Below, one piece after another: positions 1 to 64,000 of a DNA stretch of 64,000 bases. Below the pieces are notes generated by a model that was not told where the DNA came from, searched no databases, and saw only the letters and a program-made list of their open reading frames with translations. This DNA comes from an uncultured Clostridia bacterium. GTDB taxonomy: Bacteria > Bacillota > Clostridia > Christensenellales > UBA1242. Within the stretch, counting starts at the first letter, position 1, and every line of letters begins with the position of its first letter. Location of the stretch: assembly GCA_934746645.1 (NCBI GenBank), contig CAKVFE010000003.1, positions 68,997-132,996 on the forward strand, in the 5' to 3' direction. The position numbers were made by a program, and so were the translations under genes.

Positions 1-162
1 GAAGAAGTTGTTAATTTGGCTAAAAAGATGATGGATGCTGCACAAGTTAATCCTAAATATTCTGATGCCGTTAAAAAAGCTTTTGTTGAAGCATACGAAG
101 AATTGAGTGCTGAAGATTTAACTTTAGAAAATCTTAACGAAATTAAAAATATGCTAGACTAA
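1..162 (+). CDS. 3' end of an unidentified CDS (partial, runs off the window)
   Basis: Frame 1 is open from position 1 to TAA at 160-162 (…EEVVNLAKKMMDAAQVNPKYSDAVKKAF…NMLD*). A hairpin terminator follows. Confidence 0.5.
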   Translation, partial: EEVVNLAKKMMDAAQVNPKYSDAVKKAFVEAYEELSAEDLTLENLNEIKNMLD

Positions 163-210
163 TATTTGGTAAAAGAGATTTACTAGATGTAAGGGTATAA
201 TATAAAATAA

Positions 211-248
211 AAAAGTGTCTATATTTAGGCACTTTTTTATTTTTTTTT
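211..248. terminator. Bidirectional rho-independent terminator between convergent genes
   Basis: Hairpin AGTGTCT/AGGCACT, flanked by an A-run upstream and a T-run downstream. Confidence 0.6.
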
Positions 249-281
249 GTTATATTAAAATTTTTATCAGTTTTACTATAA

Positions 282-1211
282 TTATTCTGCTTTATTGGCA
301 CTATTAAATACATTGGTCATCTTAAACTCAACAACTTGAGTAACATATTTTTTGCCTTGTTTTAAGTAATCTCTTAAATCTACGGTTTCTGGTTTTGTAG
401 TTAATATTTCTCTTACACCTGCAGTAAATGCAATTCTTAAATCGCTATCAACATTAACTTTTACAACATTGTGTTCGGTTGTTGCTTTATACAACATATC
501 TTCAGGTATACCATTAGCACCTTTAAGTACAGCACCATATTGTTCTGCCAATTTAACCATATCTTGTGGTATAGAACTTGCACCGTGTAATACAAGTGGG
601 AAGTCTGGCAACAACTCTTCAATCTTTGACAAAATATCAAATCTAAGCATTGCTTTACCACTAAATTTGTGAGTACCATGACTTGTACCTATAGCTACAG
701 CTAGACTATCTATGCCTGTGCGTTCTACAAATTCTTTAGCTTGTTCTGGGTTGGTGTATCTTGCATCATCAGAAGATGCACTTATTTCATCTTCAACTCC
801 TGCCAATACTCCAAGTTCTGCTTCAACTGTTACATTGTGTGCGTGAGCATATTCAACAACTTGACGGGTTAGTGCAATATTCTCTTCAAAAGGTAGAGAA
901 CTTGCGTCTATCATAACATTGGTAAATCCAGCGTCAACTGCATTTTTGCAATCTTCAAATGTTTTACCGTGGTCTAAGTTAAGTACTACTGGTAAGTCAC
1001 CAACTCTTGATTTTACCATAGCAACTACTGATTTTAATCCAGCATATTTAATTGCTCCAGTACTGCATTGTACAACTACTGGACTTTTTAATTCGTTGGC
1101 AGCATCTAGTATTGCAGAAAGTGTTTCTAAATTAACAAAGTTAAATGCTCCCAAAGCGTAATGATTTTTTATTGCATCTAAAAAGATTTCTTTTGAATTT
1201 TGTAATCCCAT
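282..1211 (-). CDS. fba: Class II fructose-1,6-bisphosphate aldolase
   Basis: The ORF-track protein carries NLDHGKT and LVLHGASS motifs. I prefer the internal ATG at 1211 (MGLQNSKE…) because AAAGGAG lies just upstream; the 1256 start lacks an SD. Confidence 0.93.
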   Translation of the reverse strand: MGLQNSKEIFLDAIKNHYALGAFNFVNLETLSAILDAANELKSPVVVQCSTGAIKYAGLKSVVAMVKSRVGDLPVVLNLDHGKTFEDCKNAVDAGFTNVMIDASSLPFEENIALTRQVVEYAHAHNVTVEAELGVLAGVEDEISASSDDARYTNPEQAKEFVERTGIDSLAVAIGTSHGTHKFSGKAMLRFDILSKIEELLPDFPLVLHGASSIPQDMVKLAEQYGAVLKGANGIPEDMLYKATTEHNVVKVNVDSDLRIAFTAGVREILTTKPETVDLRDYLKQGKKYVTQVVEFKMTNVFNSANKAE

Positions 1212-1381
1212 AATGACTCCTTTTATTTCTCTAAAATTATTGTAGAATATAACCATTTTATTGGCAAATATTTTTAATAAATTGGCAAAATTTTATTGAA
1301 AAAACACTTATTGTTTGCTAAAAGCAAAAAAATTATATATACTATATGTAATAATGAATACTTTATATAGGAAGGTATGTT

Positions 1382-2272
1382 ATGAAAATAGGTTTTATTA
1401 TACCACTATTGGACGAATATGATTTAGAAAAAAATGTTACTACAATTACAAAATCTTGTAATGAAAGTAATGTTGATTTTGATATTATTTTTGCACTTAA
1501 TTCAAAACTTAGTGCTACATTTACTAAAATTAGAAATTTGTATGTAGAAAATACTGCAATAAAAGCATTTATGGTAGACCGTCCTGTTGATGAACATAAA
1601 CTTATCACATTGGCTATGGAAAAGTGTGAAGATTATGATGCTACTATTATTTATTCTGGTAAAGAAGAAGTTAATGCTGATGTAATAAAAGCATTTATAA
1701 CTTCATATTCTGCTGGCAATAAAATTGTGTATTTGAAAAAAGTATATAGAGGATTTAAGAAAGTTTGGGCTGGAATAAAAGCTATGTTCTATGCTTTAGG
1801 TACAAAACTTTTGGGTGTATTTAAAGACATTAACGCTGAAACTGATATTCAATTATTGGACAATGATGTTGTAAAAACAATCAATCAGTTACCTGGTAAA
1901 AATCGTCAACTTCGTACTCTAGATGCATTGTTGTATTACACAACAGATATTATTCATCTAGAAGTTGATTCTAAAGAAGTCATCAATCCTAACTATGCAC
2001 AAAAAGATAAATCTTATGTTAAAAATGCTACAGTTGCATATACTAGTCTTGGTGTAGGTTTTGTTAGTGTATTATTAAGTATTATTTCTTTATCTGTTGG
2101 TTGGAAATGGTTCTATTTAATACACATTGCACTATGGGTATTATTCTTAGTAGGATTGTCATTATTCGTAGTCTTCAATACTCGTAAGACATTGACATAT
2201 AGAGCAGGTGGATATATCGAACCTAGCGAATTTGTTGCATTGAAAGACAAAATTGAATATTACAATATGTAA
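1382..2272 (+). CDS. GT2-like (glycosyltransferase-fold) protein with C-terminal transmembrane segments; the usual DxD-type motifs are not evident
   Basis: RBS AGGAAGG. The N-terminus MKIGFIIPLLDEYD resembles GT-A fold starts. Two hydrophobic helices lie near the C-terminus. Confidence 0.45.
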   Translation: MKIGFIIPLLDEYDLEKNVTTITKSCNESNVDFDIIFALNSKLSATFTKIRNLYVENTAIKAFMVDRPVDEHKLITLAMEKCEDYDATIIYSGKEEVNADVIKAFITSYSAGNKIVYLKKVYRGFKKVWAGIKAMFYALGTKLLGVFKDINAETDIQLLDNDVVKTINQLPGKNRQLRTLDALLYYTTDIIHLEVDSKEVINPNYAQKDKSYVKNATVAYTSLGVGFVSVLLSIISLSVGWKWFYLIHIALWVLFLVGLSLFVVFNTRKTLTYRAGGYIEPSEFVALKDKIEYYNM

Positions 2273-2280
2273 AAATAAAA

Positions 2281-2318
2281 TGCATCACTTTATTCAATTT
2301 AAGTGGTGCATTATTGTT
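2281..2318 (+). terminator. Probable terminator after the GT2-like gene
   Basis: Hairpin TGCATCACTT/AAGTGGTGCA with a weak T-rich tail. Confidence 0.4.
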
Positions 2319-2332
2319 TAAAAGGATAATCA

Positions 2333-4258
2333 ATGGAATTTTTTGATAAACAAAAAGATAATTCAAAGCAAAATGAAATGTTGCTTGATGCAATAATGGA
2401 AAAGCAAAAACAACGAGAGAAAAAATATAATGTTGATAAAGGTTTTTTGTTAAGAAAAAATGAGAAGGTAAACAATCCTTATGTTAGACCTTTAAACAAC
2501 AATCAAGACAATACCAATGCAGACAATAGAGAGCCTATGTTTGTAGTTGGTCCTAATAAAAAACATAAAACTAAAAAATCAGGTAAAAAACTTGGATTTT
2601 TACAGATATTTATGATTGTTATTTTTTGCTTAATCGGCATAACAGGAATATTCTGTTCGGCGTTCTTTTTGACTAGACATAATATTGAAATTGTTTGTGG
2701 TAATATGGACGGTATTATTATTACAGATAAAAAAGGTAAAAAGATAACAAAATTATCACCTAGACTTAACGAAACCGTTGAATTTAAAATTGAACTTACT
2801 CCAGAATATTCGGATTCTGATATTCAAGTTGTGTATGGCGAAACCGAATTGATAAGTGATGTATATAAAATTTATACTTTCAAATACACAGGTAAAGATG
2901 ATACTATCCGTATAATGGGGGTGGTTAAAAATAAGTATAATATTGAGTTTGCTAATGATAATTATTTTTCATTTAAAGTGCAAGATAATAATGGCGAATG
3001 GAATACAACTATCAATGGAAAAACTATAAATAATTTTTATGATGAAACATTAAAGTTTAAAATATATTCAGAGTCAAAACAAGAATTTGTAACTGAGCCT
3101 TATGTTAGTGTATATGTAGATAAAAATTGGTATCAAGCCAACGAAGATGGCGAATATGAAGTTAATTTTTTAAGTAATCAACAAGTAACAATAGTTAATG
3201 GAAGTCCAATGGAATATTTTAAATATACCGAAATATTAAAATCCAATGGGACATTAGATTATTATAGAGTTACTGGATTAACCGAAATAGGTAATACACA
3301 AAAAACACTTGTTTTTCCAGCAAGTTTTTATGGCGTACAAATCCATTACAATTTTAGTTATTCAGAGTTTTATAACAATGTTACAGAAATTATTCTTCCA
3401 GAAAACATTTATATTAATGATACTAGCAACTATGTATCTTTCTGTGACCAATTTGACCAATTCCAAAATCTTGAATATATTAATGTTGATTATGAAAATA
3501 ATATAATGAGTACTGGTATATTAAGTATTAATGGTATTCTTTATTATCATATGGCTAGGATATCAGCTAATAAAGGTAATACTTATCATTTGTTAAAATG
3601 TCCTACTAGTTATGGTAAATCTTTACCAGAAGGTCAAAGAGTGCTAAATATAAATCCTGATACTATATCTACAAGAGCATTTAATCGTATTGATTATATA
3701 AGAACAATTAGAATAGGTAATAAACTTTCAAAAATATATACTTATGCGTTTAAGTATACCAATGCTGGTAATTATGACATTGTATTTAACAACAATACCA
3801 ATTTTAAAATTATAGACAATGTTATATATACTTATGATGGAACCACAATTGTAGCAGCACCTTTTGCTAGTGGAGTTTTCCATGTCGCTGATGGTATGAA
3901 AGTATTGAATAATGCTTTTTCTAATAGTAACATTACTTCATTGATTTTTGATGGAACAGCAACATTATATAATTCTAGTATTGCAGATATGGTCAATGTT
4001 AAAAATATTGTATTTCCATCAAACTTTGAAGAAATATTGCTTGAAACATTTGGCTTATATTCTCAAGTAGAAGTCTTAGATTTTAGAAATGTTTCTCGTG
4101 GTGTTATAATAAGTGATGATATTTTATCATATATGGGTTGGGACAGTGTAAAGAGCATAGTTGTTCCAGATGACCTTTATGAAGACTACAAGACAACATA
4201 TAATGGTAAAGCATTTGCAGATAAATTTATATCTGTTACAGATTATGACGAACAATAA
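2333..4258 (+). CDS. N-terminally membrane-anchored surface protein with a BspA-type leucine-rich-repeat-like C-terminal region
   Basis: 641-aa ORF with a TM helix (LQIFMIVIFCLIGITGIFCSAFFL). The C-terminal half has a repetitive I/L-x-I-P/N pattern typical of LRR_5-like cell-surface proteins. Confidence 0.55.
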   Translation: MEFFDKQKDNSKQNEMLLDAIMEKQKQREKKYNVDKGFLLRKNEKVNNPYVRPLNNNQDNTNADNREPMFVVGPNKKHKTKKSGKKLGFLQIFMIVIFCLIGITGIFCSAFFLTRHNIEIVCGNMDGIIITDKKGKKITKLSPRLNETVEFKIELTPEYSDSDIQVVYGETELISDVYKIYTFKYTGKDDTIRIMGVVKNKYNIEFANDNYFSFKVQDNNGEWNTTINGKTINNFYDETLKFKIYSESKQEFVTEPYVSVYVDKNWYQANEDGEYEVNFLSNQQVTIVNGSPMEYFKYTEILKSNGTLDYYRVTGLTEIGNTQKTLVFPASFYGVQIHYNFSYSEFYNNVTEIILPENIYINDTSNYVSFCDQFDQFQNLEYINVDYENNIMSTGILSINGILYYHMARISANKGNTYHLLKCPTSYGKSLPEGQRVLNINPDTISTRAFNRIDYIRTIRIGNKLSKIYTYAFKYTNAGNYDIVFNNNTNFKIIDNVIYTYDGTTIVAAPFASGVFHVADGMKVLNNAFSNSNITSLIFDGTATLYNSSIADMVNVKNIVFPSNFEEILLETFGLYSQVEVLDFRNVSRGVIISDDILSYMGWDSVKSIVVPDDLYEDYKTTYNGKAFADKFISVTDYDEQ

Positions 4259-4286
4259 TATTCAATAAATAAAATTAAATAATACA

Positions 4287-4347
4287 AAAGACTTAAATAA
4301 AATAATTAAACCATTGTGATTTAAATTATAAAATTTAAGTCTTTTTT
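4287..4347 (+). terminator. Long imperfect hairpin terminator
   Basis: Arms AAAAGACTTAAAT / ATTTAAGTCTTTT followed by a T-run. Confidence 0.5.
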
Positions 4348-4422
4348 ATTTCTTTATAGTTTATAAGTTAACATATTGCAAAAAATAATATATATTAAAG
4401 TTAATAATATAGGAGTGTGTGT

Positions 4423-5529
4423 ATGGACAATAGACAAAAACTTGCAGAAAGAATTGTAAATTATTCAATTAAAGCAAAACCTAATGAAAAAGTTTTGGTG
4501 CAATATAGTGATTGTGATGATGATTTTTTAGTTGCTTTACAAAAAGAAATTTTAAAGGTAAAAGCATATCCATTTTTTAAATGTGTCAATCGTCAGTTGA
4601 TGAAGACAGAACTTACTTGTGGCAATAAAGAATTGTTTGAATTAAAAACAAAATATGATGAAGTGCTATATAAAGATATGGATTGCATTATCATTATAGG
4701 TGGGGCTAATAACATATATGATTATGCACATATTGATACCAATATAAAGGAAATGTATGACAAAATATATACTCAAAGAGTTCATTTTGATATTAGAGTC
4801 AAAAAGCGTTGGGTATTGCTAAGGTATCCTACTCCAAGTTTTGCACAACTTGCAGAAACGGGTACTAAAGAATTTGAACAATACTTTTTTGATGTATGCA
4901 GTATGGATTATGAAAAAATGGATAAAGCGTGTGTAGCATTAAAGAACCTTATGGAAAGGAGTGATAAGGTAAAGATAGTTGCACCTAACACTAATTTGGA
5001 ATTTAGTATTAAAGGTTTGCCAGCTATTATTTGTAGTGGACAATGCAATCTTCCAGATGGGGAAGTGTATACAGCTCCAGTTAAAGAAAGTATTAATGGA
5101 GAAATAACATTCAATATACCTGCAATGCAAGGTGGAATAAAATTTGAAAATATACATCTAGTTTTTGAAAAAGGTAAAGTAGTTAAGTTTGACTGCAACA
5201 ATAATAAAGAATTTGAAAAAATACTAGATTTAGACAATGGTAGTAGGTATGTTGGCGAATTTTCATTTGGTATTAACCCATATGTGACAAAAAGCATAAA
5301 TGATATATTGTTTGATGAGAAAATGTGTGGAAGTTTGCATATGGCATTAGGGTGTTCGTATGACAACTGCAACAATACTAATAAAAGTGTATTGCATTGG
5401 GATTTAATCCTTAATCAAACTAAAGAATATGGTGGTGGCGAAATATGGCTTGATGGAGTAAAGGTAAGAGAAAATGGTAAGTTTATATTACCAGAATTAG
5501 TTGCCTTAAATCCTGAAAACTTGCTATAA
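4423..5529 (+). CDS. M29-family aminopeptidase (AmpS/PepS-like)
   Basis: The protein resembles thermophilic metalloprotease M29 (…EFSFGINPY…, …CGSLHMALG…). ATG at 4423 follows TAGGAG. Confidence 0.85.
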   Translation: MDNRQKLAERIVNYSIKAKPNEKVLVQYSDCDDDFLVALQKEILKVKAYPFFKCVNRQLMKTELTCGNKELFELKTKYDEVLYKDMDCIIIIGGANNIYDYAHIDTNIKEMYDKIYTQRVHFDIRVKKRWVLLRYPTPSFAQLAETGTKEFEQYFFDVCSMDYEKMDKACVALKNLMERSDKVKIVAPNTNLEFSIKGLPAIICSGQCNLPDGEVYTAPVKESINGEITFNIPAMQGGIKFENIHLVFEKGKVVKFDCNNNKEFEKILDLDNGSRYVGEFSFGINPYVTKSINDILFDEKMCGSLHMALGCSYDNCNNTNKSVLHWDLILNQTKEYGGGEIWLDGVKVRENGKFILPELVALNPENLL

Positions 5530-5577
5530 TTATATTGGTTAGTAAACCATATTATTAATAATTATTTGGAGGAATAA

Positions 5578-6597
<1,020 letters not shown>

Positions 6598-6616
6598 TTA
6601 TTGAGTAATATGTGTT

Positions 6617-6645
6617 AAAAAGCAGACAATATTGGTCTGCTTTTT
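6617..6645 (+). terminator. Rho-independent terminator after gap
   Basis: AGCAGAC/GTCTGC hairpin plus TTTTT. Confidence 0.7.
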
Positions 6646-6725
6646 AGTTTTTAGATATATTTTATTGAAAAAATAATAACTTTTGTATATACTTAATTGT
6701 AATTTGATAAAGGTGAGTGAAAAGT

Positions 6726-7220
6726 ATGAGATGTCCTGTTTGTGGCTCAAAAATGATAGATGGTAAAATATGCAAGTATTGCAATGTTACTAGCGAACAA
6801 GTTTTGACTGCTAGCAATAAAGAAGCAAAAAAAGCATTTAAAGAAAAAAGATATAGTGATGTATGCTATACAACCGATATCCCTGAAGATGTAAATAAAC
6901 GCAAATTGATTTTGTTTACAGTCTTTTTAGGTTGGTTTGGTGTAGGATACTTTTATATAGGCAGATTGTTTAAAGGATTATTTTGTGCTATATCGTCAGG
7001 ACTATCTATACTATTTGCACTTTTACAATACTGTATCAACAATTATGGTATGGGTGGTGCAGACTTTGTAAAAGTTGGTATGAGTGTAGCTTCATTTTTG
7101 ATGATGATAGATTTACTATTTTGGATTTTTGATATTTTTGGATTTGTATTCAAAACATATAAAGTTCCAGTGGTGTTGCCAAAAGAAGTTAACAATGTAA
7201 AACACCGTAGTTTAAAATAA
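6726..7220 (+). CDS. Zinc-ribbon plus TM2 domain membrane protein
   Basis: MRCPVCGSKM…CKYC zinc ribbon, then a TM2-like FLGWFGVGYFYIG motif and further TM helices. ATG at 6726 follows AAAGGTGAG. Confidence 0.7.
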   Translation: MRCPVCGSKMIDGKICKYCNVTSEQVLTASNKEAKKAFKEKRYSDVCYTTDIPEDVNKRKLILFTVFLGWFGVGYFYIGRLFKGLFCAISSGLSILFALLQYCINNYGMGGADFVKVGMSVASFLMMIDLLFWIFDIFGFVFKTYKVPVVLPKEVNNVKHRSLK

Positions 7221-7240
7221 CAATATAAAAAGGATAAATA

Positions 7241-8317
7241 ATGAAAACTGTAGTTGTAGGAATGAGTGGTGGTGTAGATAGTTCGGTTGCAGCAGCTTTG
7301 TTGAAGGAACAAGGTTACAATGTTATTGGACTATTTATGCATAACTGGGAAGAAGATGATGAAGATGGTTGTTGTACAGCAGCACAAGACTGGGAAGATG
7401 TAAAAAGAGTGTGCAACAAACTTAATATTCCATATTATTCGGTTAATTTTGCTAAAGAATATATGGATAGAGTTTTTTCATACTTTTTAAAAGAATATGG
7501 TGCTGGTCGTACACCTAATCCAGATGTTTTGTGCAATAGAGAAATTAAGTTTGGACCATTTTTGGATTATGCACTTAAACTTGGTGCAGACTATATAGCT
7601 ACAGGACACTATTGTGATATAGAGCATAAAGACGGTGTTCATAGATTGTTAAAAGCTAAAGACCAAAACAAAGACCAAACATATTTCTTAAATCAACTTA
7701 ACCAAAAACAACTTGAAAAAGTTTTGTTTCCATTGGGTCAAATGGAAAAACCTGATGTTAGAAAAATAGCAGAAAAATATGGCTTTGTTACTGCTGAGAA
7801 AAAAGATAGTACAGGTATATGCTTTATTGGCGAACGCAAATTTAGACAATTTTTAAAAACATATATTCCAGCAAAAGCAGGGGATATTGTTGATATGAAT
7901 GGCAATGTTGTAGGAAGACACGAAGGTGTTATGTATTACACATTGGGACAGCGTAGAGGACTTAATGTTGGTGGTGTAAAAGGTACAGAAGGTGGAAGAT
8001 GGTTTGTGGTAGATAAAGATGTAAAAAACAATCGTCTTATCGTAAGTCACGGAGATGAAAGTCCATTGATGTCAAAAGCATTGGTAACATACAATGTTAA
8101 TTGGATACCTTCTCAACCTAAAGAAAAAGAATTTGAGTGTTATGCTAAATTTAGATATCGCCAAACAGACCAAAAAGTAAAAGTAACTATCGAACCTAAT
8201 CGTATTTATGTTCAATTTAAAGAACCACAAAGAGCAGTTACTCCGGGACAATTTGTAGTGTTCTATACAGAAACAGCTTGTTTGGGTGGCGGAATTATTG
8301 AAGAAGTAATTAAGTAA
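7241..8317 (+). CDS. mnmA: tRNA 2-thiouridine(34) synthase
   Basis: PP-loop motif [12 protein letters not shown] and full-length similarity to the MnmA/TrmU pattern. Confidence 0.93.
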
Positions 8318-8331
8318 AGTTTGTTTAAAAC

Positions 8332-8360
8332 TTGACAATAGATAAATAATTATATACAAT
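8332..8360 (+). promoter_or_regulatory. Sigma-A type promoter for the S-box/metK transcript
   Basis: TTGACA (8332-8337), 17-nt spacer, TACAAT (8355-8360). Confidence 0.55.
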
Positions 8361-8367
8361 TTGAGTA

Positions 8368-8494
8368 CCATAAAGAGTGTGCGAGGGACAGCCCCGTTGA
8401 CCACACAGCAACCTAGCAGATATGCCAAGGTGCTAAAGGCTGACCGATGGAAAACTGGTTGATATTATGCCCATCGGTAGCGATGGGTTTTTTC
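8368..8494 (+). promoter_or_regulatory. SAM-I (S-box) riboswitch with intrinsic terminator
   Basis: Conserved S-box core GAGGGAcaGCCCcgTTGAccacacAGCAACC…AAGGTGCTAAA. Terminator CCCATCG-GTAG-CGATGGG (8470-8487) plus T6. Lies directly upstream of metK. Confidence 0.85.
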
Positions 8495-8547
8495 TTTGTA
8501 AAAATACTCTTTATGCAAATACATTATGCTTTATAAAGGAGAGTAAT

Positions 8548-9642
8548 ATGAAAATAATTACAAGTGAGAGTGTTAACATAGGTCACCCAGACAAAACCTG
8601 TGATGTTATAGCAGATAGTTTTTTGGATAGTGCATTGTCACAAGATCCAAGATCTCAAATGGCTGTTGAGTGTGCTATAAAAAACAATAAATTATTTATA
8701 TATGGAGAAGCTACCACAAAAGCCAAAATTGATTATGATGGTATAGCAAGAAAAATACTTGATTATGTGGGATATAATAGCAAAGATTTTGATATAGTTA
8801 AAGAGATATCAATCCAATCTCCAGATATCAACAATGCAGTAGACAAGCAAGAAGTTACTGCCAACGACCAAGGCATAATATATGGTTATGCTTGTAGCGA
8901 TACTCCACAATTAATGCCATTGCCAATTATGATTGCATCACGACTTATGCAAGTTTATGAAGATGTAAGACTAAAAAATTCACTTTTAAAGGCTGATGCT
9001 AAAAGTCAGGTTAGTGTAGAATATGATGACAACAATAACCCAGTCCGTATTAATACAATATTATTGTCAGTATCACACGATAAAGATTTTAAATTAGAAG
9101 ATTTAAGGAATTACATTATTAAAGAAGTTGTTAATCCTGTGCTTGGCGAATATAGTCAATATGTTAAAGGTCAACCACAAATACTTGTTAATGCAGGTGG
9201 ACAATTTACAGTATGGGGTAGTTATGGCGATAGTGGTTGTGTTGGAAGAAAGATTGTTGTAGATACTTATGGTGGAGTAGGACATGTAGGTGGTGGTTGT
9301 TTTAGTTCAAAAAATTCTACTAAAGTAGATAGAAGTGCAGCATATTATTTAAGATATGTAGCTAAAAACATAGTCGCCAACAACCTTGCTAAAGAAGTTG
9401 AAATTCAAATCAGTTATGGCTTTGGACTAAAAGACCCAATTAGTCTTAGTATCAATACATTTGGAACTGAAAAAGTAAAACTTGATACTATATACGATAT
9501 TGTTAATCGTAATTTTGATTTTCATCCACAAAAGATGATTGATGAGTTGGAACTTAACAAACCTATTTATTCTAAGACTGCGTGCTACGGACATTTTGGC
9601 AGAGATTTTCCGTGGGAAAAAATTGTTAAATTGGATATGTAA
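8548..9642 (+). CDS. metK: S-adenosylmethionine synthetase
   Basis: MetK motifs GHPDK, GDQGI-like NDQGIIYGYA and GGGCFSSK. The true start is ATG 8548 after AAGGAGAG. The track start at 8467 would overlap the riboswitch terminator. Confidence 0.95.
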   Translation: MKIITSESVNIGHPDKTCDVIADSFLDSALSQDPRSQMAVECAIKNNKLFIYGEATTKAKIDYDGIARKILDYVGYNSKDFDIVKEISIQSPDINNAVDKQEVTANDQGIIYGYACSDTPQLMPLPIMIASRLMQVYEDVRLKNSLLKADAKSQVSVEYDDNNNPVRINTILLSVSHDKDFKLEDLRNYIIKEVVNPVLGEYSQYVKGQPQILVNAGGQFTVWGSYGDSGCVGRKIVVDTYGGVGHVGGGCFSSKNSTKVDRSAAYYLRYVAKNIVANNLAKEVEIQISYGFGLKDPISLSINTFGTEKVKLDTIYDIVNRNFDFHPQKMIDELELNKPIYSKTACYGHFGRDFPWEKIVKLDM

Positions 9643-9645
9643 GAT

Positions 9646-9693
9646 AAGAAAAACAATAGAAAGAGTCAATCTTTTTATTGCTTTTCTTTTTTT
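9646..9693 (+). terminator. Terminator after metK
   Basis: 13-bp stem (one mismatch) AAGAAAAACAATA / TATTGCTTTTCTT plus T-run. Confidence 0.55.
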
Positions 9694-9726
9694 ATATTTT
9701 TTATATTTATGATATACTAACTATGT

Positions 9727-10293
9727 ATGAAAACTATTAAGTATGATAAAGAAAATTTAATAGAAATAAAAAAATCTAAGTTTATAGGTTATACATTTTT
9801 TTGTGAGTCTGTTGATGATGCAAATAAGTATTTAAAACAAGTTAGAGAGCTACATAAAAAAGCAACTCATGTATGTTTTGCTTATGTCGTTAATTCTAAT
9901 GAAAAAGCATCTGATGATGGCGAACCTCAAGGTACAGCAGGAATACCAATATTAGATGTTATTAAAAAACAAAAATTAACTAATGTGATATGTATAGTTG
10001 TTAGATATTTTGGTGGTATCAAATTGGGTGCTGGTGGACTAGTAAGAGCATATAGCGAAACGGCTTCTTCTACTATAGCTTTAAGCGAAACAGCAGATTT
10101 GGAAAAGGCAAAACAATATTGTTTAGTCGTTAATTATGGACAAGAAAATGTTATAAATAATTTAAAAAATAATGATAAGGTTATTGATATAAAAATTGAT
10201 TATAATGATAAGATAGTTATTAATGTTTTGACAATCAACGATTATGTGGTTGATAATGCAAAACTAATTGAAGAAAAAATAGTTAGGGTATAA
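9727..10293 (+). CDS. yigZ: YigZ / IMPACT-family protein
   Basis: The pattern KKSKFIGY…HVCFAY…DDGEP.GTAG.P is typical of the UPF0029/IMPACT N-terminal domain. Confidence 0.8.
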   Translation: MKTIKYDKENLIEIKKSKFIGYTFFCESVDDANKYLKQVRELHKKATHVCFAYVVNSNEKASDDGEPQGTAGIPILDVIKKQKLTNVICIVVRYFGGIKLGAGGLVRAYSETASSTIALSETADLEKAKQYCLVVNYGQENVINNLKNNDKVIDIKIDYNDKIVINVLTINDYVVDNAKLIEEKIVRV

Positions 10294-10294
10294 T

Positions 10295-10909
10295 ATGTCA
10301 AAGATTACAAAGATAGAGCCACAAGTTAAAAATAAAGACAGAGTTAATATATATTTGGACGGCGAATTTAAGTTGGGCTGTTCGTTGGAACTTGCTATGT
10401 TAAATCATTTAAAAAATGATGTTGAGATAAGTGACGAGCAGTTGGAACAACTTGTTTTTGAAAATGAAAAAACACAAGCACTTAATAAGGCTGTTACTTT
10501 GCTTGGTAAAAATTTAAAAACTAGAAGACAAATGCATACTTATTTAAATGACAAAGGGTATAGTAAGACAATTGTTGATTATGTTTTGGAAAAACTTAGC
10601 GAATATAATTATATAAATGATATTAATTATGCTAAAATCTATATAAGAAGTGTCAAAAATAAATATGGCAAAGTAAAAATAATTGCCAATTTAAGACAAA
10701 AGGGTGTTAGTGATAAAGACATAGATGAAGTAATGCAAGAATTTGAAAGCGATACAGATTCTATAATGGCGTTGGCTCAAAAATATATGAAAAATAAAGA
10801 AGTCAATCAAGATAATATAGCTAAGCTTTATAGACACTTATTGTCTAAAGGTTTTGGCTATGATGAAGTTAATAGTGTAGTTAGAGAAATAAAGGAGAAA
10901 TTATGTTAG
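10295..10909 (+). CDS. recX: Recombination regulator RecX
   Basis: 204 aa with the three-helical-repeat RecX pattern (…ITKIEPQ.KNKDRVNIYLDGEF…). Starts 1 nt after yigZ. Confidence 0.8.
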   Translation: MSKITKIEPQVKNKDRVNIYLDGEFKLGCSLELAMLNHLKNDVEISDEQLEQLVFENEKTQALNKAVTLLGKNLKTRRQMHTYLNDKGYSKTIVDYVLEKLSEYNYINDINYAKIYIRSVKNKYGKVKIIANLRQKGVSDKDIDEVMQEFESDTDSIMALAQKYMKNKEVNQDNIAKLYRHLLSKGFGYDEVNSVVREIKEKLC

Positions 10910-11268
10910 CAGTTGGTATAGATTCTTTAGATATAGTAAGAATGCAAAAGTTTGTAGATAATGAAAGATTTTTAACTAAATTTTTTACTGAGTACGAAAC
11001 CAAATATTGCAATTTAACAGTCAACAAAACTATGCGTCTTGCTGGATTGTATTGTGCAAAAGAAGCTTTTTTAAAAGCATTGGGTATTGGTATTGGTGGC
11101 GGTATACCTCTAAACGAAATAGAAGTTAATCACGACAAAAATGGCAAACCATATTTAAGACTTAGCGATGGTGCTAAAAAAATAGTTAATATTATGGGTT
11201 ATAAAGAGTGGCAAATTAATATCACTCATACTCATACTTGTAGTACTGCTGTATGTATCTTAAATTAA
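10903..11268 (+). CDS. acpS: Holo-[acyl-carrier-protein] synthase
   Basis: 121 aa with GIDSLDIVRM and the conserved C-terminal …ITHT… pattern. Overlaps recX by 7 nt. Confidence 0.85.
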   Translation: MLAVGIDSLDIVRMQKFVDNERFLTKFFTEYETKYCNLTVNKTMRLAGLYCAKEAFLKALGIGIGGGIPLNEIEVNHDKNGKPYLRLSDGAKKIVNIMGYKEWQINITHTHTCSTAVCILN

Positions 11269-11280
11269 AAGGAACAACTT

Positions 11281-12339
11281 ATGGACGGAATAAAAAGTGA
11301 TTTAAATGTGCATGTGGACGGATATGCCAACAACAAAGAAGCACTTATAAAAATACTAACTTTGGCAGAAGAAAATGGTGTTAAGGCTATAAGTCTTTTA
11401 GAACAAGATGCACTTAACTTGTATAAAGAAAAAAGTGTATTTTGTGATATGGTAAAATCTGGGGAAGTAGAAAACTATTATACTGGCAAACTTATCGCTG
11501 GTTGTGAACTTACTTGTACTGTCAATAATACTGACCCTACTAAATATGCTTTTAATTTTAATGGACATAATGTTCATATAACATTACTTAATTTTGATGT
11601 TAAATTTGTTGAAGGACTTAAATGGTTTGACCCCAAATTTAAAGCAAAATGTATACAAAAAGATATCAAACCTTTCTGCAAACTTCTTAAACAATATGGC
11701 ATAGAAATTCCTAAGAAAAACTATTTTAATTATCACAAAGGTTTGGCTTATCAATTGTGGGATTATATGCACGAAGATGACAAAAGACTTAAAAAATTTG
11801 AGAGTATTGTGGGACATTATCCCAATGTGTTTAGTTTTGTAAAAAATCTATTTGAAGACCCAACATCAAAGCTATACTTTAAGCCATCATATATACCTTA
11901 TCTAACAGATGTATTAAGTTTTGCTAGAAAGGCAAAAGGTCGTATTTATATTTCTCACCCAAACTATATGAATCAAAAGTTTAATACAATAAGTTATTTG
12001 GAAGCACTTATTAATGTAAAGACCGAGTATGGTTTCCCATTTGATGGTATAGAAGTCTATGATGGACAAAATTCTGTAATAGAAACAAAAGTCCTTAGTG
12101 ACTATGCTAGAACTAGAAATCTAGAAGTGTCTGGTAATGGCGAATTTAGATATTTGTATAGTGAATCCAATCCAGAAGGAAAGGCTATGATTATGTATGA
12201 TAATGCAAAACATTATTATGTTCCAAAGCCGGGATTTTTAGTAAAGAACTTTATGGAAACAAGACAAGGCGACTTGACACTTAACGAAAGATTTATAGAT
12301 AGATTTGAAGACATAAGAGAAACTCCAAGATTTGAATAA
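11281..12339 (+). CDS. Hypothetical protein, possibly a PHP-like fold with degenerate metal ligands
   Basis: 352-aa ORF with RBS AAAGGAA. The N-terminal DLNVHVDG…GVKAISLLEQD loosely resembles PHP motifs; function is unsupported. Confidence 0.35.
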   Translation: MDGIKSDLNVHVDGYANNKEALIKILTLAEENGVKAISLLEQDALNLYKEKSVFCDMVKSGEVENYYTGKLIAGCELTCTVNNTDPTKYAFNFNGHNVHITLLNFDVKFVEGLKWFDPKFKAKCIQKDIKPFCKLLKQYGIEIPKKNYFNYHKGLAYQLWDYMHEDDKRLKKFESIVGHYPNVFSFVKNLFEDPTSKLYFKPSYIPYLTDVLSFARKAKGRIYISHPNYMNQKFNTISYLEALINVKTEYGFPFDGIEVYDGQNSVIETKVLSDYARTRNLEVSGNGEFRYLYSESNPEGKAMIMYDNAKHYYVPKPGFLVKNFMETRQGDLTLNERFIDRFEDIRETPRFE

Positions 12340-12360
12340 TAAAAAAGTTTGAATATTAAA

Positions 12361-12392
12361 AAAGATAAGGCAGATAATGTCTTATTTTTTTT
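12361..12392 (+). terminator. Rho-independent terminator
   Basis: ATAAGGCA/TGTCTTAT hairpin plus T8. Confidence 0.65.
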
Positions 12393-12474
12393 AATATTGA
12401 TAAAAACAATTTGAGTTTTTTAATAATATATTTTATTTATGCACACACTAAAATTAAATTAGTAGGGTATAAAA

Positions 12475-12705
12475 ATGAATAAAGAATATTGTTATAAACT
12501 TAATTATTTGGTTAATAATCATAATGGTAATGATACTATTAACAAAATTGAAAACTTAAAACATAGTATTAATAAAGAGGACTATATATCTAATGCTAAA
12601 CAATTGTATAGAGAAAATGCTCAATTGTTTAAGTCTATAGCAGAAGAAAATATAGTTACTATTACCGATTATAATGATTATATTAACTGGATAGGCAATG
12701 ATTGA
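12475..12705 (+). CDS. Putative cognate antitoxin of MazF (non-canonical; no obvious RHH/AbrB N-terminal domain)
   Basis: 76-aa ORF whose stop overlaps the mazF start (ATGATTGA). The acidic/aromatic C-terminal tail …[12 protein letters not shown] is reminiscent of MazE toxin-binding tails. Confidence 0.4.
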
Positions 12706-13051
12706 CGAAATAAAAAGAGGCGAATTGTATTATGCTGATTTAAGTCCTGTTGTTGGTAGCGAACAGGGTGGTGTTAGACCTGTACTTGTAGTCCAAAATG
12801 ATATTGGCAATAAGTATAGTCCAACCATTATTGCAGCAGCAGTTACAAGTCAAATTAATAAGGCTAGGATACCGACACATATCGAACTTAGCGCTAGTGA
12901 GTTTGGGCTAAAGAAAGACTCAGTCGTTTTGCTTGAGCAGTTGCGTACTTTAGACAAAAGAAGATTGAAAGAAAAAATTGGTACACTCAATTTTAACAAA
13001 ATGAAAATGGTGGATTCGGCACTGCTTATAAGTTTAGGGTTTGTTGATTAA
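12698..13051 (+). CDS. mazF: MazF/EndoA (PemK-family) mRNA interferase toxin
   Basis: [29 protein letters not shown]…IPTHIEL… closely follows the EndoA/MazF pattern. Confidence 0.88.
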
Positions 13052-13072
13052 ATGGCATTTTGCCATTTTTTT
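13051..13072 (+). terminator. Terminator after mazF
   Basis: AATGGCA-TTT-TGCCATT plus T-run. Confidence 0.7.
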
Positions 13073-13169
13073 ATTTAGTATTTTTATAATGTTTTTATAG
13101 TATATATGTAGTGTATTTAATATGTAGAAATTAACATTAAAAATATGCGAAAAAATTAAAAAATGGGTA

Positions 13170-13198
13170 TTGCAATTTGATGTAAATAATGGTACAAT
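13170..13198 (+). promoter_or_regulatory. Candidate promoter
   Basis: TTGCAA, 17-nt spacer, TGgTACAAT (extended -10). Confidence 0.5.
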
Positions 13199-13227
13199 GT
13201 GTAAGCAAAATAAAAAGGTGGTATTTT

Positions 13228-14184
13228 ATGAAAAATTTTTCTAAAGAAGAATTTGTTACACTTGATGAATTTACTAAAAATGAATATAAAACTATGTCAG
13301 AATATTTAACTACTCTTACAAAGGCTTTTGCTGATGCTGGCATTAAGAATTTGTTTACTGAAAAAGAATTGAAGAAAGTAGCTTATGTTGCTGACTGTGA
13401 TAAGATTCATAGAGATGCATACATGGTTATGCAACCTACATTTGAATCATTAAAAGATTTTTGTGATAAATACATATTGGTTGAAAGCCCAATGAAAAAC
13501 TTTATTTTGGCTCAACTTGTAAAAGGTAAAGCTATCTATCGTGGTGGAGATATTAGAAGATTTGAAAATAAAGGTTATATCGAAATTCTTAAACGCAATA
13601 TTAAGGAATATCTAGAAAATCCTACAAGACTTCCTAAAGCAATTATTAAGAAAAAAGAACCTGTTAAACCTAATACCAACCAATCTAGATTAAAACAACC
13701 TAGAGTATTTACTCTAAAAGATAAAGAAGAATTGGTTAAACCTAATGAAGAAACAATGCAAGCTTTAAGAGAATTGGAAATTGAATATCAAAGACTTGTA
13801 AAAGCTGATATTGAGCAAGTTGTTGACAATCAAAATCCAACTCGCAATCACAACGACCGTTATCATGTTTCTTTAACTGAAGAAATGGAATCTTATGCTA
13901 GTGCTAAAGTATTGAGAAATAAAAAAGATCAAAAAATTAGAACTAGAGCTAAAGAACTTACTAAAGAATTTAGAGAATATCGTGAACAACAAGATTCTGT
14001 ATTGCCATCTTTGGCTAGACATAAAAAGAATATGAGACAATTTGCAGCATTCAAAGGCAACACAATGAAGAAAGCAATTAGAGAACAAGACCAAATCATC
14101 GAGCAAGTAGGTGGAGAAGATAATATGAAAGATAGACTTGTAGAGTCTACACCTATTGTTGTTGAAAAAACAAAAGATAGATAA
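13228..14184 (+). CDS. Hypothetical K/E-rich soluble protein (orphan)
   Basis: ATG 13228 follows AAAGGTGG. 318 codons with no recognisable motif. Confidence 0.6.
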   Translation: MKNFSKEEFVTLDEFTKNEYKTMSEYLTTLTKAFADAGIKNLFTEKELKKVAYVADCDKIHRDAYMVMQPTFESLKDFCDKYILVESPMKNFILAQLVKGKAIYRGGDIRRFENKGYIEILKRNIKEYLENPTRLPKAIIKKKEPVKPNTNQSRLKQPRVFTLKDKEELVKPNEETMQALRELEIEYQRLVKADIEQVVDNQNPTRNHNDRYHVSLTEEMESYASAKVLRNKKDQKIRTRAKELTKEFREYREQQDSVLPSLARHKKNMRQFAAFKGNTMKKAIREQDQIIEQVGGEDNMKDRLVESTPIVVEKTKDR

Positions 14185-14232
14185 AACCTAAAAATAGTGC
14201 CTAAATGATGTAAATTTGCCTAAATTTGCATA

Positions 14233-14261
14233 TTGACGAGGCACTTATTTTTTGATATAAT
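14233..14261 (+). promoter_or_regulatory. Candidate promoter
   Basis: TTGACG, 17-nt spacer, TATAAT. Confidence 0.5.
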
Positions 14262-14349
14262 AGTATAAGAAATATTAGAGATGATATTTCTTAAATATAA
14301 CAATATACAAAATACTTTATGTAATACACAACATAAAGGAGGATATATT

Positions 14350-16578
14350 ATGGTTACATTAACACAAGAACAATTAGAAAGTATGAGAAAAGCTATCAGA
14401 ACGATTAGCAATAGAACTCATATTACTATATCTGAACTTAATACTTATCTTATTGCAGGCAAGATGCCAGATAATGTGTACAATGCATTAATCCAAGCTT
14501 TTGGCGTTAAAGATATTAAAGATGTATCTACTTCAAGAGTTGCAATGACAGTAAACAAAGTTTCTTCTATTTATGAAGCTATTATTACTGCTAAAGAAGC
14601 TGAACAAAAGCCTCAAATGCACACTTTGACAGAAGACCAAAAGAAGGGTGTTGAAACTAGTATCGAAAATCTAAACCATTATCTTACTGAACTTCAACTA
14701 TTGCGTGCTGAAGTTGAGAGAAAGTCTAAATCTGCTACTGGTGTTGACAAGCAAAATTATGCAGAACAAAAATCTTCTTTAACTAGAAGCATTAAAGCTA
14801 CAGTAAAAGCAAAAGCTATTTTGCAACATGTTAGCCTAAATGGTGAAGCTGCCGAAGATATATACAACTGGTTGTTTGTAGCTAGTGCTAGAAAAGGTGC
14901 TAAATTAGAACAATTAGATGATGCGTTTAATCAATTTGTAGAAGCTGGTGACAAAACAGCACTTCCTACAGGTAATGCTGCTCATAAACTTGTTAAAGAA
15001 TTTAACAGAATGGCAGAGAAAGGTTTGATTAGTGCTTCTCCTAAAAAACCAGCACCTCAACCAACTCCAAAGCCAGCACCTCAACAACAACCTACTCCTA
15101 ATGATGGTGTAAAACCTCAACCACAAAAACCTACAACAGGTGATGATGGTGACAATGGTGCATCAGCTAGACCAGTTGAGACTGGTACTCCTAGTGCACA
15201 AGAACAAAAACCTCAAGAAACTAAACCTGTTCAACCTAATACACCTTCTGGTAATGATGCAGAAACAAAGAAACCTCAATCAAAAGAAGACCTTTTAGAT
15301 ATGTTTAATAGTGGAGCACAAAAATCTGGTGGATATGATCAAGTAGATGTTGATGATACCCAAACCAAACCTTCAGCTCCAGATAATAACCATACACATG
15401 AACATTCAGATACTAACAATGTAATAAGATATAGAACCTTGAAAGTTAGTAGATGGACAAGATTCCGTAACTGGCTAGGTAAACACTGGTTGTTATTGGG
15501 TACACTAGTTGCTGCTGGTGCATTAGTAACTACAGCATTATTGGGGCCTGGTCTAGCAACTGCAGTTGTAGTTGGTAGAGCAGCTCTATACAACATCTTA
15601 ACATTAGGTACAGTTGTTGTTGCTGCTAACACATTTAAATATTTCTTCTTCCGTAGACATCGTCAAGTTGGTATTGACCAAGGACATTTCTTAAGAAGAG
15701 AAGCTAAAGTTGATAAAAAATTATTAAGCATTGACAGAACAAGATCAAAAATTAGTGATTTGGAATCAAAATTAACAAGTTGTTTAACAAATCCAACTCG
15801 TAATGCTGGAAAAATTAAAGATATATGCAAACAAATAGCTAAATACAACAAACAATTAAAGAAAGAAACAACATTTGTTTGTCGTGAACTTGAAGGAACT
15901 GCTAATCAACGCGGATTCCTAAAAAATGTTGGTAAAGTTTTGCGTATCGTTGTTGGTAAAGCTCCATTGGTATATTATCAAGAAAGACATAATAAACATA
16001 TGGATATCTTGCAAGAAAAATCTAGCAACAAAAAATATTCTGAATTAAGACTTGATGGTAATATTGCTGATGAAATGTTCCAATGGCATTTAATTAGAAG
16101 AAAAATTATTGAAGATGCTAAAGTAACTACAGCAAAAGCAAATAATGATATTGCCAATATTAACAGACAAATCAACAATCTTGGATCTGATGCTAAGAAA
16201 GGATCTACAGTTAGTGTCCTTGAGAGTGTTAGAAAAATATTAGAAAATAATAGAGATAATACTCAAAGTGTAAGTGATTCAGTTAGACTTGTTGATCCTT
16301 GTTCAGCAGAATATGGTCCAGCAGCTAAAGATATAGTTAAGAATAATGAAAGTATTCCACAATATCAATCAAGAAGAAACCAACCTACCGAAGTAGTTAT
16401 TGATGTAGCTGCAAATCAAAAAACTGGCGACTATCACGGTGGTACAACAGTTATCACTAAAACTTACCATTCTAATAAAAAGAGTGCAAACCCTGTAAAT
16501 ATTAGTGGTTTAGGTTCTAAAGAAAATCAACAAAAATTAATTGCTCAAGAAACTCAAGACCAAGGTATGAGTAAATAA
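14350..16578 (+). CDS. Hypothetical large protein with a P/Q/T-rich linker and a central TM hairpin (orphan)
   Basis: ATG 14350 follows AAAGGAGG. Low-complexity PKKPAPQPTPKPAPQQQPTP… at about 15037-15420 and two hydrophobic helices at about 15483-15635. Confidence 0.6.
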   Translation: MVTLTQEQLESMRKAIRTISNRTHITISELNTYLIAGKMPDNVYNALIQAFGVKDIKDVSTSRVAMTVNKVSSIYEAIITAKEAEQKPQMHTLTEDQKKGVETSIENLNHYLTELQLLRAEVERKSKSATGVDKQNYAEQKSSLTRSIKATVKAKAILQHVSLNGEAAEDIYNWLFVASARKGAKLEQLDDAFNQFVEAGDKTALPTGNAAHKLVKEFNRMAEKGLISASPKKPAPQPTPKPAPQQQPTPNDGVKPQPQKPTTGDDGDNGASARPVETGTPSAQEQKPQETKPVQPNTPSGNDAETKKPQSKEDLLDMFNSGAQKSGGYDQVDVDDTQTKPSAPDNNHTHEHSDTNNVIRYRTLKVSRWTRFRNWLGKHWLLLGTLVAAGALVTTALLGPGLATAVVVGRAALYNILTLGTVVVAANTFKYFFFRRHRQVGIDQGHFLRREAKVDKKLLSIDRTRSKISDLESKLTSCLTNPTRNAGKIKDICKQIAKYNKQLKKETTFVCRELEGTANQRGFLKNVGKVLRIVVGKAPLVYYQERHNKHMDILQEKSSNKKYSELRLDGNIADEMFQWHLIRRKIIEDAKVTTAKANNDIANINRQINNLGSDAKKGSTVSVLESVRKILENNRDNTQSVSDSVRLVDPCSAEYGPAAKDIVKNNESIPQYQSRRNQPTEVVIDVAANQKTGDYHGGTTVITKTYHSNKKSANPVNISGLGSKENQQKLIAQETQDQGMSK

Positions 16579-16589
16579 TAAAATTATTA

Positions 16590-16622
16590 AAAGATGAAAG
16601 CAATATACTTTCATCTTTTTTT
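16590..16622 (+). terminator. Rho-independent terminator
   Basis: AGATGAAAG/CTTTCATCT hairpin plus T-run. Confidence 0.7.
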
Positions 16623-16724
16623 GTGTAGGATTAAACATGTGCAAGATTAAATATAAATATTAATTATAAAAAATATATAAATATAACAATATATTAATAA
16701 GTCTTAAAAATAAAATTGATAAAG

Positions 16725-16753
16725 TTGACAATTAATTGTGATTGGTGTATCAT
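16725..16753 (+). promoter_or_regulatory. Candidate promoter of the ileS leader
   Basis: TTGACA, 17-nt spacer, TATCAT. Confidence 0.5.
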
Positions 16754-16759
16754 AAGTGC

Positions 16760-17012
16760 AGTTTAATATAAAAAGGCGTTTTAAAAAAGGACACGCTTAG
16801 TTATCTATATGCTTTACAGAGAGTTGGTTGTATGCTGAGAAACCAATAGTTAGGATAAATAAGTATCACCTTTATAGTTTGATGACTGAACATAATAGTA
16901 AGTTGTTGCGTAGGCTCTGCGTTAGTGAGCAGTGTGTGATTGCACATGATTGTTATAGATGGTAATAATGCTCGGGGCATTGTTTTTGTAACAATGATAC
17001 CGACTTTTTTTA
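16760..17012 (+). promoter_or_regulatory. T-box leader (Ile specifier) with terminator
   Basis: AGAGAG box (16818-16823) and distal GCTGAGA (16834-16840). Candidate specifier ATC followed by A (16865-16868). Terminator TCGG-GGCATTGTT…AACAATGATACCGA plus T7 (16972-17011). Upstream of ileS. Confidence 0.7.
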
Positions 17013-17061
17013 TTTTTGCGTTGTTTTTAAATTAAACTACAATATTTATAAGGAGATTGAC

Positions 17062-20000
17062 ATGTACAATAAAGTTGATGCAAACTTAAACTTTCCTAAA
17101 GAAGAAAAAGACATTTTGGATTTTTGGAAAGAAAATAATGTAAAAAAACAATGTATGTCTAGAAATGCTGGACACAAAAGATTTAATTTTTATGAAGGAC
17201 CACCAACAGCTAATGGTGTTCCACACTCAGGACATGTTTTGACTAGAGTACTAAAAGATGTATTTACTCGTTACAAATCTATGCAAGGATATTTTGTTCC
17301 TCGTAAGGGTGGTTGGGATACTCACGGACTACCAGTCGAATTGTCTGTTGAAAAAGAACTTGGTATTTCTGGTAAACAACAAATTGAAGAATTTGGCGTT
17401 GAAAAATTTATTAAACGCTGTAAAGAAAATGTTTGGAAATATGTTGATATATGGAAAGAGTTCTCTGACCGTGTAGGATATTTTGTAAATATGGAAGATG
17501 ACTACTATGTAACATATTATGATAGTTATATAGAGAGTGTATGGTGGGCTTTAAAAGAATTGGACAAAAAAGGTCTACTATACAAAGGATACAAGATACT
17601 TCCAAGTTGTCCTAGATGTGGTACAGCATTAAGTTCACACGAACTTGCTCAAGGTTATGAAGATAGAAAAGATACTACTGTTGTTGCAAAGTTTAGAACA
17701 GTAGACGATAGCAATACATATTTTCTTGCGTGGACAACAACACCTTGGACATTGCCATCTAACATTGCACTTTGCGTAAATGCTGATGAAGATTATGTAA
17801 AAGTAAAAGCTAATAATGGTGAATATTATATTTTAGCTAAAGCTCTTTTAGGTGCACACTTTAAAGACGGCGAATATGAAATAGTTGATACCTTTAAAGG
17901 TAAAACTCTAGAATATAAAAAATATGTACCATTATTTGATTTTGTAGATAAAAAACAAGCAGAAAAAGGTTATTATGTAACTTGTGACTCTTATGTAACA
18001 TTGACAGATGGTACAGGTATTGTACATATAGCTCCAGCATTTGGTGAAGATGACTCAAAAGTTGGTCATAAATACAATTTGCCATTTATACAATTAGTAG
18101 ACAAATTTGGTAAATTTACAGCTGAATGTGGCAAATATGCTAAAGCAGATGTATTTAGCAAAAATGACGAAATTGTTGAAAATTTAAGAGCAGAAGGAAA
18201 AGTATTTAAGTCACAAAAACATGTACATAGTTATCCACATTGTTGGCGTTGTCATAGCCCACTTATTTACTTTGCAAGAAGTAGTTGGTTTGTAAAAACA
18301 ACTGAGTTAAGACAAGCAATGGTTAAAAACAACAATACAGTTAATTGGCTTCCAGAAAATGTTAAAAATGGTCGTATGGGTAACTTCCTTGAAAACAACA
18401 TTGATTGGTGTTTAAGCCGTGATCGTTATTGGGGCACACCACTTCCAGTATGGATGTGTGAATGTGGACATTATCATGTTATGGGTAGCAAACAAGAACT
18501 TAAAGATTTGTGTCATGTAGACGGAGATATCGAACTTCACAAACCTTATGTTGATGCATTGACAATGACTTGTCCAAAATGTGGCAAACCTATGCATCGT
18601 GAACCAGAAGTTATTGACTGCTGGTTTGACTCTGGTTCTATGCCATTTGCTCAACATCATTATCCTTTTGAAAATCAAGAATTGTTTAAGGAGAGTTTCC
18701 CAGCACAATTTATTAGTGAAGGTATAGACCAAACTCGTGGTTGGTTCTATGCATTGCAAGCTATTTCTACAGCTTTATTTGATAAGAGCCCTTATGAAAC
18801 TTGTATTGCCAATGGTATGGTTGTTGATGACCAAGGTAGAAAGTTGAGTAAGAGTTTGGGTAATTATATCCCACCTATGGAGATGTTAAGTAAGATGGGG
18901 GCTGACCCTGTAAGATGGACTTTCTATACAGGTAGTCAACCTTGGAACAACTTAATTCTAACTGAAAATACAGTTACTGAAAGTCAAAAGAAGTATTTTG
19001 GTACATTGTGGAATACTTATGCATTCTATGTTCTTTATGCAGATATAGACAAATTTGACCCTACAAAATATTCCTTAAAAGATTGCAAACTATCTGTTAT
19101 GGATAGATGGATATTGTCCGAACTTAACAAACTTATCGAATATGTTTGTTCCGAACTAGACAAATTCCATGTTACTGAAAGCAGTAGAGCAATGGAAGAG
19201 TTTGTAGATAAATTGTCCAACTGGTATATAAGACTTGGTCGTAAAAGATATTGGGGAGAAGAATTTACAGAAGATAAAAAGTCTGCGTATGTAACACTTT
19301 ATACAGTACTTTCTACTTATGCAAAATTGTCTGCACCATTTACTCCATTTATGAGTGAAACAATATATCAAAATATTGTAAGAAATTTTGACAATAATCA
19401 ACCTGTTAGTGTACATTTGTGTGACTATCCAGTTGTAGATAAAGCTATGATTGATGAAACATTGAGTAACCAAATGAATCTTGTTAGAGAATATACCGAA
19501 CTTGGTAGAAGTGCTCGTAACTTGTCTGGAATCAAAAATCGTCAACCATTAAACGAATTATACTTAACTGATGCCAACAATAAGACTAACTTAAAAGATG
19601 AATTGATACAAATACTTAAAGACGAACTTAATGTTAAAGATGTAAAACAACATTCTGATTTATCTAAATTTGTTAATTACACACTTAAACCACAATTAAA
19701 GACTATTGGTCCAAAATATGGTAAAAAACTTAACGCTATTAGAGAATTTTTGAGTACTTGTGATGCAATGAGTGTAGTCGCAACAGTTGAAAAAGGCGAA
19801 GTATTTAAGACTATGATTGATGGCGATGAAGTAGAATTTAGCAAAGATGATTTGTTGATTTCTGTAAGTCAAAAAGAAGGTTATGCTTCAGCTACTGACG
19901 GCAATATTGCTGTTATACTTGATACACATCTTACTCAAGAACTTATTGAAGAAGGTATATACAGAGAGTTTGTATCTAAAGTACAAAACTTGCGTAAATC

Positions 20001-20196
20001 TTCCAACTATGTAGTTACTGACCGTATACATATTGAAATTAGTGGAGATAAGGAAGTAGAAAATATTATTCTTAAATTTGCTAATCAAGTTAAACAAGAT
20101 GTACTTGCTTTAAGTGTAGAAGTTGGTACTAATGGTGAATATTCTGAAGAATTTAATCTTAACGATAAAATACTTAGAGTATCTATTAGAAGATAA
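17062..20196 (+). CDS. ileS: Isoleucine--tRNA ligase (long, about 1044 aa, type-2-like form)
   Basis: HIGH-type PHSGH, KMSKS-type KLSKS, and the CP1 editing-domain pattern. Length matches the long IleRS class. Confidence 0.95.
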   Translation: MYNKVDANLNFPKEEKDILDFWKENNVKKQCMSRNAGHKRFNFYEGPPTANGVPHSGHVLTRVLKDVFTRYKSMQGYFVPRKGGWDTHGLPVELSVEKELGISGKQQIEEFGVEKFIKRCKENVWKYVDIWKEFSDRVGYFVNMEDDYYVTYYDSYIESVWWALKELDKKGLLYKGYKILPSCPRCGTALSSHELAQGYEDRKDTTVVAKFRTVDDSNTYFLAWTTTPWTLPSNIALCVNADEDYVKVKANNGEYYILAKALLGAHFKDGEYEIVDTFKGKTLEYKKYVPLFDFVDKKQAEKGYYVTCDSYVTLTDGTGIVHIAPAFGEDDSKVGHKYNLPFIQLVDKFGKFTAECGKYAKADVFSKNDEIVENLRAEGKVFKSQKHVHSYPHCWRCHSPLIYFARSSWFVKTTELRQAMVKNNNTVNWLPENVKNGRMGNFLENNIDWCLSRDRYWGTPLPVWMCECGHYHVMGSKQELKDLCHVDGDIELHKPYVDALTMTCPKCGKPMHREPEVIDCWFDSGSMPFAQHHYPFENQELFKESFPAQFISEGIDQTRGWFYALQAISTALFDKSPYETCIANGMVVDDQGRKLSKSLGNYIPPMEMLSKMGADPVRWTFYTGSQPWNNLILTENTVTESQKKYFGTLWNTYAFYVLYADIDKFDPTKYSLKDCKLSVMDRWILSELNKLIEYVCSELDKFHVTESSRAMEEFVDKLSNWYIRLGRKRYWGEEFTEDKKSAYVTLYTVLSTYAKLSAPFTPFMSETIYQNIVRNFDNNQPVSVHLCDYPVVDKAMIDETLSNQMNLVREYTELGRSARNLSGIKNRQPLNELYLTDANNKTNLKDELIQILKDELNVKDVKQHSDLSKFVNYTLKPQLKTIGPKYGKKLNAIREFLSTCDAMSVVATVEKGEVFKTMIDGDEVEFSKDDLLISVSQKEGYASATDGNIAVILDTHLTQELIEEGIYREFVSKVQNLRKSSNYVVTDRIHIEISGDKEVENIILKFANQVKQDVLALSVEVGTNGEYSEEFNLNDKILRVSIRR

Positions 20197-20210
20197 TAAT
20201 TTATAAATAA

Positions 20211-20250
20211 AAAATCACTATGATAGTTCGTAGTGATTTTTTTGTTTTTT
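20211..20250 (+). terminator. Terminator after ileS
   Basis: AAAATCACTA / TAGTGATTTT hairpin plus T-run. Confidence 0.7.
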
Positions 20251-20378
20251 AACTCTTAATGTTAAAAATACGATTATTATTTATTTAATTTATATATGTT
20301 TATATAGACATATTTGCACATTGGTATATCTTTACATTTTGATATGTGCATTTATTAATATATACAAATCATAAATAT

Positions 20379-20407
20379 TTGACATAATCTTAATATTAGT
20401 TTATGCT
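20379..20407 (+). promoter_or_regulatory. Candidate promoter
   Basis: TTGACA, 17-nt spacer, TATGCT, just upstream of the RBS AGGAG. Confidence 0.4.
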
Positions 20408-20425
20408 TGTCATAGGAGAATAGAT

Positions 20426-21106
20426 ATGATAGATGTTGTATATGAAGATAACCATATTATAGTTGTTATCAAACCACAAAATGTACCAAGCCAAGAAGAT
20501 AGTTCAAAAGACAAAGATATGTTGACTATGGTAAAAGAATATATTAAAGAAAAATATAACAAGCCGGGCAATGTGTATGTTGGACTAGTACATAGACTTG
20601 ATAGACCTACTGGTGGTGTTATGGTATTTGCTAAGACATCAAAAGCTGCAAGTAGACTAAGTGAAGGTATCAAGAACAACGAAGTAAGTAAAAAATACCT
20701 TGCTATTGTTGACGGCGAAGTAAAGCTAAAAAGACAAAGATTGGTAGACTATCTTAAGAAAAATGAAAGTACTAATACAGTTAGTGTAGTAGGTAGAGCA
20801 GTTACTGACGCAAAATATGCTGAGCTTAGTTATGAAGTAGTCAATAGTGTCAACAATACTACTTTAGTTAAAGTAGATTTGGTTACTGGTAGAAGTCATC
20901 AAATAAGAGCACAACTTAGTCATAATGGCAATCCTATATACAACGATTTTAAATATGGTTCAAAGACAAAAGGCAATTTGATGTTGTGGGCTTTCGAACT
21001 TGATTTGGTGCACCCAACCACTAAGCAAAAAATGGTATTTAAAGTATTGCCAGACATGAAAGGTATGTGGCGTTATTATGAAAATGATATCAATAAATTG
21101 GCTTAA
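20426..21106 (+). CDS. RluA-family pseudouridine synthase (no S4 domain)
   Basis: Catalytic HRLDRPTGG motif and the GRSHQIR motif. Confidence 0.85.
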   Translation: MIDVVYEDNHIIVVIKPQNVPSQEDSSKDKDMLTMVKEYIKEKYNKPGNVYVGLVHRLDRPTGGVMVFAKTSKAASRLSEGIKNNEVSKKYLAIVDGEVKLKRQRLVDYLKKNESTNTVSVVGRAVTDAKYAELSYEVVNSVNNTTLVKVDLVTGRSHQIRAQLSHNGNPIYNDFKYGSKTKGNLMLWAFELDLVHPTTKQKMVFKVLPDMKGMWRYYENDINKLA

Positions 21107-21171
21107 TTTAGAGTTTTTTCAAGATATTATAAAAAATGTATTATTAGTTTAATTAGTGTAAAAAAATAAAA

Positions 21172-21202
21172 ACACCTACAGAGTTTTTGTAGGTGTTTTT
21201 TT
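21172..21202. terminator. Bidirectional terminator between convergent genes
   Basis: ACACCTACA / TGTAGGTGT hairpin with an A-run before and T-run after. Confidence 0.7.
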
Positions 21203-21245
21203 ATCTTGTATATATAATTTTTTATTGTTTTATATAAGTTTATTT

Positions 21246-23151
<1,906 letters not shown>

Positions 23152-23332
23152 AATTCCTCCACACATTAGTTATATTTTACTATAAGTATTCCAAAATTGA
23201 TTAGTTGGTAGATATGCGAAAAATAACTAAAAAAAATTGTTTATAACAACTTTTGTTGAATAATCAATTTTGAAAAATATATGTAATATACATTATTAGT
23301 AAAACACTCAAATTAAAGGATTTCAATTTTAT

Positions 23333-24148
23333 ATGTCAAAAAATTTTAGTGATTATCAAGAAACTAAACCTATAAAGTCAAGAGTTAAAAAGGGTAAAGG
23401 ATTTTTATCTATATTGTTTTGTATGTTACTTTTTGGAAGTGTAATATTTTTAGCATCAACATTGAGTGGCGTTTTGACTGTTGGCAATTTTAATATTGGA
23501 TTTAATAGTACAATGATTAAAGTAAAAGAGCATAGTTATTATGCTGTTACTATGGGAGAGTATGATACTTTGGCTGATGCTGAAACAGTTGCTAGTGGGA
23601 CAAGTGTAATGGGCGCAGGTAGTTATATATGGGACAATAATAAAAAATATATTATTATTGGTAGCGTGTATGACAATATTGATGATGCAAAAAAAGTAAA
23701 AGATAATATAACTAATACTAACTACACAATAGATATTAAAGAAATAAAATTTAACAAATTGAAATGCGACTTAAAAGATTTGACTAAAGAACAACGAAAA
23801 TGTGTAAAAAATAGTTTAGATTATATCAATGATGTTTATAAACAATGTTATACATATTCGATTAAATATGATAAAGGTGAAGTTGTAGGTACTGTTGTTT
23901 CTAGCGAACTTAATACTTTAAATGGCAATATTAAAGTGGAGAGTAGTAGACTAGATAGTATTAATAGTGTAAGTGCAACAACTTTTACACTTAACTTAAA
24001 AAATGCTTATGTTGCTATGTCTAATCAGATAGATAGTGCAGTATTAAAAGTTATTGAAGGCTCTAGTGCTAATAAAGATTTGAAGTATTTGGCGACAAGT
24101 ATTGCTATAATCAAATATAACTTGTACACCCAACTTTCAAGCATATAA
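23333..24148 (+). CDS. Membrane-anchored protein with a SPOR-like domain
   Basis: N-terminal TM helix. YYAVTMGEYDTLADAE…IIGSVYDNIDDAKKV resembles the SPOR repeat pattern. Confidence 0.4.
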   Translation: MSKNFSDYQETKPIKSRVKKGKGFLSILFCMLLFGSVIFLASTLSGVLTVGNFNIGFNSTMIKVKEHSYYAVTMGEYDTLADAETVASGTSVMGAGSYIWDNNKKYIIIGSVYDNIDDAKKVKDNITNTNYTIDIKEIKFNKLKCDLKDLTKEQRKCVKNSLDYINDVYKQCYTYSIKYDKGEVVGTVVSSELNTLNGNIKVESSRLDSINSVSATTFTLNLKNAYVAMSNQIDSAVLKVIEGSSANKDLKYLATSIAIIKYNLYTQLSSI

Positions 24149-24237
24149 ATGTGTTAAAATTGTATTATCTACAAAATATTTGTTAAATGAGTTAAAAAAT
24201 AGTTTAAAAAAGAACCAAAATATAGTAATATTTAGAT

Positions 24238-24744
24238 ATGAAAAAATATCGTTTAAGTTTAATAATAAAAATTAGTGCAATAGTACTTATGGTGGCTATA
24301 GATATGCTTACCAAATACTATTTTCAAAATTATTTTAATAATGGTGGAGAAGACTTTACAGTAATAAAGCATTTGTTTGGTATAACATATACCATAAATA
24401 CTGGTGCTGCATTTGGTATTTTTGGTGACAATACTGTTATGTTGTCTATTTTTACTGTGTTGTTTTTAGCTGTATTTTCATTTGTGGACTTTTATTATGG
24501 AAGCAACAATGGTTGGTATGTTACTGGATTTTCATTAATTATTGGTGGAGCATTGGGTAATTTTATAGACCGTATTGCATTGAAAGGTGTTAGGGATTTT
24601 ATTGAGTTAAAATTTATTGATTTCCCTATATTTAACTGTGCCGATTTGTTTTTAACAATTGGAGTTGCTTGCTATATAGTTTATTTATTATTCTACGAAT
24701 TGAAAAAACCAAAACAAATAGATATAACTGAAGATAAGGAATAA
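24238..24744 (+). CDS. lspA: Lipoprotein signal peptidase II
   Basis: Four TM helices and conserved NTGAAFG and FNCADLF motifs. Confidence 0.87.
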   Translation: MKKYRLSLIIKISAIVLMVAIDMLTKYYFQNYFNNGGEDFTVIKHLFGITYTINTGAAFGIFGDNTVMLSIFTVLFLAVFSFVDFYYGSNNGWYVTGFSLIIGGALGNFIDRIALKGVRDFIELKFIDFPIFNCADLFLTIGVACYIVYLLFYELKKPKQIDITEDKE

Positions 24745-24748
24745 TCGA

Positions 24749-25651
24749 TTGGAATATAAAGTTGGTGAAAAAGATGTCAAAACTAGATTGGATAGTTTTT
24801 TATACGAACTAGACAATAGTTTTACTCGTTCACATTATAAAAACTTAATAGAAGAAGGACATGTTCTTGTTAATAGTAAAAAGGTAAAAGCTGGTTATGC
24901 ACTTAAACTTAATGATGTAGTAAGTGTAGAAATGATACCTGCTAGACCTATAGAAACATTGCCACAAAACATACCTTTAGATATCGTATATGAAGATGAA
25001 GATTTAGCAGTAATCAACAAACCTAAGGGAATGGTTGTTCATCCAGCCAATGGCAACTGGGACGGAACTTTGGTTAATGCGTTGTTGTACAACATCAAAG
25101 ATTTAAGTGGTATTAATGGAGAAATAAGACCGGGTATTGTACATAGACTTGATAAAGATACCAGTGGATTATTGGTTGTGGCAAAAAATGATTTTGCACA
25201 TGTTGCTTTGTCAAAACAAATTGCTGATAAAACTTGCAAGCGTATATATCTTGCTTTAGTTATAGGCAATATGCCTAATGATAGTGGAGTAGTAGCCAAT
25301 TATCTTGGTAGGGACCCTAAAAATAGACTTCGTTATGCTGTGGTGGACAATGGTGGAAAGTATGCCGAAACACATTATAAAGTATTGACTAGATACAAAG
25401 ATTATAGTTTAGTAGAGTTTGAATTAAAAACAGGAAGAACTCATCAAATAAGAGTACATTGTAAGTATCTTAATCATCCTATTGTGGGTGATGACCTTTA
25501 TGGTGGTAAATCAAAATTTAAAACAGACGGACAGATGTTGCATGCTTACAAATTGAGTTTTTATCATCCTAGAACCAACAAATATATGGAGTTTGAAGCC
25601 CAATTACCTGAATATTTTCAAAAAATACTATCAAATTTACAAATTATTTAA
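24749..25651 (+). CDS. rluD: 23S rRNA pseudouridine synthase RluD-type (S4 domain plus RluA catalytic domain)
   Basis: TTG start, HRLDKDTSGLL and GRTHQIR motifs. Classic lspA-rluD linkage. Confidence 0.9.
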   Translation: MEYKVGEKDVKTRLDSFLYELDNSFTRSHYKNLIEEGHVLVNSKKVKAGYALKLNDVVSVEMIPARPIETLPQNIPLDIVYEDEDLAVINKPKGMVVHPANGNWDGTLVNALLYNIKDLSGINGEIRPGIVHRLDKDTSGLLVVAKNDFAHVALSKQIADKTCKRIYLALVIGNMPNDSGVVANYLGRDPKNRLRYAVVDNGGKYAETHYKVLTRYKDYSLVEFELKTGRTHQIRVHCKYLNHPIVGDDLYGGKSKFKTDGQMLHAYKLSFYHPRTNKYMEFEAQLPEYFQKILSNLQII

Positions 25652-25720
25652 TTGTTACATATTTACTAAAATAGATAATTTTGATAAAATATATATGTAA
25701 ATTATTTTGGAGATGATATT

Positions 25721-25978
25721 ATGTCAAATTTAAGTTATAGATCATTTGCTAGCGTTTTAGCGTATATTTCAGTTGTTTTAGTAGGTGCTTCTTTACTAAT
25801 TAGTGCATTGTTAGGCACCAATCAACTTGCATCTATGTTTAAGATGGCTGCAGATATTTTGGCTTATATTATGCTTGTAATAGCAAGTTTTTCTTATGCT
25901 AGAAGTAGAAGAAATGTTATTTTTGTAATTATATGGATAGTTGCAGTTGTACTTATTGTAGTATCATATATTATTTAA
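25721..25978 (+). CDS. Small integral membrane protein (3 TM), unknown function
   Basis: 85-aa hydrophobic ORF with GGAG RBS, followed by a terminator. Confidence 0.5.
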   Translation: MSNLSYRSFASVLAYISVVLVGASLLISALLGTNQLASMFKMAADILAYIMLVIASFSYARSRRNVIFVIIWIVAVVLIVVSYII

Positions 25979-25995
25979 TTAACAACAAAGATATA

Positions 25996-26028
25996 AAATG
26001 GCAATTTACATTGGTTGCCATTTTTTTT
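25996..26028 (+). terminator. Rho-independent terminator
   Basis: AAATGGCAA / TTGCCATTT hairpin plus T-run. Confidence 0.7.
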
Positions 26029-26063
26029 GTTTTTTGATAACATATTGAAAAGGATTATTGATT

Positions 26064-26405
26064 ATGGATTTTAAAAAATTATTTAAAAATATATACTTTA
26101 TTATTGGTTTGTGTTTGGCTGTCCTTGTGGTTATTACAGCATCATTGACACAAGTTAATAAAGCATTTTTCCTTATTTCTTGTTTGCTTGGTGGTGCATT
26201 GTGTGTAGATGTTGGTGCTTGGGCAGTAAACAAAATTGTTGTTATGGACTCTAGTGATGAGTCAGAGTTGTTGCCACTTACAGAGCAAGAAAAACAATAT
26301 TTAAAAAGAAGTAAGCGTATGAAAAAAGTCAACAATATAATGCTTGCTGTATTATTCTTCTGTTCAGCAATTATATTTGTTGTTATGGGCTTTAGAACTA
26401 TGTAA
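26064..26405 (+). CDS. Small membrane protein, unknown function
   Basis: ATG 26064 follows AAAAGGA. Three hydrophobic segments, followed by a terminator. Confidence 0.5.
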   Translation: MDFKKLFKNIYFIIGLCLAVLVVITASLTQVNKAFFLISCLLGGALCVDVGAWAVNKIVVMDSSDESELLPLTEQEKQYLKRSKRMKKVNNIMLAVLFFCSAIIFVVMGFRTM

Positions 26406-26424
26406 TTAAATAGTTTTATATTTT

Positions 26425-26457
26425 AAGCAATACAGGTTTTGTATTGCTTATTTTTTT
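26425..26457 (+). terminator. Rho-independent terminator
   Basis: AAGCAATACA / TGTATTGCTT hairpin plus T7. Confidence 0.75.
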
Positions 26458-26548
26458 ACAAAAAGGTTAGTATTTAATAGCATATTAAATTGCCAAAAAT
26501 ATGTAAAAGTGTTAAAATTGTTCGTAGTTAAAATTTTAAGGAGAAAGT

Positions 26549-27838
26549 ATGGATTACAAAATTAATAAAGAAGAAAAGAATTTAGTGAAGATTGACATTA
26601 CTCTATCTAAAGAAGAATGGGAAACTGAAATAGAGCAAGCTTATACTCGCACTAGAAATAAATATAATGTAGAAGGTTTTAGAAAGGGCAAAGCGCCTAG
26701 AAAAGTTATCGAAAGTGTATATGGTGCTAATGTATTCTATGAAGAAGCTTTAAGTGAAGGTTTCTATAAAGCATATATGAATATCCTATCTAAAGAACCT
26801 ACTCTTGAACCTGTTGACGCTCCAAATCTTAATGTTAAAAAAGTTGACGCTGAAGGCGTAGAACTTGAAGCAACTGTTGTTGTTAAACCAGATGTTAAAG
26901 TTGCAAAATATACTGGATTTGACATTGTCTTGAAGAAGAACAAAGTTACTAAAGAACAACTTGAAGCTGAAATGGACAGAGTTAAAGAACAAAATGTTAG
27001 ACTTGTAGAAGTTGAAAGAGAAATAAAAGATGGCGATGTTGCTAACATCAATTTCTCAGGCTCTGTTGACGGTGTTAAGTTTGACGGTGGCACAAGCGAA
27101 GACTATGATTTAGGTATCGGTAGCCACAGCTTTATTGAAGGCTTTGAAGAACAACTTATTGGTTTAAAAGCTGGCGAAGATAAAGATGTTAATGTTACAT
27201 TCCCAACCGAATATCATGTTAAAGAACTTGCTGGCAAACCAGCTGTATTTGCTTGCCATGTAAATTCTGTAAAAGAAAAACAATATCCAGAACTTAATGA
27301 CGAATTTGCTTCTAATGTTTCTGAATACGAAACAATGGCTGAATTTAAAGCTCATATGGAAGAACATTTGCAAGAACATTTAGACGAACACGCTAAAGTT
27401 GATGCAGAAAACGAAATCATTGATAAGATTGTTGAAAATACAGAAGTTGAAGTTCCTACTCAAATGGTTGACAATGAACTTGACAATATGATGAAAGATA
27501 TGGAATATAGACTAATGTATCAAGGTCTAAATCTTGAAGCTTATGCTAACTATATGGGTACAACTGTTGATAAGATTAAAGAAGACAGACGCCCAGATGC
27601 TTTAAAATCAGTAAAAGTTAGATTGGCTCTATCTTATATTTTAGATAAAGAAAAAATCACTGTTACAGATAAAGAATTTGACGAAAAGGTTGAAGAAATG
27701 GCAAATTCTTCTAAAAAATCTGTAAAAGAAGTAAAAGATTCTTTAACTGAAGATAGAATAAACTATATGAAAAATGATATACTTATGAATAAACTAATTG
27801 ACTTCTTAATGGAAAAGAATATTAAGAAATCAAAATAG
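26549..27838 (+). CDS. tig: Trigger factor
   Basis: 429 aa with ribosome-binding GFRKGKAP motif and FKBP-type middle domain. Confidence 0.93.
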   Translation: MDYKINKEEKNLVKIDITLSKEEWETEIEQAYTRTRNKYNVEGFRKGKAPRKVIESVYGANVFYEEALSEGFYKAYMNILSKEPTLEPVDAPNLNVKKVDAEGVELEATVVVKPDVKVAKYTGFDIVLKKNKVTKEQLEAEMDRVKEQNVRLVEVEREIKDGDVANINFSGSVDGVKFDGGTSEDYDLGIGSHSFIEGFEEQLIGLKAGEDKDVNVTFPTEYHVKELAGKPAVFACHVNSVKEKQYPELNDEFASNVSEYETMAEFKAHMEEHLQEHLDEHAKVDAENEIIDKIVENTEVEVPTQMVDNELDNMMKDMEYRLMYQGLNLEAYANYMGTTVDKIKEDRRPDALKSVKVRLALSYILDKEKITVTDKEFDEKVEEMANSSKKSVKEVKDSLTEDRINYMKNDILMNKLIDFLMEKNIKKSK

Positions 27839-27869
27839 TCTACATCTGTAGTTGAAAAAGGAGAATTGT

Positions 27870-28448
27870 ATGTTAATACCTTATGTCATTGACCAGACAA
27901 GTAATGGCGAGCGTAGTTATGATATATATTCTAGACTTTTAGAAGACCGTATCATATTTATTACTGGCGAAATAGATGACAATGTTGCCAACACAGTAGT
28001 TGCACAACTTATCTATCTTGAAGGTAAAAATGCTGATAAAGATATTTCATTGTATATTAATAGCCCAGGTGGAAGTATCTCTGCTGGTATGGCTATATAT
28101 GACACTATGAAATATATCAAATGTGATGTATCTACTATTTGTGTAGGACTTGCTGCAAGTATGGGAGCTTTCTTATTGGCTGCTGGTACAAAAGGCAAAA
28201 GAATGTGCTTACCTAATAGTGAAGTTATGATACATCAACCTTTGAGTGGAGTACAAGGACAAGTAACCGATATACAGATTACTGCTAATCATGTTACTCG
28301 TATTAAAGAGCGTATGAACAAGATGTTGTCCGAAAATTGTAATCAACCATTGGAAAAAATCCAAAAAGATGTTGAGCGTGATAATTGGATGAATGCTGAA
28401 GAAGCAAAAGAGTATGGACTTGTAGATAAAGTTATAGAAAAAAGATAA
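27870..28448 (+). CDS. clpP: ATP-dependent Clp protease proteolytic subunit
   Basis: Catalytic-Ser context [11 protein letters not shown] and His motif MIHQP. ATG 27870 follows AAAGGAG. About 30 nt after tig. Confidence 0.95.
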
Positions 28449-28542
28449 CTAACAACAAAATGATAAAAGAAGTACGGATAAGCATAATGTTGATTACAAC
28501 TTTAGCCAAGGTGTGTACTTCTTTTAATTTTTTAGGAGATAT

Positions 28543-29826
28543 ATGAAAAAAGATATTAGTAATATGTATTGTTCGTTTTGTGGAAAAAGTCAGCTTGAAG
28601 CAAAAAGACTTATAAGTAGTCCTGATGGATTGAGTTATATTTGTGAAGATTGTATTTCAGCTTGTAAAGATATACTAACAGAAGAAGATAGACTTACTGG
28701 TACTGACAAAATTGATTTGCCAACTCCAGAAGTTATTAAACAAATATTAGATGATTATGTTATTGGTCAAGATGACGCTAAAAGAGTGTTGTCTGTTGCT
28801 GTTTACAACCATTATAAGAGAATCAATTATAATATTGATGCTAAGTTTAAAAAAGATGGCGTTGATATGATTGACCTTGACAAAAGCAATGTTCTTTTGA
28901 TTGGACCTACTGGTAGTGGTAAAACTTTGTTGGCAAAAACTTTAGCAAGAATATTAAAAGTTCCATTTGCACAAGCAGATGCAACAACTCTTACTGAAGC
29001 AGGATATGTTGGTGAAGATGTTGAAAATATCTTATTAAAACTTATTCAAAATGCCAATTATGATATTAAAAAAGCTGAGCGTGGTATCATATATATTGAT
29101 GAAATAGATAAGATAACAAAGAAAAGCGAAAATAGAAGTATAACAAGAGATGTATCTGGAGAAGGTGTACAACAGGCACTACTAAAGATAATAGAAAGTA
29201 CTGTAGCATCTGTTCCACCACAAGGTGGTCGTAAACATCCACAGCAAGAACTTATCCAAATAGATACTTCCAATATTCTATTTATTTGTGGTGGAGCTTT
29301 TGTAGGATTGAAAAATATTATTGAAAAGCGTACCAATATATCTTCATTGGGATTTAATGCTAGTCTTAATAGTAAAAATGAAGAAGAAAGTACAGGTGAA
29401 GTATTAAAGAAAATTCAACCTCAAGATTTAATTAAATATGGTCTTATACCCGAATTTGTTGGTAGATTGCCAATAGTTGTTGGTTTAGACGACCTTAACG
29501 AAGATGCTTTAGTTGATATTATGCAAAAACCTAAAAATGCTATTGTTAAACAATATAAAGAAATGTTTAAGATAGATGGCGTTGATTTAGAGTTTAAACC
29601 AGAAGCTATAAGAGCTGTTGCTAAAAAGGCAATCAAACTTAAAACAGGAGCTAGGGGACTTAGAACAATACTTGAAAATTGTATGCTTGACCTTATGTTC
29701 TTGACTCCTTCTGATAAGAGTATAAACAAAATTGTTATCACAGAAGACACTGTCAATAATGGTGCAAAACCAGAAATAGTAAGGGTTGATGAAAAACAAG
29801 AAAAAACTAAGTTAGAAACAGCTTAA
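28543..29826 (+). CDS. clpX: ATP-dependent Clp protease ATP-binding subunit ClpX
   Basis: N-terminal C4 zinc finger (CSFCGK…CEDC), Walker A GPTGSGKT, Walker [10 protein letters not shown]. Confidence 0.96.
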
Positions 29827-29840
29827 ATGGATAATAATAA

Positions 29841-29866
29841 AAGTGCTATTAATTAGCACTTTTTTG
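29841..29866 (+). terminator. Terminator after clpX
   Basis: AAGTGCTA / TAGCACTT hairpin plus T-run. Confidence 0.75.
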
Positions 29867-29914
29867 TTTGTTTGGATAAGTATATTTGATATAATAACAA
29901 TAAGTAGGTATTTT

Positions 29915-30388
29915 ATGACAAAAATATTGGTTGTAAGTGACACTCACGGTAGTAAATCAGAACTTAAAAAACTTATTTTAGATAATCCTTGTGATTATAC
30001 TTTTTTCTTAGGTGATACAACTAATGATATAGATGAAGTTAAAAAAGAGATAGAAATACCTAATTTATATATAGTAAAAGGCAACTGGGATATAGGTTTT
30101 AAGTATAAGACAAGAGAGTACTTAAAAATAGATGACATAAAAATAATGTTGGTGCATGGTCATGGACTAGATGTAAAAAATAATCTCAATACTTTAATTG
30201 CCTTAGCAAAAAAAGAAAAAGTTGATTTAGTTTGTTATGGACATACTCATATTCAAAGAGAAAATATAGTAGACGGAATTGTATTTGTCAATCCAGGTGC
30301 GTACTCCAATTTTAAAGGTGGACAGTATACTTTTGCTGTTATCCAAATTGATAATAAAAAAATTTCTGTAAATATGTTAAAAAAATAA
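29915..30388 (+). CDS. YfcE/MJ0936-family metallophosphoesterase
   Basis: MTKILVVSDTHG…, GNWD and GHTH motifs. The track start at 29843 overlaps the clpX terminator, so I prefer ATG 29915. Confidence 0.8.
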   Translation: MTKILVVSDTHGSKSELKKLILDNPCDYTFFLGDTTNDIDEVKKEIEIPNLYIVKGNWDIGFKYKTREYLKIDDIKIMLVHGHGLDVKNNLNTLIALAKKEKVDLVCYGHTHIQRENIVDGIVFVNPGAYSNFKGGQYTFAVIQIDNKKISVNMLKK

Positions 30389-30398
30389 AAATAATTTG

Positions 30399-30427
30399 TT
30401 GACACGGACTATCTTTAATGGTATTAT
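30399..30427 (+). promoter_or_regulatory. Strong candidate promoter of the tRNA operon
   Basis: TTGACA (30399-30404), 17-nt spacer, TGgTATTAT (extended -10; hexamer 30422-30427). Confidence 0.6.
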
Positions 30428-30464
30428 ATTATTGCTTTTGTAGAAAGCGGGCAGGGAATTAGAT

Positions 30465-30538
30465 GCGGATGTAGCTCAATGGTAGAGCTCTAGCCTTCCA
30501 AGCTAGTAACGTGGGTTCGATTCCCATCATCCGCTCCA
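30465..30538 (+). tRNA. tRNA-Gly (anticodon TCC), CCA encoded
   Basis: Cloverleaf folds by eye. Acceptor GCGGATG/CATCCGC, anticodon loop CTTCCAA, TΨC GGTTCGATTCC. Confidence 0.9.
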
Positions 30539-30576
30539 TTATTAGTAGGGTATAAATTGTTAATTTCCAGATATAT

Positions 30577-30653
30577 GCGCCAGTAGCTCAGCTGGATAGA
30601 GCATCGCCCTTCTAAGGCGAGGGTCGGGGGTTCGAATCCCTTCTGGCGTACCA
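30577..30653 (+). tRNA. tRNA-Arg (anticodon TCT), CCA encoded
   Basis: Acceptor GCGCCAG/CTGGCGT, anticodon loop CTTCTAA, GGTTCGAATCC. Confidence 0.9.
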
Positions 30654-30661
30654 TTTACTAT

Positions 30662-30739
30662 GGTGGATATAGTTCAGTTGGCTAGAACGCTAGATTGTGG
30701 CTCTAGAGGTCGTGGGTTCAAGTCCCACTATTCACCCCA
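30662..30739 (+). tRNA. tRNA-His (anticodon GTG) with extra 5' G(-1), CCA encoded
   Basis: Anticodon stem CTAGA/TCTAG, loop TTGTGGC, GGTTCAAGTCC. Confidence 0.9.
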
Positions 30740-30763
30740 TTATTTTAAAACTTTATATACCGT

Positions 30764-30838
30764 TGGGGTGTAGCCAAGCGGTAAGGCACGAGACTTTGAC
30801 TCTCGCATGCGTAGGTTCAAATCCTGCCACCCCAGCCA
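30764..30838 (+). tRNA. tRNA-Gln (anticodon TTG), CCA encoded
   Basis: Acceptor TGGGGTG/…CACCCCA, anticodon loop CTTTGAC, GGTTCAAATCC. Confidence 0.9.
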
Positions 30839-30847
30839 TTATTTTAT

Positions 30848-30923
30848 GGCCCATTAGCTCAGTAGGTAGAGCACATGACTTTTAATCATGGTGTCCCGAG
30901 TTCGACTCTCGGATGGGTCACCA
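30848..30923 (+). tRNA. tRNA-Lys (anticodon TTT), CCA encoded
   Basis: Anticodon stem CATGA/TCATG, loop CTTTTAA, AGTTCGACTCT. Confidence 0.9.
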
Positions 30924-30927
30924 ATAT

Positions 30928-31010
30928 GCGGACGTGGCGGAACTGGCAGACGCGCTAGACTTAGGCTCTAGTTGGAAACAGTGGGGGTTCAAGTCCCTTC
31001 GTCCGCACCA
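30928..31010 (+). tRNA. tRNA-Leu (anticodon TAG), long variable arm, CCA encoded
   Basis: Acceptor GCGGACG/CGTCCGC, anticodon loop CTTAGGC, variable arm, GGTTCAAGTCC. Confidence 0.9.
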
Positions 31011-31018
31011 AAGAATAG

Positions 31019-31046
31019 ACCATAATTATTATGGTTTATTTTTTTA
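31019..31046 (+). terminator. First terminator after the tRNA operon
   Basis: ACCATAAT/ATTATGGT hairpin plus T-run. Confidence 0.6.
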
Positions 31047-31058
31047 TCCTTAATAAAG

Positions 31059-31088
31059 AGTGTCAATATTAACATTGACACTTTTTTA
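31059..31088 (+). terminator. Second tandem terminator
   Basis: AGTGTCAAT-ATTAAC-ATTGACACT plus T6. Confidence 0.7.
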
Positions 31089-31252
31089 TGCATATTAACT
31101 TAAATGTTTCAATAAATATATTTAATATTTATATTATTTTATAAACTTAAGTTTGTAATAACAAAAATAAAAAATCTTTTTTGGTTTTTGGGTTGATTGT
31201 TTCAACTTTTAGTGTTATAATCCATTACTATTGAGATAAAAAGGGGAAAGTC

Positions 31253-32710
31253 ATGACTTGGTTTGTTGATTTGTTAAGCAAAACCGAACCAGTTACGCAG
31301 GTAATAGTGTCTTTGGCTGTTATGTTGACATTTGGATTTTTGTTGACACGACTTACCAAACTCGTTAAGTTGCCTAATGTCACTGGATACATATTAGCAG
31401 GTATTATTATTGGACCATATTGTCTTAATCTTGTACCATCTAATATTATTGGAAATTTGGATTTTATATCCGATATAGCACTTGCATTTATAGCATTTAG
31501 TGTTGGAGAATTTTTTAAACTTGATACTTTAAAAAAGAGTGGTTGGAAAATAATTGTTCTTACTATTTTTGAAGCACTTATGGCATCTATAGTTGTATTT
31601 ATAGTAATGTATGCTATTCTACATTTAAGTTTATCATTCTCTATTGTATTGGCTGCACTAGCTTCTGCTACAGCTCCAGCTTCTACTATTATGACTATTC
31701 GTCAGACTAAATCTAAAGGTGACTTTGTAGATACCTTATTGCAAGTTGTCGCATTAGATGATGTGGTAAGTTTGGTTGCATATAGCGTAGCTATTTCTGT
31801 TGCTTTAGCTTCTATGGGTGGCAATGGATTTAGTTTTGATGTTATTGTCTTGCCAATACTTAAAAATTTGGCTTGCTTAGTTATTGGTGCTGGATTTGGT
31901 TTCTTATTAGCATTGCTTATGAGAGTAAAACATAGTTCGGACAATAGATTGATTATTGTTATTTGTGTATTATTTTTATTCTGTGCTATAGGTTCAATGC
32001 TTAATGTGTCGCCATTGCTTGGTTGTATGATAATTGGTACAGTATATATCAATGTTACTAAAGATGAAAAATTGTTCTTACAAGTCAACTATTTTAGTCC
32101 ACCAATATTATTATTGTTCTTTGTAAGTTCTGGATTGAAATTTAACTTTTCATCATTGTTTGCAGGTTCAAGTGTAATATCTACAATTCCACTATGGTCT
32201 ATTGGTTTAATATATTTCTTTGTGAGAATTGTAGGTAAATATCTTGGTGCTTATTTAGGATGTTTGACTATAAAGAAAAAGAAAGAAGTACGCAATTATC
32301 TAGGACTTGCACTTATACCACAAGCAGGTGTTGCTATTGGTCTAGCTGCTTTGGGTGCAAGAACTTTGGGTGGAGATGTTGGTGACGCATTGCAGACTAT
32401 AATTTTGGCATCAAGCGTGCTATATGAAATGGTGGGGCCAGCTTGTGCTAAACTTTCTTTGTACTTGTCAAAATCATATTCTAACAAATTGGAAGATGTG
32501 ACAGAAGTTGAAGAAGTTAAACCTGATGGTCAAGAAAAAACTGAAGCCGAATTATTGATAGAGCGTATACAAGCTATTGAAAAGGCTAACAAACAAACTA
32601 TTCCACAAGAAACAAAAGAAGAAGAGGCATTTACAGAAGCAGGACAAGAAACTGAGCTGGAAATGTACTACAACGATTTTAGAAATCGTAACGCAAGAAG
32701 AAGATTTTAA
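31253..32710 (+). CDS. Cation:proton antiporter (CPA2/Kef-type Na+/H+ exchanger family)
   Basis: 485 aa with about 12 TM helices, the pattern …LPNVTGYILAGIIIGP…, and a hydrophilic acidic C-terminal tail. Confidence 0.8.
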   Translation: MTWFVDLLSKTEPVTQVIVSLAVMLTFGFLLTRLTKLVKLPNVTGYILAGIIIGPYCLNLVPSNIIGNLDFISDIALAFIAFSVGEFFKLDTLKKSGWKIIVLTIFEALMASIVVFIVMYAILHLSLSFSIVLAALASATAPASTIMTIRQTKSKGDFVDTLLQVVALDDVVSLVAYSVAISVALASMGGNGFSFDVIVLPILKNLACLVIGAGFGFLLALLMRVKHSSDNRLIIVICVLFLFCAIGSMLNVSPLLGCMIIGTVYINVTKDEKLFLQVNYFSPPILLLFFVSSGLKFNFSSLFAGSSVISTIPLWSIGLIYFFVRIVGKYLGAYLGCLTIKKKKEVRNYLGLALIPQAGVAIGLAALGARTLGGDVGDALQTIILASSVLYEMVGPACAKLSLYLSKSYSNKLEDVTEVEEVKPDGQEKTEAELLIERIQAIEKANKQTIPQETKEEEAFTEAGQETELEMYYNDFRNRNARRRF

Positions 32711-32721
32711 AGGAGTTTAAT

Positions 32722-33444
32722 ATGAATATTATTGATCCACTATCAAAAGTTATGGGGCAATGGTCAGCTACAATAACTATTGGTTCTATATTTTTAAGAT
32801 TATTTTTAACAATTTTGCTTTCAGCTATTTTAGGTTGTGAAAGAGCAAGCAAGCGTCATTCTGCTGGTTTAAGAACATTTATGGTTGTTTCACTAGCATC
32901 TACTATTGCAGGTATGATTGATATGTTTTTAATAGAAACTTATGGTATCAAATTTGCATTTATATCCGTAGCAGTTATTGTTGCATTGGCATCACTAAGC
33001 AACAACTCTGTTATATTCTCAGCAAAAAGCCAAATTAAAGGTTTAACAACAGCAGTAAGTCTTTGGGCTTGTGGTATTATTGGATTAAGCATTGGTGTTG
33101 GTTTTTATACAATAGCACTTATTAGTTTTGCTATTTTACTATGCAGTTTGTCATTATTACCAGCAGCAGAAAGATACTTGAAAAATCGTTCTAACCATTT
33201 TGAAATTCATCTAGAACTTGACAATAAGAGCAATTTGCCTCGTTTTATGAATACAATTAGAGAATTGGGACTTAGAATTGACGAAATAGAACTTAACTCA
33301 GCATATTTAAATTCTGGTTTAAGCGTATATAGTATTTGCTTAACAATTATTAGTCCAGAACTTAAAAAATATAAAACACATACCGAAATTATTTCTGCAA
33401 TTCAATCACTAGAATATGTTAATCATATTGAAGAAATGAAATAA
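32722..33444 (+). CDS. mgtC: MgtC/SapB-family membrane protein
   Basis: GCERASKRHSAGLRTF signature, 4-5 TM helices, then a soluble ACT-like C-terminal domain. Confidence 0.8.
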   Translation: MNIIDPLSKVMGQWSATITIGSIFLRLFLTILLSAILGCERASKRHSAGLRTFMVVSLASTIAGMIDMFLIETYGIKFAFISVAVIVALASLSNNSVIFSAKSQIKGLTTAVSLWACGIIGLSIGVGFYTIALISFAILLCSLSLLPAAERYLKNRSNHFEIHLELDNKSNLPRFMNTIRELGLRIDEIELNSAYLNSGLSVYSICLTIISPELKKYKTHTEIISAIQSLEYVNHIEEMK

Positions 33445-33451
33445 TAATTAA

Positions 33452-33479
33452 AGCCTTAACATTATTGTTAAGGTTTTTT
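33452..33479 (+). terminator. Rho-independent terminator
   Basis: CCTTAACA/TGTTAAGG hairpin plus T-run. Confidence 0.65.
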
Positions 33480-33558
33480 GTCTATAGTGCAAAAATTAAA
33501 TGCAAAAGTGTTTAATTTATGGTATATTGGTAAAGAACATAATTAAAAGGAAACTAAT

Positions 33559-33939
33559 ATGGTTGAAGAAGAAGGATATATACTAAAACAAATTAAAGCA
33601 GTTGCAAAAGCTATTGCAAAAATATTGTTTAATAGAGATAGTTACGATTATGTGTTACCAAAAGACGGTAAATATAATCAATACGACAATTTGTATCTTA
33701 CAATAATGGGACTTGCTGATAACAACAAATTTAATGAAGCAGAAGATTTGTTGTTTGAAAATATTGATGGTCGCAATGCTGTTTATATGCAAATTGCATT
33801 TGCTTTTTATGAAAAACTTGCAGGTTTAAGTGACGATGTCCTTAAAGCCAACAACTTTAGTAAAGAAGAAGTTGAACAAGGTTTTATTGATGTTTTGAAG
33901 ATGTACAACATAAGAGTAGACAAACAAAAGAGTGAATAA
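33559..33939 (+). CDS. Hypothetical small helical protein
   Basis: 126-aa ORF with RBS AAAGGAA; no motif recognised. Confidence 0.5.
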   Translation: MVEEEGYILKQIKAVAKAIAKILFNRDSYDYVLPKDGKYNQYDNLYLTIMGLADNNKFNEAEDLLFENIDGRNAVYMQIAFAFYEKLAGLSDDVLKANNFSKEEVEQGFIDVLKMYNIRVDKQKSE

Positions 33940-33940
33940 T

Positions 33941-34696
33941 ATGGATTATAACAAACTAGCGAAAAAAGTAGCAAAAATCGTAAAAAGTGCAAGTAAAATA
34001 TATTACAAACAAGACTTTTTTGAGATGGAAGAGCGTCATAAATACGAAAAAGATGACGTAACCAACAACGATGTTGCAACTCAAAATTATCTACAATACA
34101 AATTGTCACAACTTATCCCTAGCAGTGGTTTTATTGGCGAAGAAGGCTGTAGTAGTAATGTGAGTGACAATGGATATGTATGGATAATTGACCCTATTGA
34201 TGGTACTCAAAACTATAAAAAGGGTATACCTTTGTATGGTACACAACTAGCTTTGCAATATAATGGCGAAACAGTGATAAGTGTTATATATTTTCCAGTT
34301 CAAAAGCAAATGTATATTGCTACTCCTACTAAAGCTACACTTAATGGTAAACCTATACATGTATCAGACGAAAAAGATTTAAAATGGTCTGGTGCTTGTG
34401 TTTGTAACTATAGAGGATATATTGAAATAGAAGATAAATTTAAAATCCAACATACACTTGTATCTACATTAAAAACAGTTCGTATTTTGGGTTGTTCGGC
34501 ACTTAATTATGCATTATGTGCTTGTGGCAAAATGGAACTTGTTGTTGTCTTTGGTGACACTGTATGGGATTTGTATCCGGGTAAGTTTTTAATAGAACAA
34601 GCAGGTGGCAAAGTCTATACTAATGACCAACTACAGTTACATATTGCTGGTAGTGTAGAAATGGTTAATAAAATTATAAAATTGTTAGGTGTTTAA
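33941..34696 (+). CDS. Inositol monophosphatase-family protein
   Basis: Motifs GEEG and WIIDPIDGT, plus the C-terminal …DLYPG… pattern. The ATG at 33941 or the GTG at 33932 are both possible starts. Confidence 0.8.
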   Translation: MDYNKLAKKVAKIVKSASKIYYKQDFFEMEERHKYEKDDVTNNDVATQNYLQYKLSQLIPSSGFIGEEGCSSNVSDNGYVWIIDPIDGTQNYKKGIPLYGTQLALQYNGETVISVIYFPVQKQMYIATPTKATLNGKPIHVSDEKDLKWSGACVCNYRGYIEIEDKFKIQHTLVSTLKTVRILGCSALNYALCACGKMELVVVFGDTVWDLYPGKFLIEQAGGKVYTNDQLQLHIAGSVEMVNKIIKLLGV

Positions 34697-34865
34697 ACTC
34701 CTAACTTTTTTTATTTGTGATTATTATATTTTACCTTTTTTATGTGTGTATTTGGGTAAAATAACAGCAAAAGATAAAAATATACTTTAAGATATTTGCA
34801 ACAAATTGGTAATTAATATATACTTTATATGTATATATTAAATATATTATATGGAGATAGAGTGT

Positions 34866-36047
34866 ATGGATAAAAAAACTATTAAAGACTTAGATGTCTA
34901 CAATAAAAAAGTATTGTTAAGAGTAGACTTCAATGTTCCTATGAAAGATGGCGTTATAACTGATGATAACCGTATTAAAGAAGAATTGCCAACCATTAAG
35001 TATCTATTGGATAATGGTGCAGCAGTTATTGTTATGAGTCACTTAGGAAGACCTGAAGGACAAGTTAATTTGAAATATAGTTTGCGTCCTACTGCAGATA
35101 GATTGGCAGAATATTTGGGTAAAGAAGTACAATTTGCAGAAGATTGTATAGGTAGAGAAACCACAAAGAAAGCAAAAGAATTGAAGAGTGGCGAAGTACT
35201 AGTATTGGAAAACTTGCGTTTCCACGCTGAAGAAGAAGAAAATGACAAAGCATTCTGTGAAAAATTGGCAAAATTGGCAGATATATATGTTAATGATGCT
35301 TTTGGTACAGCACATAGAAAACACGCTTCTACTTATGGCGTAGCTAAATTGTTGCCTAATGCTGTTGGCTTCTTGATTGAAAAAGAATTGAGTATGATAG
35401 TTGACACTATCAACAATCCAAAAAGACCATTTGTTGGTATCTTGGGTGGAGCTAAAGTTAGTGACAAAATAACTATTGTTGAAAGTTTGCTTAATAAGGT
35501 AGATACATTGATTGTTGGGGGAGCAATGGCGTATACATTCCTTATGGCAGAAAACTACAATACTGGCGATAGTAAAGTTGAAAAAGAAATGGTTGACGAA
35601 GCTAAACGCTTAGTAGAACTAGCAAAAGAAAAAAATGTTCAATTATTGTTGCCTGTAGACCATATTATTGCCAACAATTTTGACAATCCAACTGTTATTA
35701 AAAATACTGTTGATGCCAATATCCCTAACGGATTTATGGGTATGGATATAGGTAAAAAGACTATTAAAAATTACAAACACGCTATAAAAGAAGCTAAGAC
35801 CGTTGTTTGGAACGGACCAATGGGTGTATTTGAAAATAAAAACTTTGAAAATGGTACAAAGGCTGTAGCTAAAGCAATGGCAAAATCAAAAGCTACTACT
35901 ATAGTAGGTGGTGGAGATAGTGCTGCTGCAGTTATTAAATTTAAATATGCTAAAAAGATGACACATATTTCTACTGGTGGCGGAGCAAGCTTAAAACTAT
36001 TTGAAGGAAAAGTTTTGCCAGCTGTTGATGTTATTGAAAATAAATAA
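34866..36047 (+). CDS. pgk: Phosphoglycerate kinase
   Basis: RVDFNVP, SHLGRP and GGGDS motifs. ATG 34866 follows GGAG. Confidence 0.95.
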   Translation: MDKKTIKDLDVYNKKVLLRVDFNVPMKDGVITDDNRIKEELPTIKYLLDNGAAVIVMSHLGRPEGQVNLKYSLRPTADRLAEYLGKEVQFAEDCIGRETTKKAKELKSGEVLVLENLRFHAEEEENDKAFCEKLAKLADIYVNDAFGTAHRKHASTYGVAKLLPNAVGFLIEKELSMIVDTINNPKRPFVGILGGAKVSDKITIVESLLNKVDTLIVGGAMAYTFLMAENYNTGDSKVEKEMVDEAKRLVELAKEKNVQLLLPVDHIIANNFDNPTVIKNTVDANIPNGFMGMDIGKKTIKNYKHAIKEAKTVVWNGPMGVFENKNFENGTKAVAKAMAKSKATTIVGGGDSAAAVIKFKYAKKMTHISTGGGASLKLFEGKVLPAVDVIENK

Positions 36048-36077
36048 GTAGAAAACAAATAAGCATAGGGGTGTAGT

Positions 36078-36824
36078 ATGAAATATCTAATTGGTAATCA
36101 CAAAATGAATCTTAGTAAGGCTGAACTTATTAAGTATTTTAAAGATTTAAAGAAAGTTGCAAAACAAAGTGATAATTTTGTAGGTGTATGTTTACCTAGC
36201 GTATATCTTGATTTGGCACAAAAAATGTGTAAACGCACAAAAATCCATTATGGTGCAGAGAATATGTTCTATAAGGAAAGTGGAGCTTATACAGGCGAAA
36301 TAAGTGCCAATATGCTTAAAGATTTTGATACCGAAATGGTTATTTTGGGACATAGCGAAAGACGCAGTATTTTTGGCGAAACTGACGATGTAGTTAATGA
36401 AAAAGTTTTGGTTGCTTTAGAAAAAGGACTTACACCAATATTATGTATTGGCGAAACTAAAGACCAAAGAGAAAATAAAGAAACTAATAAAATACTTAAA
36501 AAACAACTTACAAAAGGCTTAAAAGGTGTAACTAAAGAAGACCTTTCAAAAGTTATCTTTGCATACGAACCTGTTTGGGCTATAGGTACAGGTGTAAGTG
36601 CTACTAAAGAAGATGCAGAAAAAACAATCAAACATATAAAAGAAACTATAGCAAAACTATATGATTTACCAACACTAGATGGTATAGTAGTTTTGTATGG
36701 TGGTAGTCTTAATGGCAAAAATGTCAATGACATATTAAGCCAACCACATATAGATGGTGGTTTGATTGGTGGTGCTAGTCTTAAAGTATCCGAATTTGAA
36801 AAATTGATTGCTTATAAAGGCTAG
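36078..36824 (+). CDS. tpiA: Triosephosphate isomerase
   Basis: GNHKMN, GHSERR, AYEPVWAIGTG and GGASL motifs. Confidence 0.94.
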   Translation: MKYLIGNHKMNLSKAELIKYFKDLKKVAKQSDNFVGVCLPSVYLDLAQKMCKRTKIHYGAENMFYKESGAYTGEISANMLKDFDTEMVILGHSERRSIFGETDDVVNEKVLVALEKGLTPILCIGETKDQRENKETNKILKKQLTKGLKGVTKEDLSKVIFAYEPVWAIGTGVSATKEDAEKTIKHIKETIAKLYDLPTLDGIVVLYGGSLNGKNVNDILSQPHIDGGLIGGASLKVSEFEKLIAYKG

Positions 36825-36925
36825 TTGTATAAATAATTATTGACTTTATATCTCATATAATGTACAATTATAATAGAAATATGGCTAAAACATTAGGAAA
36901 ATCTTTTGTAAAAGGGTGATTGATT

Positions 36926-37165
36926 ATGGCAGGAACAATGTTAAATATGTTTAGTGCAATGTGGAACAAATTTTATAGTTCATTGCGCAGTTTACCAGGT
37001 TATGCTAAAGGTATAATTATATTCTTTATAGTTATGTCTGCATTGGTATGTTTTATATTTGCTGTTAAAGGAAGCAAAAAAGACAAGTTTGTTAAAAATT
37101 GGTTCTTGTTTTTCCTATGCATCTTACTTACAATTGTTGGTGTAGCATTTTGTATTATAATGTAA
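36926..37165 (+). CDS. Small membrane protein (2 TM), unknown function
   Basis: Hydrophobic ORF followed by a strong terminator. Start is ATG 36926 or TTG 36920. Confidence 0.45.
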   Translation: MAGTMLNMFSAMWNKFYSSLRSLPGYAKGIIIFFIVMSALVCFIFAVKGSKKDKFVKNWFLFFLCILLTIVGVAFCIIM

Positions 37166-37188
37166 CTAATTAATGTAAAATTTATTAA

Positions 37189-37216
37189 AAAACACGCAGT
37201 AATTGCGTGTTTTTTG
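37189..37216 (+). terminator. Rho-independent terminator
   Basis: ACACGCA-GTAAT-TGCGTGT plus T-run. Confidence 0.8.
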
Positions 37217-37310
37217 TTTAATCAAGTAGACTAAATATAACTACTATGATATACTTAATAAGTCAAAATGTGATAATTTTAAAAATTTTATATATTAATT
37301 TGGAGGCTTC

Positions 37311-37643
37311 ATGACAAACCTATTTAATTTGCTATTAGACGATGTCGCAAAACCTGTTCCTGATTGGATTAGTAAGTCATTCCCAATTATACAGACAATA
37401 TTGATTATTTTGATAGCATTATCAGCTGTAGTAATTATAGTTGCTGTACTTATGACTACATCTAACCCAGAAGGTGGCAACAATGCAATTACAGGTACCA
37501 ACGACAGTTATTATATGCAACATAAGGGTGGTAGTAGAGAAGGTAGATTGAAAAAGACTATAGTAATTAGTGCCATTGTTATTTTTGTATTGACCTTACT
37601 ATACTTCATATCATTTGCTGTATATACTGGTTTTACCGCATAA
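37311..37643 (+). CDS. secG: Probable preprotein translocase subunit SecG (N-terminally extended)
   Basis: Two TM helices separated by a G/N-rich loop (…LMTTSNPEGGNNAITGT…). Sits immediately upstream of rnr-smpB-ssrA, as in Bacillus. Confidence 0.55.
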   Translation: MTNLFNLLLDDVAKPVPDWISKSFPIIQTILIILIALSAVVIIVAVLMTTSNPEGGNNAITGTNDSYYMQHKGGSREGRLKKTIVISAIVIFVLTLLYFISFAVYTGFTA

Positions 37644-37764
37644 AAGTTTAATGAGGCTCTTAATTATTGATTAGGAGCTTTTTTAAATGTAAAAAATCTG
37701 TTGGATTAGTACTTATCTGTGCTAATCTAAATTTAACTAAAATAAATATATGTAGGATAAATTA

Positions 37765-39957
37765 ATGGATAAAAACAAGATTTTAAATCAAATTCAAGTA
37801 AACAAACTTGGTGACCTAGATTACGAATTTATTATTGCTCAACTATGCGTACTTAACAATCGCACTTTTGAAGAAATGAAAAATGCTTTAGACGAACTTA
37901 TCGTTGACGGCTCTTTTAAACTTAAATCTAGTGAAGAGGACAAAGCTCCAGCTTTCCCTTATGGACACAACAAACCTAGTCAAGACCTTATTGACGAAGC
38001 TAATGATATGATAAGTAGAAAAGATAAAAAACACAATACTCGTATGAAAAGCTTTAAACTTCAAGGTAGACTTCAAGGCACAAAGAGTGATTTTGCATTC
38101 CTAATACCTTTTGACCATACTTACGAAGATGTGTTTATTGCTGGTAAAGACCTTAATGGTGCTATCAATAATGATACAGTAGTTGTAGAAGTAAAAGGTG
38201 CTAAAGAAGGTAAACGCTTAGAAGGTAGAGTTATCCAAATATTGGAGCGTGGCAACGAGCGTATTGTAGGTAAAATATTCTTGTCAAAAGGCAATGCTAT
38301 GGTTATGCCTGATGATGTAAAATTTGGAAAAGATATATTGGTACCTATTGCTAAAGTTATGGGTGCACACAACGGAGATAAAGTTGTTGTAAAAATAACC
38401 AACTATGCCAATAAAAAGAATCCTACTGGCGAAGTTATTGAAGTTTTGGGTGCTCCTAATAAGATAGAAACAGAAGTTAAAGCTATTATTAGAAGTTATA
38501 ACTTATATGAAGAATTTCCTAAAAAAGTTATCGAATATGCCGAAACTTTACCTGACGAATTAGACAAATCTAAATATCCTAATCGTAGAGATTTGACCGA
38601 CCTTAATTGCTTTACAATAGACGGAGAAGATAGTAGAGATTTGGACGATGCTGTTTCTATATCAAAAAATAGTGATGGCACATACAAATTGGGTGTACAT
38701 ATTGCAGATGTAGGCGAGTATGTTAAATACAACAATCCACTAGATAAAGAAGCATTTAAGCGTGGGACAAGTGTGTATTTCCCTAATTTGGTATTACCTA
38801 TGCTTCCTAGAAAACTAAGCAATGGCATTTGTAGCTTAAACGAAATGGTAGATAGACTTGCATTGTCTGTATTTATGGATATAGACAAAAATGGCGAAGT
38901 TAAAAAATATGATATTTGTGAAAGTATTATAAAGAGTAAGAAGAGATTTACTTATACAACAGTTAGCGCTATTCTTGACGGAGATGAATATGAGTGTCAA
39001 CAAAATAGACATTTTGTAAAAGATTTGCTTCTTATGAACGAACTTAACCACATACTTATCAAAATGCGTGAAAAGCGTGGAGCTATTGATTTTGATATTC
39101 CTGAAGTTAAAATTACTCTTAACGAATTGGGAGATGTACTAGATGTACAACAAGCACCTAGAGATGATAGTCATAGACTTATAGAGAGCTTTATGGTCGC
39201 AGCCAACGAAACTGTTGCTACACATTATAACAATAAAAAAGAGCCATTTGTATATCGTATCCACGAAACACCAGATAGTGAAAAAATGGCAAACTTTATA
39301 AGACTTGCTACAAGTATGGGTGTTAAGACTACAGCTAATCCAGATAAGGTAGCACCTTTGGATTTGCAAAAAATATTGACACAAGTCAATGAGTTGGATT
39401 CAAAATATATGCTTAACCGTATATGTTTAAGAAGTATGAAAAAAGCAAAATATAGTCCAGATTGTATAGGACACTTTGGTCTAGCTAGTGTAAAATATTG
39501 TCACTTTACTTCACCTATTAGAAGATATCCAGACTTGACAATACATCGTATTATCAAAGCAGATTTGCGTGGCGAACTTACAGGGAAATTGCTTACCGAA
39601 CAACGCCAATTTGTAGTAGCAAGTTCTATGCATTCTTCAGATAGAGAACAATCTGCTGAAAAGGTAGAAAGAGATGTTGATGACCTATATAGAGTATTCT
39701 ATATGACACATCACATTGGCGAAGAATTTGAGGGTAAGATAAGTGGCGTTACCAACTTTGGTGTATTTGTAGAACTTGACAATACTGTTGAAGGTATGGT
39801 TCGTATTTCGGATTTACCAAGAGATAGTTATGAGTATGACGAACATGATTTTGTACTAAAAGGTGCAAAAGAAAAATTTGTTATTGGCAACACTGTAAAG
39901 GTTAAATGTGTTAGAGCAGATATCCTTGCTAGAGAGATAGATTTTGTTTTAGTTTAA
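37765..39957 (+). CDS. rnr: Ribonuclease R
   Basis: RNB-domain motifs (FTIDGEDSRDLDDAV, HFGL…YCHFTSPIRRYPD) and a C-terminal S1 domain. Confidence 0.93.
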   Translation: MDKNKILNQIQVNKLGDLDYEFIIAQLCVLNNRTFEEMKNALDELIVDGSFKLKSSEEDKAPAFPYGHNKPSQDLIDEANDMISRKDKKHNTRMKSFKLQGRLQGTKSDFAFLIPFDHTYEDVFIAGKDLNGAINNDTVVVEVKGAKEGKRLEGRVIQILERGNERIVGKIFLSKGNAMVMPDDVKFGKDILVPIAKVMGAHNGDKVVVKITNYANKKNPTGEVIEVLGAPNKIETEVKAIIRSYNLYEEFPKKVIEYAETLPDELDKSKYPNRRDLTDLNCFTIDGEDSRDLDDAVSISKNSDGTYKLGVHIADVGEYVKYNNPLDKEAFKRGTSVYFPNLVLPMLPRKLSNGICSLNEMVDRLALSVFMDIDKNGEVKKYDICESIIKSKKRFTYTTVSAILDGDEYECQQNRHFVKDLLLMNELNHILIKMREKRGAIDFDIPEVKITLNELGDVLDVQQAPRDDSHRLIESFMVAANETVATHYNNKKEPFVYRIHETPDSEKMANFIRLATSMGVKTTANPDKVAPLDLQKILTQVNELDSKYMLNRICLRSMKKAKYSPDCIGHFGLASVKYCHFTSPIRRYPDLTIHRIIKADLRGELTGKLLTEQRQFVVASSMHSSDREQSAEKVERDVDDLYRVFYMTHHIGEEFEGKISGVTNFGVFVELDNTVEGMVRISDLPRDSYEYDEHDFVLKGAKEKFVIGNTVKVKCVRADILAREIDFVLV

Positions 39958-39983
39958 AAAACATCAATTTTTTAATGTTTTTT
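39957..39983 (+). terminator. Weak AT-rich terminator after rnr
   Basis: AAAACAT/ATGTTTT hairpin plus T-run; low stability. Confidence 0.35.
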
Positions 39984-40230
39984 AATGATTTTCGTAGAAA
40001 AAATATTAAAATTGGGTATTGTAATATTTTTTGTTTGTGATATAATAAGTGTGTTGAATTCCCTTATTATATATATCGGTTTCTATTTTTTATGTAAATT
40101 TTTAATTAAATACACTAAAAAATAGACAATTACTAATATCGGAAGTTAATTGAAAACAATGTGAGTTTTTTGACAAAACATTGTTTTCTAATAACTAAAG
40201 ATATTGAAATAATATATTTTAGGAGAAAAA

Positions 40231-40683
40231 ATGAAAATTGTTTCAACCAATAGAAAAGCTTACCATGACTATTTTGTTGAAGACACTGTTGAAGCAGGCA
40301 TAGTCTTAGAAGGGAGTGAAGTAAAGAGCATAAGAGCTGGCAATTGCAATTTGAAAGATAGTTTTATTTTTATTGATAAAAATGAAGAACTTATCTTAAA
40401 AAATATGTATGTTAAGCCTTATGAAAAATCTACTGCTTATACACCTGACGAAAGACGAGATCACAAACTTTTGATGCATAAACAAGAAATAAAAAGACTT
40501 TTGAGTAAAGTTAGGGTTAAAGGTTATACTTTAATACCATTACAACTTTATTTTAAAAATTCTTTGGTTAAAGTCGAAGTTGGATTGTGCCGTGGTAAAC
40601 AGAACTTTGATAAAAAAGACGCTCTAAAAGAAAAAGATATCAAGCGTGATATGGAAAGAGCAATTAAAAACTTTAAAAACTAA
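40231..40683 (+). CDS. smpB: SsrA-binding protein
   Basis: NRKAYHDY…, GSEVKS.R… canonical SmpB pattern; AGGAG RBS. Confidence 0.94.
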   Translation: MKIVSTNRKAYHDYFVEDTVEAGIVLEGSEVKSIRAGNCNLKDSFIFIDKNEELILKNMYVKPYEKSTAYTPDERRDHKLLMHKQEIKRLLSKVRVKGYTLIPLQLYFKNSLVKVEVGLCRGKQNFDKKDALKEKDIKRDMERAIKNFKN

Positions 40684-40707
40684 GTTATTAATTACCCATC
40701 TTTTTAT

Positions 40708-41062
40708 GGGGGCGTAATGGTTTCGACGGGATTGTAAAGGTTAGGCTAAGCATATCACAGGCTCGTCTGTGTAAAAACGGAAACTTAAAATTTAAATGCA
40801 GAAAACAATACTGTATTAGCCGCTGCTTAATTTAGTCATGTGGCTTGTCCTTTTAGATAGTCCTACGGATCTATATAGGGCATTAGTTAGTAGGGTACGG
40901 ACTTTGACTTTCGCCTAGAAGTTTAAGTCTGAAACTATAGGCTGGTTCAACTTATATTTGTTAATTTTTTTAGGTTGAATAAGATATTCAAATTAACTAA
41001 ATATGTAGAAAGGTTTAAAATTTCTTTTTCGGACGCGGGTTCGACTCCCGCCGCTTCCACCA
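40708..41062 (+). ncRNA. ssrA: tmRNA (SsrA); tag reading frame 40798-40830 encodes AENNTVLAAA*
   Basis: 5' GGGGCGTAATGGTTTCGACGGG and tRNA-like 3' end GGACGCGGGTTCGACTCCCGCCGCTTCCACCA. Resume codon GCA, then GAA AAC AAT ACT GTA TTA GCC GCT GCT TAA. Starts 24 nt after smpB. Confidence 0.92.
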
Positions 41063-41093
41063 ATTATTGGTGGGTAAAAATTTGGAGGACAAA

Positions 41094-42482
41094 ATGTTAG
41101 AAGTATTAAATGTTATTCTAGATGTATTGGGAATATTAGCAATTATATGCTTAGGTGCATTTGTTGTTGTATTAATTGGGGACCTAATATTATCAACCTT
41201 TGATGGACACGAAGGTGTTTTCTTTCACAAATCAAAGAAACAAAAATATGACAATCAACCAACTGTTGAGTCTACCCCACAACCAGAACAACCAAGTGTA
41301 GTACCTTACTACCAAACTATTGAAGAAGAACCTGCTCCAGAACCTGTTGTTGAAGAAGAACAAGTTAGTGCAGTAGACTTCCAAAAAGCAGCAGACGAAC
41401 AAAAAATGCTTCAAAGCAAGGGTATTATTAAAGAACCAGCTAAAGTTGACGAACCTATGTTTACTGACATAGAAGATGAAGAAGACAACGAACTTGCAGA
41501 TGCTATTAAAGAAACAAGTCAAATTGCTCTAGAACAAATTGCTCAAGAAGCAGAAGATGAAAAGAGAAAAGAAGAAGAGCGTAAGCAAGAAGAGCTAAGA
41601 CAACAACAAGAAGAATTGAAAAGACAACAAGAAGAGTTGGAAAGAAAGGCTCAAGAAGTTAGAAACGAAAAAGAAGTTGTTTATATTCAAGCTCCTGTTG
41701 AGGAAGAAGATCCAAGCGTTAAAGAGTTAAAGAAACTTAGAGAAGATATTTTCGCACTTCGTCGTAGTGCATTTAAAGATTTGCAAGAAGCAAAAGAAAG
41801 CAACGAACAAAACGAAATTATTCAAACTAAGAGAGAATACAATCGTCAAATTAAAGAAAAACTTAAAGAACTTGACGAACTTAAACTTGATAAAGACAAA
41901 CTTGACGCTGAAAAAGAAGAGTTGTTAAAATACAAGAAAGTTGCTCTTGATAGAGAAAACGAACTTGAACAAATGTCTCAAGAAAGAGAACAACTTGAAA
42001 GAGAACTAGAAGAATTAAGACAAAGAGGCGAAAACCAAAAACCTTATTATTCTAGAGAACATTACGAACAAAAACTTGCAGAATTGGAAGCAGAACTTAA
42101 AGAAACAGAAAAAGATTTGCGTAGCAATAAGCGTGAGTTTGTTCCACTACAACGCATAAAGAAATCTTATGATCGTGACCAAGAAAAATTGCGTAGAAAA
42201 GAAGCTATTGTTGCTAAACAAAAAGTTGCTATTTATGGTAGCAAAAATTCAGCTAATATAGACCCTAAACGCAAAGAAAAACTTGAAGAAGATGTTAAGG
42301 TTCTTAAAGAACTTAAAGAAAGTGTATTCCACTGTGAACAAGTTCTTAACCAAAACAAAGATCGTTATCCAGTACTAGAAAAAGCTAACAAACTTTTGAC
42401 AAAGACATACAATAGATTGTTGTCTGACATCGAAAGTGTTAAAGCTGCTATAGCTTGGTATGACGAAAACGAAGGAAAATAA
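41094..42482 (+). CDS. N-terminally anchored E/K/Q-rich coiled-coil protein (orphan)
   Basis: ATG 41094 follows GGAGG. TM helix VLNVILDVLGILAIICLGAFVVVLIG, then long charged heptad-like sequence (EEERKQEELRQQQEELKRQQEELERK…). Confidence 0.6.
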   Translation: MLEVLNVILDVLGILAIICLGAFVVVLIGDLILSTFDGHEGVFFHKSKKQKYDNQPTVESTPQPEQPSVVPYYQTIEEEPAPEPVVEEEQVSAVDFQKAADEQKMLQSKGIIKEPAKVDEPMFTDIEDEEDNELADAIKETSQIALEQIAQEAEDEKRKEEERKQEELRQQQEELKRQQEELERKAQEVRNEKEVVYIQAPVEEEDPSVKELKKLREDIFALRRSAFKDLQEAKESNEQNEIIQTKREYNRQIKEKLKELDELKLDKDKLDAEKEELLKYKKVALDRENELEQMSQEREQLERELEELRQRGENQKPYYSREHYEQKLAELEAELKETEKDLRSNKREFVPLQRIKKSYDRDQEKLRRKEAIVAKQKVAIYGSKNSANIDPKRKEKLEEDVKVLKELKESVFHCEQVLNQNKDRYPVLEKANKLLTKTYNRLLSDIESVKAAIAWYDENEGK

Positions 42483-42491
42483 TTAATAAAA

Positions 42492-42525
42492 AGGCATTAC
42501 TTAACTAAAGTAATGTCTTTTTTTG
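42492..42525 (+). terminator. Rho-independent terminator
   Basis: 11-bp stem AGGCATTACTT/AAGTAATGTCT plus T7. Confidence 0.78.
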
Positions 42526-42550
42526 CTTTATAATCACATATTAACATATA

Positions 42551-42601
42551 TTTGTACAAAATTATTGTTATATAAAAAATATAATATAAAATTTGTACAA
42601 A
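42551..42601. promoter_or_regulatory. Two copies of the palindrome TTTGTACAAA (candidate operator pair)
   Basis: Exact 10-mers at 42551-42560 and 42592-42601, 41 bp apart, in the intergenic region upstream of the zinc-ribbon gene pair. Confidence 0.35.
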
Positions 42602-42665
42602 TGATTAAAAATAATTGCCAAAATTTACCAATTTTGATAGGATATTAGTATTAAGGAGTAGATAT

Positions 42666-42929
42666 ATGAAATGTCCAAAATGTGGTACAAAAATGATTGA
42701 TGGAATTATTCCAACTGATACATATAGAATTGTATTTAGAGGTAACAAAAAAGATTCTAGGACTAAATTACCACCATTTGAGTCTGCTTTAATGGGACCT
42801 AAAATACCATTGAGTGGACCGGGTTTTTTATTTCAAAATTGTACTGCATATTACTGCAATGTATGTGATATTGTTATTATTCCGGGGCCAACACATAGTG
42901 ATTTAAATGATTCAAAAATTTTGGTGTAA
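42666..42929 (+). CDS. Small zinc-ribbon protein (paralog 1)
   Basis: ATG 42666 follows AAGGAG. MKCPKCG…CNVC four-Cys arrangement. Confidence 0.6.
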   Translation: MKCPKCGTKMIDGIIPTDTYRIVFRGNKKDSRTKLPPFESALMGPKIPLSGPGFLFQNCTAYYCNVCDIVIIPGPTHSDLNDSKILV

Positions 42930-42946
42930 ATAAAGGGGAAAATTAT

Positions 42947-43213
42947 ATGAAATGTCCATATTGTTACCATGAAATGGTACAAGGTAGTGTGCCTGATAGC
43001 ATACAATTAGTTTTTAAACCTAAGTTTGGTAAAGAAATAGCAGATTATCAACACACAGTTCATCTTTTTGGTGGATATGTACCATTGTCAAAATACACTT
43101 TATTGGTTGCACATCCAAAGGCTTGGCTGTGCAAAAGATGTCACTTTGTTATGATGCCAGTGCATAAAGCTAATTCAATTATAGGAGATAATGAAAGTGA
43201 TAAGAAAAAATAA
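42947..43213 (+). CDS. Small zinc-ribbon protein (paralog 2)
   Basis: MKCPYC…CKRC. Shares the layout MKCP.C…M..G..P…F…PLS…A..C..C..V..P with the upstream gene. Confidence 0.6.
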   Translation: MKCPYCYHEMVQGSVPDSIQLVFKPKFGKEIADYQHTVHLFGGYVPLSKYTLLVAHPKAWLCKRCHFVMMPVHKANSIIGDNESDKKK

Positions 43214-43400
43214 TGTATAACGAAAAGAATTAATATCTATGTATATTAAACTTTTTGATTATATATATTTAATATCTCAGTCATATTAATGGTAAATATT
43301 TTGGAAACAAATTTAAATGATATAGTAAAAACTATATCATTTTTTACTTTTATTAATGCTTTATTTTTGCTAAACTATAGGTATATTTAAGGAGATAATA

Positions 43401-44240
43401 ATGGGATTGTTAAGTAAGAAACCAAAGCGTGTTGCTCTTGTATTGGGTGGTGGTGCTACTAGAGGATTGGCACACATTGGTGTTATTAAGGCATTAGAAG
43501 AAAATAATATAAGTTTTGACTATGTTGCAGGTACATCTGTAGGTTCGCTTGTTGGTGCATTTTATGCTGCTGGACTTACAAGTGATGAGATGATAAAAAT
43601 TGCTAAGGGATTGAAAGTAAAAGATATAAGAAGTAGTATTATACCATTGGTTCCTTCTAAGACAGACGGTATAAAAAATTTGATTATCAACAATCTTGGT
43701 GATATTGATATTTCTCAATTAAAAAGACATTTTTGTGCTGTTGCTGTAGATATCCGTAGTGGCAACGAAATTGACTTTACAAGTGGAAATTTGGCTAATA
43801 TTGTGGCTGGAAGCTGTTCTGTCCCAGGAGTGTTCCAACCAGTTAAATATGGTGACTATTTACTTCATGATGGTGGTCTTGCCAACAATATACCTAGCAA
43901 TGTCCCAAAGATAGTATTTGATTGTGATAAGGTAGTTGCTATAGATGTCAATAGTACTCGTGGACAAGGTACAGAAAGTGATAAGTTTTTTGATACATTG
44001 CTTGCAAGTATGCGTATTATGATGAAAAGCAATAGTTTAAAAGGTTATCTTAATGGGGATATCGTTATCCAACCTGATTTAAAAAGGTTTAAATCAACCA
44101 AACTTGATTTTGTTGATGAAATGATTATGGAAGGGTACAACGCTGCTATTTTTGAAATGGATAGTATTAAAAACCTTATTAATGGTAAAGTTATAAAAGA
44201 AAAGATTAGAAAATTTAAAGTAAACAAACATATGGTGTAA
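43401..44240 (+). CDS. Patatin-like phospholipase (RssA-like)
   Basis: GGGATRG oxyanion motif, GTSVGS nucleophile elbow and a DGG motif. Confidence 0.87.
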   Translation: MGLLSKKPKRVALVLGGGATRGLAHIGVIKALEENNISFDYVAGTSVGSLVGAFYAAGLTSDEMIKIAKGLKVKDIRSSIIPLVPSKTDGIKNLIINNLGDIDISQLKRHFCAVAVDIRSGNEIDFTSGNLANIVAGSCSVPGVFQPVKYGDYLLHDGGLANNIPSNVPKIVFDCDKVVAIDVNSTRGQGTESDKFFDTLLASMRIMMKSNSLKGYLNGDIVIQPDLKRFKSTKLDFVDEMIMEGYNAAIFEMDSIKNLINGKVIKEKIRKFKVNKHMV

Positions 44241-44244
44241 TATA

Positions 44245-45372
44245 TTGAAAAGAAAAACTGTAGATAAACTTATTATATATGGGTGTTTAACTATATTTTT
44301 ATTGCTAACATTGATTATTGGTGGATATTTAGAAATATGGCTTAAATTAAAACCCGATATGTCAAAAATTAATAAATCTGCGTTTGAAGTACATTTTGTA
44401 GATGTTGGAGAAGGTGATGCGACCCTAATTAGGTTTAGTTCTGGCAAAACAATGTTGATTGACTCTGGAGATAATGTCAAAGTTAAACAACTCACAACAT
44501 ACATTGATAAAGTGTTCTTTAATAGTCATAAGAAAGTATTTGATTATGTTGTTTTGACTCACTCTGATAGTGACCACTCTGGCAATATGGATACTATATT
44601 GGATAAGTACAAAGTCAACAATTTTATTAGACCTAACATATTGATTGATGGACTAGAAAATTATCTTGCTGATGGTAGAGCAAAGTATGACAATAATAAC
44701 GACTATGTTTCTACTATTACAAGATTATATTCTTTAGAAAAGGAAAATAAAATTAAAGTTAGTTTTGCCGAACCTGATACTTATATAGATATGGGCAATA
44801 ATGCGAAAGTACATATATTGTCGCCACTTAAACCATATTATACTACAACCAATGATTATTCTATAGTTATGATTGTAGAAGACAACAACGAAAAATTTAT
44901 GTTGACCGGTGATGCTAGTACTGATGTAGAAAATGATATAATTAATAGTTATAATGAAGATGTGCTTGATGTTGATGTCTTAAAACTTGGTCATCACGGC
45001 AGTGATACTTCTACATCACTTGATTGGCTAGACATTACTCAACCAGACTATGCTGTTATTTCGGTTGGAGAAGACAATAGTTATCAACACCCAAGTAGTG
45101 CAGTGTTGGATAACATAGAGATATACAATGAAGAACATACCGATAAAATTAAAATAGCTCAAACATCAATTTTGGGTAATATTGTGTTTTATAGCAATAG
45201 TGCCAATCAGTTGGGTATGTTTAATATTGATAAGATAGGAGATTATTTATTCTTATCTTGGTGGGTTGTAGTTATTGTATTGATAGTTGTTATAGGTGTG
45301 TCTATGTTTATTAATGACTTTATCAATCTATTCAACCGTAACAAAGCAACCAATGTAAGGTCATTTAAATAA
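44245..45372 (+). CDS. Membrane-anchored MBL-fold hydrolase, ComEC C-terminal-domain-like
   Basis: TTG start; FVDVGEGDATLI, THSDSDH and LKLGHHGS motifs; TM helices at both termini. Confidence 0.8.
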   Translation: MKRKTVDKLIIYGCLTIFLLLTLIIGGYLEIWLKLKPDMSKINKSAFEVHFVDVGEGDATLIRFSSGKTMLIDSGDNVKVKQLTTYIDKVFFNSHKKVFDYVVLTHSDSDHSGNMDTILDKYKVNNFIRPNILIDGLENYLADGRAKYDNNNDYVSTITRLYSLEKENKIKVSFAEPDTYIDMGNNAKVHILSPLKPYYTTTNDYSIVMIVEDNNEKFMLTGDASTDVENDIINSYNEDVLDVDVLKLGHHGSDTSTSLDWLDITQPDYAVISVGEDNSYQHPSSAVLDNIEIYNEEHTDKIKIAQTSILGNIVFYSNSANQLGMFNIDKIGDYLFLSWWVVVIVLIVVIGVSMFINDFINLFNRNKATNVRSFK

Positions 45373-45514
45373 TTGATTGTGTTCAATAACTAAAATAATA
45401 TAAAAATGTTTTTATTGTTTTGGACTATTGTCAATTTAATTATTTGGTTATTTATTTAAAATACTATATAATATTATTAGATTAATAATAATCATTCTTA
45501 AAAGGGGTTAAGGC

Positions 45515-46012
45515 ATGATAACTAACATCTGCATTGTTGGATTACTGAAGAAATACACAAAAAGTATATCCAAACGTGTTGCCGACACGCTTGATATGTT
45601 TTATGCAGATGTTACAGAACTTCTTGAGTACGAATATATCAATATGGCTAATGCTGAAAAGATAGTTGGCAAAGAATATATGGAAAAACAAGAAGTAAAA
45701 AAGATAAAGGCTTTGTCCACTTTTGAAAATACGCTTTTTACTGTGGATACTTTTTATCTAAACAATGAAAAGAATCTTCATCATATAAAGAATGGTGCAT
45801 TAGTCATCTATCTTCAACTTAGTCAAAAAATGTTTGATAAACATATAAAACAAGAAAAACTGGCTAAGCAAGAAGAATCAATAGTTAGAAATATGGCATT
45901 TGAGCGTGACTTATTGTTGAAGGATTATGCTGATATTGTGGTTGATATTACCACTGATAAAAATATCGAAAAACTAATTTTAACTAAAATCGAGGAATAT
46001 TATGAAAAGTGA
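45515..46012 (+). CDS. Shikimate-kinase-like protein with degenerate P-loop
   Basis: Collinear with the AroK pattern (NICIVGLLKKYTKSISKRVADTLDMFYADV vs NIvLIGfMGsGKsTvG…lg..f.D.D), but Walker A reads GLLKKYTKS. Overlaps the tkt start by 11 nt. Confidence 0.45.
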   Translation: MITNICIVGLLKKYTKSISKRVADTLDMFYADVTELLEYEYINMANAEKIVGKEYMEKQEVKKIKALSTFENTLFTVDTFYLNNEKNLHHIKNGALVIYLQLSQKMFDKHIKQEKLAKQEESIVRNMAFERDLLLKDYADIVVDITTDKNIEKLILTKIEEYYEK

Positions 46013-47969
46013 TAATTTATGTGTAAACTCTCTTAGACTACTTTCAATGGACGAGATTAACACTGCAAAAAGTGGACACCCAGGTATTGCATTAGGTTGT
46101 GCACCTATACTTTATTCTTTATATGCAAAAGTGTTAAAATGTACACCACAAGCAGAAAAACATCTTCTTCGTGATAGATTTGTTATGTCTGCAGGTCATG
46201 GTTCTTCTTTGTTGTATGCTACATTACATAGTTGTGGTTTTAGCTTTACTATGGACGATTTGAAGGGCTTTAGAACAATCAATTCTCGTTGCCCAGGACA
46301 CCCAGAAGTAAGTGCTGATAATGCAATAGACGCAAGTACAGGACCATTGGGACAAGGACTTGCCAATGCTGTTGGTATGGCTATGGCAGAAAAACATATG
46401 GCTTCTATTTTTAACAAACCAGAATTTAAACTATTTGACAACTATACATACTGCTTGGTAGGTGATGGTTGCTTGATGGAAGGTATTTCTCACGAAGCAT
46501 TAAGTCTTGCTGGTACTTTAAAACTTAACAAACTTATTGTTATTTATGACCGTAACCATGTTTGCCTAGATGGTAGTACAGATATGGCATTTACACAAAA
46601 TACAGCTCAAGTAGTTAAAGGTTATGGCTTTAATGTTATTGAAGTTAAAGATGGCAATAGCGTAGACAAAATTACTTCTGCACTTAATAAAGCAAAGAAA
46701 AGTCAAAAACCAACAATGGTTATTGTTGATACAGTTATTGGTTATGGTTCAAGTCTAGCAGGCGACCATAAAGTACACGGTAGCCCATTAGGTGAAGACG
46801 AAACACTAAAACTTAGAGCAAAACTTGGCGTTGTAGGCGAACCTTTTGAATTAAATCAAAAAGCAAAAGAAGCTTTTGATGGCTTAAAAGACCACTATGA
46901 TGCTATATACAAAGAATTTGAAGAGCGTATGCAAACATACAAACGCAACTATCCATCAGACTATCGTATACTTAATATGTATTTAAAAAATGATTATTCT
47001 GATGTAGACAGCTTTATTGGTAATTTAGAAAATAAGAAAGTAAGCACTAGAGTTGCTAGTGGGGAGATACTTAACACAATCGCTGACAACTATTCTAATA
47101 TACTAGGTGGTTGTGCTGATGTTATGAGTAGTACAAAAGCACAAGTTTATAGCGCTAACTACAACGAAAATCCAGTAGGCCGTAATATTATGTTTGGTGT
47201 AAGAGAACTTGGTATGGCTGGTATTGCTAATGGTATGGCTCTATATAGTGGACTAACACCATTTGTATCTACATTTATGGTATTTGGAGATTATCTAAAA
47301 CCAGCATTAAGAATGAGTGCATTGTCCAATTTAAGAGTTTTGTATATACTTACACACGATTCGTTGTATGTTGGTAAAGATGGTCCTACACATCAACCTG
47401 TAGAGCAAATGGCTATGTTTAGATCAATACCTAATACATATACATTTAGACCTGCAGATTTGGTAGAAACAGCAGCTTGTTATTCTGTTGCACTTAACAC
47501 CAATAGGCCTTCTGTATTTGCATTAACAAGACAAGATTTAGATCCAGTAGAATCTAGTTTTGAAAAAGCAAAATTGGGTGCATACATTATTAAAGATACC
47601 GAAAATACTCCTAACGCTATCCTTATAGCTACTGGTAGTGAAGTTAATACAGCACTTGAAGTAGCTAAAGAGTTGGAAGAATTGGGTCAAAGCATAAGAG
47701 TAGTAAGTATGCCTTGTATGGAACTATTTGATGCTCAACCAGATAGTTATAAAGAAAAAGTTCTTGATCGTACAATACCTACATTTGCTATCGAATTAAG
47801 TTCTGATTTAAGTTTCTATAAATATATCAGCACAGGTGCTGTTATTGGCACAACAACATTTGGAATGAGTGGCACTCCAACAGATGTTATTAAAGAACTT
47901 AAACTTGATACTAAGTCAATAGTTAATCAAATTAAAAAACAACTAAAAATAAAAGAAAAGAAAGATTAA
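46002..47969 (+). CDS. tkt: Transketolase
   Basis: SGHPG, GPLGQG and GDGCLMEG thiamine-diphosphate motifs; 655 aa. Confidence 0.95.
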   Translation: MKSDNLCVNSLRLLSMDEINTAKSGHPGIALGCAPILYSLYAKVLKCTPQAEKHLLRDRFVMSAGHGSSLLYATLHSCGFSFTMDDLKGFRTINSRCPGHPEVSADNAIDASTGPLGQGLANAVGMAMAEKHMASIFNKPEFKLFDNYTYCLVGDGCLMEGISHEALSLAGTLKLNKLIVIYDRNHVCLDGSTDMAFTQNTAQVVKGYGFNVIEVKDGNSVDKITSALNKAKKSQKPTMVIVDTVIGYGSSLAGDHKVHGSPLGEDETLKLRAKLGVVGEPFELNQKAKEAFDGLKDHYDAIYKEFEERMQTYKRNYPSDYRILNMYLKNDYSDVDSFIGNLENKKVSTRVASGEILNTIADNYSNILGGCADVMSSTKAQVYSANYNENPVGRNIMFGVRELGMAGIANGMALYSGLTPFVSTFMVFGDYLKPALRMSALSNLRVLYILTHDSLYVGKDGPTHQPVEQMAMFRSIPNTYTFRPADLVETAACYSVALNTNRPSVFALTRQDLDPVESSFEKAKLGAYIIKDTENTPNAILIATGSEVNTALEVAKELEELGQSIRVVSMPCMELFDAQPDSYKEKVLDRTIPTFAIELSSDLSFYKYISTGAVIGTTTFGMSGTPTDVIKELKLDTKSIVNQIKKQLKIKEKKD

Positions 47970-47985
47970 TTCTTTCTTTTTTTTA
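47955..47985 (+). terminator. Terminator overlapping the tkt stop
   Basis: GAAAGA-TTAAT-TCTTTC stem extended by A/T pairs, plus T-run. Confidence 0.55.
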
Positions 47986-47997
47986 AATAAATAATCT

Positions 47998-48026
47998 TTG
48001 ATAGTTGTTGATTAATGTAGTATAAT
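47998..48026 (+). promoter_or_regulatory. Candidate lon promoter (about 145-nt leader)
   Basis: TTGATA, 17-nt spacer, TATAAT. Confidence 0.55.
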
Positions 48027-48172
48027 AGAATACAATTTTTGTTTGAAAAATAGTTGTATTTAAGATATACTTAAATGTAAGATTTCAACGCTAAAGATTA
48101 TATTTTAGATTTGATTTTTTATACAATAGATTTAAATTTATTTTAGATATACTAATTTTAAAAGGTAGTAAT

Positions 48173-50548
48173 ATGAATAAAGATAATTTTTATTTTGGAT
48201 ATACCAATTTTATTAATTCAATAGAGAAAAAACAAGAACATTTAAAGGTAGTTGCTTCATATAAGTATTTGCTTCCATTTCCTTATATCCCTTATGCAGA
48301 TATAGCAAAAAAGGATAGAGAAAAAGAGATTATCAATTCTATAGCAAAATCTGGCGAAATGTTTTTTATGGCTATTCCTACTTTTATAGACGAATATGCT
48401 GATACAAAAGAAAAATACCATAAAGTGGGCTTAGTATGTAGATTTGAACGCACAGGTCAAAATGATGCCAATGGTATGACATATTTTTGCAACCCAATTT
48501 ATTTTGCTAATGTCGTTAATGTTGTAGAAGAAAATGGTTTTGAATATGCGACAACTCAACCTCAAGAGATGAAAAGTGATAGTTCATTGATGGATTCTTT
48601 GGTAGATAAAACTAGAAATTGGTACTTTAATTATATTGATTATGCCAATAAAAAGATTAATCCAGAGTTGGTAGAATATATCAAAGAAGTTGAAGACCCA
48701 TTTGTTATGGCTTGCCTAATGATGTCAACTATTGATGCTGACCAACACGAACAATATCAATTTATGGAAGAAGAAAATCTTGTTGCTAGACTAGAACAGT
48801 TGTGTGTTTTGCTTAATAGATTATTCTCTTACGAAACACTTAATAAAAACATAGATGCAAAAATCAAACAAGACAACGAACAACATCAAAAAGAAGCTTA
48901 TATTAAAGAGCGTATTAAATATCTTAATAAAGAAATTGGCGAAGACGATGAATTTGGTGCAATGGAAAAGAAAGTTAAAGATTGCAAAATGCCAAAGTCA
49001 ACAGAAGATTATGTCTTAGACCAAATCAGAAAACTTTCAAAAATTCCTCCAATGGCAGCTGATTATAATGTTATTAAAAACTATATCGAAACAGTAGTTG
49101 AACTTCCTTGGTCAAAATACACTACAGACAATATTGATATTGCTCACGCAAGAAAAGTATTAGATGACGAGCATTATGGACTAGAAAAAGTAAAGACTAG
49201 AATACTAGAGTATCTTGCTGTACTTAAACTTAATGATAAAGTTAGTGGCCAAATACTATGTTTGGTCGGTGCACCGGGAGTAGGTAAGACAAGTATAGCA
49301 AAATCAGTAGCCAATGCTTTAGGTCGTAAATTTGTCAAACTTACATTGGGTGGTGTACACGATGAAAGCGAGATAAGAGGACATAGAAAGACTTATGTTG
49401 GTGCTATGGTTGGTAAGATTATATACAATATAAAACTTGCAGGCACCAACAATCCAGTATTCCTATTGGACGAAATAGACAAACTTACTTCTGATATTCA
49501 CGGTGATCCAGCTAGTGCATTGTTGGAAGTATTGGATCCACAACAAAATGCTACATTTAGAGATAACTTCTTGGAAGTTCCTTATGATCTAAGTAAAGTT
49601 ATATTTATTGCAACAGCCAACTATGTTGACCGTATACCAGCACCACTTAGAGATCGTATGGAAATTATTAATGTTGATAGTTATACAGCTAATGAAAAAG
49701 TCGAGATAGCAAAACAACATTTGATACCAAAACAATTAAAAGAAAATGGTATTAAAGAAGGAAGTCTAGTAATAAGTGATGATGTTTTGTATCATATTAT
49801 AGACGAATATACTTATGAAGCAGGTGTTAGAAATCTTGAAAGATTAATAGCTAAAATATGTAGACAGTTGGCAGTTAAACTTGTTGATAATCCAGATGAA
49901 AAATTGCCTTGGGTTATTACTCAAAAAATGTTGCCAATAGTTCTTAACGAACCACCAGTAACCAATCACGGTGTAAGAAAACAACCTGAAGTTGGTGTTG
50001 GATATGGTTTAGGTTGGAGTCCTTATGGTGGAAGTGTACTTACTTTAGAAGGTGTTTCATTAAAGGGTAAAGGCAACCTTGTTGTAACTGGTAACTTAAA
50101 AAATGTTATGCAAGAAAGTTGTAAGATAGCTTATACTGTAGCTAAGAGATGTGTTAATTCTAGTGTTGATTACAACAAACTTGATATACATATCAATGCT
50201 TGCGAAGGTGGAGTACAAAAAGATGGACCAAGTGCTGGTGTAGTACTTGCGTTGGTTATTTATAGTGTACTAACCAATAAAAAGATATCCAATCAATATG
50301 CAATGACAGGAGAGATAAGCTTAACTGGACAAGTATATGCAATAGGTGGACTAAGAGAAAAACTTTATGCTTGTGTACAAAACGGTATTGAAAATGTAAT
50401 TGTTCCTTTGGAAAATAAAAAAGATATTAAGTTTGTACCTAGTGAAATAACAGACAAATTAAATATACATTATGTAAGTACATTTGATGAAGTATTAAAA
50501 CTAGCTATAGTAGGTGATAAAAATGAAAATAACAAAAAGCGTGTTTAA
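48173..50548 (+). CDS. lon: ATP-dependent Lon protease (LonA type)
   Basis: Walker A GAPGVGKTS, Walker B FLLDEIDK, catalytic Ser context DGPSAG; 791 aa. Confidence 0.95.
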   Translation: MNKDNFYFGYTNFINSIEKKQEHLKVVASYKYLLPFPYIPYADIAKKDREKEIINSIAKSGEMFFMAIPTFIDEYADTKEKYHKVGLVCRFERTGQNDANGMTYFCNPIYFANVVNVVEENGFEYATTQPQEMKSDSSLMDSLVDKTRNWYFNYIDYANKKINPELVEYIKEVEDPFVMACLMMSTIDADQHEQYQFMEEENLVARLEQLCVLLNRLFSYETLNKNIDAKIKQDNEQHQKEAYIKERIKYLNKEIGEDDEFGAMEKKVKDCKMPKSTEDYVLDQIRKLSKIPPMAADYNVIKNYIETVVELPWSKYTTDNIDIAHARKVLDDEHYGLEKVKTRILEYLAVLKLNDKVSGQILCLVGAPGVGKTSIAKSVANALGRKFVKLTLGGVHDESEIRGHRKTYVGAMVGKIIYNIKLAGTNNPVFLLDEIDKLTSDIHGDPASALLEVLDPQQNATFRDNFLEVPYDLSKVIFIATANYVDRIPAPLRDRMEIINVDSYTANEKVEIAKQHLIPKQLKENGIKEGSLVISDDVLYHIIDEYTYEAGVRNLERLIAKICRQLAVKLVDNPDEKLPWVITQKMLPIVLNEPPVTNHGVRKQPEVGVGYGLGWSPYGGSVLTLEGVSLKGKGNLVVTGNLKNVMQESCKIAYTVAKRCVNSSVDYNKLDIHINACEGGVQKDGPSAGVVLALVIYSVLTNKKISNQYAMTGEISLTGQVYAIGGLREKLYACVQNGIENVIVPLENKKDIKFVPSEITDKLNIHYVSTFDEVLKLAIVGDKNENNKKRV

Positions 50549-51134
50549 GACAAGTGTTGCTAGTCCATCAAAAATTTTGATAGACGAAAAAGATCAAATA
50601 GCATTTGTAGGTAGAAGTAATGTTGGTAAAAGTAGTCTTATCAATATGTTGGTAAACAACTCAAAATTGTGTAAGACTTCATCTACACCGGGTCGTACTA
50701 GACTAATCAATTATTTTACTATAAATGATGATTTCTATTTTGTAGATTTACCGGGTTATGGTTATGCACAAGCTAGTCATAAAGATGTTGCAAGTTGGCA
50801 ACAACTTATCGAACCATATCTTATCAATAATCCAAAATTGAAGTGTGTTGTAGCACTAGTTGATGTAAGACATGACCCTACTGCACAAGATGCACAAATG
50901 ATCAATTATCTACATTATTACCAAATACCATTCGTGATTGTGGCAACAAAGTGTGACAAATTGCCAAAAAGTAAGGTTAAGCCTGCACTTACAAAAATGG
51001 CAAACATACTAAAAGTTGGTGCTCAAAATGTTTATGGGGTTAGTAGCGAAACACAATATGGTAAACAAGAACTACTTAACAAACTTGACCAATTTAGATT
51101 GGTAGACAATCAAATAGATGAAGTAGAAGAATAA
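50523..51134 (+). CDS. engB: Ribosome-biogenesis GTPase EngB/YsxC
   Basis: G1 GRSNVGKSS, G3 DLPGYG, G4 TKCDK. lon-ysxC synteny as in Bacillus; overlaps the lon 3' end. Confidence 0.9.
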   Translation: MKITKSVFKTSVASPSKILIDEKDQIAFVGRSNVGKSSLINMLVNNSKLCKTSSTPGRTRLINYFTINDDFYFVDLPGYGYAQASHKDVASWQQLIEPYLINNPKLKCVVALVDVRHDPTAQDAQMINYLHYYQIPFVIVATKCDKLPKSKVKPALTKMANILKVGAQNVYGVSSETQYGKQELLNKLDQFRLVDNQIDEVEE

Positions 51135-51175
51135 TTTTTAATCTTTAAAATTAATAATAATTAATATTTATAATT

Positions 51176-51208
51176 AAAGTATATGACTAATAATCATATA
51201 CTTTTTTT
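51176..51208 (+). terminator. Rho-independent terminator
   Basis: AAAGTATATGA/TCATATACTTT hairpin plus T-run. Confidence 0.75.
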
Positions 51209-51306
51209 AATATTTTTTATAATTCATTTTATTTTTATTGGTAACTTTTTTTTAGCTAATTCATATAGTGTAATATACAGGCTTATTAAATAGGAGGTAA
51301 ACATAT

Positions 51307-51963
51307 ATGTCATTTTATTCAGGAAGTAGAAATGCTTTTTGCCCGGGACCTATTACTGGCAATCCTTTGAATGGCTTGTGTGAAAAAGCATGTATTCATG
51401 CAAAGAAAGTTTTTGACGCTTGTCTTCGTCAAATGCAAGAAACAGATGTTCAAGTAACAGTTACCGATTACATACCTGCCAATCCTACTCAACCATTAAC
51501 TTTTGTAAGTGTTAATGCTTTGCCAACTCAAACTACTATTAACAATCTTGTTGTAGATAGATTTGAAGACAAACCATGTTTTGCAAGAGTAAGTGGTGAA
51601 GTGGAAGTACCTATAGAAGTTCATTATACTGATGCCAATGGTGTAGCTGGTGTTGGAAGAAGTACAGTCACAGTTAATAGTGATGTTGTACTTTATGTTC
51701 CACAACCAAGTGTTGTACCATTTACGGTAGAAGCATATTGCAACTGTCTAAGTCCAGATGGCGAGTATGTGGGCAATAATGTATTTAGCTTAGACTTCTG
51801 TCTAGCATTAATACTAAGAGTGGTAGTAGAGGCAGAGATACTTGTACCAAGTTATGGATATTGTCCTATACCACCTTGTCAAGAATTTACTCAAGATGCA
51901 TGCTCAGGATTCTTTGAATTACCATTGTATCCAGCACAGCAACCTGTAGCCAATGCTAACTAG
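51307..51963 (+). CDS. Cys-rich hypothetical protein (about 11 Cys, beta-rich, no signal peptide)
   Basis: Very strong RBS TAGGAGGT. Visibly higher GC than its surroundings. Ends with a strong terminator. Confidence 0.6.
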   Translation: MSFYSGSRNAFCPGPITGNPLNGLCEKACIHAKKVFDACLRQMQETDVQVTVTDYIPANPTQPLTFVSVNALPTQTTINNLVVDRFEDKPCFARVSGEVEVPIEVHYTDANGVAGVGRSTVTVNSDVVLYVPQPSVVPFTVEAYCNCLSPDGEYVGNNVFSLDFCLALILRVVVEAEILVPSYGYCPIPPCQEFTQDACSGFFELPLYPAQQPVANAN

Positions 51964-51976
51964 TTAGTGTGGTATT

Positions 51977-52007
51977 AAGATGTGTATTAAAAGTACACAT
52001 CTTTTTT
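51977..52007 (+). terminator. Rho-independent terminator
   Basis: AAGATGTGTA/TACACATCTT hairpin plus T-run. Confidence 0.8.
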
Positions 52008-52229
52008 ATTGATAAATTTAACATTAAAATGATTTAAGTGTTCAAGTGAAAATATAAAATGATTAAAAAATATAACTTGTGTTTAGTTTTTATATCCCAG
52101 TATTAAATAAAAATTATGATAGTATCAGTTTTGGATATTAAGTTTAAAATTTTTTGATATCCAAAATAACTATTGAAAAAATATCTTTAATGTAGTAAAC
52201 TATTAGTAGATAAAAATTTTGGAGGGAAT

Positions 52230-53696
52230 ATGCTAAATACAAGTTTGATAACCTCAGAAATGAATGATGAGTTGTGTGAATTAGAGCGTGTCAATTATAT
52301 GCTTATGGTTACCAATAAACAATATAGAGCTTGCCAAAATGAAGGAGTATCAGAAAGAGCTAGAAAGTACTTTGATGAAAAACTTCAATTTCTATCCGAA
52401 TATTACGATACACTTGTTAATGAGATAAAAAAAGAATATAGTAATAGAAGATTTGAAGATACTCAGTTAATTAATGAAAAAACTGAAAAATTTAGAAATT
52501 TGTTTTTGCAAGAATATCCAGAATGTGGTGGCAAGTTTGAAGACAAATTTGATAAATATGGCAATAGTACATATCTTCCTTTCCAAGAAGATTTTTATAA
52601 ATTTTGTTCTGGTGAACCAACATTAAGAGATGATATGTTGTTTTATGCGTATACAAATTTTGTTTCTTCAAAATTGATTGAAGCACAATATGACAATTTC
52701 TTTGAACTGCTTAATGGTATTGTTGAACAAATCAATGAATATGGTGTAAGACCTATATGGGGACAACAATTAAGTGAAAATCTAAAAGAAGTACCAGCTT
52801 GGGCAGTTGCTAATATCAATGATATAGCCAATGGTAAAAGATTGGAAACAAAAAATGATTTAAGAAAAGTCGCTATGCAAAATCTTAATCTTAAAAAGAT
52901 GGTTAAAAAGAATGGTAGTGACCCAGTAAGTATTGCTAAATATAAAGAATTGGTACATAAAGTAAACAAACTAGAAAGCGAAATTGTTTTAAACGATAAA
53001 ATAATTGCAAGCAGTAACAATCCTGCTTGTAGAGCAGATTGTTTAACTTATGGTTGGAGATTTAGAGATACTGGATTATTGTCAATAATTGACAACATAA
53101 CTAAATTTGTAAACAATGTTCCTAGAGATATATTAAACATTGATGAAGAGCGTACAAAAATGATTGTTACTAATAGAGAAATAAATGACATAGTTGAGTA
53201 TGCAAAAAATCAACTAGAAACATTAGAACCAACTTTAGTTTTGGCAAAAGTAAGCAATCAACCTATATCTTTTAAATTAAAAGATTATGAGTATTCAAAA
53301 AATGCAATAATGTTTATTGATACAATGCACAAATATAATTCTGCTAGAACTATGGAACTTAATGAACAATTAAAAAATAGAAAACTAAAACCAAAGCAAG
53401 TTAAAGAAATTAATTCCGAATTAGACAAAATTAATGATTGTATTTCTAGTTATGATATTGCAAAATTTACTACACCTTATGGCGTAGTTAAATATGTCAA
53501 TGGACAATTAATCAACACTCTAAATAATACTCCTATAAGCATATCTAAATTGGATACATATAGATGTGTAGAAGGTAAGACAATGGAAAGATTGGATAGA
53601 GATGGTGTAATTGTTGAAAGTACATCAGTAAAAAATATGGAAAAACTATTAGTTAATGTCTATGATAGATACAAAAATGCAGGAAGAGGAATGTAA
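52230..53696 (+). CDS. Hypothetical protein (488 aa, orphan)
   Basis: GGAGGG RBS and a long uninterrupted ORF; no recognisable motif. Confidence 0.6.
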   Translation: MLNTSLITSEMNDELCELERVNYMLMVTNKQYRACQNEGVSERARKYFDEKLQFLSEYYDTLVNEIKKEYSNRRFEDTQLINEKTEKFRNLFLQEYPECGGKFEDKFDKYGNSTYLPFQEDFYKFCSGEPTLRDDMLFYAYTNFVSSKLIEAQYDNFFELLNGIVEQINEYGVRPIWGQQLSENLKEVPAWAVANINDIANGKRLETKNDLRKVAMQNLNLKKMVKKNGSDPVSIAKYKELVHKVNKLESEIVLNDKIIASSNNPACRADCLTYGWRFRDTGLLSIIDNITKFVNNVPRDILNIDEERTKMIVTNREINDIVEYAKNQLETLEPTLVLAKVSNQPISFKLKDYEYSKNAIMFIDTMHKYNSARTMELNEQLKNRKLKPKQVKEINSELDKINDCISSYDIAKFTTPYGVVKYVNGQLINTLNNTPISISKLDTYRCVEGKTMERLDRDGVIVESTSVKNMEKLLVNVYDRYKNAGRGM

Positions 53697-53700
53697 TTAA

Positions 53701-53726
53701 AATACCGAGCAATCGGTATTTTTTTG
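53701..53726 (+). terminator. Rho-independent terminator
   Basis: AATACCGA-GCAA-TCGGTATT plus T-run. Confidence 0.8.
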
Positions 53727-53803
53727 TAAATTATATATATTCTTGATATATATTTAATTGTTAAAACAATATAGATTTGATAAAATAATATACGGAGATA
53801 TTT

Positions 53804-54505
53804 ATGAAAGTATATGCAATTTCAGATTTACATTTAAGTATCAATAGCAATAAACCAATGAACATATTTGGACCTGTTTGGGACGGATACTTAGAAAAAA
53901 TTGAAGAAAGTTGGAAAGAAAAAGGTGTCACAGATGATGACATTGTTTTGATTGCAGGCGATTTAAGTTGGGCTATGAAACTTAATGACGCTATAGCAGA
54001 TTTGGAATATATATCCAAAATGGGTAAAGGTAAAAAAGTTGTTATAAGAGGCAACCACGATTATTGGTGGAGTAGTATTTCTGCATTGCGTGGAGTTTTG
54101 CCTTATGGTATGTACGCCTTGCAAAATGACGCTGTAAAGATTGGAGATTATATTATTTGTGGTACTAGAGGGTGGACTGTACCTGAAGTAGCACACAAAA
54201 CTCCTGAAGATGAGAAAATATATAAAAGGGAAGTCATTAGACTTGAACTTAGTTTGCAAGATGCAAAAAGACTACAAACCAACAACGAAACTATAATTTG
54301 TATGATGCACTATCCACCATTTAATAGTAAACTTGAAGATAGTGACTATACTCAATTATTTGAAAAATATGGTATATCAACTGTAGTTTATGGACATTTG
54401 CACTCTTATGATAAAAAACAAAAACTAGTTGTTACCAAAAATGGTGTTACATATTATCTTACAAGTTGTGACTTAGTAGGCAACAAACTTATAGATATTA
54501 TGTAG
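53804..54505 (+). CDS. Calcineurin-like metallophosphoesterase
   Basis: SDLHL, GDLSW, GNHDYW and GHLH motifs. Confidence 0.85.
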   Translation: MKVYAISDLHLSINSNKPMNIFGPVWDGYLEKIEESWKEKGVTDDDIVLIAGDLSWAMKLNDAIADLEYISKMGKGKKVVIRGNHDYWWSSISALRGVLPYGMYALQNDAVKIGDYIICGTRGWTVPEVAHKTPEDEKIYKREVIRLELSLQDAKRLQTNNETIICMMHYPPFNSKLEDSDYTQLFEKYGISTVVYGHLHSYDKKQKLVVTKNGVTYYLTSCDLVGNKLIDIM

Positions 54506-54547
54506 TATAAGTTTATAAAAAAATTAGGCATATATTGTGCCTAATAT

Positions 54548-54623
54548 GCTGATGTGGCTCAGTTGGTAGAGCAATGCATTCGTAATGCGTAGGCCGTGGG
54601 TTCGAGTCCCACCATCAGCTCCA
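54548..54623 (+). tRNA. tRNA-Thr (anticodon CGT), CCA encoded
   Basis: Acceptor GCTGATG/CATCAGC, anticodon loop TTCGTAA, GGTTCGAGTCC. Confidence 0.9.
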
Positions 54624-54644
54624 ATAATATTTATTAACATATAT

Positions 54645-54680
54645 CCTTACTGGGGAATTTTTCCTAGTGAGGTGTTTTTT
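54645..54680 (+). terminator. Terminator after tRNA-Thr
   Basis: CCTTACTGGG/CCTAGTGAGG hairpin (with G-U pairs) plus T-run. Confidence 0.65.
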
Positions 54681-54739
54681 ATTTAAAATAAATGCAATAT
54701 TGATAGCGCTTATGGTATAATCGGAGAAAGGAGTTAATT

Positions 54740-55030
54740 ATGGCTTCAAGTGTAGAGTATAGAGATTTTATTTTGGATCAACTATCAGATTTAAATCCGA
54801 CATACAAATCTATGATGGGTGAATATTTGATATATGTTAATGGTATTTATTTTGGTGGTATATTTGATGATAGGTTCTTATTGAAAATCACTGAAACAAA
54901 TAACAACTATAGACTAAGCAAAGTTTTGCCTTATGAAAATGCAAAACAAATGTACTTAGTCGAAAATGTAGACGATAGAAAATATCTTACATTGTTGGTA
55001 TTAGATACTATTAAGGGTTTAAAAAAGTAA
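54740..55030 (+). CDS. TfoX N-terminal-domain-like protein
   Basis: 96 aa; …YRDFILDQL……MMGEYLIYVNGIYFGGIFDDRFLLK… matches the TfoX_N pattern. Confidence 0.55.
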   Translation: MASSVEYRDFILDQLSDLNPTYKSMMGEYLIYVNGIYFGGIFDDRFLLKITETNNNYRLSKVLPYENAKQMYLVENVDDRKYLTLLVLDTIKGLKK

Positions 55031-55042
55031 TAGGAGTGGAGT

Positions 55043-55813
55043 ATGAAAGCAATATTTTTAACTAGTTATATTGGTGGTTGCAAGACTATAATAAATGGCA
55101 ACAATATATATAAAGAAATAGTAAAATGTGATAATTCTAATGGTTTTATTGATAAATTGAAAGAAGTTTGTTCAAAGATAAACAAGATGACATTTGTTGC
55201 AAGCAATCCTGATAGCTCTTTAAAAACAGATGAACACGCTAATATCACAAAAGATGCACTTAATTTAGACGGCTTTGAAATAAAAGAATTGACAATAATA
55301 GACCATAGTTTTGTTGGCGATATAGAAAAAACTATATTGTCTTCGGATATGGTATTTTTAGCTGGTGGCAATGTGCCTATGCAAAACAAGTATTTTAAAG
55401 AAATACATCTAAAACAAATACTTCAAAAATATACTGGAGTTTTGATAGGTCAAAGTGCTGGCAGTATGAATTGTAGTGATGTCGTTTATACTCAACCTGA
55501 AGAAGTAGAAGAATTTGATGATGTTAATTACAAAAGAATTATTAGTGGATTAGGAGTGGTTGATTTTGCTATAATGCCACATATTAATAGTGCTAATGAG
55601 ATAGATGAATATGGACATCCAAGTGTTATGCAGATGTGTTTGAAAGATTCCTATCAAATACCACATTATGGGATTTGTGATTATGGTTTTATAGAAATAA
55701 TCAATCATAATGCAGTAGCTTATGGCAAAACATATCTTATTGACAATGGTGTATGTAAACAAATTTGTGATGACGGACAAAGTGTTGCTATATCAAAATT
55801 GTCTATGCACTAG
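55043..55813 (+). CDS. Peptidase S51 / type-1 glutamine-amidotransferase-like (dipeptidase E family) protein
   Basis: FLAGGN and nucleophile-elbow GQSAGSM motifs. Confidence 0.6.
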   Translation: MKAIFLTSYIGGCKTIINGNNIYKEIVKCDNSNGFIDKLKEVCSKINKMTFVASNPDSSLKTDEHANITKDALNLDGFEIKELTIIDHSFVGDIEKTILSSDMVFLAGGNVPMQNKYFKEIHLKQILQKYTGVLIGQSAGSMNCSDVVYTQPEEVEEFDDVNYKRIISGLGVVDFAIMPHINSANEIDEYGHPSVMQMCLKDSYQIPHYGICDYGFIEIINHNAVAYGKTYLIDNGVCKQICDDGQSVAISKLSMH

Positions 55814-55969
55814 TTGGTAACAAGTGGTATCATAGTTAGTAAATGGTATTTGGCTATCTGTCGTAGTTGCCGAATGTTTGGCATTGATAGTTAGTATAGT
55901 TTGCCTAATCGCAAAAAAGAAAAAATATCAATATTAGATTTATGTGTTAAGAATATATAAAACAAAAAA

Positions 55970-55996
55970 CTGAAAGAATTTTCTTTCAGTTTTTTT
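55970..55996. terminator. Terminator (A-run/T-run flanked)
   Basis: CTGAAAGA-ATTT-TCTTTCAG plus T7. Confidence 0.8.
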
Positions 55997-56007
55997 AATC
56001 AACAATT

Positions 56008-56039
56008 AATTTTCAAATTAAATGTTGATGTGGTATAAT
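56008..56039 (+). promoter_or_regulatory. Candidate promoter with extended -10
   Basis: TGgTATAAT (56031-56039) with a weak -35 TTTCAA 17 nt upstream. Confidence 0.5.
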
Positions 56040-56063
56040 TGTTGTAATGTATAAGGGGTAAAT

Positions 56064-56699
56064 ATGAAAAAACAAATTGTTAATCCAGTATTAAGACAAC
56101 CTATGCTTAATGGTATTATGCCTGTGTGGGATAGTAACAGCCAAATATTGATGTTGGGTTCAATAACTGCTACAGATGGTATGAAAAAAGGTTTTTATTA
56201 TGCGAGTCAACGCAACCAGTTTTGGCAGTTATTGGATTGTGTTTTGGGTACAACTTGTTTTTCAGATTTAAAAGACCAATTAAAAAACAACTATGATAAT
56301 TATAAGAATGGTTTGATTGATTTTGATATTTTTGAAGATAACAAAAACAAAATTAAAGAAACAATGGCTTTTGAATTAACAAAAAGAAAAATTGCTATTT
56401 GTGATGTATTTTTGCAATGTTATTTTAACAACAATAGTTCGCTTGATAATGATATTATTCTTAATGACCCATTGTATCCAGCGATGTCTAATAAAGAAAC
56501 AATAAAAAATATTATTGATAATTCTAATATAAAATATGTCGTTGTTAATAGCCGATTTGTGCAAAAACAATTTGAAAAAATGCACATAACTGGTGACTTT
56601 GAAGTTAAATATGTTGTTAGTCCATCTCCAAGAAAAGGGAGTATTGATAGTAAATTATCTAGTTGGCAATCAGTATTTAACGAATTGAATAAGGATTGA
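56064..56699 (+). CDS. UDG-superfamily DNA glycosylase (DNA-deoxyinosine / hypoxanthine glycosylase-like)
   Basis: ILMLGSITATDGMKKGFYYASQRNQFWQLL resembles the family pattern ilGS.P…S……YYa.p.N.FW. TGA stop; no terminator before the next gene. Confidence 0.6.
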   Translation: MKKQIVNPVLRQPMLNGIMPVWDSNSQILMLGSITATDGMKKGFYYASQRNQFWQLLDCVLGTTCFSDLKDQLKNNYDNYKNGLIDFDIFEDNKNKIKETMAFELTKRKIAICDVFLQCYFNNNSSLDNDIILNDPLYPAMSNKETIKNIIDNSNIKYVVVNSRFVQKQFEKMHITGDFEVKYVVSPSPRKGSIDSKLSSWQSVFNELNKD

Positions 56700-56782
56700 T
56701 AATATTAATTACGTAAAAAAAATAATATGTGATATACTTATAAAAAATAGATTATAAAATTATGTTTAAATAAGGAAGTAGT

Positions 56783-56959
56783 ATGTTAAAATTCTCAGCT
56801 GGGTATGTAGGGACTAATCCTAATTTTGTAATACAAAATATTGATGTGAAAAGTAAAAACAATAATCCAGTATTTTCTATATTTAATAATATATTGTTAA
56901 GAGGGTGTCCAACTATACCATCTAAATTTTTACAAAAAAATTTGCGGGGGGGGGTATAA
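56783..56959 (+). CDS. 5' fragment (58 codons) of the nuclease-helicase gene, truncated by a frameshift at the homopolymer tracts
   Basis: ATG 56783 is preceded by AAGGAAG (56772-56778). Reads …PSKFLQKNLRGGV* with TAA at 56957-56959, immediately after G9. Confidence 0.7.
   Translation: MLKFSAGYVGTNPNFVIQNIDVKSKNNNPVFSIFNNILLRGCPTIPSKFLQKNLRGGV
56934..56954 (+). repeat. Homopolymer pair A7 (56934-56940) and G9 (56946-56954): candidate slipped-strand / phase-variation tract
   Basis: Counted directly: tacAAAAAAAtttgcGGGGGGGGGtat. I noticed no other G or C run longer than about 5 in the window. Confidence 0.85.
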
Positions 56960-57114
56960 CTACTCGTTTTAATTATGTATATGATTTTGAAAATGTTTGT
57001 TGGAATAATATAATTAAAGGTGGAGTAGAAACAAATCCTGCAATTGTTTTTTATAATGAAATACTACCTAAAGTATTAGGGAAATATGCTAAAACTTTTA
57101 TTGCTGAGTGTCCA

Positions 57115-60054
57115 TTGTCTGACATAATTTATAAATATGGAAATGTAGATTTTGAAAGTGTAGATTTTTATTCTCCATTATTTAATGCTGTTATAGAAAT
57201 TGATGGAAATCAACATATAAACAATGATGAGCAAAACATAAAAGACCATAATAGAAATAAAGTATTAGAATTAAATGGTGTTGATATTATTAGAATAAAA
57301 ACATCTGAGATAAATAACATTAATATAGTGAAACAAAAATTAAATAAATTAAAATATAATCTGGATTATAAAAATTCAGTTGTTTTTTCTAATAAATTAA
57401 GTGAATGTGATTTATATTATATGTCTATTATGAGAATAGAAATTTTATTGTTGTCTTTATATCAATATAATTATTTAAAATTGACAGATAATCAAATTGC
57501 ATTAAATATATATAGTAAGGAAAATATAAAAAAAGAAATTTTTGAAACTGCATATTTTGATTTTATGTCGTGGCTAAAAAATTTGTCAGTTTTGCAAAAT
57601 CAAAAATTTGTAATTCCTAACTTACATATAAATATAGTTAATAGTGAAAAAGAATTATCTATATTAAAAAATGGTATTAATATTGCTATTTTTTTGAAAG
57701 ATGTATATTCACAAACTAATTATAGTAATATTATTTACATAAAAAATGATTATTTCTTATATGAAGAGAATCTAATTCCAACAATAGAAAATAATTCTAC
57801 AAAAAGTTCATATAGATATAAAAAAAATTATTTTAAAGTATCTAATTGTAATATCACTTATAAGATAACAAAAGAAGGACATAGTGAAGCTTTAATTTAT
57901 ATACTTAAAAATGTTTCTAATATTTATAATGATTTTAGAGCAAATCAATTAGACATTATAATAGAATGTCTAAATAAAACAAGTGTTATAGGAATTTTGC
58001 CGACTGGAGCTGGCAAGTCATTGTGCTATCAACTCGTAGCATTATTAATTCCGTCCATAACATTAGTTGTATCTCCATTACAATTATTAATGATTGATCA
58101 ATATAATAGTATTAAGGCAAAACTTGGAATAACTAATATAATATATATTAGTGCTGATACGAAAGAAAATATAAGTGTATTGGAGAATAACCAAGCTTTA
58201 ATTTGTATAATTTCACCAGAAAGATTTTTTAGTGAAAAATTTACAAGTTTGTTGTCTAGTAAAAGAATTTCTGTAGGGTTTGTGGTAATCGATGAAGCTC
58301 ATTGTTTATCTGAATGGGGACACGATTTTAGAACATCTTATTTATGTTTAAGCCATAATCTTAATAGATTTTTGCCAAATAATACATACTTAATGGCATT
58401 AACAGCCACAGCATCTAATAGAGTATTCGAGGATATAGATTGTGAGTTTCAGAACTTTAAACATAAAAAGACAAGATCAATATATGCTGATTGTATGAAA
58501 AGAGATAATTTAACCATAATTGTACTCGAAACAAAAGATAAATATAAAGAACTAATTGATAATATTTATCCTACATTAGTTGGTGTTAATAAAGATAAGA
58601 CTTTGATATTTACTAAAACAAAATATTCATATTATGCCCCACATGCTTCTGCATGTATTACATTGACTGAAGCAATAAAAAGTGAATATGATAAAAAAAT
58701 TGATTGTAACTTAATAGACTACTATGCTGGTGGCGATGATGATAATAATCAAGATAAAATTAAAAAATTGAATCAATTTAAAAATGGAAATAAATTAGTA
58801 TTTTTTGCAACAAAGGCTTTTGGTATGGGAGTTGATATCCCTGATATAAGAAAAACAATTCATTATGGATTACCATCTTCATTGGAAGGTTTATATCAAC
58901 AAGTTGGTAGAGCTGGAAGAGACGGAAAACCTTCAAAATGTTATGTCTATTTTACTAAAGAAAGAGAAGAAACTTTAAATTTGTATTTTAAGATTCCACC
59001 AATACCTGTAAGTGTTATGGAAAATCATTTAAATATGCTTAATGAATTACGAACTAATTTTTATTTTATAGAAAATTCTAATTTGGATATTGATATTGAA
59101 AAAGAAGTATGCATTAGATTGTTAGAGGGGATCAAAAGGATAAACAAAAAAGGTAAAACTGACATATCTTGTTCTATTATTAAAGATAGTATTCTAAGAA
59201 GTGTTAATGATACACATTTAAATAAAATATTTGAAAAATATGGTAGTGTAAAAAATATTATAGAAAAAGGGCTGTATAGATTATTTTTATTAGGCGAAAT
59301 AAATATGTGGGGAGTGGTTTATGCTCAAAATTTAAATGATCCGATTTTTAATCATTTACAAGTTACAAGTTTATCTGAAGAAGAAAAACTTGCAAAATTA
59401 AAATATCATATTGAAAAGTATGAATCTAAATTTAAATTTGAAGATGGAAATTCTTTTGATAATAGATTAAAATTTTTAATTAGATGGACGTATGATAATT
59501 TTTTACAAGAAAGAATACAATCTATGAAAACTTTGTATGAAGAATGTGTGCATTTTACTACATCTGAAAGATTTATAAATTTTATTGATGAATATTTTTC
59601 AAATGACCCTATATATACTCAATTGATATCTAAGGGAGTAGAACTGAAAAAATGGATAAGGGCACTTGAAGAATATCCCGAAAAGACGAAGGATAGAATA
59701 GCAAGATTACTAGAATCTTATGATAAAATTACACCATTAAATTATGTATCTGGAATTACTAGATTGAGAGTTAACGATTTTGAACATAGTGATGGTAGAA
59801 GAAGATTGTGTATGGCGTTGGAAGAAATAAAAGAATATAGTGATGAAGATAGAATGTACTTGTTTTTTAATACATATAAATATTTAACGAAAGATAAACA
59901 AAATACATTTGTGGAATGTTGGCTAAATTATTGCAAAGAAGATGCACAAAAAATATATGAAAGTACACAAAATGAATGTTGTGAACAATTTTTAATTATA
60001 AATTTTGTAAATGATTTGTTGAAAATAGGAGAAAAAATAGATGATAGATTATAA
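57115..60054 (+). CDS. Vsr/DUF559-like PD-(D/E)XK nuclease fused to a RecQ-family SF2 helicase with a long unassigned C-terminal region (main frame; true 5' end probably 56783 via frameshift)
   Basis: Nuclease core VDFYSPLFNAVIEIDGNQH…D..RN..L…GVDIIRI (about 57148-57312). Helicase motif I PTGAGKS (58000-58020), motif II DEAH (58291-58302) in VVIDEAHCLSEWGHDFR, motif III LTATA, motif V FGMGVDIPDIR, motif VI QQVGRAGRDG (58897-58926). The frame is open back to 56926, has no ATG/GTG, and has no SD before the TTG at 57115. Confidence 0.8.
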   Translation: MSDIIYKYGNVDFESVDFYSPLFNAVIEIDGNQHINNDEQNIKDHNRNKVLELNGVDIIRIKTSEINNINIVKQKLNKLKYNLDYKNSVVFSNKLSECDLYYMSIMRIEILLLSLYQYNYLKLTDNQIALNIYSKENIKKEIFETAYFDFMSWLKNLSVLQNQKFVIPNLHINIVNSEKELSILKNGINIAIFLKDVYSQTNYSNIIYIKNDYFLYEENLIPTIENNSTKSSYRYKKNYFKVSNCNITYKITKEGHSEALIYILKNVSNIYNDFRANQLDIIIECLNKTSVIGILPTGAGKSLCYQLVALLIPSITLVVSPLQLLMIDQYNSIKAKLGITNIIYISADTKENISVLENNQALICIISPERFFSEKFTSLLSSKRISVGFVVIDEAHCLSEWGHDFRTSYLCLSHNLNRFLPNNTYLMALTATASNRVFEDIDCEFQNFKHKKTRSIYADCMKRDNLTIIVLETKDKYKELIDNIYPTLVGVNKDKTLIFTKTKYSYYAPHASACITLTEAIKSEYDKKIDCNLIDYYAGGDDDNNQDKIKKLNQFKNGNKLVFFATKAFGMGVDIPDIRKTIHYGLPSSLEGLYQQVGRAGRDGKPSKCYVYFTKEREETLNLYFKIPPIPVSVMENHLNMLNELRTNFYFIENSNLDIDIEKEVCIRLLEGIKRINKKGKTDISCSIIKDSILRSVNDTHLNKIFEKYGSVKNIIEKGLYRLFLLGEINMWGVVYAQNLNDPIFNHLQVTSLSEEEKLAKLKYHIEKYESKFKFEDGNSFDNRLKFLIRWTYDNFLQERIQSMKTLYEECVHFTTSERFINFIDEYFSNDPIYTQLISKGVELKKWIRALEEYPEKTKDRIARLLESYDKITPLNYVSGITRLRVNDFEHSDGRRRLCMALEEIKEYSDEDRMYLFFNTYKYLTKDKQNTFVECWLNYCKEDAQKIYESTQNECCEQFLIINFVNDLLKIGEKIDDRL

Positions 60055-60625
60055 AGAAATGGACAATGTAGTTAAACAACTAAATTTATACATTGATAAG
60101 ATTGAAAAGTTTACTCAAACGCAAGAGAAATTAAATATATCTATTAGTGAAATTGATAAAATAAAAAATGAAATTTTAGTGACTAAAGAAGATATAAAGA
60201 AATTTGAAGAATTAGTTGGTGATTATACTCAATCAATTAAAGATTTGGAAAATCAACACAATATCATAAAATCGCAATTTGATACAGTTCTACGAGATTA
60301 TAAAAATTTACATTCATCTTATGAATTATTGGAAATCGAATTAAAAAAAGTTGATTCAAAAATTGACGATTGTAATAAAGATATTAAAGAATTGAGTGAA
60401 AAAATTGATTCAAAAATTGAAGATTGTAATAAAAATATTTTGGTTTTAGATGAAAATATGAAAAATAGTTTTGAATTAATAAAGTCAGAACATAAAATGT
60501 TATCTGAAAATTTGAATGATATTTCTAACACTCAGAAAATTCAAAACGTTTGGATAGGATTGTTAAGTGGAATTTTAGGCATTGTTTTAATATTGAATAT
60601 TATTTTATTTTTTAAATTTATCTAG
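60041..60625 (+). CDS. Tail-anchored coiled-coil protein (C-terminal TM helix), translationally coupled to the nuclease-helicase
   Basis: ATG 60041 follows AGGAG and overlaps the upstream gene by 14 nt. Heptad-rich K/E/I/L sequence; C-terminal VWIGLLSGILGIVLILNIILFF (60548-60613) followed by only 3 residues. Confidence 0.7.
   Translation: MIDYKEMDNVVKQLNLYIDKIEKFTQTQEKLNISISEIDKIKNEILVTKEDIKKFEELVGDYTQSIKDLENQHNIIKSQFDTVLRDYKNLHSSYELLEIELKKVDSKIDDCNKDIKELSEKIDSKIEDCNKNILVLDENMKNSFELIKSEHKMLSENLNDISNTQKIQNVWIGLLSGILGIVLILNIILFFKFI
60351..60439 (+). repeat. Internal direct repeat, 35 nt twice with 54-nt period, in the coiled-coil gene
   Basis: TTGATTCAAAAATTGAcGATTGTAATAAAgATATT (60351-60385) vs TTGATTCAAAAATTGAaGATTGTAATAAAaATATT (60405-60439). 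Encodes DSKIDDCNKDI / DSKIEDCNKNI. Confidence 0.85.
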
Positions 60626-60652
60626 ATTTGTTTTTAATAACTATAATTATTG

Positions 60653-60681
60653 TTACACTATATTTTAATATGTGTTATAAT
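60653..60681 (+). promoter_or_regulatory. Candidate promoter with extended -10 for the lipoprotein gene
   Basis: TTACAC (60653-60658), 17-nt spacer, TGtTATAAT (60673-60681). Confidence 0.5.
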
Positions 60682-60708
60682 GTGTTATTATTGAGTGTGG
60701 GTAAAAAT

Positions 60709-61551
60709 ATGAAAAAATTTGTTATTGCTATTATGATGTTGATTTTGCCTTGTTTGGCATTGACTGGTTGTAATTCAAAACCTAGTCCTGTGGCTATTAG
60801 AGCTGTGTGGTGGTGGAGTAGTGATTTGGAAGAAGAAGTTGTTGATGAGTATCTTAATTTTGCTTATGACAATGGAATCAACGCCATATATTATTGTTCA
60901 AGTGAGTTTGGAGAAAAGACAAACGGATTTATAGAAAAAGCTAAAAAGAAGAATATGAAAGTTTATTGGTTGGACGGCTATTACAAATGGCTTACATCTG
61001 ATACATATCAAGCTAAATTGTTTGATAAAATAGATAAGTATTTGGATTATAACACCAATTATCCTGACAATGCTTTTTCTGGTGTGCATTTGGATATCGA
61101 ACCACATCAATCTCCAGACTTTAAAACAAATAGAGCAAATTTGATACTTAAACTTATAACTTTAGCTGACAAGTTGAAACAAACATACAAAACCACTAAT
61201 TTTACCTACGATATACCATTTTGGTTGCACGATGAGATAGAATACAATGGTGTCACCAAACCTGCTTATGCACATATGATAGACATTGCAGATAATATTA
61301 CTGTTATGAGCTATAGAGATAATGCAGACAAAATATATTCGGTTGCTAGTCAGGAATTGGCTTATGCTTCAAGCGTCAACAAAACAATTATTTTAAGTGT
61401 TGAATGTGGCAAAGAAGAAGATGTAGTAACATTTTATGAAGAAGGCAAAACAGTACTAAATACCGAACTTAATAGATTGTATCCAATGTTGCCACAATAT
61501 ACTGGTATGGCAATACACAATATCAAATCTTGGTATAATCTAGCAGACTAA
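60709..61551 (+). CDS. Lipoprotein, possibly TIM-barrel glycoside-hydrolase-like
   Basis: ATG 60709. Signal peptide with lipobox LALTG|C. FSGVHLDIEP loosely resembles a GH18-type D-x-E strand. The track start at 60628 is unlikely. Confidence 0.55.
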   Translation: MKKFVIAIMMLILPCLALTGCNSKPSPVAIRAVWWWSSDLEEEVVDEYLNFAYDNGINAIYYCSSEFGEKTNGFIEKAKKKNMKVYWLDGYYKWLTSDTYQAKLFDKIDKYLDYNTNYPDNAFSGVHLDIEPHQSPDFKTNRANLILKLITLADKLKQTYKTTNFTYDIPFWLHDEIEYNGVTKPAYAHMIDIADNITVMSYRDNADKIYSVASQELAYASSVNKTIILSVECGKEEDVVTFYEEGKTVLNTELNRLYPMLPQYTGMAIHNIKSWYNLAD

Positions 61552-61554
61552 TTA

Positions 61555-61586
61555 AAAGGGTATGTTTAACATATCCTTTTTTTTTA
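61555..61586 (+). terminator. Rho-independent terminator
   Basis: AAGGGTATG/CATATCCTT hairpin plus T9. Confidence 0.75.
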
Positions 61587-61672
61587 TAACAATTAAACAA
61601 CTTGCAGTTTATTATTGAATTTGAAAAGATTGTATGATATAATCACTCATAAATTTTGTTATGAGGTGTATG

Positions 61673-61987
61673 ATGGATTTAAATCAAGTACAAAAGAGAA
61701 TTGTTGAAAATAAGATAAAACACGGTTTTAATACAACCAATATGTATATGGAATTTTGTCTTTTAAATGGAGAAGTTGCAGAAGCATTTGACGCTTACAA
61801 TAAAGGAAAAGATGATTTGGGAAGTGAACTTGCTGATGTCGCTATATATCTTATGGGTATATCAGAGTTGTTGGGCTTTTCTTTAGAAGATGAGATAAAT
61901 AAAAAATTGGACATCAACGAACGCAGAGTGTATAAAAAAGTTAATGGCGTTTATGTTAAGGAATTGTTGGATAAAAAAGAAGATTAA
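61673..61987 (+). CDS. Small MazG-like nucleotide pyrophosphohydrolase domain protein
   Basis: EVAEAFDA…ELADVAIYL resembles the MazG E-x-x-E…E-x-x-D metal-binding helices. GAGG RBS; start is 61670 or 61673. Confidence 0.55.
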   Translation: MDLNQVQKRIVENKIKHGFNTTNMYMEFCLLNGEVAEAFDAYNKGKDDLGSELADVAIYLMGISELLGFSLEDEINKKLDINERRVYKKVNGVYVKELLDKKED

Positions 61988-62001
61988 TAATATCGTAATA
62001 A

Positions 62002-62032
62002 AAGCTTATAGTTAAAAACTATAAGTTTTTTT
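62002..62032 (+). terminator. Rho-independent terminator
   Basis: AAGCTTATAGT/ACTATAAGTTT hairpin plus T-run. Confidence 0.8.
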
Positions 62033-62186
62033 ATTTAATTGAGTATATAAATATTTGCAATTTTTGTATATCTATAATACAATATTATGTAAGAAAGGTA
62101 AGAAAAGTAAGACGATGAAGAAATAAAAGTCTTACATTTACTATAAATTACTAAGGTAAATAAATTACATTTATAAAGGAGATATT

Positions 62187-62411
62187 ATGACTCAAAACAA
62201 TGACAATGGTAAATATATCTGGACAACAAAAGTGAGCAATAAAGGTCAGATAGTTATACCTAAAGAAGCAAGAGATGTGTTTGATATAAAAGAAGGTGAC
62301 ACACTTATTATGTTTGGAGATATTGAAAAAGGTATTGCATTAGCAAAATACGATGATTATTTAAAGTTTGCTGAAGCAATTTTCAATGCTAAAAATGGAG
62401 ATAAAAAGTAA
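62187..62411 (+). CDS. AbrB/MazE/SpoVT-family DNA-binding domain protein
   Basis: KVSNKGQIVIPKEARDVFDIKEGD swapped-hairpin motif. Stop overlaps the next start (TAATG). Confidence 0.65.
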   Translation: MTQNNDNGKYIWTTKVSNKGQIVIPKEARDVFDIKEGDTLIMFGDIEKGIALAKYDDYLKFAEAIFNAKNGDKK

Positions 62412-63124
62412 TGATAGAAATCAAAAATTTATCAAAATATTATGGTAAGTTGTGTGCAGTTGACAATGTCAATATGACTATTGATGACAACAAATGTTTT
62501 GCATTATTGGGACTTAATGGTGCAGGCAAAACAACATTGATTAGTGTACTAACCACTCAATTAAAACCTAGCTCTGGTACAGCAATTATCAATGGTAAAG
62601 ATTTGTTGACAGAGTCTAATGATATAAAAAAGATAATCAATATTTCGCCACAAGAAAGTGCAGTCGCTAAAAATCTTACTGTTAGGGAAAATCTACAGTT
62701 AATATCAGATTTGTATGATATTAAAGATAGTCAATCAAAAATTGATAAAGTAATTGAAGAATTTGGTCTTAAAGAAAAAACCGATACTATATGTAAAAAA
62801 CTTAGTGGTGGACAAATAAGAAGATTGAGTATTGCACTTGCTATTATAACCGAACCACAAATTTTGTTTTTAGACGAACCTACTTTAGGACTAGATGTAA
62901 AGGCAAGAAAAACATTGTGGGAAATAATTGAAAAATTAAAAAATAGTATGACTATAGTTTTGACTACACATTATCTTGATGAAGTTGAACATTTAGCTGA
63001 TGAAGTAGCCATTATTAGTCGTGGCAAAATAATGATTAAAGGGACAATAGACTTTATAAAAGAAAAGACAAATACTGACTCTTTGGAAAATGCATTTTTA
63101 AAGTTGAGTGAGGAGGAAGAATAA
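62411..63124 (+). CDS. ABC transporter ATP-binding protein
   Basis: Walker A GLNGAGKTT, signature LSGGQIRR, Walker B ILFLDEPT. Confidence 0.92.
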   Translation: MIEIKNLSKYYGKLCAVDNVNMTIDDNKCFALLGLNGAGKTTLISVLTTQLKPSSGTAIINGKDLLTESNDIKKIINISPQESAVAKNLTVRENLQLISDLYDIKDSQSKIDKVIEEFGLKEKTDTICKKLSGGQIRRLSIALAIITEPQILFLDEPTLGLDVKARKTLWEIIEKLKNSMTIVLTTHYLDEVEHLADEVAIISRGKIMIKGTIDFIKEKTNTDSLENAFLKLSEEEE

Positions 63125-63864
63125 TGAAAAAGTTGATTTCTTTAACCAAACGCAATATGAAAGAAATGTTGCGTGACCCACTTAGTCTTGTATTTTGTTT
63201 GGCTTTTCCAGTAGTTATGCTTGTATTGATGCAGTCTATATTTTTAAGTTTTGAAAATATCCCTGACAACTTTTTAATAGAAAATTATGCAAGTGGTATT
63301 TGTGTTTTTGGATATACATTTATAGGTATGTTTGTCGCTCTTCAAATAGCTTCAGATAAAAATACATCATTTATTAAAAGACTTAATATTGCACCTATTA
63401 ATAAGTTGGTGTATTATTTAAGCTTTGTATTTTCTGCATTGCCATTGGCAATATTACAATCAATAATATTTTTTGCCATAGCTTTAATATTTGGTTTTCC
63501 ATTCAATATTAATCTATTGTTGTCAATTATATATTTGATACCATCTGCTTTATTGTATATAAGTCTTGGTATTATGATTGGTGTTATATGTAACAACGAA
63601 AAACAAACAGGACCTATATCATCAATATTTATCTCTTTGACTGGTATAATGGGTGGTGTATTTATGCCATTGTCTGCATTGAAAGGTGGGATAAAAGTGG
63701 TTGTTAATATTTTGCCTTTTTCACATTCGACACTTATAGCAAGTCAACTTCATACTTTGGGAGCAAAAGCTATATATCCACATATTTTGTACTTATTATT
63801 GTATATAGTGTTATTTTTAACTATTGCAGTTGTAGTTGAACACATAAAAAGTAAAAAGAAATAA
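63124..63864 (+). CDS. ABC-2 type transporter permease
   Basis: Six predicted TM helices. Start overlaps the ATPase stop (TAATG). Confidence 0.75.
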   Translation: MKKLISLTKRNMKEMLRDPLSLVFCLAFPVVMLVLMQSIFLSFENIPDNFLIENYASGICVFGYTFIGMFVALQIASDKNTSFIKRLNIAPINKLVYYLSFVFSALPLAILQSIIFFAIALIFGFPFNINLLLSIIYLIPSALLYISLGIMIGVICNNEKQTGPISSIFISLTGIMGGVFMPLSALKGGIKVVVNILPFSHSTLIASQLHTLGAKAIYPHILYLLLYIVLFLTIAVVVEHIKSKKK

Positions 63865-63910
63865 GTGGTTTATGTAGATTAATTAGTGTGAAATGATTTT
63901 ATAATTAAAA

Positions 63911-63939
63911 AAAAGATGTTCTTAACAACATCTTTTTTT
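63911..63939 (+). terminator. Rho-independent terminator
   Basis: AAGATGTT-CTTAAC-AACATCTT plus T-run. Confidence 0.8.
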
Positions 63940-64000
63940 ACTAATTTTATATCTAATATTGTTATAGGTTATTATGTATGTAATTATAAAAATATAATAA

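Follow-up and report, generated by a model that had tools for sequence, protein, structure and literature searches.

A candidate defence cassette of a nuclease–RecQ helicase fusion and a tail-anchored coiled-coil partner in an uncultured Clostridia bacterium

The window, a 64-kb stretch of DNA from an uncultured Clostridia bacterium, contains a mobile cassette of two genes, one encoding a fusion of a Vsr/DUF559-type nuclease with a RecQ-family helicase and the other a putative tail-anchored coiled-coil protein. Sequence comparisons and structure models suggest that the cassette is probably an unnamed nuclease-helicase defence module directed against incoming foreign DNA.

Architecture of the fusion protein and its partner

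The fusion gene (56783 to 60054) comprises 1090 codons when a run of guanines near its 5' end is counted as G10; this gene, the partner gene and all features within them lie on the plus strand. The conserved N-terminal region, residues 1 to 106 (56783 to 57099), spans the frameshift at this run and contains the invariant residues N36, R40, G41, S47, L50, W74, and G80. In the AF2 model of residues 1 to 380 (pLDDT 91, pTM 0.91), it packs against the nuclease. The PD-(D/E)XK nuclease domain of the Vsr/DUF559 type follows at residues ∼107 to 190 (57100 to 57351), with the conserved acidic and histidine residues E109, D128, E139, D141, and H145. Its assignment in a first-pass annotation of this DNA is borne out by Pfam DUF559, which matches residues 127 to 186 with 28.7 bits (cut-off, 20.6) and is found in 20 of 21 family members, and by Foldseek, with the catalytic domain of I-Bth0305I (3r3p) as the best match (probability 1.00, TM 0.72). 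The middle α/β domain, residues ∼205 to 375 (57394 to 57906), is confidently modeled by AF2 and has no Pfam match. Comparison with HGPRT by Foldseek reaches at most a probability of 0.38 and a TM of 0.26, a weak hint of a phosphoribosyltransferase (PRTase)-like fold.

The RecQ-family SF2 helicase core, residues 382 to 727 (57925 to 58962), is complete, as had been claimed, with motifs 0, I, II (DEAH), the aromatic loop, III, V, and VI, and these motifs are invariant throughout the family alignment. Pfam places DEAD at residues 387 to 550 and Helicase_C at residues 600 to 715, the NCBIfam model recQ_fam is passed with 233 bits (cut-off, 219.8), and RECQ1, RecQ, BLM, RECQ5, and WRN lead a PDB profile search with E values of ∼1e-80. 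The catalytic residues of both the nuclease and the helicase are invariant in 21 to 34 diverse members. The remaining ∼365 to 375 amino acids form a C-terminal domain (58963 to 60054), whose AF2 model (pLDDT 91.3, pTM 0.81) consists largely of helices plus a small winged-helix-like element. The best Foldseek matches of this domain have E values of 0.76 (PDB) and 0.32 (BFVD), and Pfam and Foldseek found no Zn-Cys4, RQC, or HRDC element in it, in agreement with its earlier description as a part without a recognizable motif. It appears to be a novel, helical domain. Residues 1 to 110, 190 to 380, and 730 to 1090 are without a Pfam match in all 21 members.

The order of nuclease, helicase, and C-terminal domain parallels that of SauUSI, and the fusion could be read as a single-polypeptide, ATP-dependent, modification-dependent (type IV, SauUSI-like) restriction enzyme with a C-terminal domain that reads the DNA modification. 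The nuclease region matches the PADLOC model "type II methyl-directed restriction enzyme" with 26.8 bits (33 bits at the enterobacterial locus L091), Pfam PvuRts1I-like_N matches 4 of the 21 members, the 5hmC-specific PvuRts1I ranks sixth in the Foldseek search, and no methyltransferase was found in the cassette. However, no SRA, DUF3427, or other known reader fold resembles the C-terminal domain, the helicase belongs to the RecQ family and not to the type I/III/ISP or SauUSI kind, and a conserved membrane-anchored coiled coil is of no obvious use to a restriction enzyme. This explanation is considered improbable.

The partner gene (60041 to 60625) overlaps the stop of the fusion gene by 14 nt, and a Shine-Dalgarno sequence, AGGAGA, lies at 60027 to 60032 within the last codons of the helicase. 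Its 194-amino-acid product is a coiled coil with one C-terminal transmembrane (TM) helix, as first annotated; the best hydrophobic 19-mer, residues 172 to 190 (60554 to 60610), shows a mean Kyte-Doolittle value of 2.70. The coiled coil contains two copies, 80% identical, of a 54-nt (18-amino-acid) tandem repeat (60345 to 60452), and in a five-strain alignment varying copy numbers lead to partners of 176, 194, and 208 amino acids.

The co-occurrence of the two genes, proposed at first as a property to look for in relatives, was found from Bacillota to Bacteroidota (locus L006) and Enterobacteria (L091). A small gene is kept at 24 of 25 evaluable family loci, at 22 of them with the C-terminal TM helix, and the gene offsets range from −35 to +10 nt (overlapping or abutting). 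This supports a conserved pair across phyla that is probably translationally coupled. The partners at L089 and L148 are missing the TM helix, so membrane anchoring would not be essential everywhere. Across phyla, the sequence similarity of the partners is marginal (E values of 0.003 to 0.03), and their homology rests on position and architecture.

The cassette and its interrupted reading frame

The accessory cassette of 4001 bp (56703 to 60703) consists of a promoter region, the fusion gene, the partner gene, and a trailer of ∼80 nt. Comparison with sister strains shows a presence/absence polymorphism within the species with clean junctions: locus L099 matches the window with 98.6% identity up to 56702 and with 98.0% identity from 60704, with nothing between, and an identical empty site is found in 23 further contigs. 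The cassette has a GC content of 23.6%, compared to 28.5% in both flanks, and a tRNA-Thr gene lies 2.1 kb upstream, consistent with the AT-rich block downstream of this tRNA noted before. Two genes had been proposed, perhaps three; the downstream lipoprotein gene is still present at the empty site and therefore does not belong to the module, which leaves the two-gene form.

As read, the fusion gene is divided into two open reading frames (ORFs), 56783 to 56959 (58 amino acids) and 57115 to 60054 (979 amino acids), by a frame-breaking homopolymer, G9 (56946 to 56954); G10 or G7 would restore the frame. The proposal that both are pieces of a single gene of ∼1090 codons is confirmed, as the addition of one G leads to a 1090-amino-acid protein, and full-length relatives of 1087 to 1130 amino acids align across 100% of it. 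The frame repair at G10 thus gives the full 1090 codons, but the tract as read is G9. It is the sole G/C run of at least 7 in the 64 kb, with 0.01 expected by chance, and in the alignment the relatives have no G run at this position. Phase ON/OFF switching at the tract is hypothetical: every carrier assembly examined (5 of 5 independent assemblies, comprising three haplotypes 1.3 to 1.6% apart) is G9 and frame-broken. In this OFF state, the window module would be silenced, or expressed by rare slippage only or by G10 variants.

The uniform G9 state across the three haplotypes raises the explanation that the window gene, apart from the family elsewhere, is a pseudogene, either broken on arrival or broken by a single later event, now decaying and functionless. 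The repaired (G10) protein was not found among 15 billion proteins. The 979-amino-acid ORF starts with TTG without an obvious Shine-Dalgarno sequence and is missing the invariant E109 and the initial elements of the nuclease fold, and the dN/dS ratio of the fusion ORF among the carrier strains is ∼0.58, implying only weak constraint. However, these strains show 31 synonymous besides 46 nonsynonymous changes, compared to a neutral expectation of 20.8 synonymous changes (P = 0.008), which indicates apparent, if weak, purifying selection on the ORF. It contains no stops, with 2.7 expected (P = 0.06), its sole indel is in frame, and within the 333 nt preceding the TTG every substitution (3 of 3) is synonymous. 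All carrier strains (n = 5) have an intact partner gene, and G runs of this kind, so rarely predicted by chance, are a classic substrate of slipped-strand switching. A functionless window gene is regarded as somewhat unlikely.

Distribution, neighborhoods, and naming of the family

The family comprises 274 clusters at E values of ≤1e-30 among 1.84 billion representatives and is essentially absent from phages: none of 50,697 genomes has it, and a single one of 2.9 million IMG/VR contigs does. Its enterobacterial form, carried on plasmids as well as chromosomes, was counted in 7 of 5426 E. coli genomes. Together with the clean conspecific empty sites, this agrees with the original view of an accessory, patchy gene instead of a housekeeping RecQ. 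The E. coli copies have been hit twice by insertion elements, IS1 and IS5, and L134 is a broken family locus.

Defence-island neighborhoods, suggested in the first-pass annotation as a feature to survey, are found at part of the loci. The copy at L093 lies between a type I restriction-modification (RM) system and MzaABCDE, accompanied by an integrase and a restriction endonuclease; a type I RM system also neighbors L092, L144 adjoins GmrSD, and at L002 the neighbors are a recombinase and a type III-like RM system. Many other family loci, including that of the window, stand alone amid housekeeping genes.

The enterobacterial relatives add an upstream DprA gene of the ShosA/PsyrA type and a fused ShosT/ComF-like PRTase, parts known from validated toxin-antitoxin defence systems (PMC4670107, PMC11232893). 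At three loci, namely, the window (54740 to 55030), L089, and L090, a small TfoX_N gene is found no more than 4 kb away. The linked DprA-family genes, the TfoX_N neighbors, and the weak resemblance of the fused PRTase to ComF/GntX would fit an accessory repair, recombination, or competence factor, a membrane-associated RecQ-like enzyme processing DNA from transformation, and a link to DNA uptake was also raised by the authors of the RqlHI study (PMC4670107). However, PADLOC scores the DprA-like protein at 227 bits with ShosA and at 98 bits with PsyrA, both of them defence antitoxins, and within the species TfoX_N is an indel independent of that of the cassette (L094 contains the cassette without TfoX_N and L099 TfoX_N without the cassette). 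The strain-level patchiness, low GC content, and RM and Mza neighbors also fit conflict systems better, and an accessory factor of this kind is judged very unlikely.

The claim that no named family fits the module stands in part. The best-scoring PADLOC models for the window protein are those of DpdF, the helicase of the Dpd system (7-deazaguanine DNA modification and restriction), with up to 246 bits. One of these models, PDLC02868 (labeled "DpdF"; 1078 positions), spans the nuclease, middle domain, helicase, and most of the C-terminal domain of relatives in other clades with 340 to 398 bits, compared to only ∼70% of the model and ∼200 bits in the window clade. The family is thus unnamed rather than unseen; no paper describing the nuclease-RecQ protein with its partner was found in the literature searched. 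In contrast to the PADLOC scores, the curated NCBIfam DpdF equivalog, with a cut-off of 550 bits, scores 136 bits for the window protein (136 to 151 bits with three relatives included). Neither DpdA/B/C-type genes nor other Dpd genes were found within 10 kb on either side or at the related loci examined, and the 4-kb indel that forms the cassette is self-contained. An identity as DpdF is effectively refuted at the window locus.

Proposed function and comparison with known systems

In the proposed mechanism, the first gene would encode a Vsr-like metal-dependent nuclease joined via the middle domain to a RecQ-type 3'-5' DNA motor, followed by the helical C-terminal domain. The second gene, presumably translated by coupling to the first, would yield a cytoplasmic coiled coil held at the membrane by its C-terminal anchor. 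This coiled coil may bind the nuclease-helicase, probably via the conserved C-terminal helix of the helicase, and keep it tethered or restrained at the inner membrane face. When DNA of phages or plasmids, or DNA from transformation, enters or replicates at the membrane with free ends or single-stranded tails, the RecQ motor would load on such DNA and translocate, and the N-terminal nuclease would then cut the loaded DNA. That the partner tethers or gates the enzyme, that the motor loads at DNA ends, and that the module acts in immunity are all inferences.

PsyrTA/RqlHI, in which a DprA-like antitoxin is paired with a RecQ-like helicase toxin, shares with the window cassette the RecQ-family SF2 core (213 bits with PADLOC PsyrT) and the form of a two-gene accessory operon. 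The enterobacterial members resemble it and the related ShosTA (DprA-PRTase) system in their upstream DprA gene of the ShosA/PsyrA type and in the ShosT/ComF-like PRTase of the same polypeptide. In contrast, the window protein lacks a PRTase and an adjacent DprA gene, its partner is a tail-anchored coiled coil, and PsyrT/RqlH (690 amino acids) is without the Vsr-like nuclease, the middle domain, and the ∼365-amino-acid C-terminal domain. These likenesses bear on a toxin/antitoxin-like abortive module, in which the nuclease-helicase would be a genotoxic effector restrained by the coiled coil, and infection or loss of the partner would lead to degradation of all DNA in the cell. Here, the model is the restraint of RqlH/PsyrT by RqlI/PsyrA, as RqlH is genotoxic without RqlI (PMC4670107). 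The coupled genes with their conserved overlap and internal Shine-Dalgarno sequence, the PsyrT score, and the ShosA/PsyrA-like gene and ShosT-like PRTase of the enterobacterial relatives are consistent with such a module, and the repeated inactivation by the G9 tract, by IS1 and IS5, and at L134 fits a costly gene. However, the toxicity of RqlH maps to the PRTase domain (PMC4670107), which the window protein does not have, a membrane-anchored antitoxin is unusual, and the partner could localize rather than inhibit. An abortive module is rather unlikely; it overlaps with, and does not exclude, the preferred reading of defence against foreign DNA.

Housekeeping RecQ enzymes have the core motifs and the aromatic-rich loop in common with the window protein, and RecQ and RECQ1 are among its top structure matches. 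The window protein differs from them in the RecQ equivalog score (243 bits; cut-off, 640), in carrying a nuclease and no Zn-binding, RQC, or HRDC element, and in the absence of its gene from most conspecific strains.

In Zorya and Kiwa, the effectors that act on DNA are soluble and take over from sensors embedded in the membrane. The combination of a membrane-anchored long cytoplasmic coiled coil with a nuclease/helicase effector resembles these systems by analogy only. The window partner crosses the membrane with one C-terminal TM helix only and lacks a MotAB-like channel, and its weak matches to ZorA coiled-coil models (E value of ∼0.004) reflect generic coiled-coil similarity, as with SMC, JetC, and LmuB.

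Hhe reportedly unites a helicase with a Vsr-type nuclease in one protein (Gao et al., 2020), and as an accessory defence gene with both activities in one polypeptide it resembles the window fusion. Its helicase belongs to SF1, its nuclease lies at the C-terminal end, and it is not known to have a conserved partner, in contrast to the SF2 RecQ helicase and N-terminal nuclease of the window protein. HheA is not among the best 25 PADLOC matches. The annotation given to Hhe in the literature is DUF4011 (PMC11232893).

In Hachiman (HamAB), a helicase surveying DNA for its integrity controls a PD-(D/E)XK-type nuclease (PMC12278908). The restraint of HamA by HamB is a second likeness for the restraint of an effector by its partner. 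The helicase family and domain order set the window module apart from Hachiman and Hhe, as had been stated at first, and PADLOC gave no match to Ham models. Hachiman is built from two separate proteins, with a helicase of another clade and without a membrane component; as a nuclease combined with an SF2 helicase, HamAB serves as the working analogy for the window module.

Reading frame and domain architecture of the fusion gene

ORF calling divides the fusion gene into two pieces on the + strand, at 56783..56959 (58 aa) and 57115..60054 (979 aa), and in a three-frame translation the 58-aa piece runs on in a different frame straight after a run of G residues. This tract is a G9 at 56946-56954, the sole G/C run of at least 7 nt in the window, where 0.01 G9 runs are expected by chance. 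The addition of one G restores an unbroken gene of 1,090 codons. The long form represents the ancestral gene, since alignments with relatives of 1,087 to 1,130 aa extend along the entire repaired protein (100%), at identities of up to 61%. The first-pass annotation described a nuclease joined to a RecQ core, with middle and C-terminal parts outside any family, an anatomy that stands by Pfam, NCBIfam, and the structural models, except that the tract is a G9.

The N-terminal part contains the predicted nuclease. Residues 127-186 match DUF559 (Pfam PF04480) with 28.7 bits, compared to a gathering cutoff of 20.6, and the same family is matched by 20 of 21 family members (best E value, 3e-10). AlphaFold2 models built from 34-sequence sub-alignments are confident for both residues 1-380 (pLDDT 91.1, pTM 0.91) and residues 716-1090 (pLDDT 91.3, pTM 0.81). 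The best Foldseek match of the N-terminal model in the PDB is the I-Bth0305I catalytic domain (3r3p), from a Vsr-like homing endonuclease, with a probability of 1.00 and a TM score of 0.72 on the target but a modest E value of 0.034, in agreement with the Vsr-type fold anticipated beforehand. The residues E109, D128, E139, D141, H145, D155, R158, and R171, among others, are invariant in 34 sequences, consistent with a predicted nuclease activity. The Pfam score and the modeled fold with its conserved acidic and histidine residues place the putative nuclease in the Vsr/DUF559 type of PD-(D/E)XK enzymes. PvuRts1I, a 5hmC-dependent endonuclease, and TnsA appear further down the same Foldseek list. 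A SauUSI-like modification-dependent restriction enzyme, to which the PvuRts1I match might point, is an improbable reading.

The helicase core comprises a DEAD domain (residues 387-550) and a Helicase_C domain (residues 600-715) by Pfam. The RecQ subfamily model TIGR00614 of NCBIfam is passed with 233.0 bits, compared to a curated cutoff of 219.8, and motifs I, II (DEAH), III, V, and VI, like the aromatic loop, do not vary across the family alignment, so that score and motifs both assign the predicted motor to the RecQ family. In a PDB profile search, RECQ1, RecQ, BLM, RECQ5, and WRN come out on top with E values of ∼1e-80, covering the helicase core only. Residues 1-110, 190-380, and 730-1090 match no Pfam family in any of the 21 members. 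For the middle α/β domain, weak Foldseek matches to PRTase folds (probability 0.38) give only a hint of a PRTase-like fold. The C-terminal model is mainly helical with a small winged-helix-like element and matches nothing significantly, either in the PDB (best Foldseek E value, 0.76) or among viral predicted structures. The Pfam domains RQC, HRDC, and Zn are found in none of the 21 members, and the C-terminal model shows no RecQ-like match, as expected from the first inspection of the gene.

The coiled-coil partner and the accessory cassette

The partner gene at 60041..60625 on the + strand overlaps the helicase stop with its start by 14 nt, and its Shine-Dalgarno sequence, AGGAGA, lies within the last helicase codons. 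Its product is a charged coiled coil with only generic matches of the SMC, JetC, and LmuB types in Pfam, PADLOC, and NCBIfam. A terminal hydrophobic 19-mer occupies residues 172-190 of 194 (hydropathy, 2.70), and with the charged coiled coil making up the remainder, the predicted topology is that of a tail-anchored protein, which bears out the overlapping 194-aa coiled coil with a C-terminal transmembrane (TM) helix noted earlier.

A small gene follows the helicase at every one of the first loci examined, overlapping its stop or lying at most 10 nt beyond it. A C-terminal TM helix is predicted for the partners of 156 aa at L003 (a relative at 58% identity), 165 aa at L086 and 183 aa at L088 (both from metagenomes), 202 aa at L090 (Clostridium estertheticum), 194 aa at L006 (a Chitinophaga metagenome-assembled genome), and 162 aa on the Escherichia coli and Klebsiella plasmids L091 and L092; the 205-aa partner at the metagenomic locus L089 has none. 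A wider survey covered metagenome and IMG/VR loci that were found with the N-terminal profile and counted if the large ORF reached its stop (n = 17). Here, a neighboring ORF of 105 to 238 aa is present at 16 of 17 loci with offsets of -35 to +4 nt, and 15 of these 16 ORFs carry the C-terminal TM helix, the exception being the partner at locus L148; at locus L134, the helicase is broken. With the window included, the partner is kept at 24 of 25 evaluable loci and the membrane anchor at 22, confirming the co-occurrence of the two genes. A profile search of genome contigs with the full-length alignment, which keyed on generic RecQ motifs, returned 80 loci, all ordinary RecQ genes but for L006, the only family member.

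Partner sequences diverge fast; their similarity is significant within the Clostridia (E values of 6e-34 to 1e-4) and marginal across phyla (E values of 0.003 to 0.03). A 54-nt tandem repeat at 60345-60452, encoding an 18-aa unit of the coiled coil, differs in copy number between strains, so that the coiled coil is polymorphic in length, with partners of 176, 194, or 208 aa. A third gene, encoding a lipoprotein (ATG at 60709), had been considered a possible member of the module. This proposal is rejected, as the gene is retained where the cassette is missing, and none of the other loci examined conserves it beside the pair.

The two genes form an accessory cassette. In L099, a contig of the same species with flanks of 98.0 to 98.6% identity, exactly 56703..60703 is absent, so that 5 nt separate the lipoprotein ATG from the stop codon of the 211-aa gene before it. 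The same empty site is found on 23 further contigs, which carry another allele of the 211-aa gene. The 90% cluster of the helicase has only four members, on approximately nine contigs. The cassette has a GC content of 23.6%, compared to 28.5% in either flank, in keeping with the AT richness remarked on in the first-pass annotation. A search of its ends for terminal inverted repeats or a target-site duplication gave nothing convincing, just an AT-rich pair with 72% complementarity and microhomology over a few bases. This clean empty site, together with the presence of the three-gene enterobacterial form in 7 of 5,426 complete E. coli genomes, supports the patchy distribution predicted for a defense module. 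The helicase is rejected as a housekeeping RecQ by its equivalog scores (243 bits compared to 640 for TIGR01389 and 172 compared to 1,015 for PRK11057), its C-terminal modules, and its synteny, with L099 and the 23 contigs empty. A role as a competence or repair accessory factor is considered very improbable in view of this distribution.

The N-terminal profile, run against 1.84 billion representative proteins, yields 274 clusters at an E value of ≤1e-30, which makes the nuclease-RecQ family a small one. It spans at least three phyla and occurs on plasmids of E. coli and Klebsiella as well. The family is missing from 50,697 phage genomes and occurs once in 2.9 million IMG/VR contigs, and a phage origin is rejected on these grounds. 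The relatives P0128, P0152, and P0155 (∼1,270 to 1,300 aa) possess an extra N-terminal segment of ∼130 to 190 aa with no match in Pfam or PADLOC, and the N terminus of the relative P0216 (1,395 aa) is weakly PRTase_2/ShosT-like.

The stretch downstream of tRNA-Thr (54548-54623) is variable between strains, with strain-level indels at 54700-56000 and 62187-63864 of the window. A TfoX_N gene and a peptidase S51 gene are absent in the strain L094 and in strains of the L103 type, and an AbrB/MazE-like gene and an ABC transporter pair are absent in L103-type strains, in both cases independently of the cassette. In L095, another carrier of the cassette, a phage-type integrase lies directly upstream of the 211-aa gene.

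Several other features of the region are recorded here. A small TfoX_N gene (∼96 to 108 aa) lies less than 4 kb from the pair at three unrelated loci (window 54740-55030, L089 13254-13553, and L090 2128-2454); as it and the cassette are independent indels in this species, the link may be a coincidence. The 211-aa gene at 56064-56699, just upstream of the cassette and found both with and without it, resembles a DNA-deoxyinosine (hypoxanthine) glycosylase below the cutoff (59.5 bits compared to 80 for TIGR04274; UDG superfamily E value, 0.034). A 488-aa ORF at 52230-53696 has no match in Pfam, NCBIfam, or PADLOC and is kept by every strain of the species that was seen. A metallo-β-lactamase-fold gene at ∼44245-45372 (positions 442-1569 of contig L098) adjoins a patatin-like gene and gives a weak precomputed match to the anti-Pycsar protein Apyc1; it probably encodes a housekeeping hydrolase. 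A six-tRNA cluster (Gly, Arg, His, Gln, Lys, and Leu) and a gene for a tmRNA, whose tag is AENNTVLAAA, are located at 30465-31010 and 40708-41062; the proteins encoded beside them carry source names of Bacillota/Eubacteriales MAG proteins.

State of the G9 tract in carrier strains

The G9 tract is present in all five independent carrier assemblies, which come from different samples: the window's own contig, L001, and the contigs L094, L095, L096, and L097. On the strength of this identity, an origin of the frameshift in misassembly is rejected. A protein of the repaired (ON) length is absent from 15 billion catalogued sequences. The 979-aa ORF begins with a TTG start without an obvious Shine-Dalgarno sequence and is missing both the invariant residue E109 and the opening elements of the nuclease fold. 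These features would suit a plain pseudogene in this lineage, a reading that is somewhat unlikely given the pattern of substitutions. Among three carrier haplotypes with 77 substituted sites, 31 synonymous and 46 nonsynonymous changes are found, compared to 20.8 synonymous changes expected under neutrality (P = 0.008). No stop occurs where 2.7 are expected (P = 0.06), the sole indel is in frame, and none of the three substitutions upstream of the TTG changes an amino acid. A gene still in use, through rare G10 variants, slippage, or the truncated form, fits these data better than a long-dead pseudogene.

Of the features that define a phase-variable gene, the homopolymer inside the reading frame is present in the form of the G9, and variation of the tract length between strains is not seen in the five assemblies. 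The carrier data therefore do not show phase variation. The strongest sigma-70-like match of the region (56987-57014; TTGAAA, 16-nt spacer, TATAAT; 11/12) is intragenic, downstream of the frameshift and upstream of the TTG at which the 979-aa ORF begins, and may drive a truncated product or may be due to chance in AT-rich DNA.

Enterobacterial composites, proposed function, and named systems

An operon of DprA, HAD-PRTase-nuclease-RecQ, and coiled coil genes is found in enterobacteria (L091 5842-11986; the further enterobacterial locus L093 15056-21143). The large protein of 1,558 aa bears two additional N-terminal domains, HAD and PRTase, ahead of the DUF559 nuclease and RecQ. Its PRTase contains the PRPP-binding motif LIIDDVLTSGATT, and this region gives weak matches to ShosT (29.6 bits) and to ComF/GntX-like proteins. 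The preceding gene belongs to the DprA family (ShosA, 227 bits; PsyrA, 98 bits), and the gene for the 162-aa tail-anchored coiled coil follows. The three-gene form in E. coli is both plasmid borne and chromosomal and is broken by IS elements (IS1 or IS5) in two of the seven genomes. This composite suggests that defense modules are assembled by accretion and offers a genetically tractable entry point to the nuclease-RecQ family.

One chromosomal copy lies in an integrase-bearing island, where it is flanked by a type I restriction-modification (RM) system at one end and by a restriction endonuclease and MzaABCDE at the other. Other members adjoin a type I RM system, GmrSD with a HerA/TraG-like ATPase, or a type III-like RM system with a serine recombinase. 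The expected defense-island setting thus holds for some members, while several, the window included, are isolated among housekeeping genes.

What is established is the parts list with the conservation of its parts, the fact that the two genes are coupled, and their accessory distribution. In the proposed mechanism, the RecQ motor would load on DNA ends or single-stranded tails and bring the N-terminal nuclease to the DNA, and the coiled coil would tether or restrain the nuclease-helicase at the membrane. As two partners lack the anchor, the coiled coil, rather than a pore-forming role, is argued to be the conserved function, and a separate membrane effector would be unnecessary because the large protein itself carries a nuclease. 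We tentatively suggest, short of an even probability, an unnamed cross-phylum system against foreign DNA in which a tail-anchored coiled coil, made longer or shorter in different strains by its 18-aa repeat, would position a Vsr-nuclease/RecQ motor at the membrane, the site of DNA entry, or gate it there, with the same core added onto ShosTA/PsyrTA-type PRTase-DprA modules in enterobacteria and a G9/G10 homopolymer switch in this lineage. If confirmed, this would be a defined two-gene addition to nuclease-helicase immunity with ∼270 sequence clusters, and the partner raises the question of whether a DNA-degrading motor is confined to the membrane, sparing the chromosome.

The top PADLOC matches of the window protein are DpdF models and PsyrT, over the helicase core; the DpdF match there reaches 246 bits with models that have no curated cutoff, and its label conflicts with the NCBI model. 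The DpdF equivalog of NCBIfam is failed by the window protein (136 bits) and three relatives (139 to 151 bits) at a cutoff of 550, and the Pfam families of dpdA/B/C and dpdD-K are missing among the called genes within 10 kb on either side. On these grounds, and with the cassette being a self-contained 4-kb indel, identity with DpdF is rejected. PDLC02868, a PADLOC model of 1,078 positions labeled "DpdF," covers the relatives almost end to end with 340 to 398 bits and, for the clade of the window, only ∼70% of the model length with ∼200 bits. Because the NCBI model fails and no dpd genes are near, PDLC02868 appears to be a model of the nuclease-RecQ family under a borrowed name and not of NCBI's DpdF, and annotations resting on this label may mislead. 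The first-pass annotation placed the pair in no named family; the tests for PsyrTA, Hhe, and Hachiman and the curated DpdF model of NCBI indeed fail, but PDLC02868 already captures the family.

PsyrTA and RqlHI are alike in the helicase core only, where the PsyrT HMM gives 213 bits on the window protein. A published defense inventory lists PsyrA under DprA and PsyrT as a helicase of the RecQ family (PMC11232893). [quoted passage not shown] In contrast to these systems, the window protein has no PRTase family match, and no DprA-like gene is found in the cassette or its flanks, the DprA gene being restricted to the enterobacterial branch. Toxin/antitoxin-like gating of the nuclease-helicase by its partner would suit the tight coupling of the two genes and is considered unlikely. 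No Ham model of Hachiman is matched by the pair, and HheA is absent from the 25 top-scoring PADLOC matches. Hhe is a single-gene system whose Vsr domain sits at the C-terminal end of an SF1 (DUF4011-type) helicase, unlike the SF2 RecQ helicase, N-terminal nuclease, and conserved partner gene described here.

A literature search found no paper describing the nuclease-RecQ and coiled-coil pair. To our knowledge, neither an N-terminal Vsr-like nuclease fused to a RecQ motor nor a conserved membrane-anchored coiled-coil partner is seen in Hachiman, Hhe, Nhi, Hna, or PsyrTA. Caution in the rating is due to the PADLOC HMM that already captures the family, the broken frame of the window copy, and the predictive nature of the function. 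By analogy, the pair would resemble the nuclease-helicase defense systems Hachiman, Hhe, and PsyrTA in its working while failing the defining tests of each, and it stands beside them as a well-supported defense candidate with an unusual membrane-anchored partner.

What the first reader, a model, noticed from the sequence alone, without database searches (positions are those of the whole stretch)
56926..56959. A7/G9 homopolymer pair splits the nuclease-helicase gene: a probable phase-variable ON/OFF switch
Seen in the sequence: translation from the well-supported start (AAGGAAG then ATG 56783) runs …FLQKNLRGGV and stops at TAA 56957-56959. The frame that encodes the nuclease and helicase (stop at 60054) is open from 56926. 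That frame has no ATG or GTG, and no SD before the TTG at 57115. The conserved N-terminal half of the nuclease domain (…ETNPAIVFYNEILPKVLGKYAKTFIAECPL…) lies upstream of that TTG. The two frames overlap only across A7 (56934-56940) and G9 (56946-56954). Gaining 1 nt (G10 or A8) or losing 2 nt (G7) fuses them into one ORF. A G9 run is exceptional in this AT-rich window; I noticed no other G/C run longer than about 5. Established knowledge: poly-G/C tracts of 8 or more are classic slipped-strand contingency switches, as in the restriction-modification and surface genes of Campylobacter, Helicobacter, Neisseria and mycoplasmas. Inference: the module is stochastically switched and is OFF in this assembly. 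Three alternatives remain: -1 ribosomal slippage on A_AAA_AAT (which lands in the correct frame at 56941), transcriptional slippage, or a homopolymer sequencing error.
Basis: partly seen in the sequence, partly recalled or inferred. Interest (0 to 1): 0.78.

Follow-up and report, generated by a model that had tools for sequence, protein, structure and literature searches.

The report
Poly-G frameshift splits a defence helicase
A run of nine Gs (next to a run of seven As) breaks the reading frame of a nuclease-RecQ helicase gene carried on a small mobile cassette in an uncultured gut Clostridia bacterium; the break is real and the gene is still under selection, so it is probably a slippage-controlled on/off (or leaky) gene, but no copy with a different tract length has yet been seen.

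Summary
ORF1 (56783-56959, 58 aa) and the -1 frame (open 56926-60054) overlap only across A7 (56934-40) and G9 (56946-54). G9 is the only G/C run longer than 5 in 64 kb (0.01 expected). More than 50 homologues of 1088-1111 aa cover both pieces, so a single ORF of about 1090 aa is ancestral.

It is not an assembly error. Nine contigs from at least 7 samples, forming 3 haplotypes 1.3-2% apart, carry the identical A7-TTTGC-G9. It is not a decayed pseudogene either: 33 of 76 substitutions are synonymous against 17 expected, the 3 upstream of the TTG are all synonymous, and the only indel is 3 bp.

The defining feature of phase variation, tract-length variation, was looked for and not found. No in-frame allele and no G8, G11, G12 or A6 allele exists in 15 billion proteins.

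My best reading (about 0.45) is a slipped-strand G-tract switch whose OFF state (G9) dominates. Close rivals are constitutive recoding (transcriptional slippage, or -1 frameshifting at the in-register A_AAA_AAT or G_GGG_GGG) and a recently fixed loss. The gene sits in a 4-kb two-gene accessory cassette that most strains lack. This is a known kind of phenomenon; interest is moderate.

The parts
56706..60703 (+). Accessory cassette of about 4.0 kb. It holds its own promoter region, the nuclease-RecQ gene and a small partner gene. It is inserted between the 211-aa gene and the 280/293-aa gene.
   Evidence: blastn against empty-site strains (L099-L103), which read 211 aa | 280 aa | 104 aa with no helicase. 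Homology breaks at 56705/56706 and at 60703/60704.
56772..56785 (+). Shine-Dalgarno-like AAGGAAG followed by the ATG start of the gene
   Evidence: Read directly from the sequence. Homologues start with the same MLKFSAGY.
56783..56959 (+). ORF1: 58 codons. It is the true N-terminus of the nuclease-helicase (residues 1-53) plus 5 out-of-frame codons and a TAA stop.
   Evidence: The exact 58-aa product is called on 9 contigs.
56923..56944 (+). Weak A-U hairpin (9 bp, loop ACAA) formed by T5 and A7. It ends 1 nt before the G9 run.
   Evidence: Centroid and MFE structure. The region as a whole is not more stable than shuffles (z = -0.8).
56934..56940 (+). A7 run. Together with T 56941 it forms the in-register -1 slippery heptamer A_AAA_AAT (56935-56941).
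   Evidence: The same CAA AAA AAT is present, in frame, in the homologue L096.
56941..56943 (+). TTT codon in the downstream frame, at the family's conserved Phe position (IPSxxLxxxFG)
   Evidence: The alignment column has F in 51 of 68 sequences, and in all relatives of at least 43% identity. I occurs 10 times and L 6 times.
56946..56954 (+). G9 run, the presumed slipped-strand site. It also forms the in-register -1 heptamer G_GGG_GGG (56947-56953). It encodes a Gly-rich loop.
   Evidence: The AlphaFold2 model places residues 55-62 in a loop, in a block of comparatively low confidence.
56957..56959 (+). TAA stop of the upstream frame
56926..60054 (+). Downstream (-1) frame encoding the rest of the protein: the DUF559/Vsr-like nuclease core (about 57037-57351), the RecQ-family helicase core (about 57925-58962) and a helical C-terminal domain. 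Stop at 60052-54.
57115..57117 (+). TTG, the first canonical start codon in the downstream frame. Gene callers use it (979-aa product). It would delete the first helix and strand of the nuclease core.
60041..60625 (+). Partner gene: a 194-aa coiled-coil protein with a C-terminal hydrophobic helix. It overlaps the helicase stop by 14 nt. Its length varies between haplotypes (176, 194 or 208 aa).
   Evidence: Homologues have an overlapping downstream gene of 156-200 aa.

Best explanation
What it is. The gene encodes a roughly 1090-aa fusion of a DUF559/Vsr-like nuclease and a RecQ-family helicase. It is the large subunit of a two-gene accessory cassette that looks like a defence module, in an uncultured Eubacteriales/Clostridiales species.

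Proposed mechanism. Near codon 55 the gene carries a G9 homopolymer that this AT-rich genome would not produce by chance. I take this tract to be a slipped-strand mutable site, a contingency locus.
- G10 or G7 gives the full-length protein, with Leu-Arg-Gly(n) in a permissive surface loop.
- G9 ends translation after 58 codons. It leaves only a product that starts at a TTG with no Shine-Dalgarno sequence and lacks part of the nuclease core.
- G9 (OFF) is the prevailing state in every population sampled so far. That could be because the effector is costly, or because G9 is the length that slippage tends towards.
- Occasional ON phases, probably helped by some transcriptional or ribosomal slippage on the same A7/G9 runs, keep the whole reading frame under purifying selection.

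Shown: the split, its reality across samples, the ancestral single ORF, the abnormality of the tract, the selection, and the accessory nature of the cassette.

Inferred: reversible switching, which state is ON, and the defence function.
For: - The tract is unusual. G9 is the only G/C run longer than 5 in 64 kb (0.01 expected). It is the only G/C run of 7 or more in four conspecific loci checked (L001, L003-L005). It sits exactly at the only frame break. GGG is the rarest Gly codon in the window, at 2.8%.
- The tract is new to this lineage. The homologues at about 58% identity whose DNA was read (L092-L096) have no G tract there or anywhere in the gene.
- The tract encodes a loop in the most variable stretch of the N-terminal region (alignment columns 56-62; AlphaFold2 loop 55-62). 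Adding or removing a Gly there should be tolerated.
- It is not an artefact. Nine contigs from at least 7 samples and several assemblers read identically.
- The gene is not decaying. Of 76 substitutions, 33 are synonymous against 17.2 expected (0 of 5000 permutations reached this). In the 5' third, 7 of 13 are synonymous against 2.8 expected (P = 0.008). The 3 substitutions upstream of the TTG are all synonymous in their respective frames (P = 0.013). The only indel is 3 bp and in frame. Wrong frames give dN/dS of about 1.
- The setting fits. The cassette is accessory, absent from most strains, lies in a variable island beside a tRNA gene, and has an integrase next to it in one strain.
- Established knowledge: poly-G/C tracts of 8 or more in the 5' coding part of restriction and surface genes are the classic phase-variation mechanism in Campylobacter, Helicobacter, Neisseria and Haemophilus (review PMC8355987).
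Against: - No tract-length variant was found. All 3 haplotypes and at least 7 samples are A7/G9. No allele of about 1090 aa with more than 61% identity exists among 5.8 billion clusters. No G8, G11, G12 or A6 upstream ORF exists.
- The JGI metagenome collection and IMG/VR hold no copy of the locus.
- No contig breaks at the tract, as a mixed population might cause in an assembly graph.
- Only one such tract is seen in about 80 kb of this genome, so there is no sign of a genome-wide poly-G contingency repertoire.
- Poly-G phase variation is not established for Clostridia. This rests on my own knowledge; no supporting paper turned up.
- The conserved Phe codon (TTT 56941-43) lies in the downstream frame. 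A G10 ON state would therefore read Leu-Arg where close relatives all have Phe-Gly.
Confidence: 0.45

Rival explanations
1. Constitutive recoding. The out-of-frame A7/G9 arrangement is the normal genotype. A fraction of expression events restores the frame and yields a low, throttled level of a potentially toxic nuclease-helicase. The frame could be restored in two ways.
- RNA polymerase adds one nucleotide on A7 (product ...QKKFAGGG...) or on G9 (product ...QKNLRGGG...).
- Ribosomes slip -1 on A_AAA_AAT (product ...QKNFAGGG...) or on G_GGG_GGG.
For: - The tract pair is strictly invariant across 3 haplotypes, at least 7 samples and 9 contigs, while the gene stays under purifying selection on both sides. 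This is what a fixed recoding site predicts.
- Both heptamers are in the correct register (sequence).
- A shift at A7 or T3 keeps the family's conserved Phe54. The column is F in every relative of at least 43% identity.
- There is a precedent in Clostridia. IS1447 of Clostridium thermocellum makes its transposase by +1 transcriptional slippage, and a run of seven A is sufficient (PMC6211511).
- Low-level compensatory frameshifting on a G run is documented for herpesvirus thymidine kinase (PMC5009743).
- A 9-nt homopolymer is about the length of the RNA:DNA hybrid in the elongation complex (my own knowledge, not tested here), and an A-U hairpin ends 1 nt before it.
Against: - No recognisable stimulator was found. 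The downstream fold is not better than shuffles (z = -1.1 and -0.8). I saw no SD-like element 10-14 nt upstream in the sequence. Rfam gives no hit at the site.
- A7 is ancestral and sits in frame in an intact homologue (L096), so it did not evolve for this purpose.
- The Phe argument is weak. TTT in the -1 frame follows almost automatically from AAT-TTG in the upstream frame, and Phe to Leu is conservative. Leu or Ile occupy that column in 16 of 68 sequences.
- Recoding does not explain why a G9 run exists at all.
- No other family member shows a split at this site. The other frameshifted relatives are sporadic.
Confidence: 0.27
2. Recently fixed loss of function. A slip of one base (G10 to G9, or T4 to T3) inactivated an accessory gene. 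The dead allele then spread or recurred, and the gene is at the start of decay. Any remaining selection would act on a truncated helicase-only product initiated at the TTG.
For: - The state is out of frame and invariant in all known copies.
- Most strains lack the cassette entirely.
- Sporadic frameshifted relatives exist elsewhere in the family. In L097 the cause is a 1-nt insertion outside any homopolymer.
- The 5' third of the gene, around the break, has 3-4 times lower diversity than the middle. This would fit a recent recombinational spread of one allele.
Against: - Synonymous changes are in significant excess over the whole gene (33 of 76 against 17.2 expected). The same holds within the low-diversity 5' third that shares the break (7 of 13 against 2.8 expected, P = 0.008) and in the part upstream of the TTG (3 of 3, P = 0.013).
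- There are no secondary stops, and the only indel is 3 bp in frame.
- The TTG has no Shine-Dalgarno sequence, and its product would lack helix 86-105 and strand 107-111 of the nuclease core.
Confidence: 0.2
3. Homopolymer sequencing or assembly error. The true sequence would be G10 (or A8) and the gene would be intact.
For: Long G runs are error-prone for some sequencing platforms, and the window comes from a metagenome-assembled genome.
Against: The same A7-TTTGC-G9 is found in 9 contigs from at least 7 samples. They were built by different pipelines (scaffold-type assemblies, k141-named contigs and Logan contigs) and cover three diverged haplotypes. No alternative length was ever called.
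Confidence: 0.03
4. Gene fission into two working polypeptides. The 58-aa N-terminal piece terminates at TAA, and translation restarts at the overlapping ATA (56956-58, motif ATAA). The G run would serve as a Shine-Dalgarno-like element, giving a second subunit of about 1032 aa.
For: - GGGGG can pair with the anti-SD sequence, and it lies 5 nt before ATA. The stop and the putative restart codon overlap (sequence).
- The break falls in a loop between a small N-terminal subdomain and the rest of the protein.
- Both parts remain constrained.
Against: - ATA is a very poor initiator.
- No family member is naturally split here.
- Nothing tested here supports reinitiation.
Confidence: 0.05

Closest known systems
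Poly-G/C contingency loci (slipped-strand phase variation) of restriction-modification and surface genes in Campylobacter, Helicobacter, Neisseria and Haemophilus
   Same: A G/C homopolymer of 8 or more in the 5' coding region of a gene involved in conflict or defence, in an AT-rich genome. The tract is far longer than composition predicts. The frame is lost at the tract, and the gene is otherwise intact and under selection.
   Different: No tract-length polymorphism has been observed (9 of 9 contigs are G9). The host is an uncultured Clostridia-class bacterium, where this mechanism is not established. Only one such tract is seen in the sequence available. The gene is a nuclease-RecQ fusion rather than an R-M or surface gene.
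IS1447 (IS3 family) +1 transcriptional slippage in Clostridium thermocellum (PMC6211511)
   Same: The host is in the Firmicutes/Clostridia. Two overlapping frames need a gain of one nucleotide. The site is an A run followed by T, and seven A were sufficient there. A predicted stem-loop lies next to the run.
   Different: IS1447 has A9 in nature, and the arrangement is conserved across 34 elements. Here A7 is also found in frame in an intact homologue, the split is confined to one lineage, and a G9 run lies 5 nt downstream.
Compensated 'savior' indels and rescued frameshifts: the herpesvirus thymidine kinase G run (PMC5009743) and Citrobacter rodentium tssM (title and abstract of PMC4256274, seen; paper not read)
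   Same: An indel in a homopolymer breaks the frame, yet low-level slippage on the same run still supplies some full-length product.
   Different: Those cases were shown experimentally. Here there are no expression data.
PsyrTA / RqlHI: a RecQ-like helicase toxin with a DprA-like antitoxin
   Same: The helicase core matches the PADLOC PsyrT profile (E = 1e-63). A homologue at 30% identity on E. coli and Klebsiella plasmids lies directly after a DprA gene and is followed by a small overlapping gene.
   Different: The cassette here has no DprA-like gene. The partner is a coiled-coil protein with a C-terminal hydrophobic helix. The N-terminal DUF559 nuclease module is an additional feature.
DpdF of the Dpd 7-deazaguanine DNA-modification and restriction cluster
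   Same: It gives the best PADLOC hits (E = 1.5e-73). One DpdF profile aligns from the nuclease region through the helicase (residues 74-795).
   Different: The NCBIfam DpdF equivalog scores 136 bits against a cut-off of 550. None of the neighbours scanned matched another Dpd protein.

Membership tests
Phase-variable (contingency) locus with a homopolymeric tract | A long homopolymer (G/C of about 8 or more) within the 5' coding region or the promoter, longer than composition predicts | tested here: met
   G9 lies at codons 55-58. It is the only G/C run longer than 5 in 64 kb, with 0.01 expected. GGG is 2.8% of Gly codons.
Phase-variable (contingency) locus with a homopolymeric tract | Tract length differs between strains or samples, giving in-frame and out-of-frame alleles | tested here: not met
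   Nine contigs, at least 7 samples and 3 haplotypes all read A7/G9. No in-frame allele exists in 5.8 billion clusters. No G8, G11, G12 or A6 upstream ORF exists in 15 billion proteins. The sample is small and consists of consensus assemblies only.
Phase-variable (contingency) locus with a homopolymeric tract | Tract-length heterogeneity within a population, and reversible switching | not testable with these tools
   This needs raw reads, amplicons or a culture. No contig breaks at the tract, which is weak negative evidence only.
Phase-variable (contingency) locus with a homopolymeric tract | The gene is otherwise intact and under purifying selection, not decaying | tested here: met
   dN/dS is 0.23-0.40 in the correct frame and about 1 in the wrong frames. 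Of 76 substitutions, 33 are synonymous against 17.2 expected. The only indel is 3 bp.
Programmed -1 ribosomal frameshift site | A slippery heptamer X_XXY_YYZ in register with the upstream frame | tested here: met
   A_AAA_AAT at 56935-41 and G_GGG_GGG at 56947-53 (sequence).
Programmed -1 ribosomal frameshift site | A stimulatory element: a downstream hairpin or pseudoknot 5-9 nt away, or an upstream SD-like sequence | tested here: not met
   Fold z-scores are -1.1 and -0.8. Rfam gives no hit. I saw no SD-like motif 10-14 nt upstream.
Programmed -1 ribosomal frameshift site | The shift site is conserved across the gene family | tested here: not met
   The 67 homologues in alignment A1 read through this region in one frame. 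The G tract is absent from the homologue DNA that was read.
Programmed transcriptional slippage site | A homopolymer long enough for RNA polymerase realignment (A/T of 7-9 or more) | tested here: inconclusive
   A7 and G9 are both present. A7 was sufficient in IS1447 (PMC6211511). Whether G9 slips in this organism is unknown, and no transcript data exist.
RecQ-family helicase (NCBIfam TIGR00614) | Score above the curated subfamily cut-off | tested here: met
   233 bits against a cut-off of 219.8. The best PDB sequence and fold matches are BLM, RECQ1, RECQ5 and RecQ cores.
PsyrTA / RqlHI | A RecQ-like toxin paired with an adjacent DprA-like (PsyrA/RqlI) gene | tested here: not met
   The PsyrT profile hits the helicase core. 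None of the flanking proteins scanned matched PsyrA, and the NCBIfam scan gave no DprA-like match. The partner is a coiled-coil protein.
DpdF (Dpd system) | NCBIfam equivalog cut-off reached, and a dpd gene neighbourhood | tested here: not met
   136 bits against a cut-off of 550. The neighbours are unrelated.

The most novel reading that the evidence does not exclude
The out-of-frame A7-TTTGC-G9 arrangement is not an OFF state. It would be a fixed, selected recoding cassette. RNA-polymerase or ribosome slippage on the paired homopolymers would deliver a small, constant dose of an otherwise toxic nuclease-RecQ defence effector. That would be a chromosomal defence gene whose expression level is set by programmed slippage. 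The strict invariance of the tract across diverged haplotypes, together with purifying selection on both frames, is what this predicts.
Probability: 0.25. Interest if true: 0.65.

Novelty: new member of a known kind. Interest (0 to 1): 0.45.

Why it matters
If the G9 tract does switch, it would be an example of homopolymer-driven phase variation of a defence-type gene that is not a restriction-modification gene, in an uncultured gut Clostridia lineage. I know of no established poly-G contingency loci in that group. It would also add to the idea that costly defence effectors are kept as reversible OFF alleles.

If instead the fixed frameshift is decoded by slippage, it would be a rare case of recoding used to throttle a cellular defence gene.

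There is a practical point either way. Gene callers currently annotate this gene as a 58-aa orphan plus a 979-aa protein starting at a TTG. That loses a conserved N-terminal subdomain and part of the nuclease core.

The two-gene cassette itself (nuclease-RecQ plus a membrane-anchored coiled-coil protein) matched none of the complete defence systems tested here (PsyrTA, Dpd). It recurs widely, including on enterobacterial plasmids.

Tried and rejected
- The genome-contig scan with the family alignment was swamped by generic RecQ motifs (SEWGHDFR, TKAFGMG).
- Two metagenome-contig scans were run. The anchored variable-gap pattern found nothing. The loose AAAAAAATTTGCGGGGGG pattern found 81 loci; the 80 checked by blastn are all unrelated. 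The viral-contig scan was also empty.
- The N-terminal 120-aa protein search returned only four short fragments. One (L097) is a split homologue caused by a 1-nt T insertion outside any homopolymer. The others are on contigs under 1 kb, one of them read at about 2x coverage. They show sporadic decay or error, not a shared recoding site.
- I considered the A7/T3 position as the true lesion, because TTT 56941-43 restores the conserved Phe and the homologue L096 reads CAA AAA AAT TTT GG. I kept it only as weak evidence for three reasons. TTT in the -1 frame is nearly automatic given AAT-TTG. Phe to Leu is conservative. A G9/G10 run should be far more mutable than T4 or A8 (my own knowledge, not tested here).
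- Downstream RNA structure as a frameshift stimulator was rejected (z = -1.1 and -0.8). Rfam found nothing at the site.
- Literature searches for this architecture as a named defence system (DUF559 + RecQ; Hhe/Vsr helicase) found nothing that matches.
- PsyrTA and DpdF membership was rejected on partner genes and curated cut-offs.
Full report
OBSERVATION

The sequence is as described. AAGGAAG precedes ATG 56783. The frame runs ...IPSKFLQKNLRGGV and stops at TAA 56957-59. The -1 frame has a stop at 56923-25 and is then open to 60054. Its first ATG/GTG/TTG is TTG 57115.

The overlap of the two frames (56926-56959) contains A7 (56934-40), TTTGC and G9 (56946-54). G9 is the only G or C run longer than 5 in the 64-kb window, with 0.008-0.01 such runs expected. 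GGG is the rarest glycine codon in the window's long ORFs, at 2.8%. G10, G7, A8 or T4 each produce one ORF of 1089-1090 codons.

Two -1 slippery heptamers lie in register with the upstream frame. G_GGG_GGG (56947-53) was not.

WHAT THE GENE IS

The repaired protein has three parts:
- a DUF559/Vsr-like nuclease module (Pfam, residues 127-186);
- a RecQ-family helicase core, which passes the TIGR00614 cut-off (233 against 219.8 bits) and whose best PDB matches are BLM, RECQ5 and RecQ;
- a long helical C-terminal domain.

A single ORF is therefore ancestral, and the 58-aa ORF is the real N-terminus.

The AlphaFold2 model (mean pLDDT 89.5) shows a small N-terminal subdomain, a helix at 48-54, and a loop at 55-62 that the G tract encodes. 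The nuclease core begins at helix 86-105 and strand 107-111. A product starting at the TTG (residue 112) would lack those elements.

CONTEXT

The window is chromosomal, with transketolase, Lon, RNase R, tmRNA and tRNAs. It belongs to a common uncultured Eubacteriales/Clostridiales (Bacillota) species known from MAGs.

Most strains of that species read 211-aa gene | 280-aa gene | 104-aa gene. In the window, about 4.0 kb (56706-60703) is inserted between the first two. The insert carries a promoter region, the nuclease-helicase and a 194-aa partner. The partner is a coiled-coil protein with a C-terminal hydrophobic helix, and it overlaps the helicase stop by 14 nt.

Homologues elsewhere always carry a similar small overlapping downstream gene, and they often sit next to recombinases. 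The region lies 2 kb from a tRNA gene. It shows other presence/absence blocks, and one strain has an integrase next to the 211-aa gene. I infer a mobile two-gene cassette of the defence type. No function was tested.

IS THE BREAK REAL?

Looking up the exact 58-aa and 979/978-aa products found 9 contigs from at least 7 samples (ENA and Logan, several assemblers). They form three haplotypes that differ by 1.3-2.0% over the gene. All carry the identical A7-TTTGC-G9. An assembly or sequencing error is therefore very unlikely.

IS THE TRACT VARIABLE?

This is the defining test for phase variation, and it came out negative as far as public assemblies allow.
- The homology search used the G10-repaired protein as query. 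It found nothing above 61% identity other than the TTG-started fragments.
- Exact look-ups of the upstream ORFs expected for G8, G11, G12 and A6 found nothing among 15 billion proteins.
- The JGI metagenome collection and IMG/VR hold no copy of the locus.
- No contig ends at the tract.

There are caveats. The sample is small. Assemblies report the majority allele only. A G9 attractor with OFF favoured could also give this picture.

IS THE GENE DECAYING?

No. Among the three haplotypes, dN/dS is 0.23-0.40 in the repaired frame and about 1 in the wrong frames.

| Region | Substitutions | Synonymous observed | Synonymous expected | P |
|---|---|---|---|---|
| Whole gene | 76 | 33 | 17.2 | 0 of 5000 permutations reached this |
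| ORF1 plus bridge (upstream of the TTG) | 3 | 3 | 0.73 | 0.013 |
| 5' third, 56783-58000 | 13 | 7 | 2.8 | 0.008 |

Expected values come from spectrum-matched neutral placement. The three substitutions upstream of the TTG are synonymous in their own frames. The only indel in the gene is 3 bp and in frame.

The 5' third has low diversity, which could reflect a recent spread of one allele, yet the synonymous excess holds there too. So both sides of the break have been translated, in their respective frames, during the divergence of lineages that all carry the break.

WHERE IS THE SHIFT?

Family alignment shows IPSxxLxxxFG. The Phe column is F in 51 of 68 sequences, and in all relatives of at least 43% identity; I occurs 10 times and L 6 times. 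The window's TTT (56941-43) occupies that position, but in the downstream frame, between A7 and G9. The homologue L096 reads CAA AAA AAT TTT GGT, which is A7 plus T4, in frame and with no G tract.

A shift at A7 or T3 therefore restores Phe, giving QKNFAGGG or QKKFAGGG. G10 gives QKNLRGGG. I treat this as weak evidence only. TTT in the -1 frame is almost automatic given AAT-TTG, and Phe to Leu is conservative. By general knowledge, a G9/G10 run is also much more mutable than T4 or A8.

No homologue whose DNA was read has any G/C run of 7 or more. The tract is new to this lineage.

MECHANISM

My best reading (confidence about 0.45) is that G9 is a slipped-strand mutable tract in a permissive loop. 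G10 or G7 would be ON, and G9 would be the prevalent OFF state. Occasional ON phases would keep the frame under selection.

The close rival (about 0.27) is that the out-of-frame state is constitutive and is decoded by slippage.
- Clostridium thermocellum IS1447 uses +1 transcriptional slippage for which A7 suffices (PMC6211511).
- Low-level compensatory frameshifting on a G run is known for herpesvirus thymidine kinase (PMC5009743).
- Against it, no stimulatory RNA structure, no SD-like element and no Rfam motif was found, and the site is not conserved in the family.

The two readings are not exclusive, because the same runs can slip in replication, transcription and translation.

The remaining rivals are a recently fixed loss (about 0.2), disfavoured by the selection tests; gene fission with restart at ATA (about 0.05); and sequencing error (about 0.03).

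COMPARISON WITH KNOWN SYSTEMS

It works like a poly-G contingency locus (review PMC8355987). However, the membership feature 'tract length varies' was tested and not met, so I do not file it as a demonstrated phase-variable gene.

The protein is a RecQ-family member. The PADLOC DpdF and PsyrT profiles hit the helicase core. The DpdF equivalog fails its cut-off, and no DprA-like PsyrA partner is present. A homologue at 30% identity on E. coli and Klebsiella plasmids does follow a DprA gene and is followed by a small overlapping gene. That places the family near PsyrTA/RqlHI.

VERDICT

This is a new member of a known kind, with moderate interest (0.45). Read-level tract counts and a reporter or proteomic test would settle it.

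Noticed in passing
window 56706-60703 (compare L099 7636-7643): The nuclease-RecQ gene and its 194-aa partner form an insertion of about 4.0 kb. It is absent from most strains of the species, whose empty site reads GATTGATAA|AATATGAAAAAAATT. The right end of the insert supplies 13 extra N-terminal codons to the gene caller's 293-aa version of the neighbouring 280-aa gene. No terminal repeats were looked for.
   Followed up: partly
window 54516-55895 and 62045-63934: Two further blocks are present in the window and absent from L099. One, between the tRNA gene (54548-54620) and the 211-aa gene, holds a TfoX_N-like gene and a Peptidase_S51 gene. The other holds a MazE-like gene and an ABC transporter pair. 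In L004 an integrase sits directly upstream of the 211-aa gene. The region behaves as a variable island.
   Followed up: partly
window 60041-60625: The partner gene varies in length between haplotypes (176, 194 or 208 aa) through in-frame indels of 42-96 nt in its coiled-coil part, with a repeated KIDxCNKxI motif. The protein ends in a hydrophobic helix (LLSGILGIVLILNIILFFKFI).
   Followed up: no
window 56987-57014: A match of 11 out of 12 to the sigma-70 consensus (TTGAAA-16-TATAAT) lies on the + strand inside the bridge, 100 nt upstream of the TTG. It could drive a transcript for the truncated product. It may simply be a by-product of AT-rich coding sequence.
   Followed up: no
window 57983-59182: Substitution density between haplotypes is 3-4 times higher in the middle of the helicase gene (9-14 per 300 nt) than in the 5' third (2-5 per 300 nt). 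This suggests a recombination mosaic or uneven constraint.
   Followed up: partly
L097 1570-1585: A relative at about 59% identity, from another sample, is split into 158-aa and 955-aa products by a single extra T (AAC-T-AGAGAT) outside any homopolymer. It is an ordinary frameshift, and it shows that the family is prone to sporadic inactivation.
   Followed up: yes
L185 (E. coli plasmid NZ_CP067400.1 55349-66606): A 1558-aa RecQ-family homologue (30% identity over residues 3-1016) lies directly after a DprA gene. It is followed by a 162-aa hypothetical gene that overlaps it by 4 nt. This is a PsyrTA/RqlHI-like arrangement with a third small gene, and identical copies occur on Klebsiella and Raoultella plasmids.
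   Followed up: partly
window 56064-56699: The 211-aa gene upstream of the cassette gives a sub-threshold match to DNA-deoxyinosine glycosylase (TIGR04274, 59.5 bits against a cut-off of 80). It is conserved in more than 80 sequence variants of the species.
   Followed up: no
window 40708-41062; 30465-31007; 8365-8470: A tmRNA gene, a cluster of six tRNA genes and a SAM riboswitch. These are ordinary chromosomal features that confirm the window is a bacterial chromosome.
   Followed up: no
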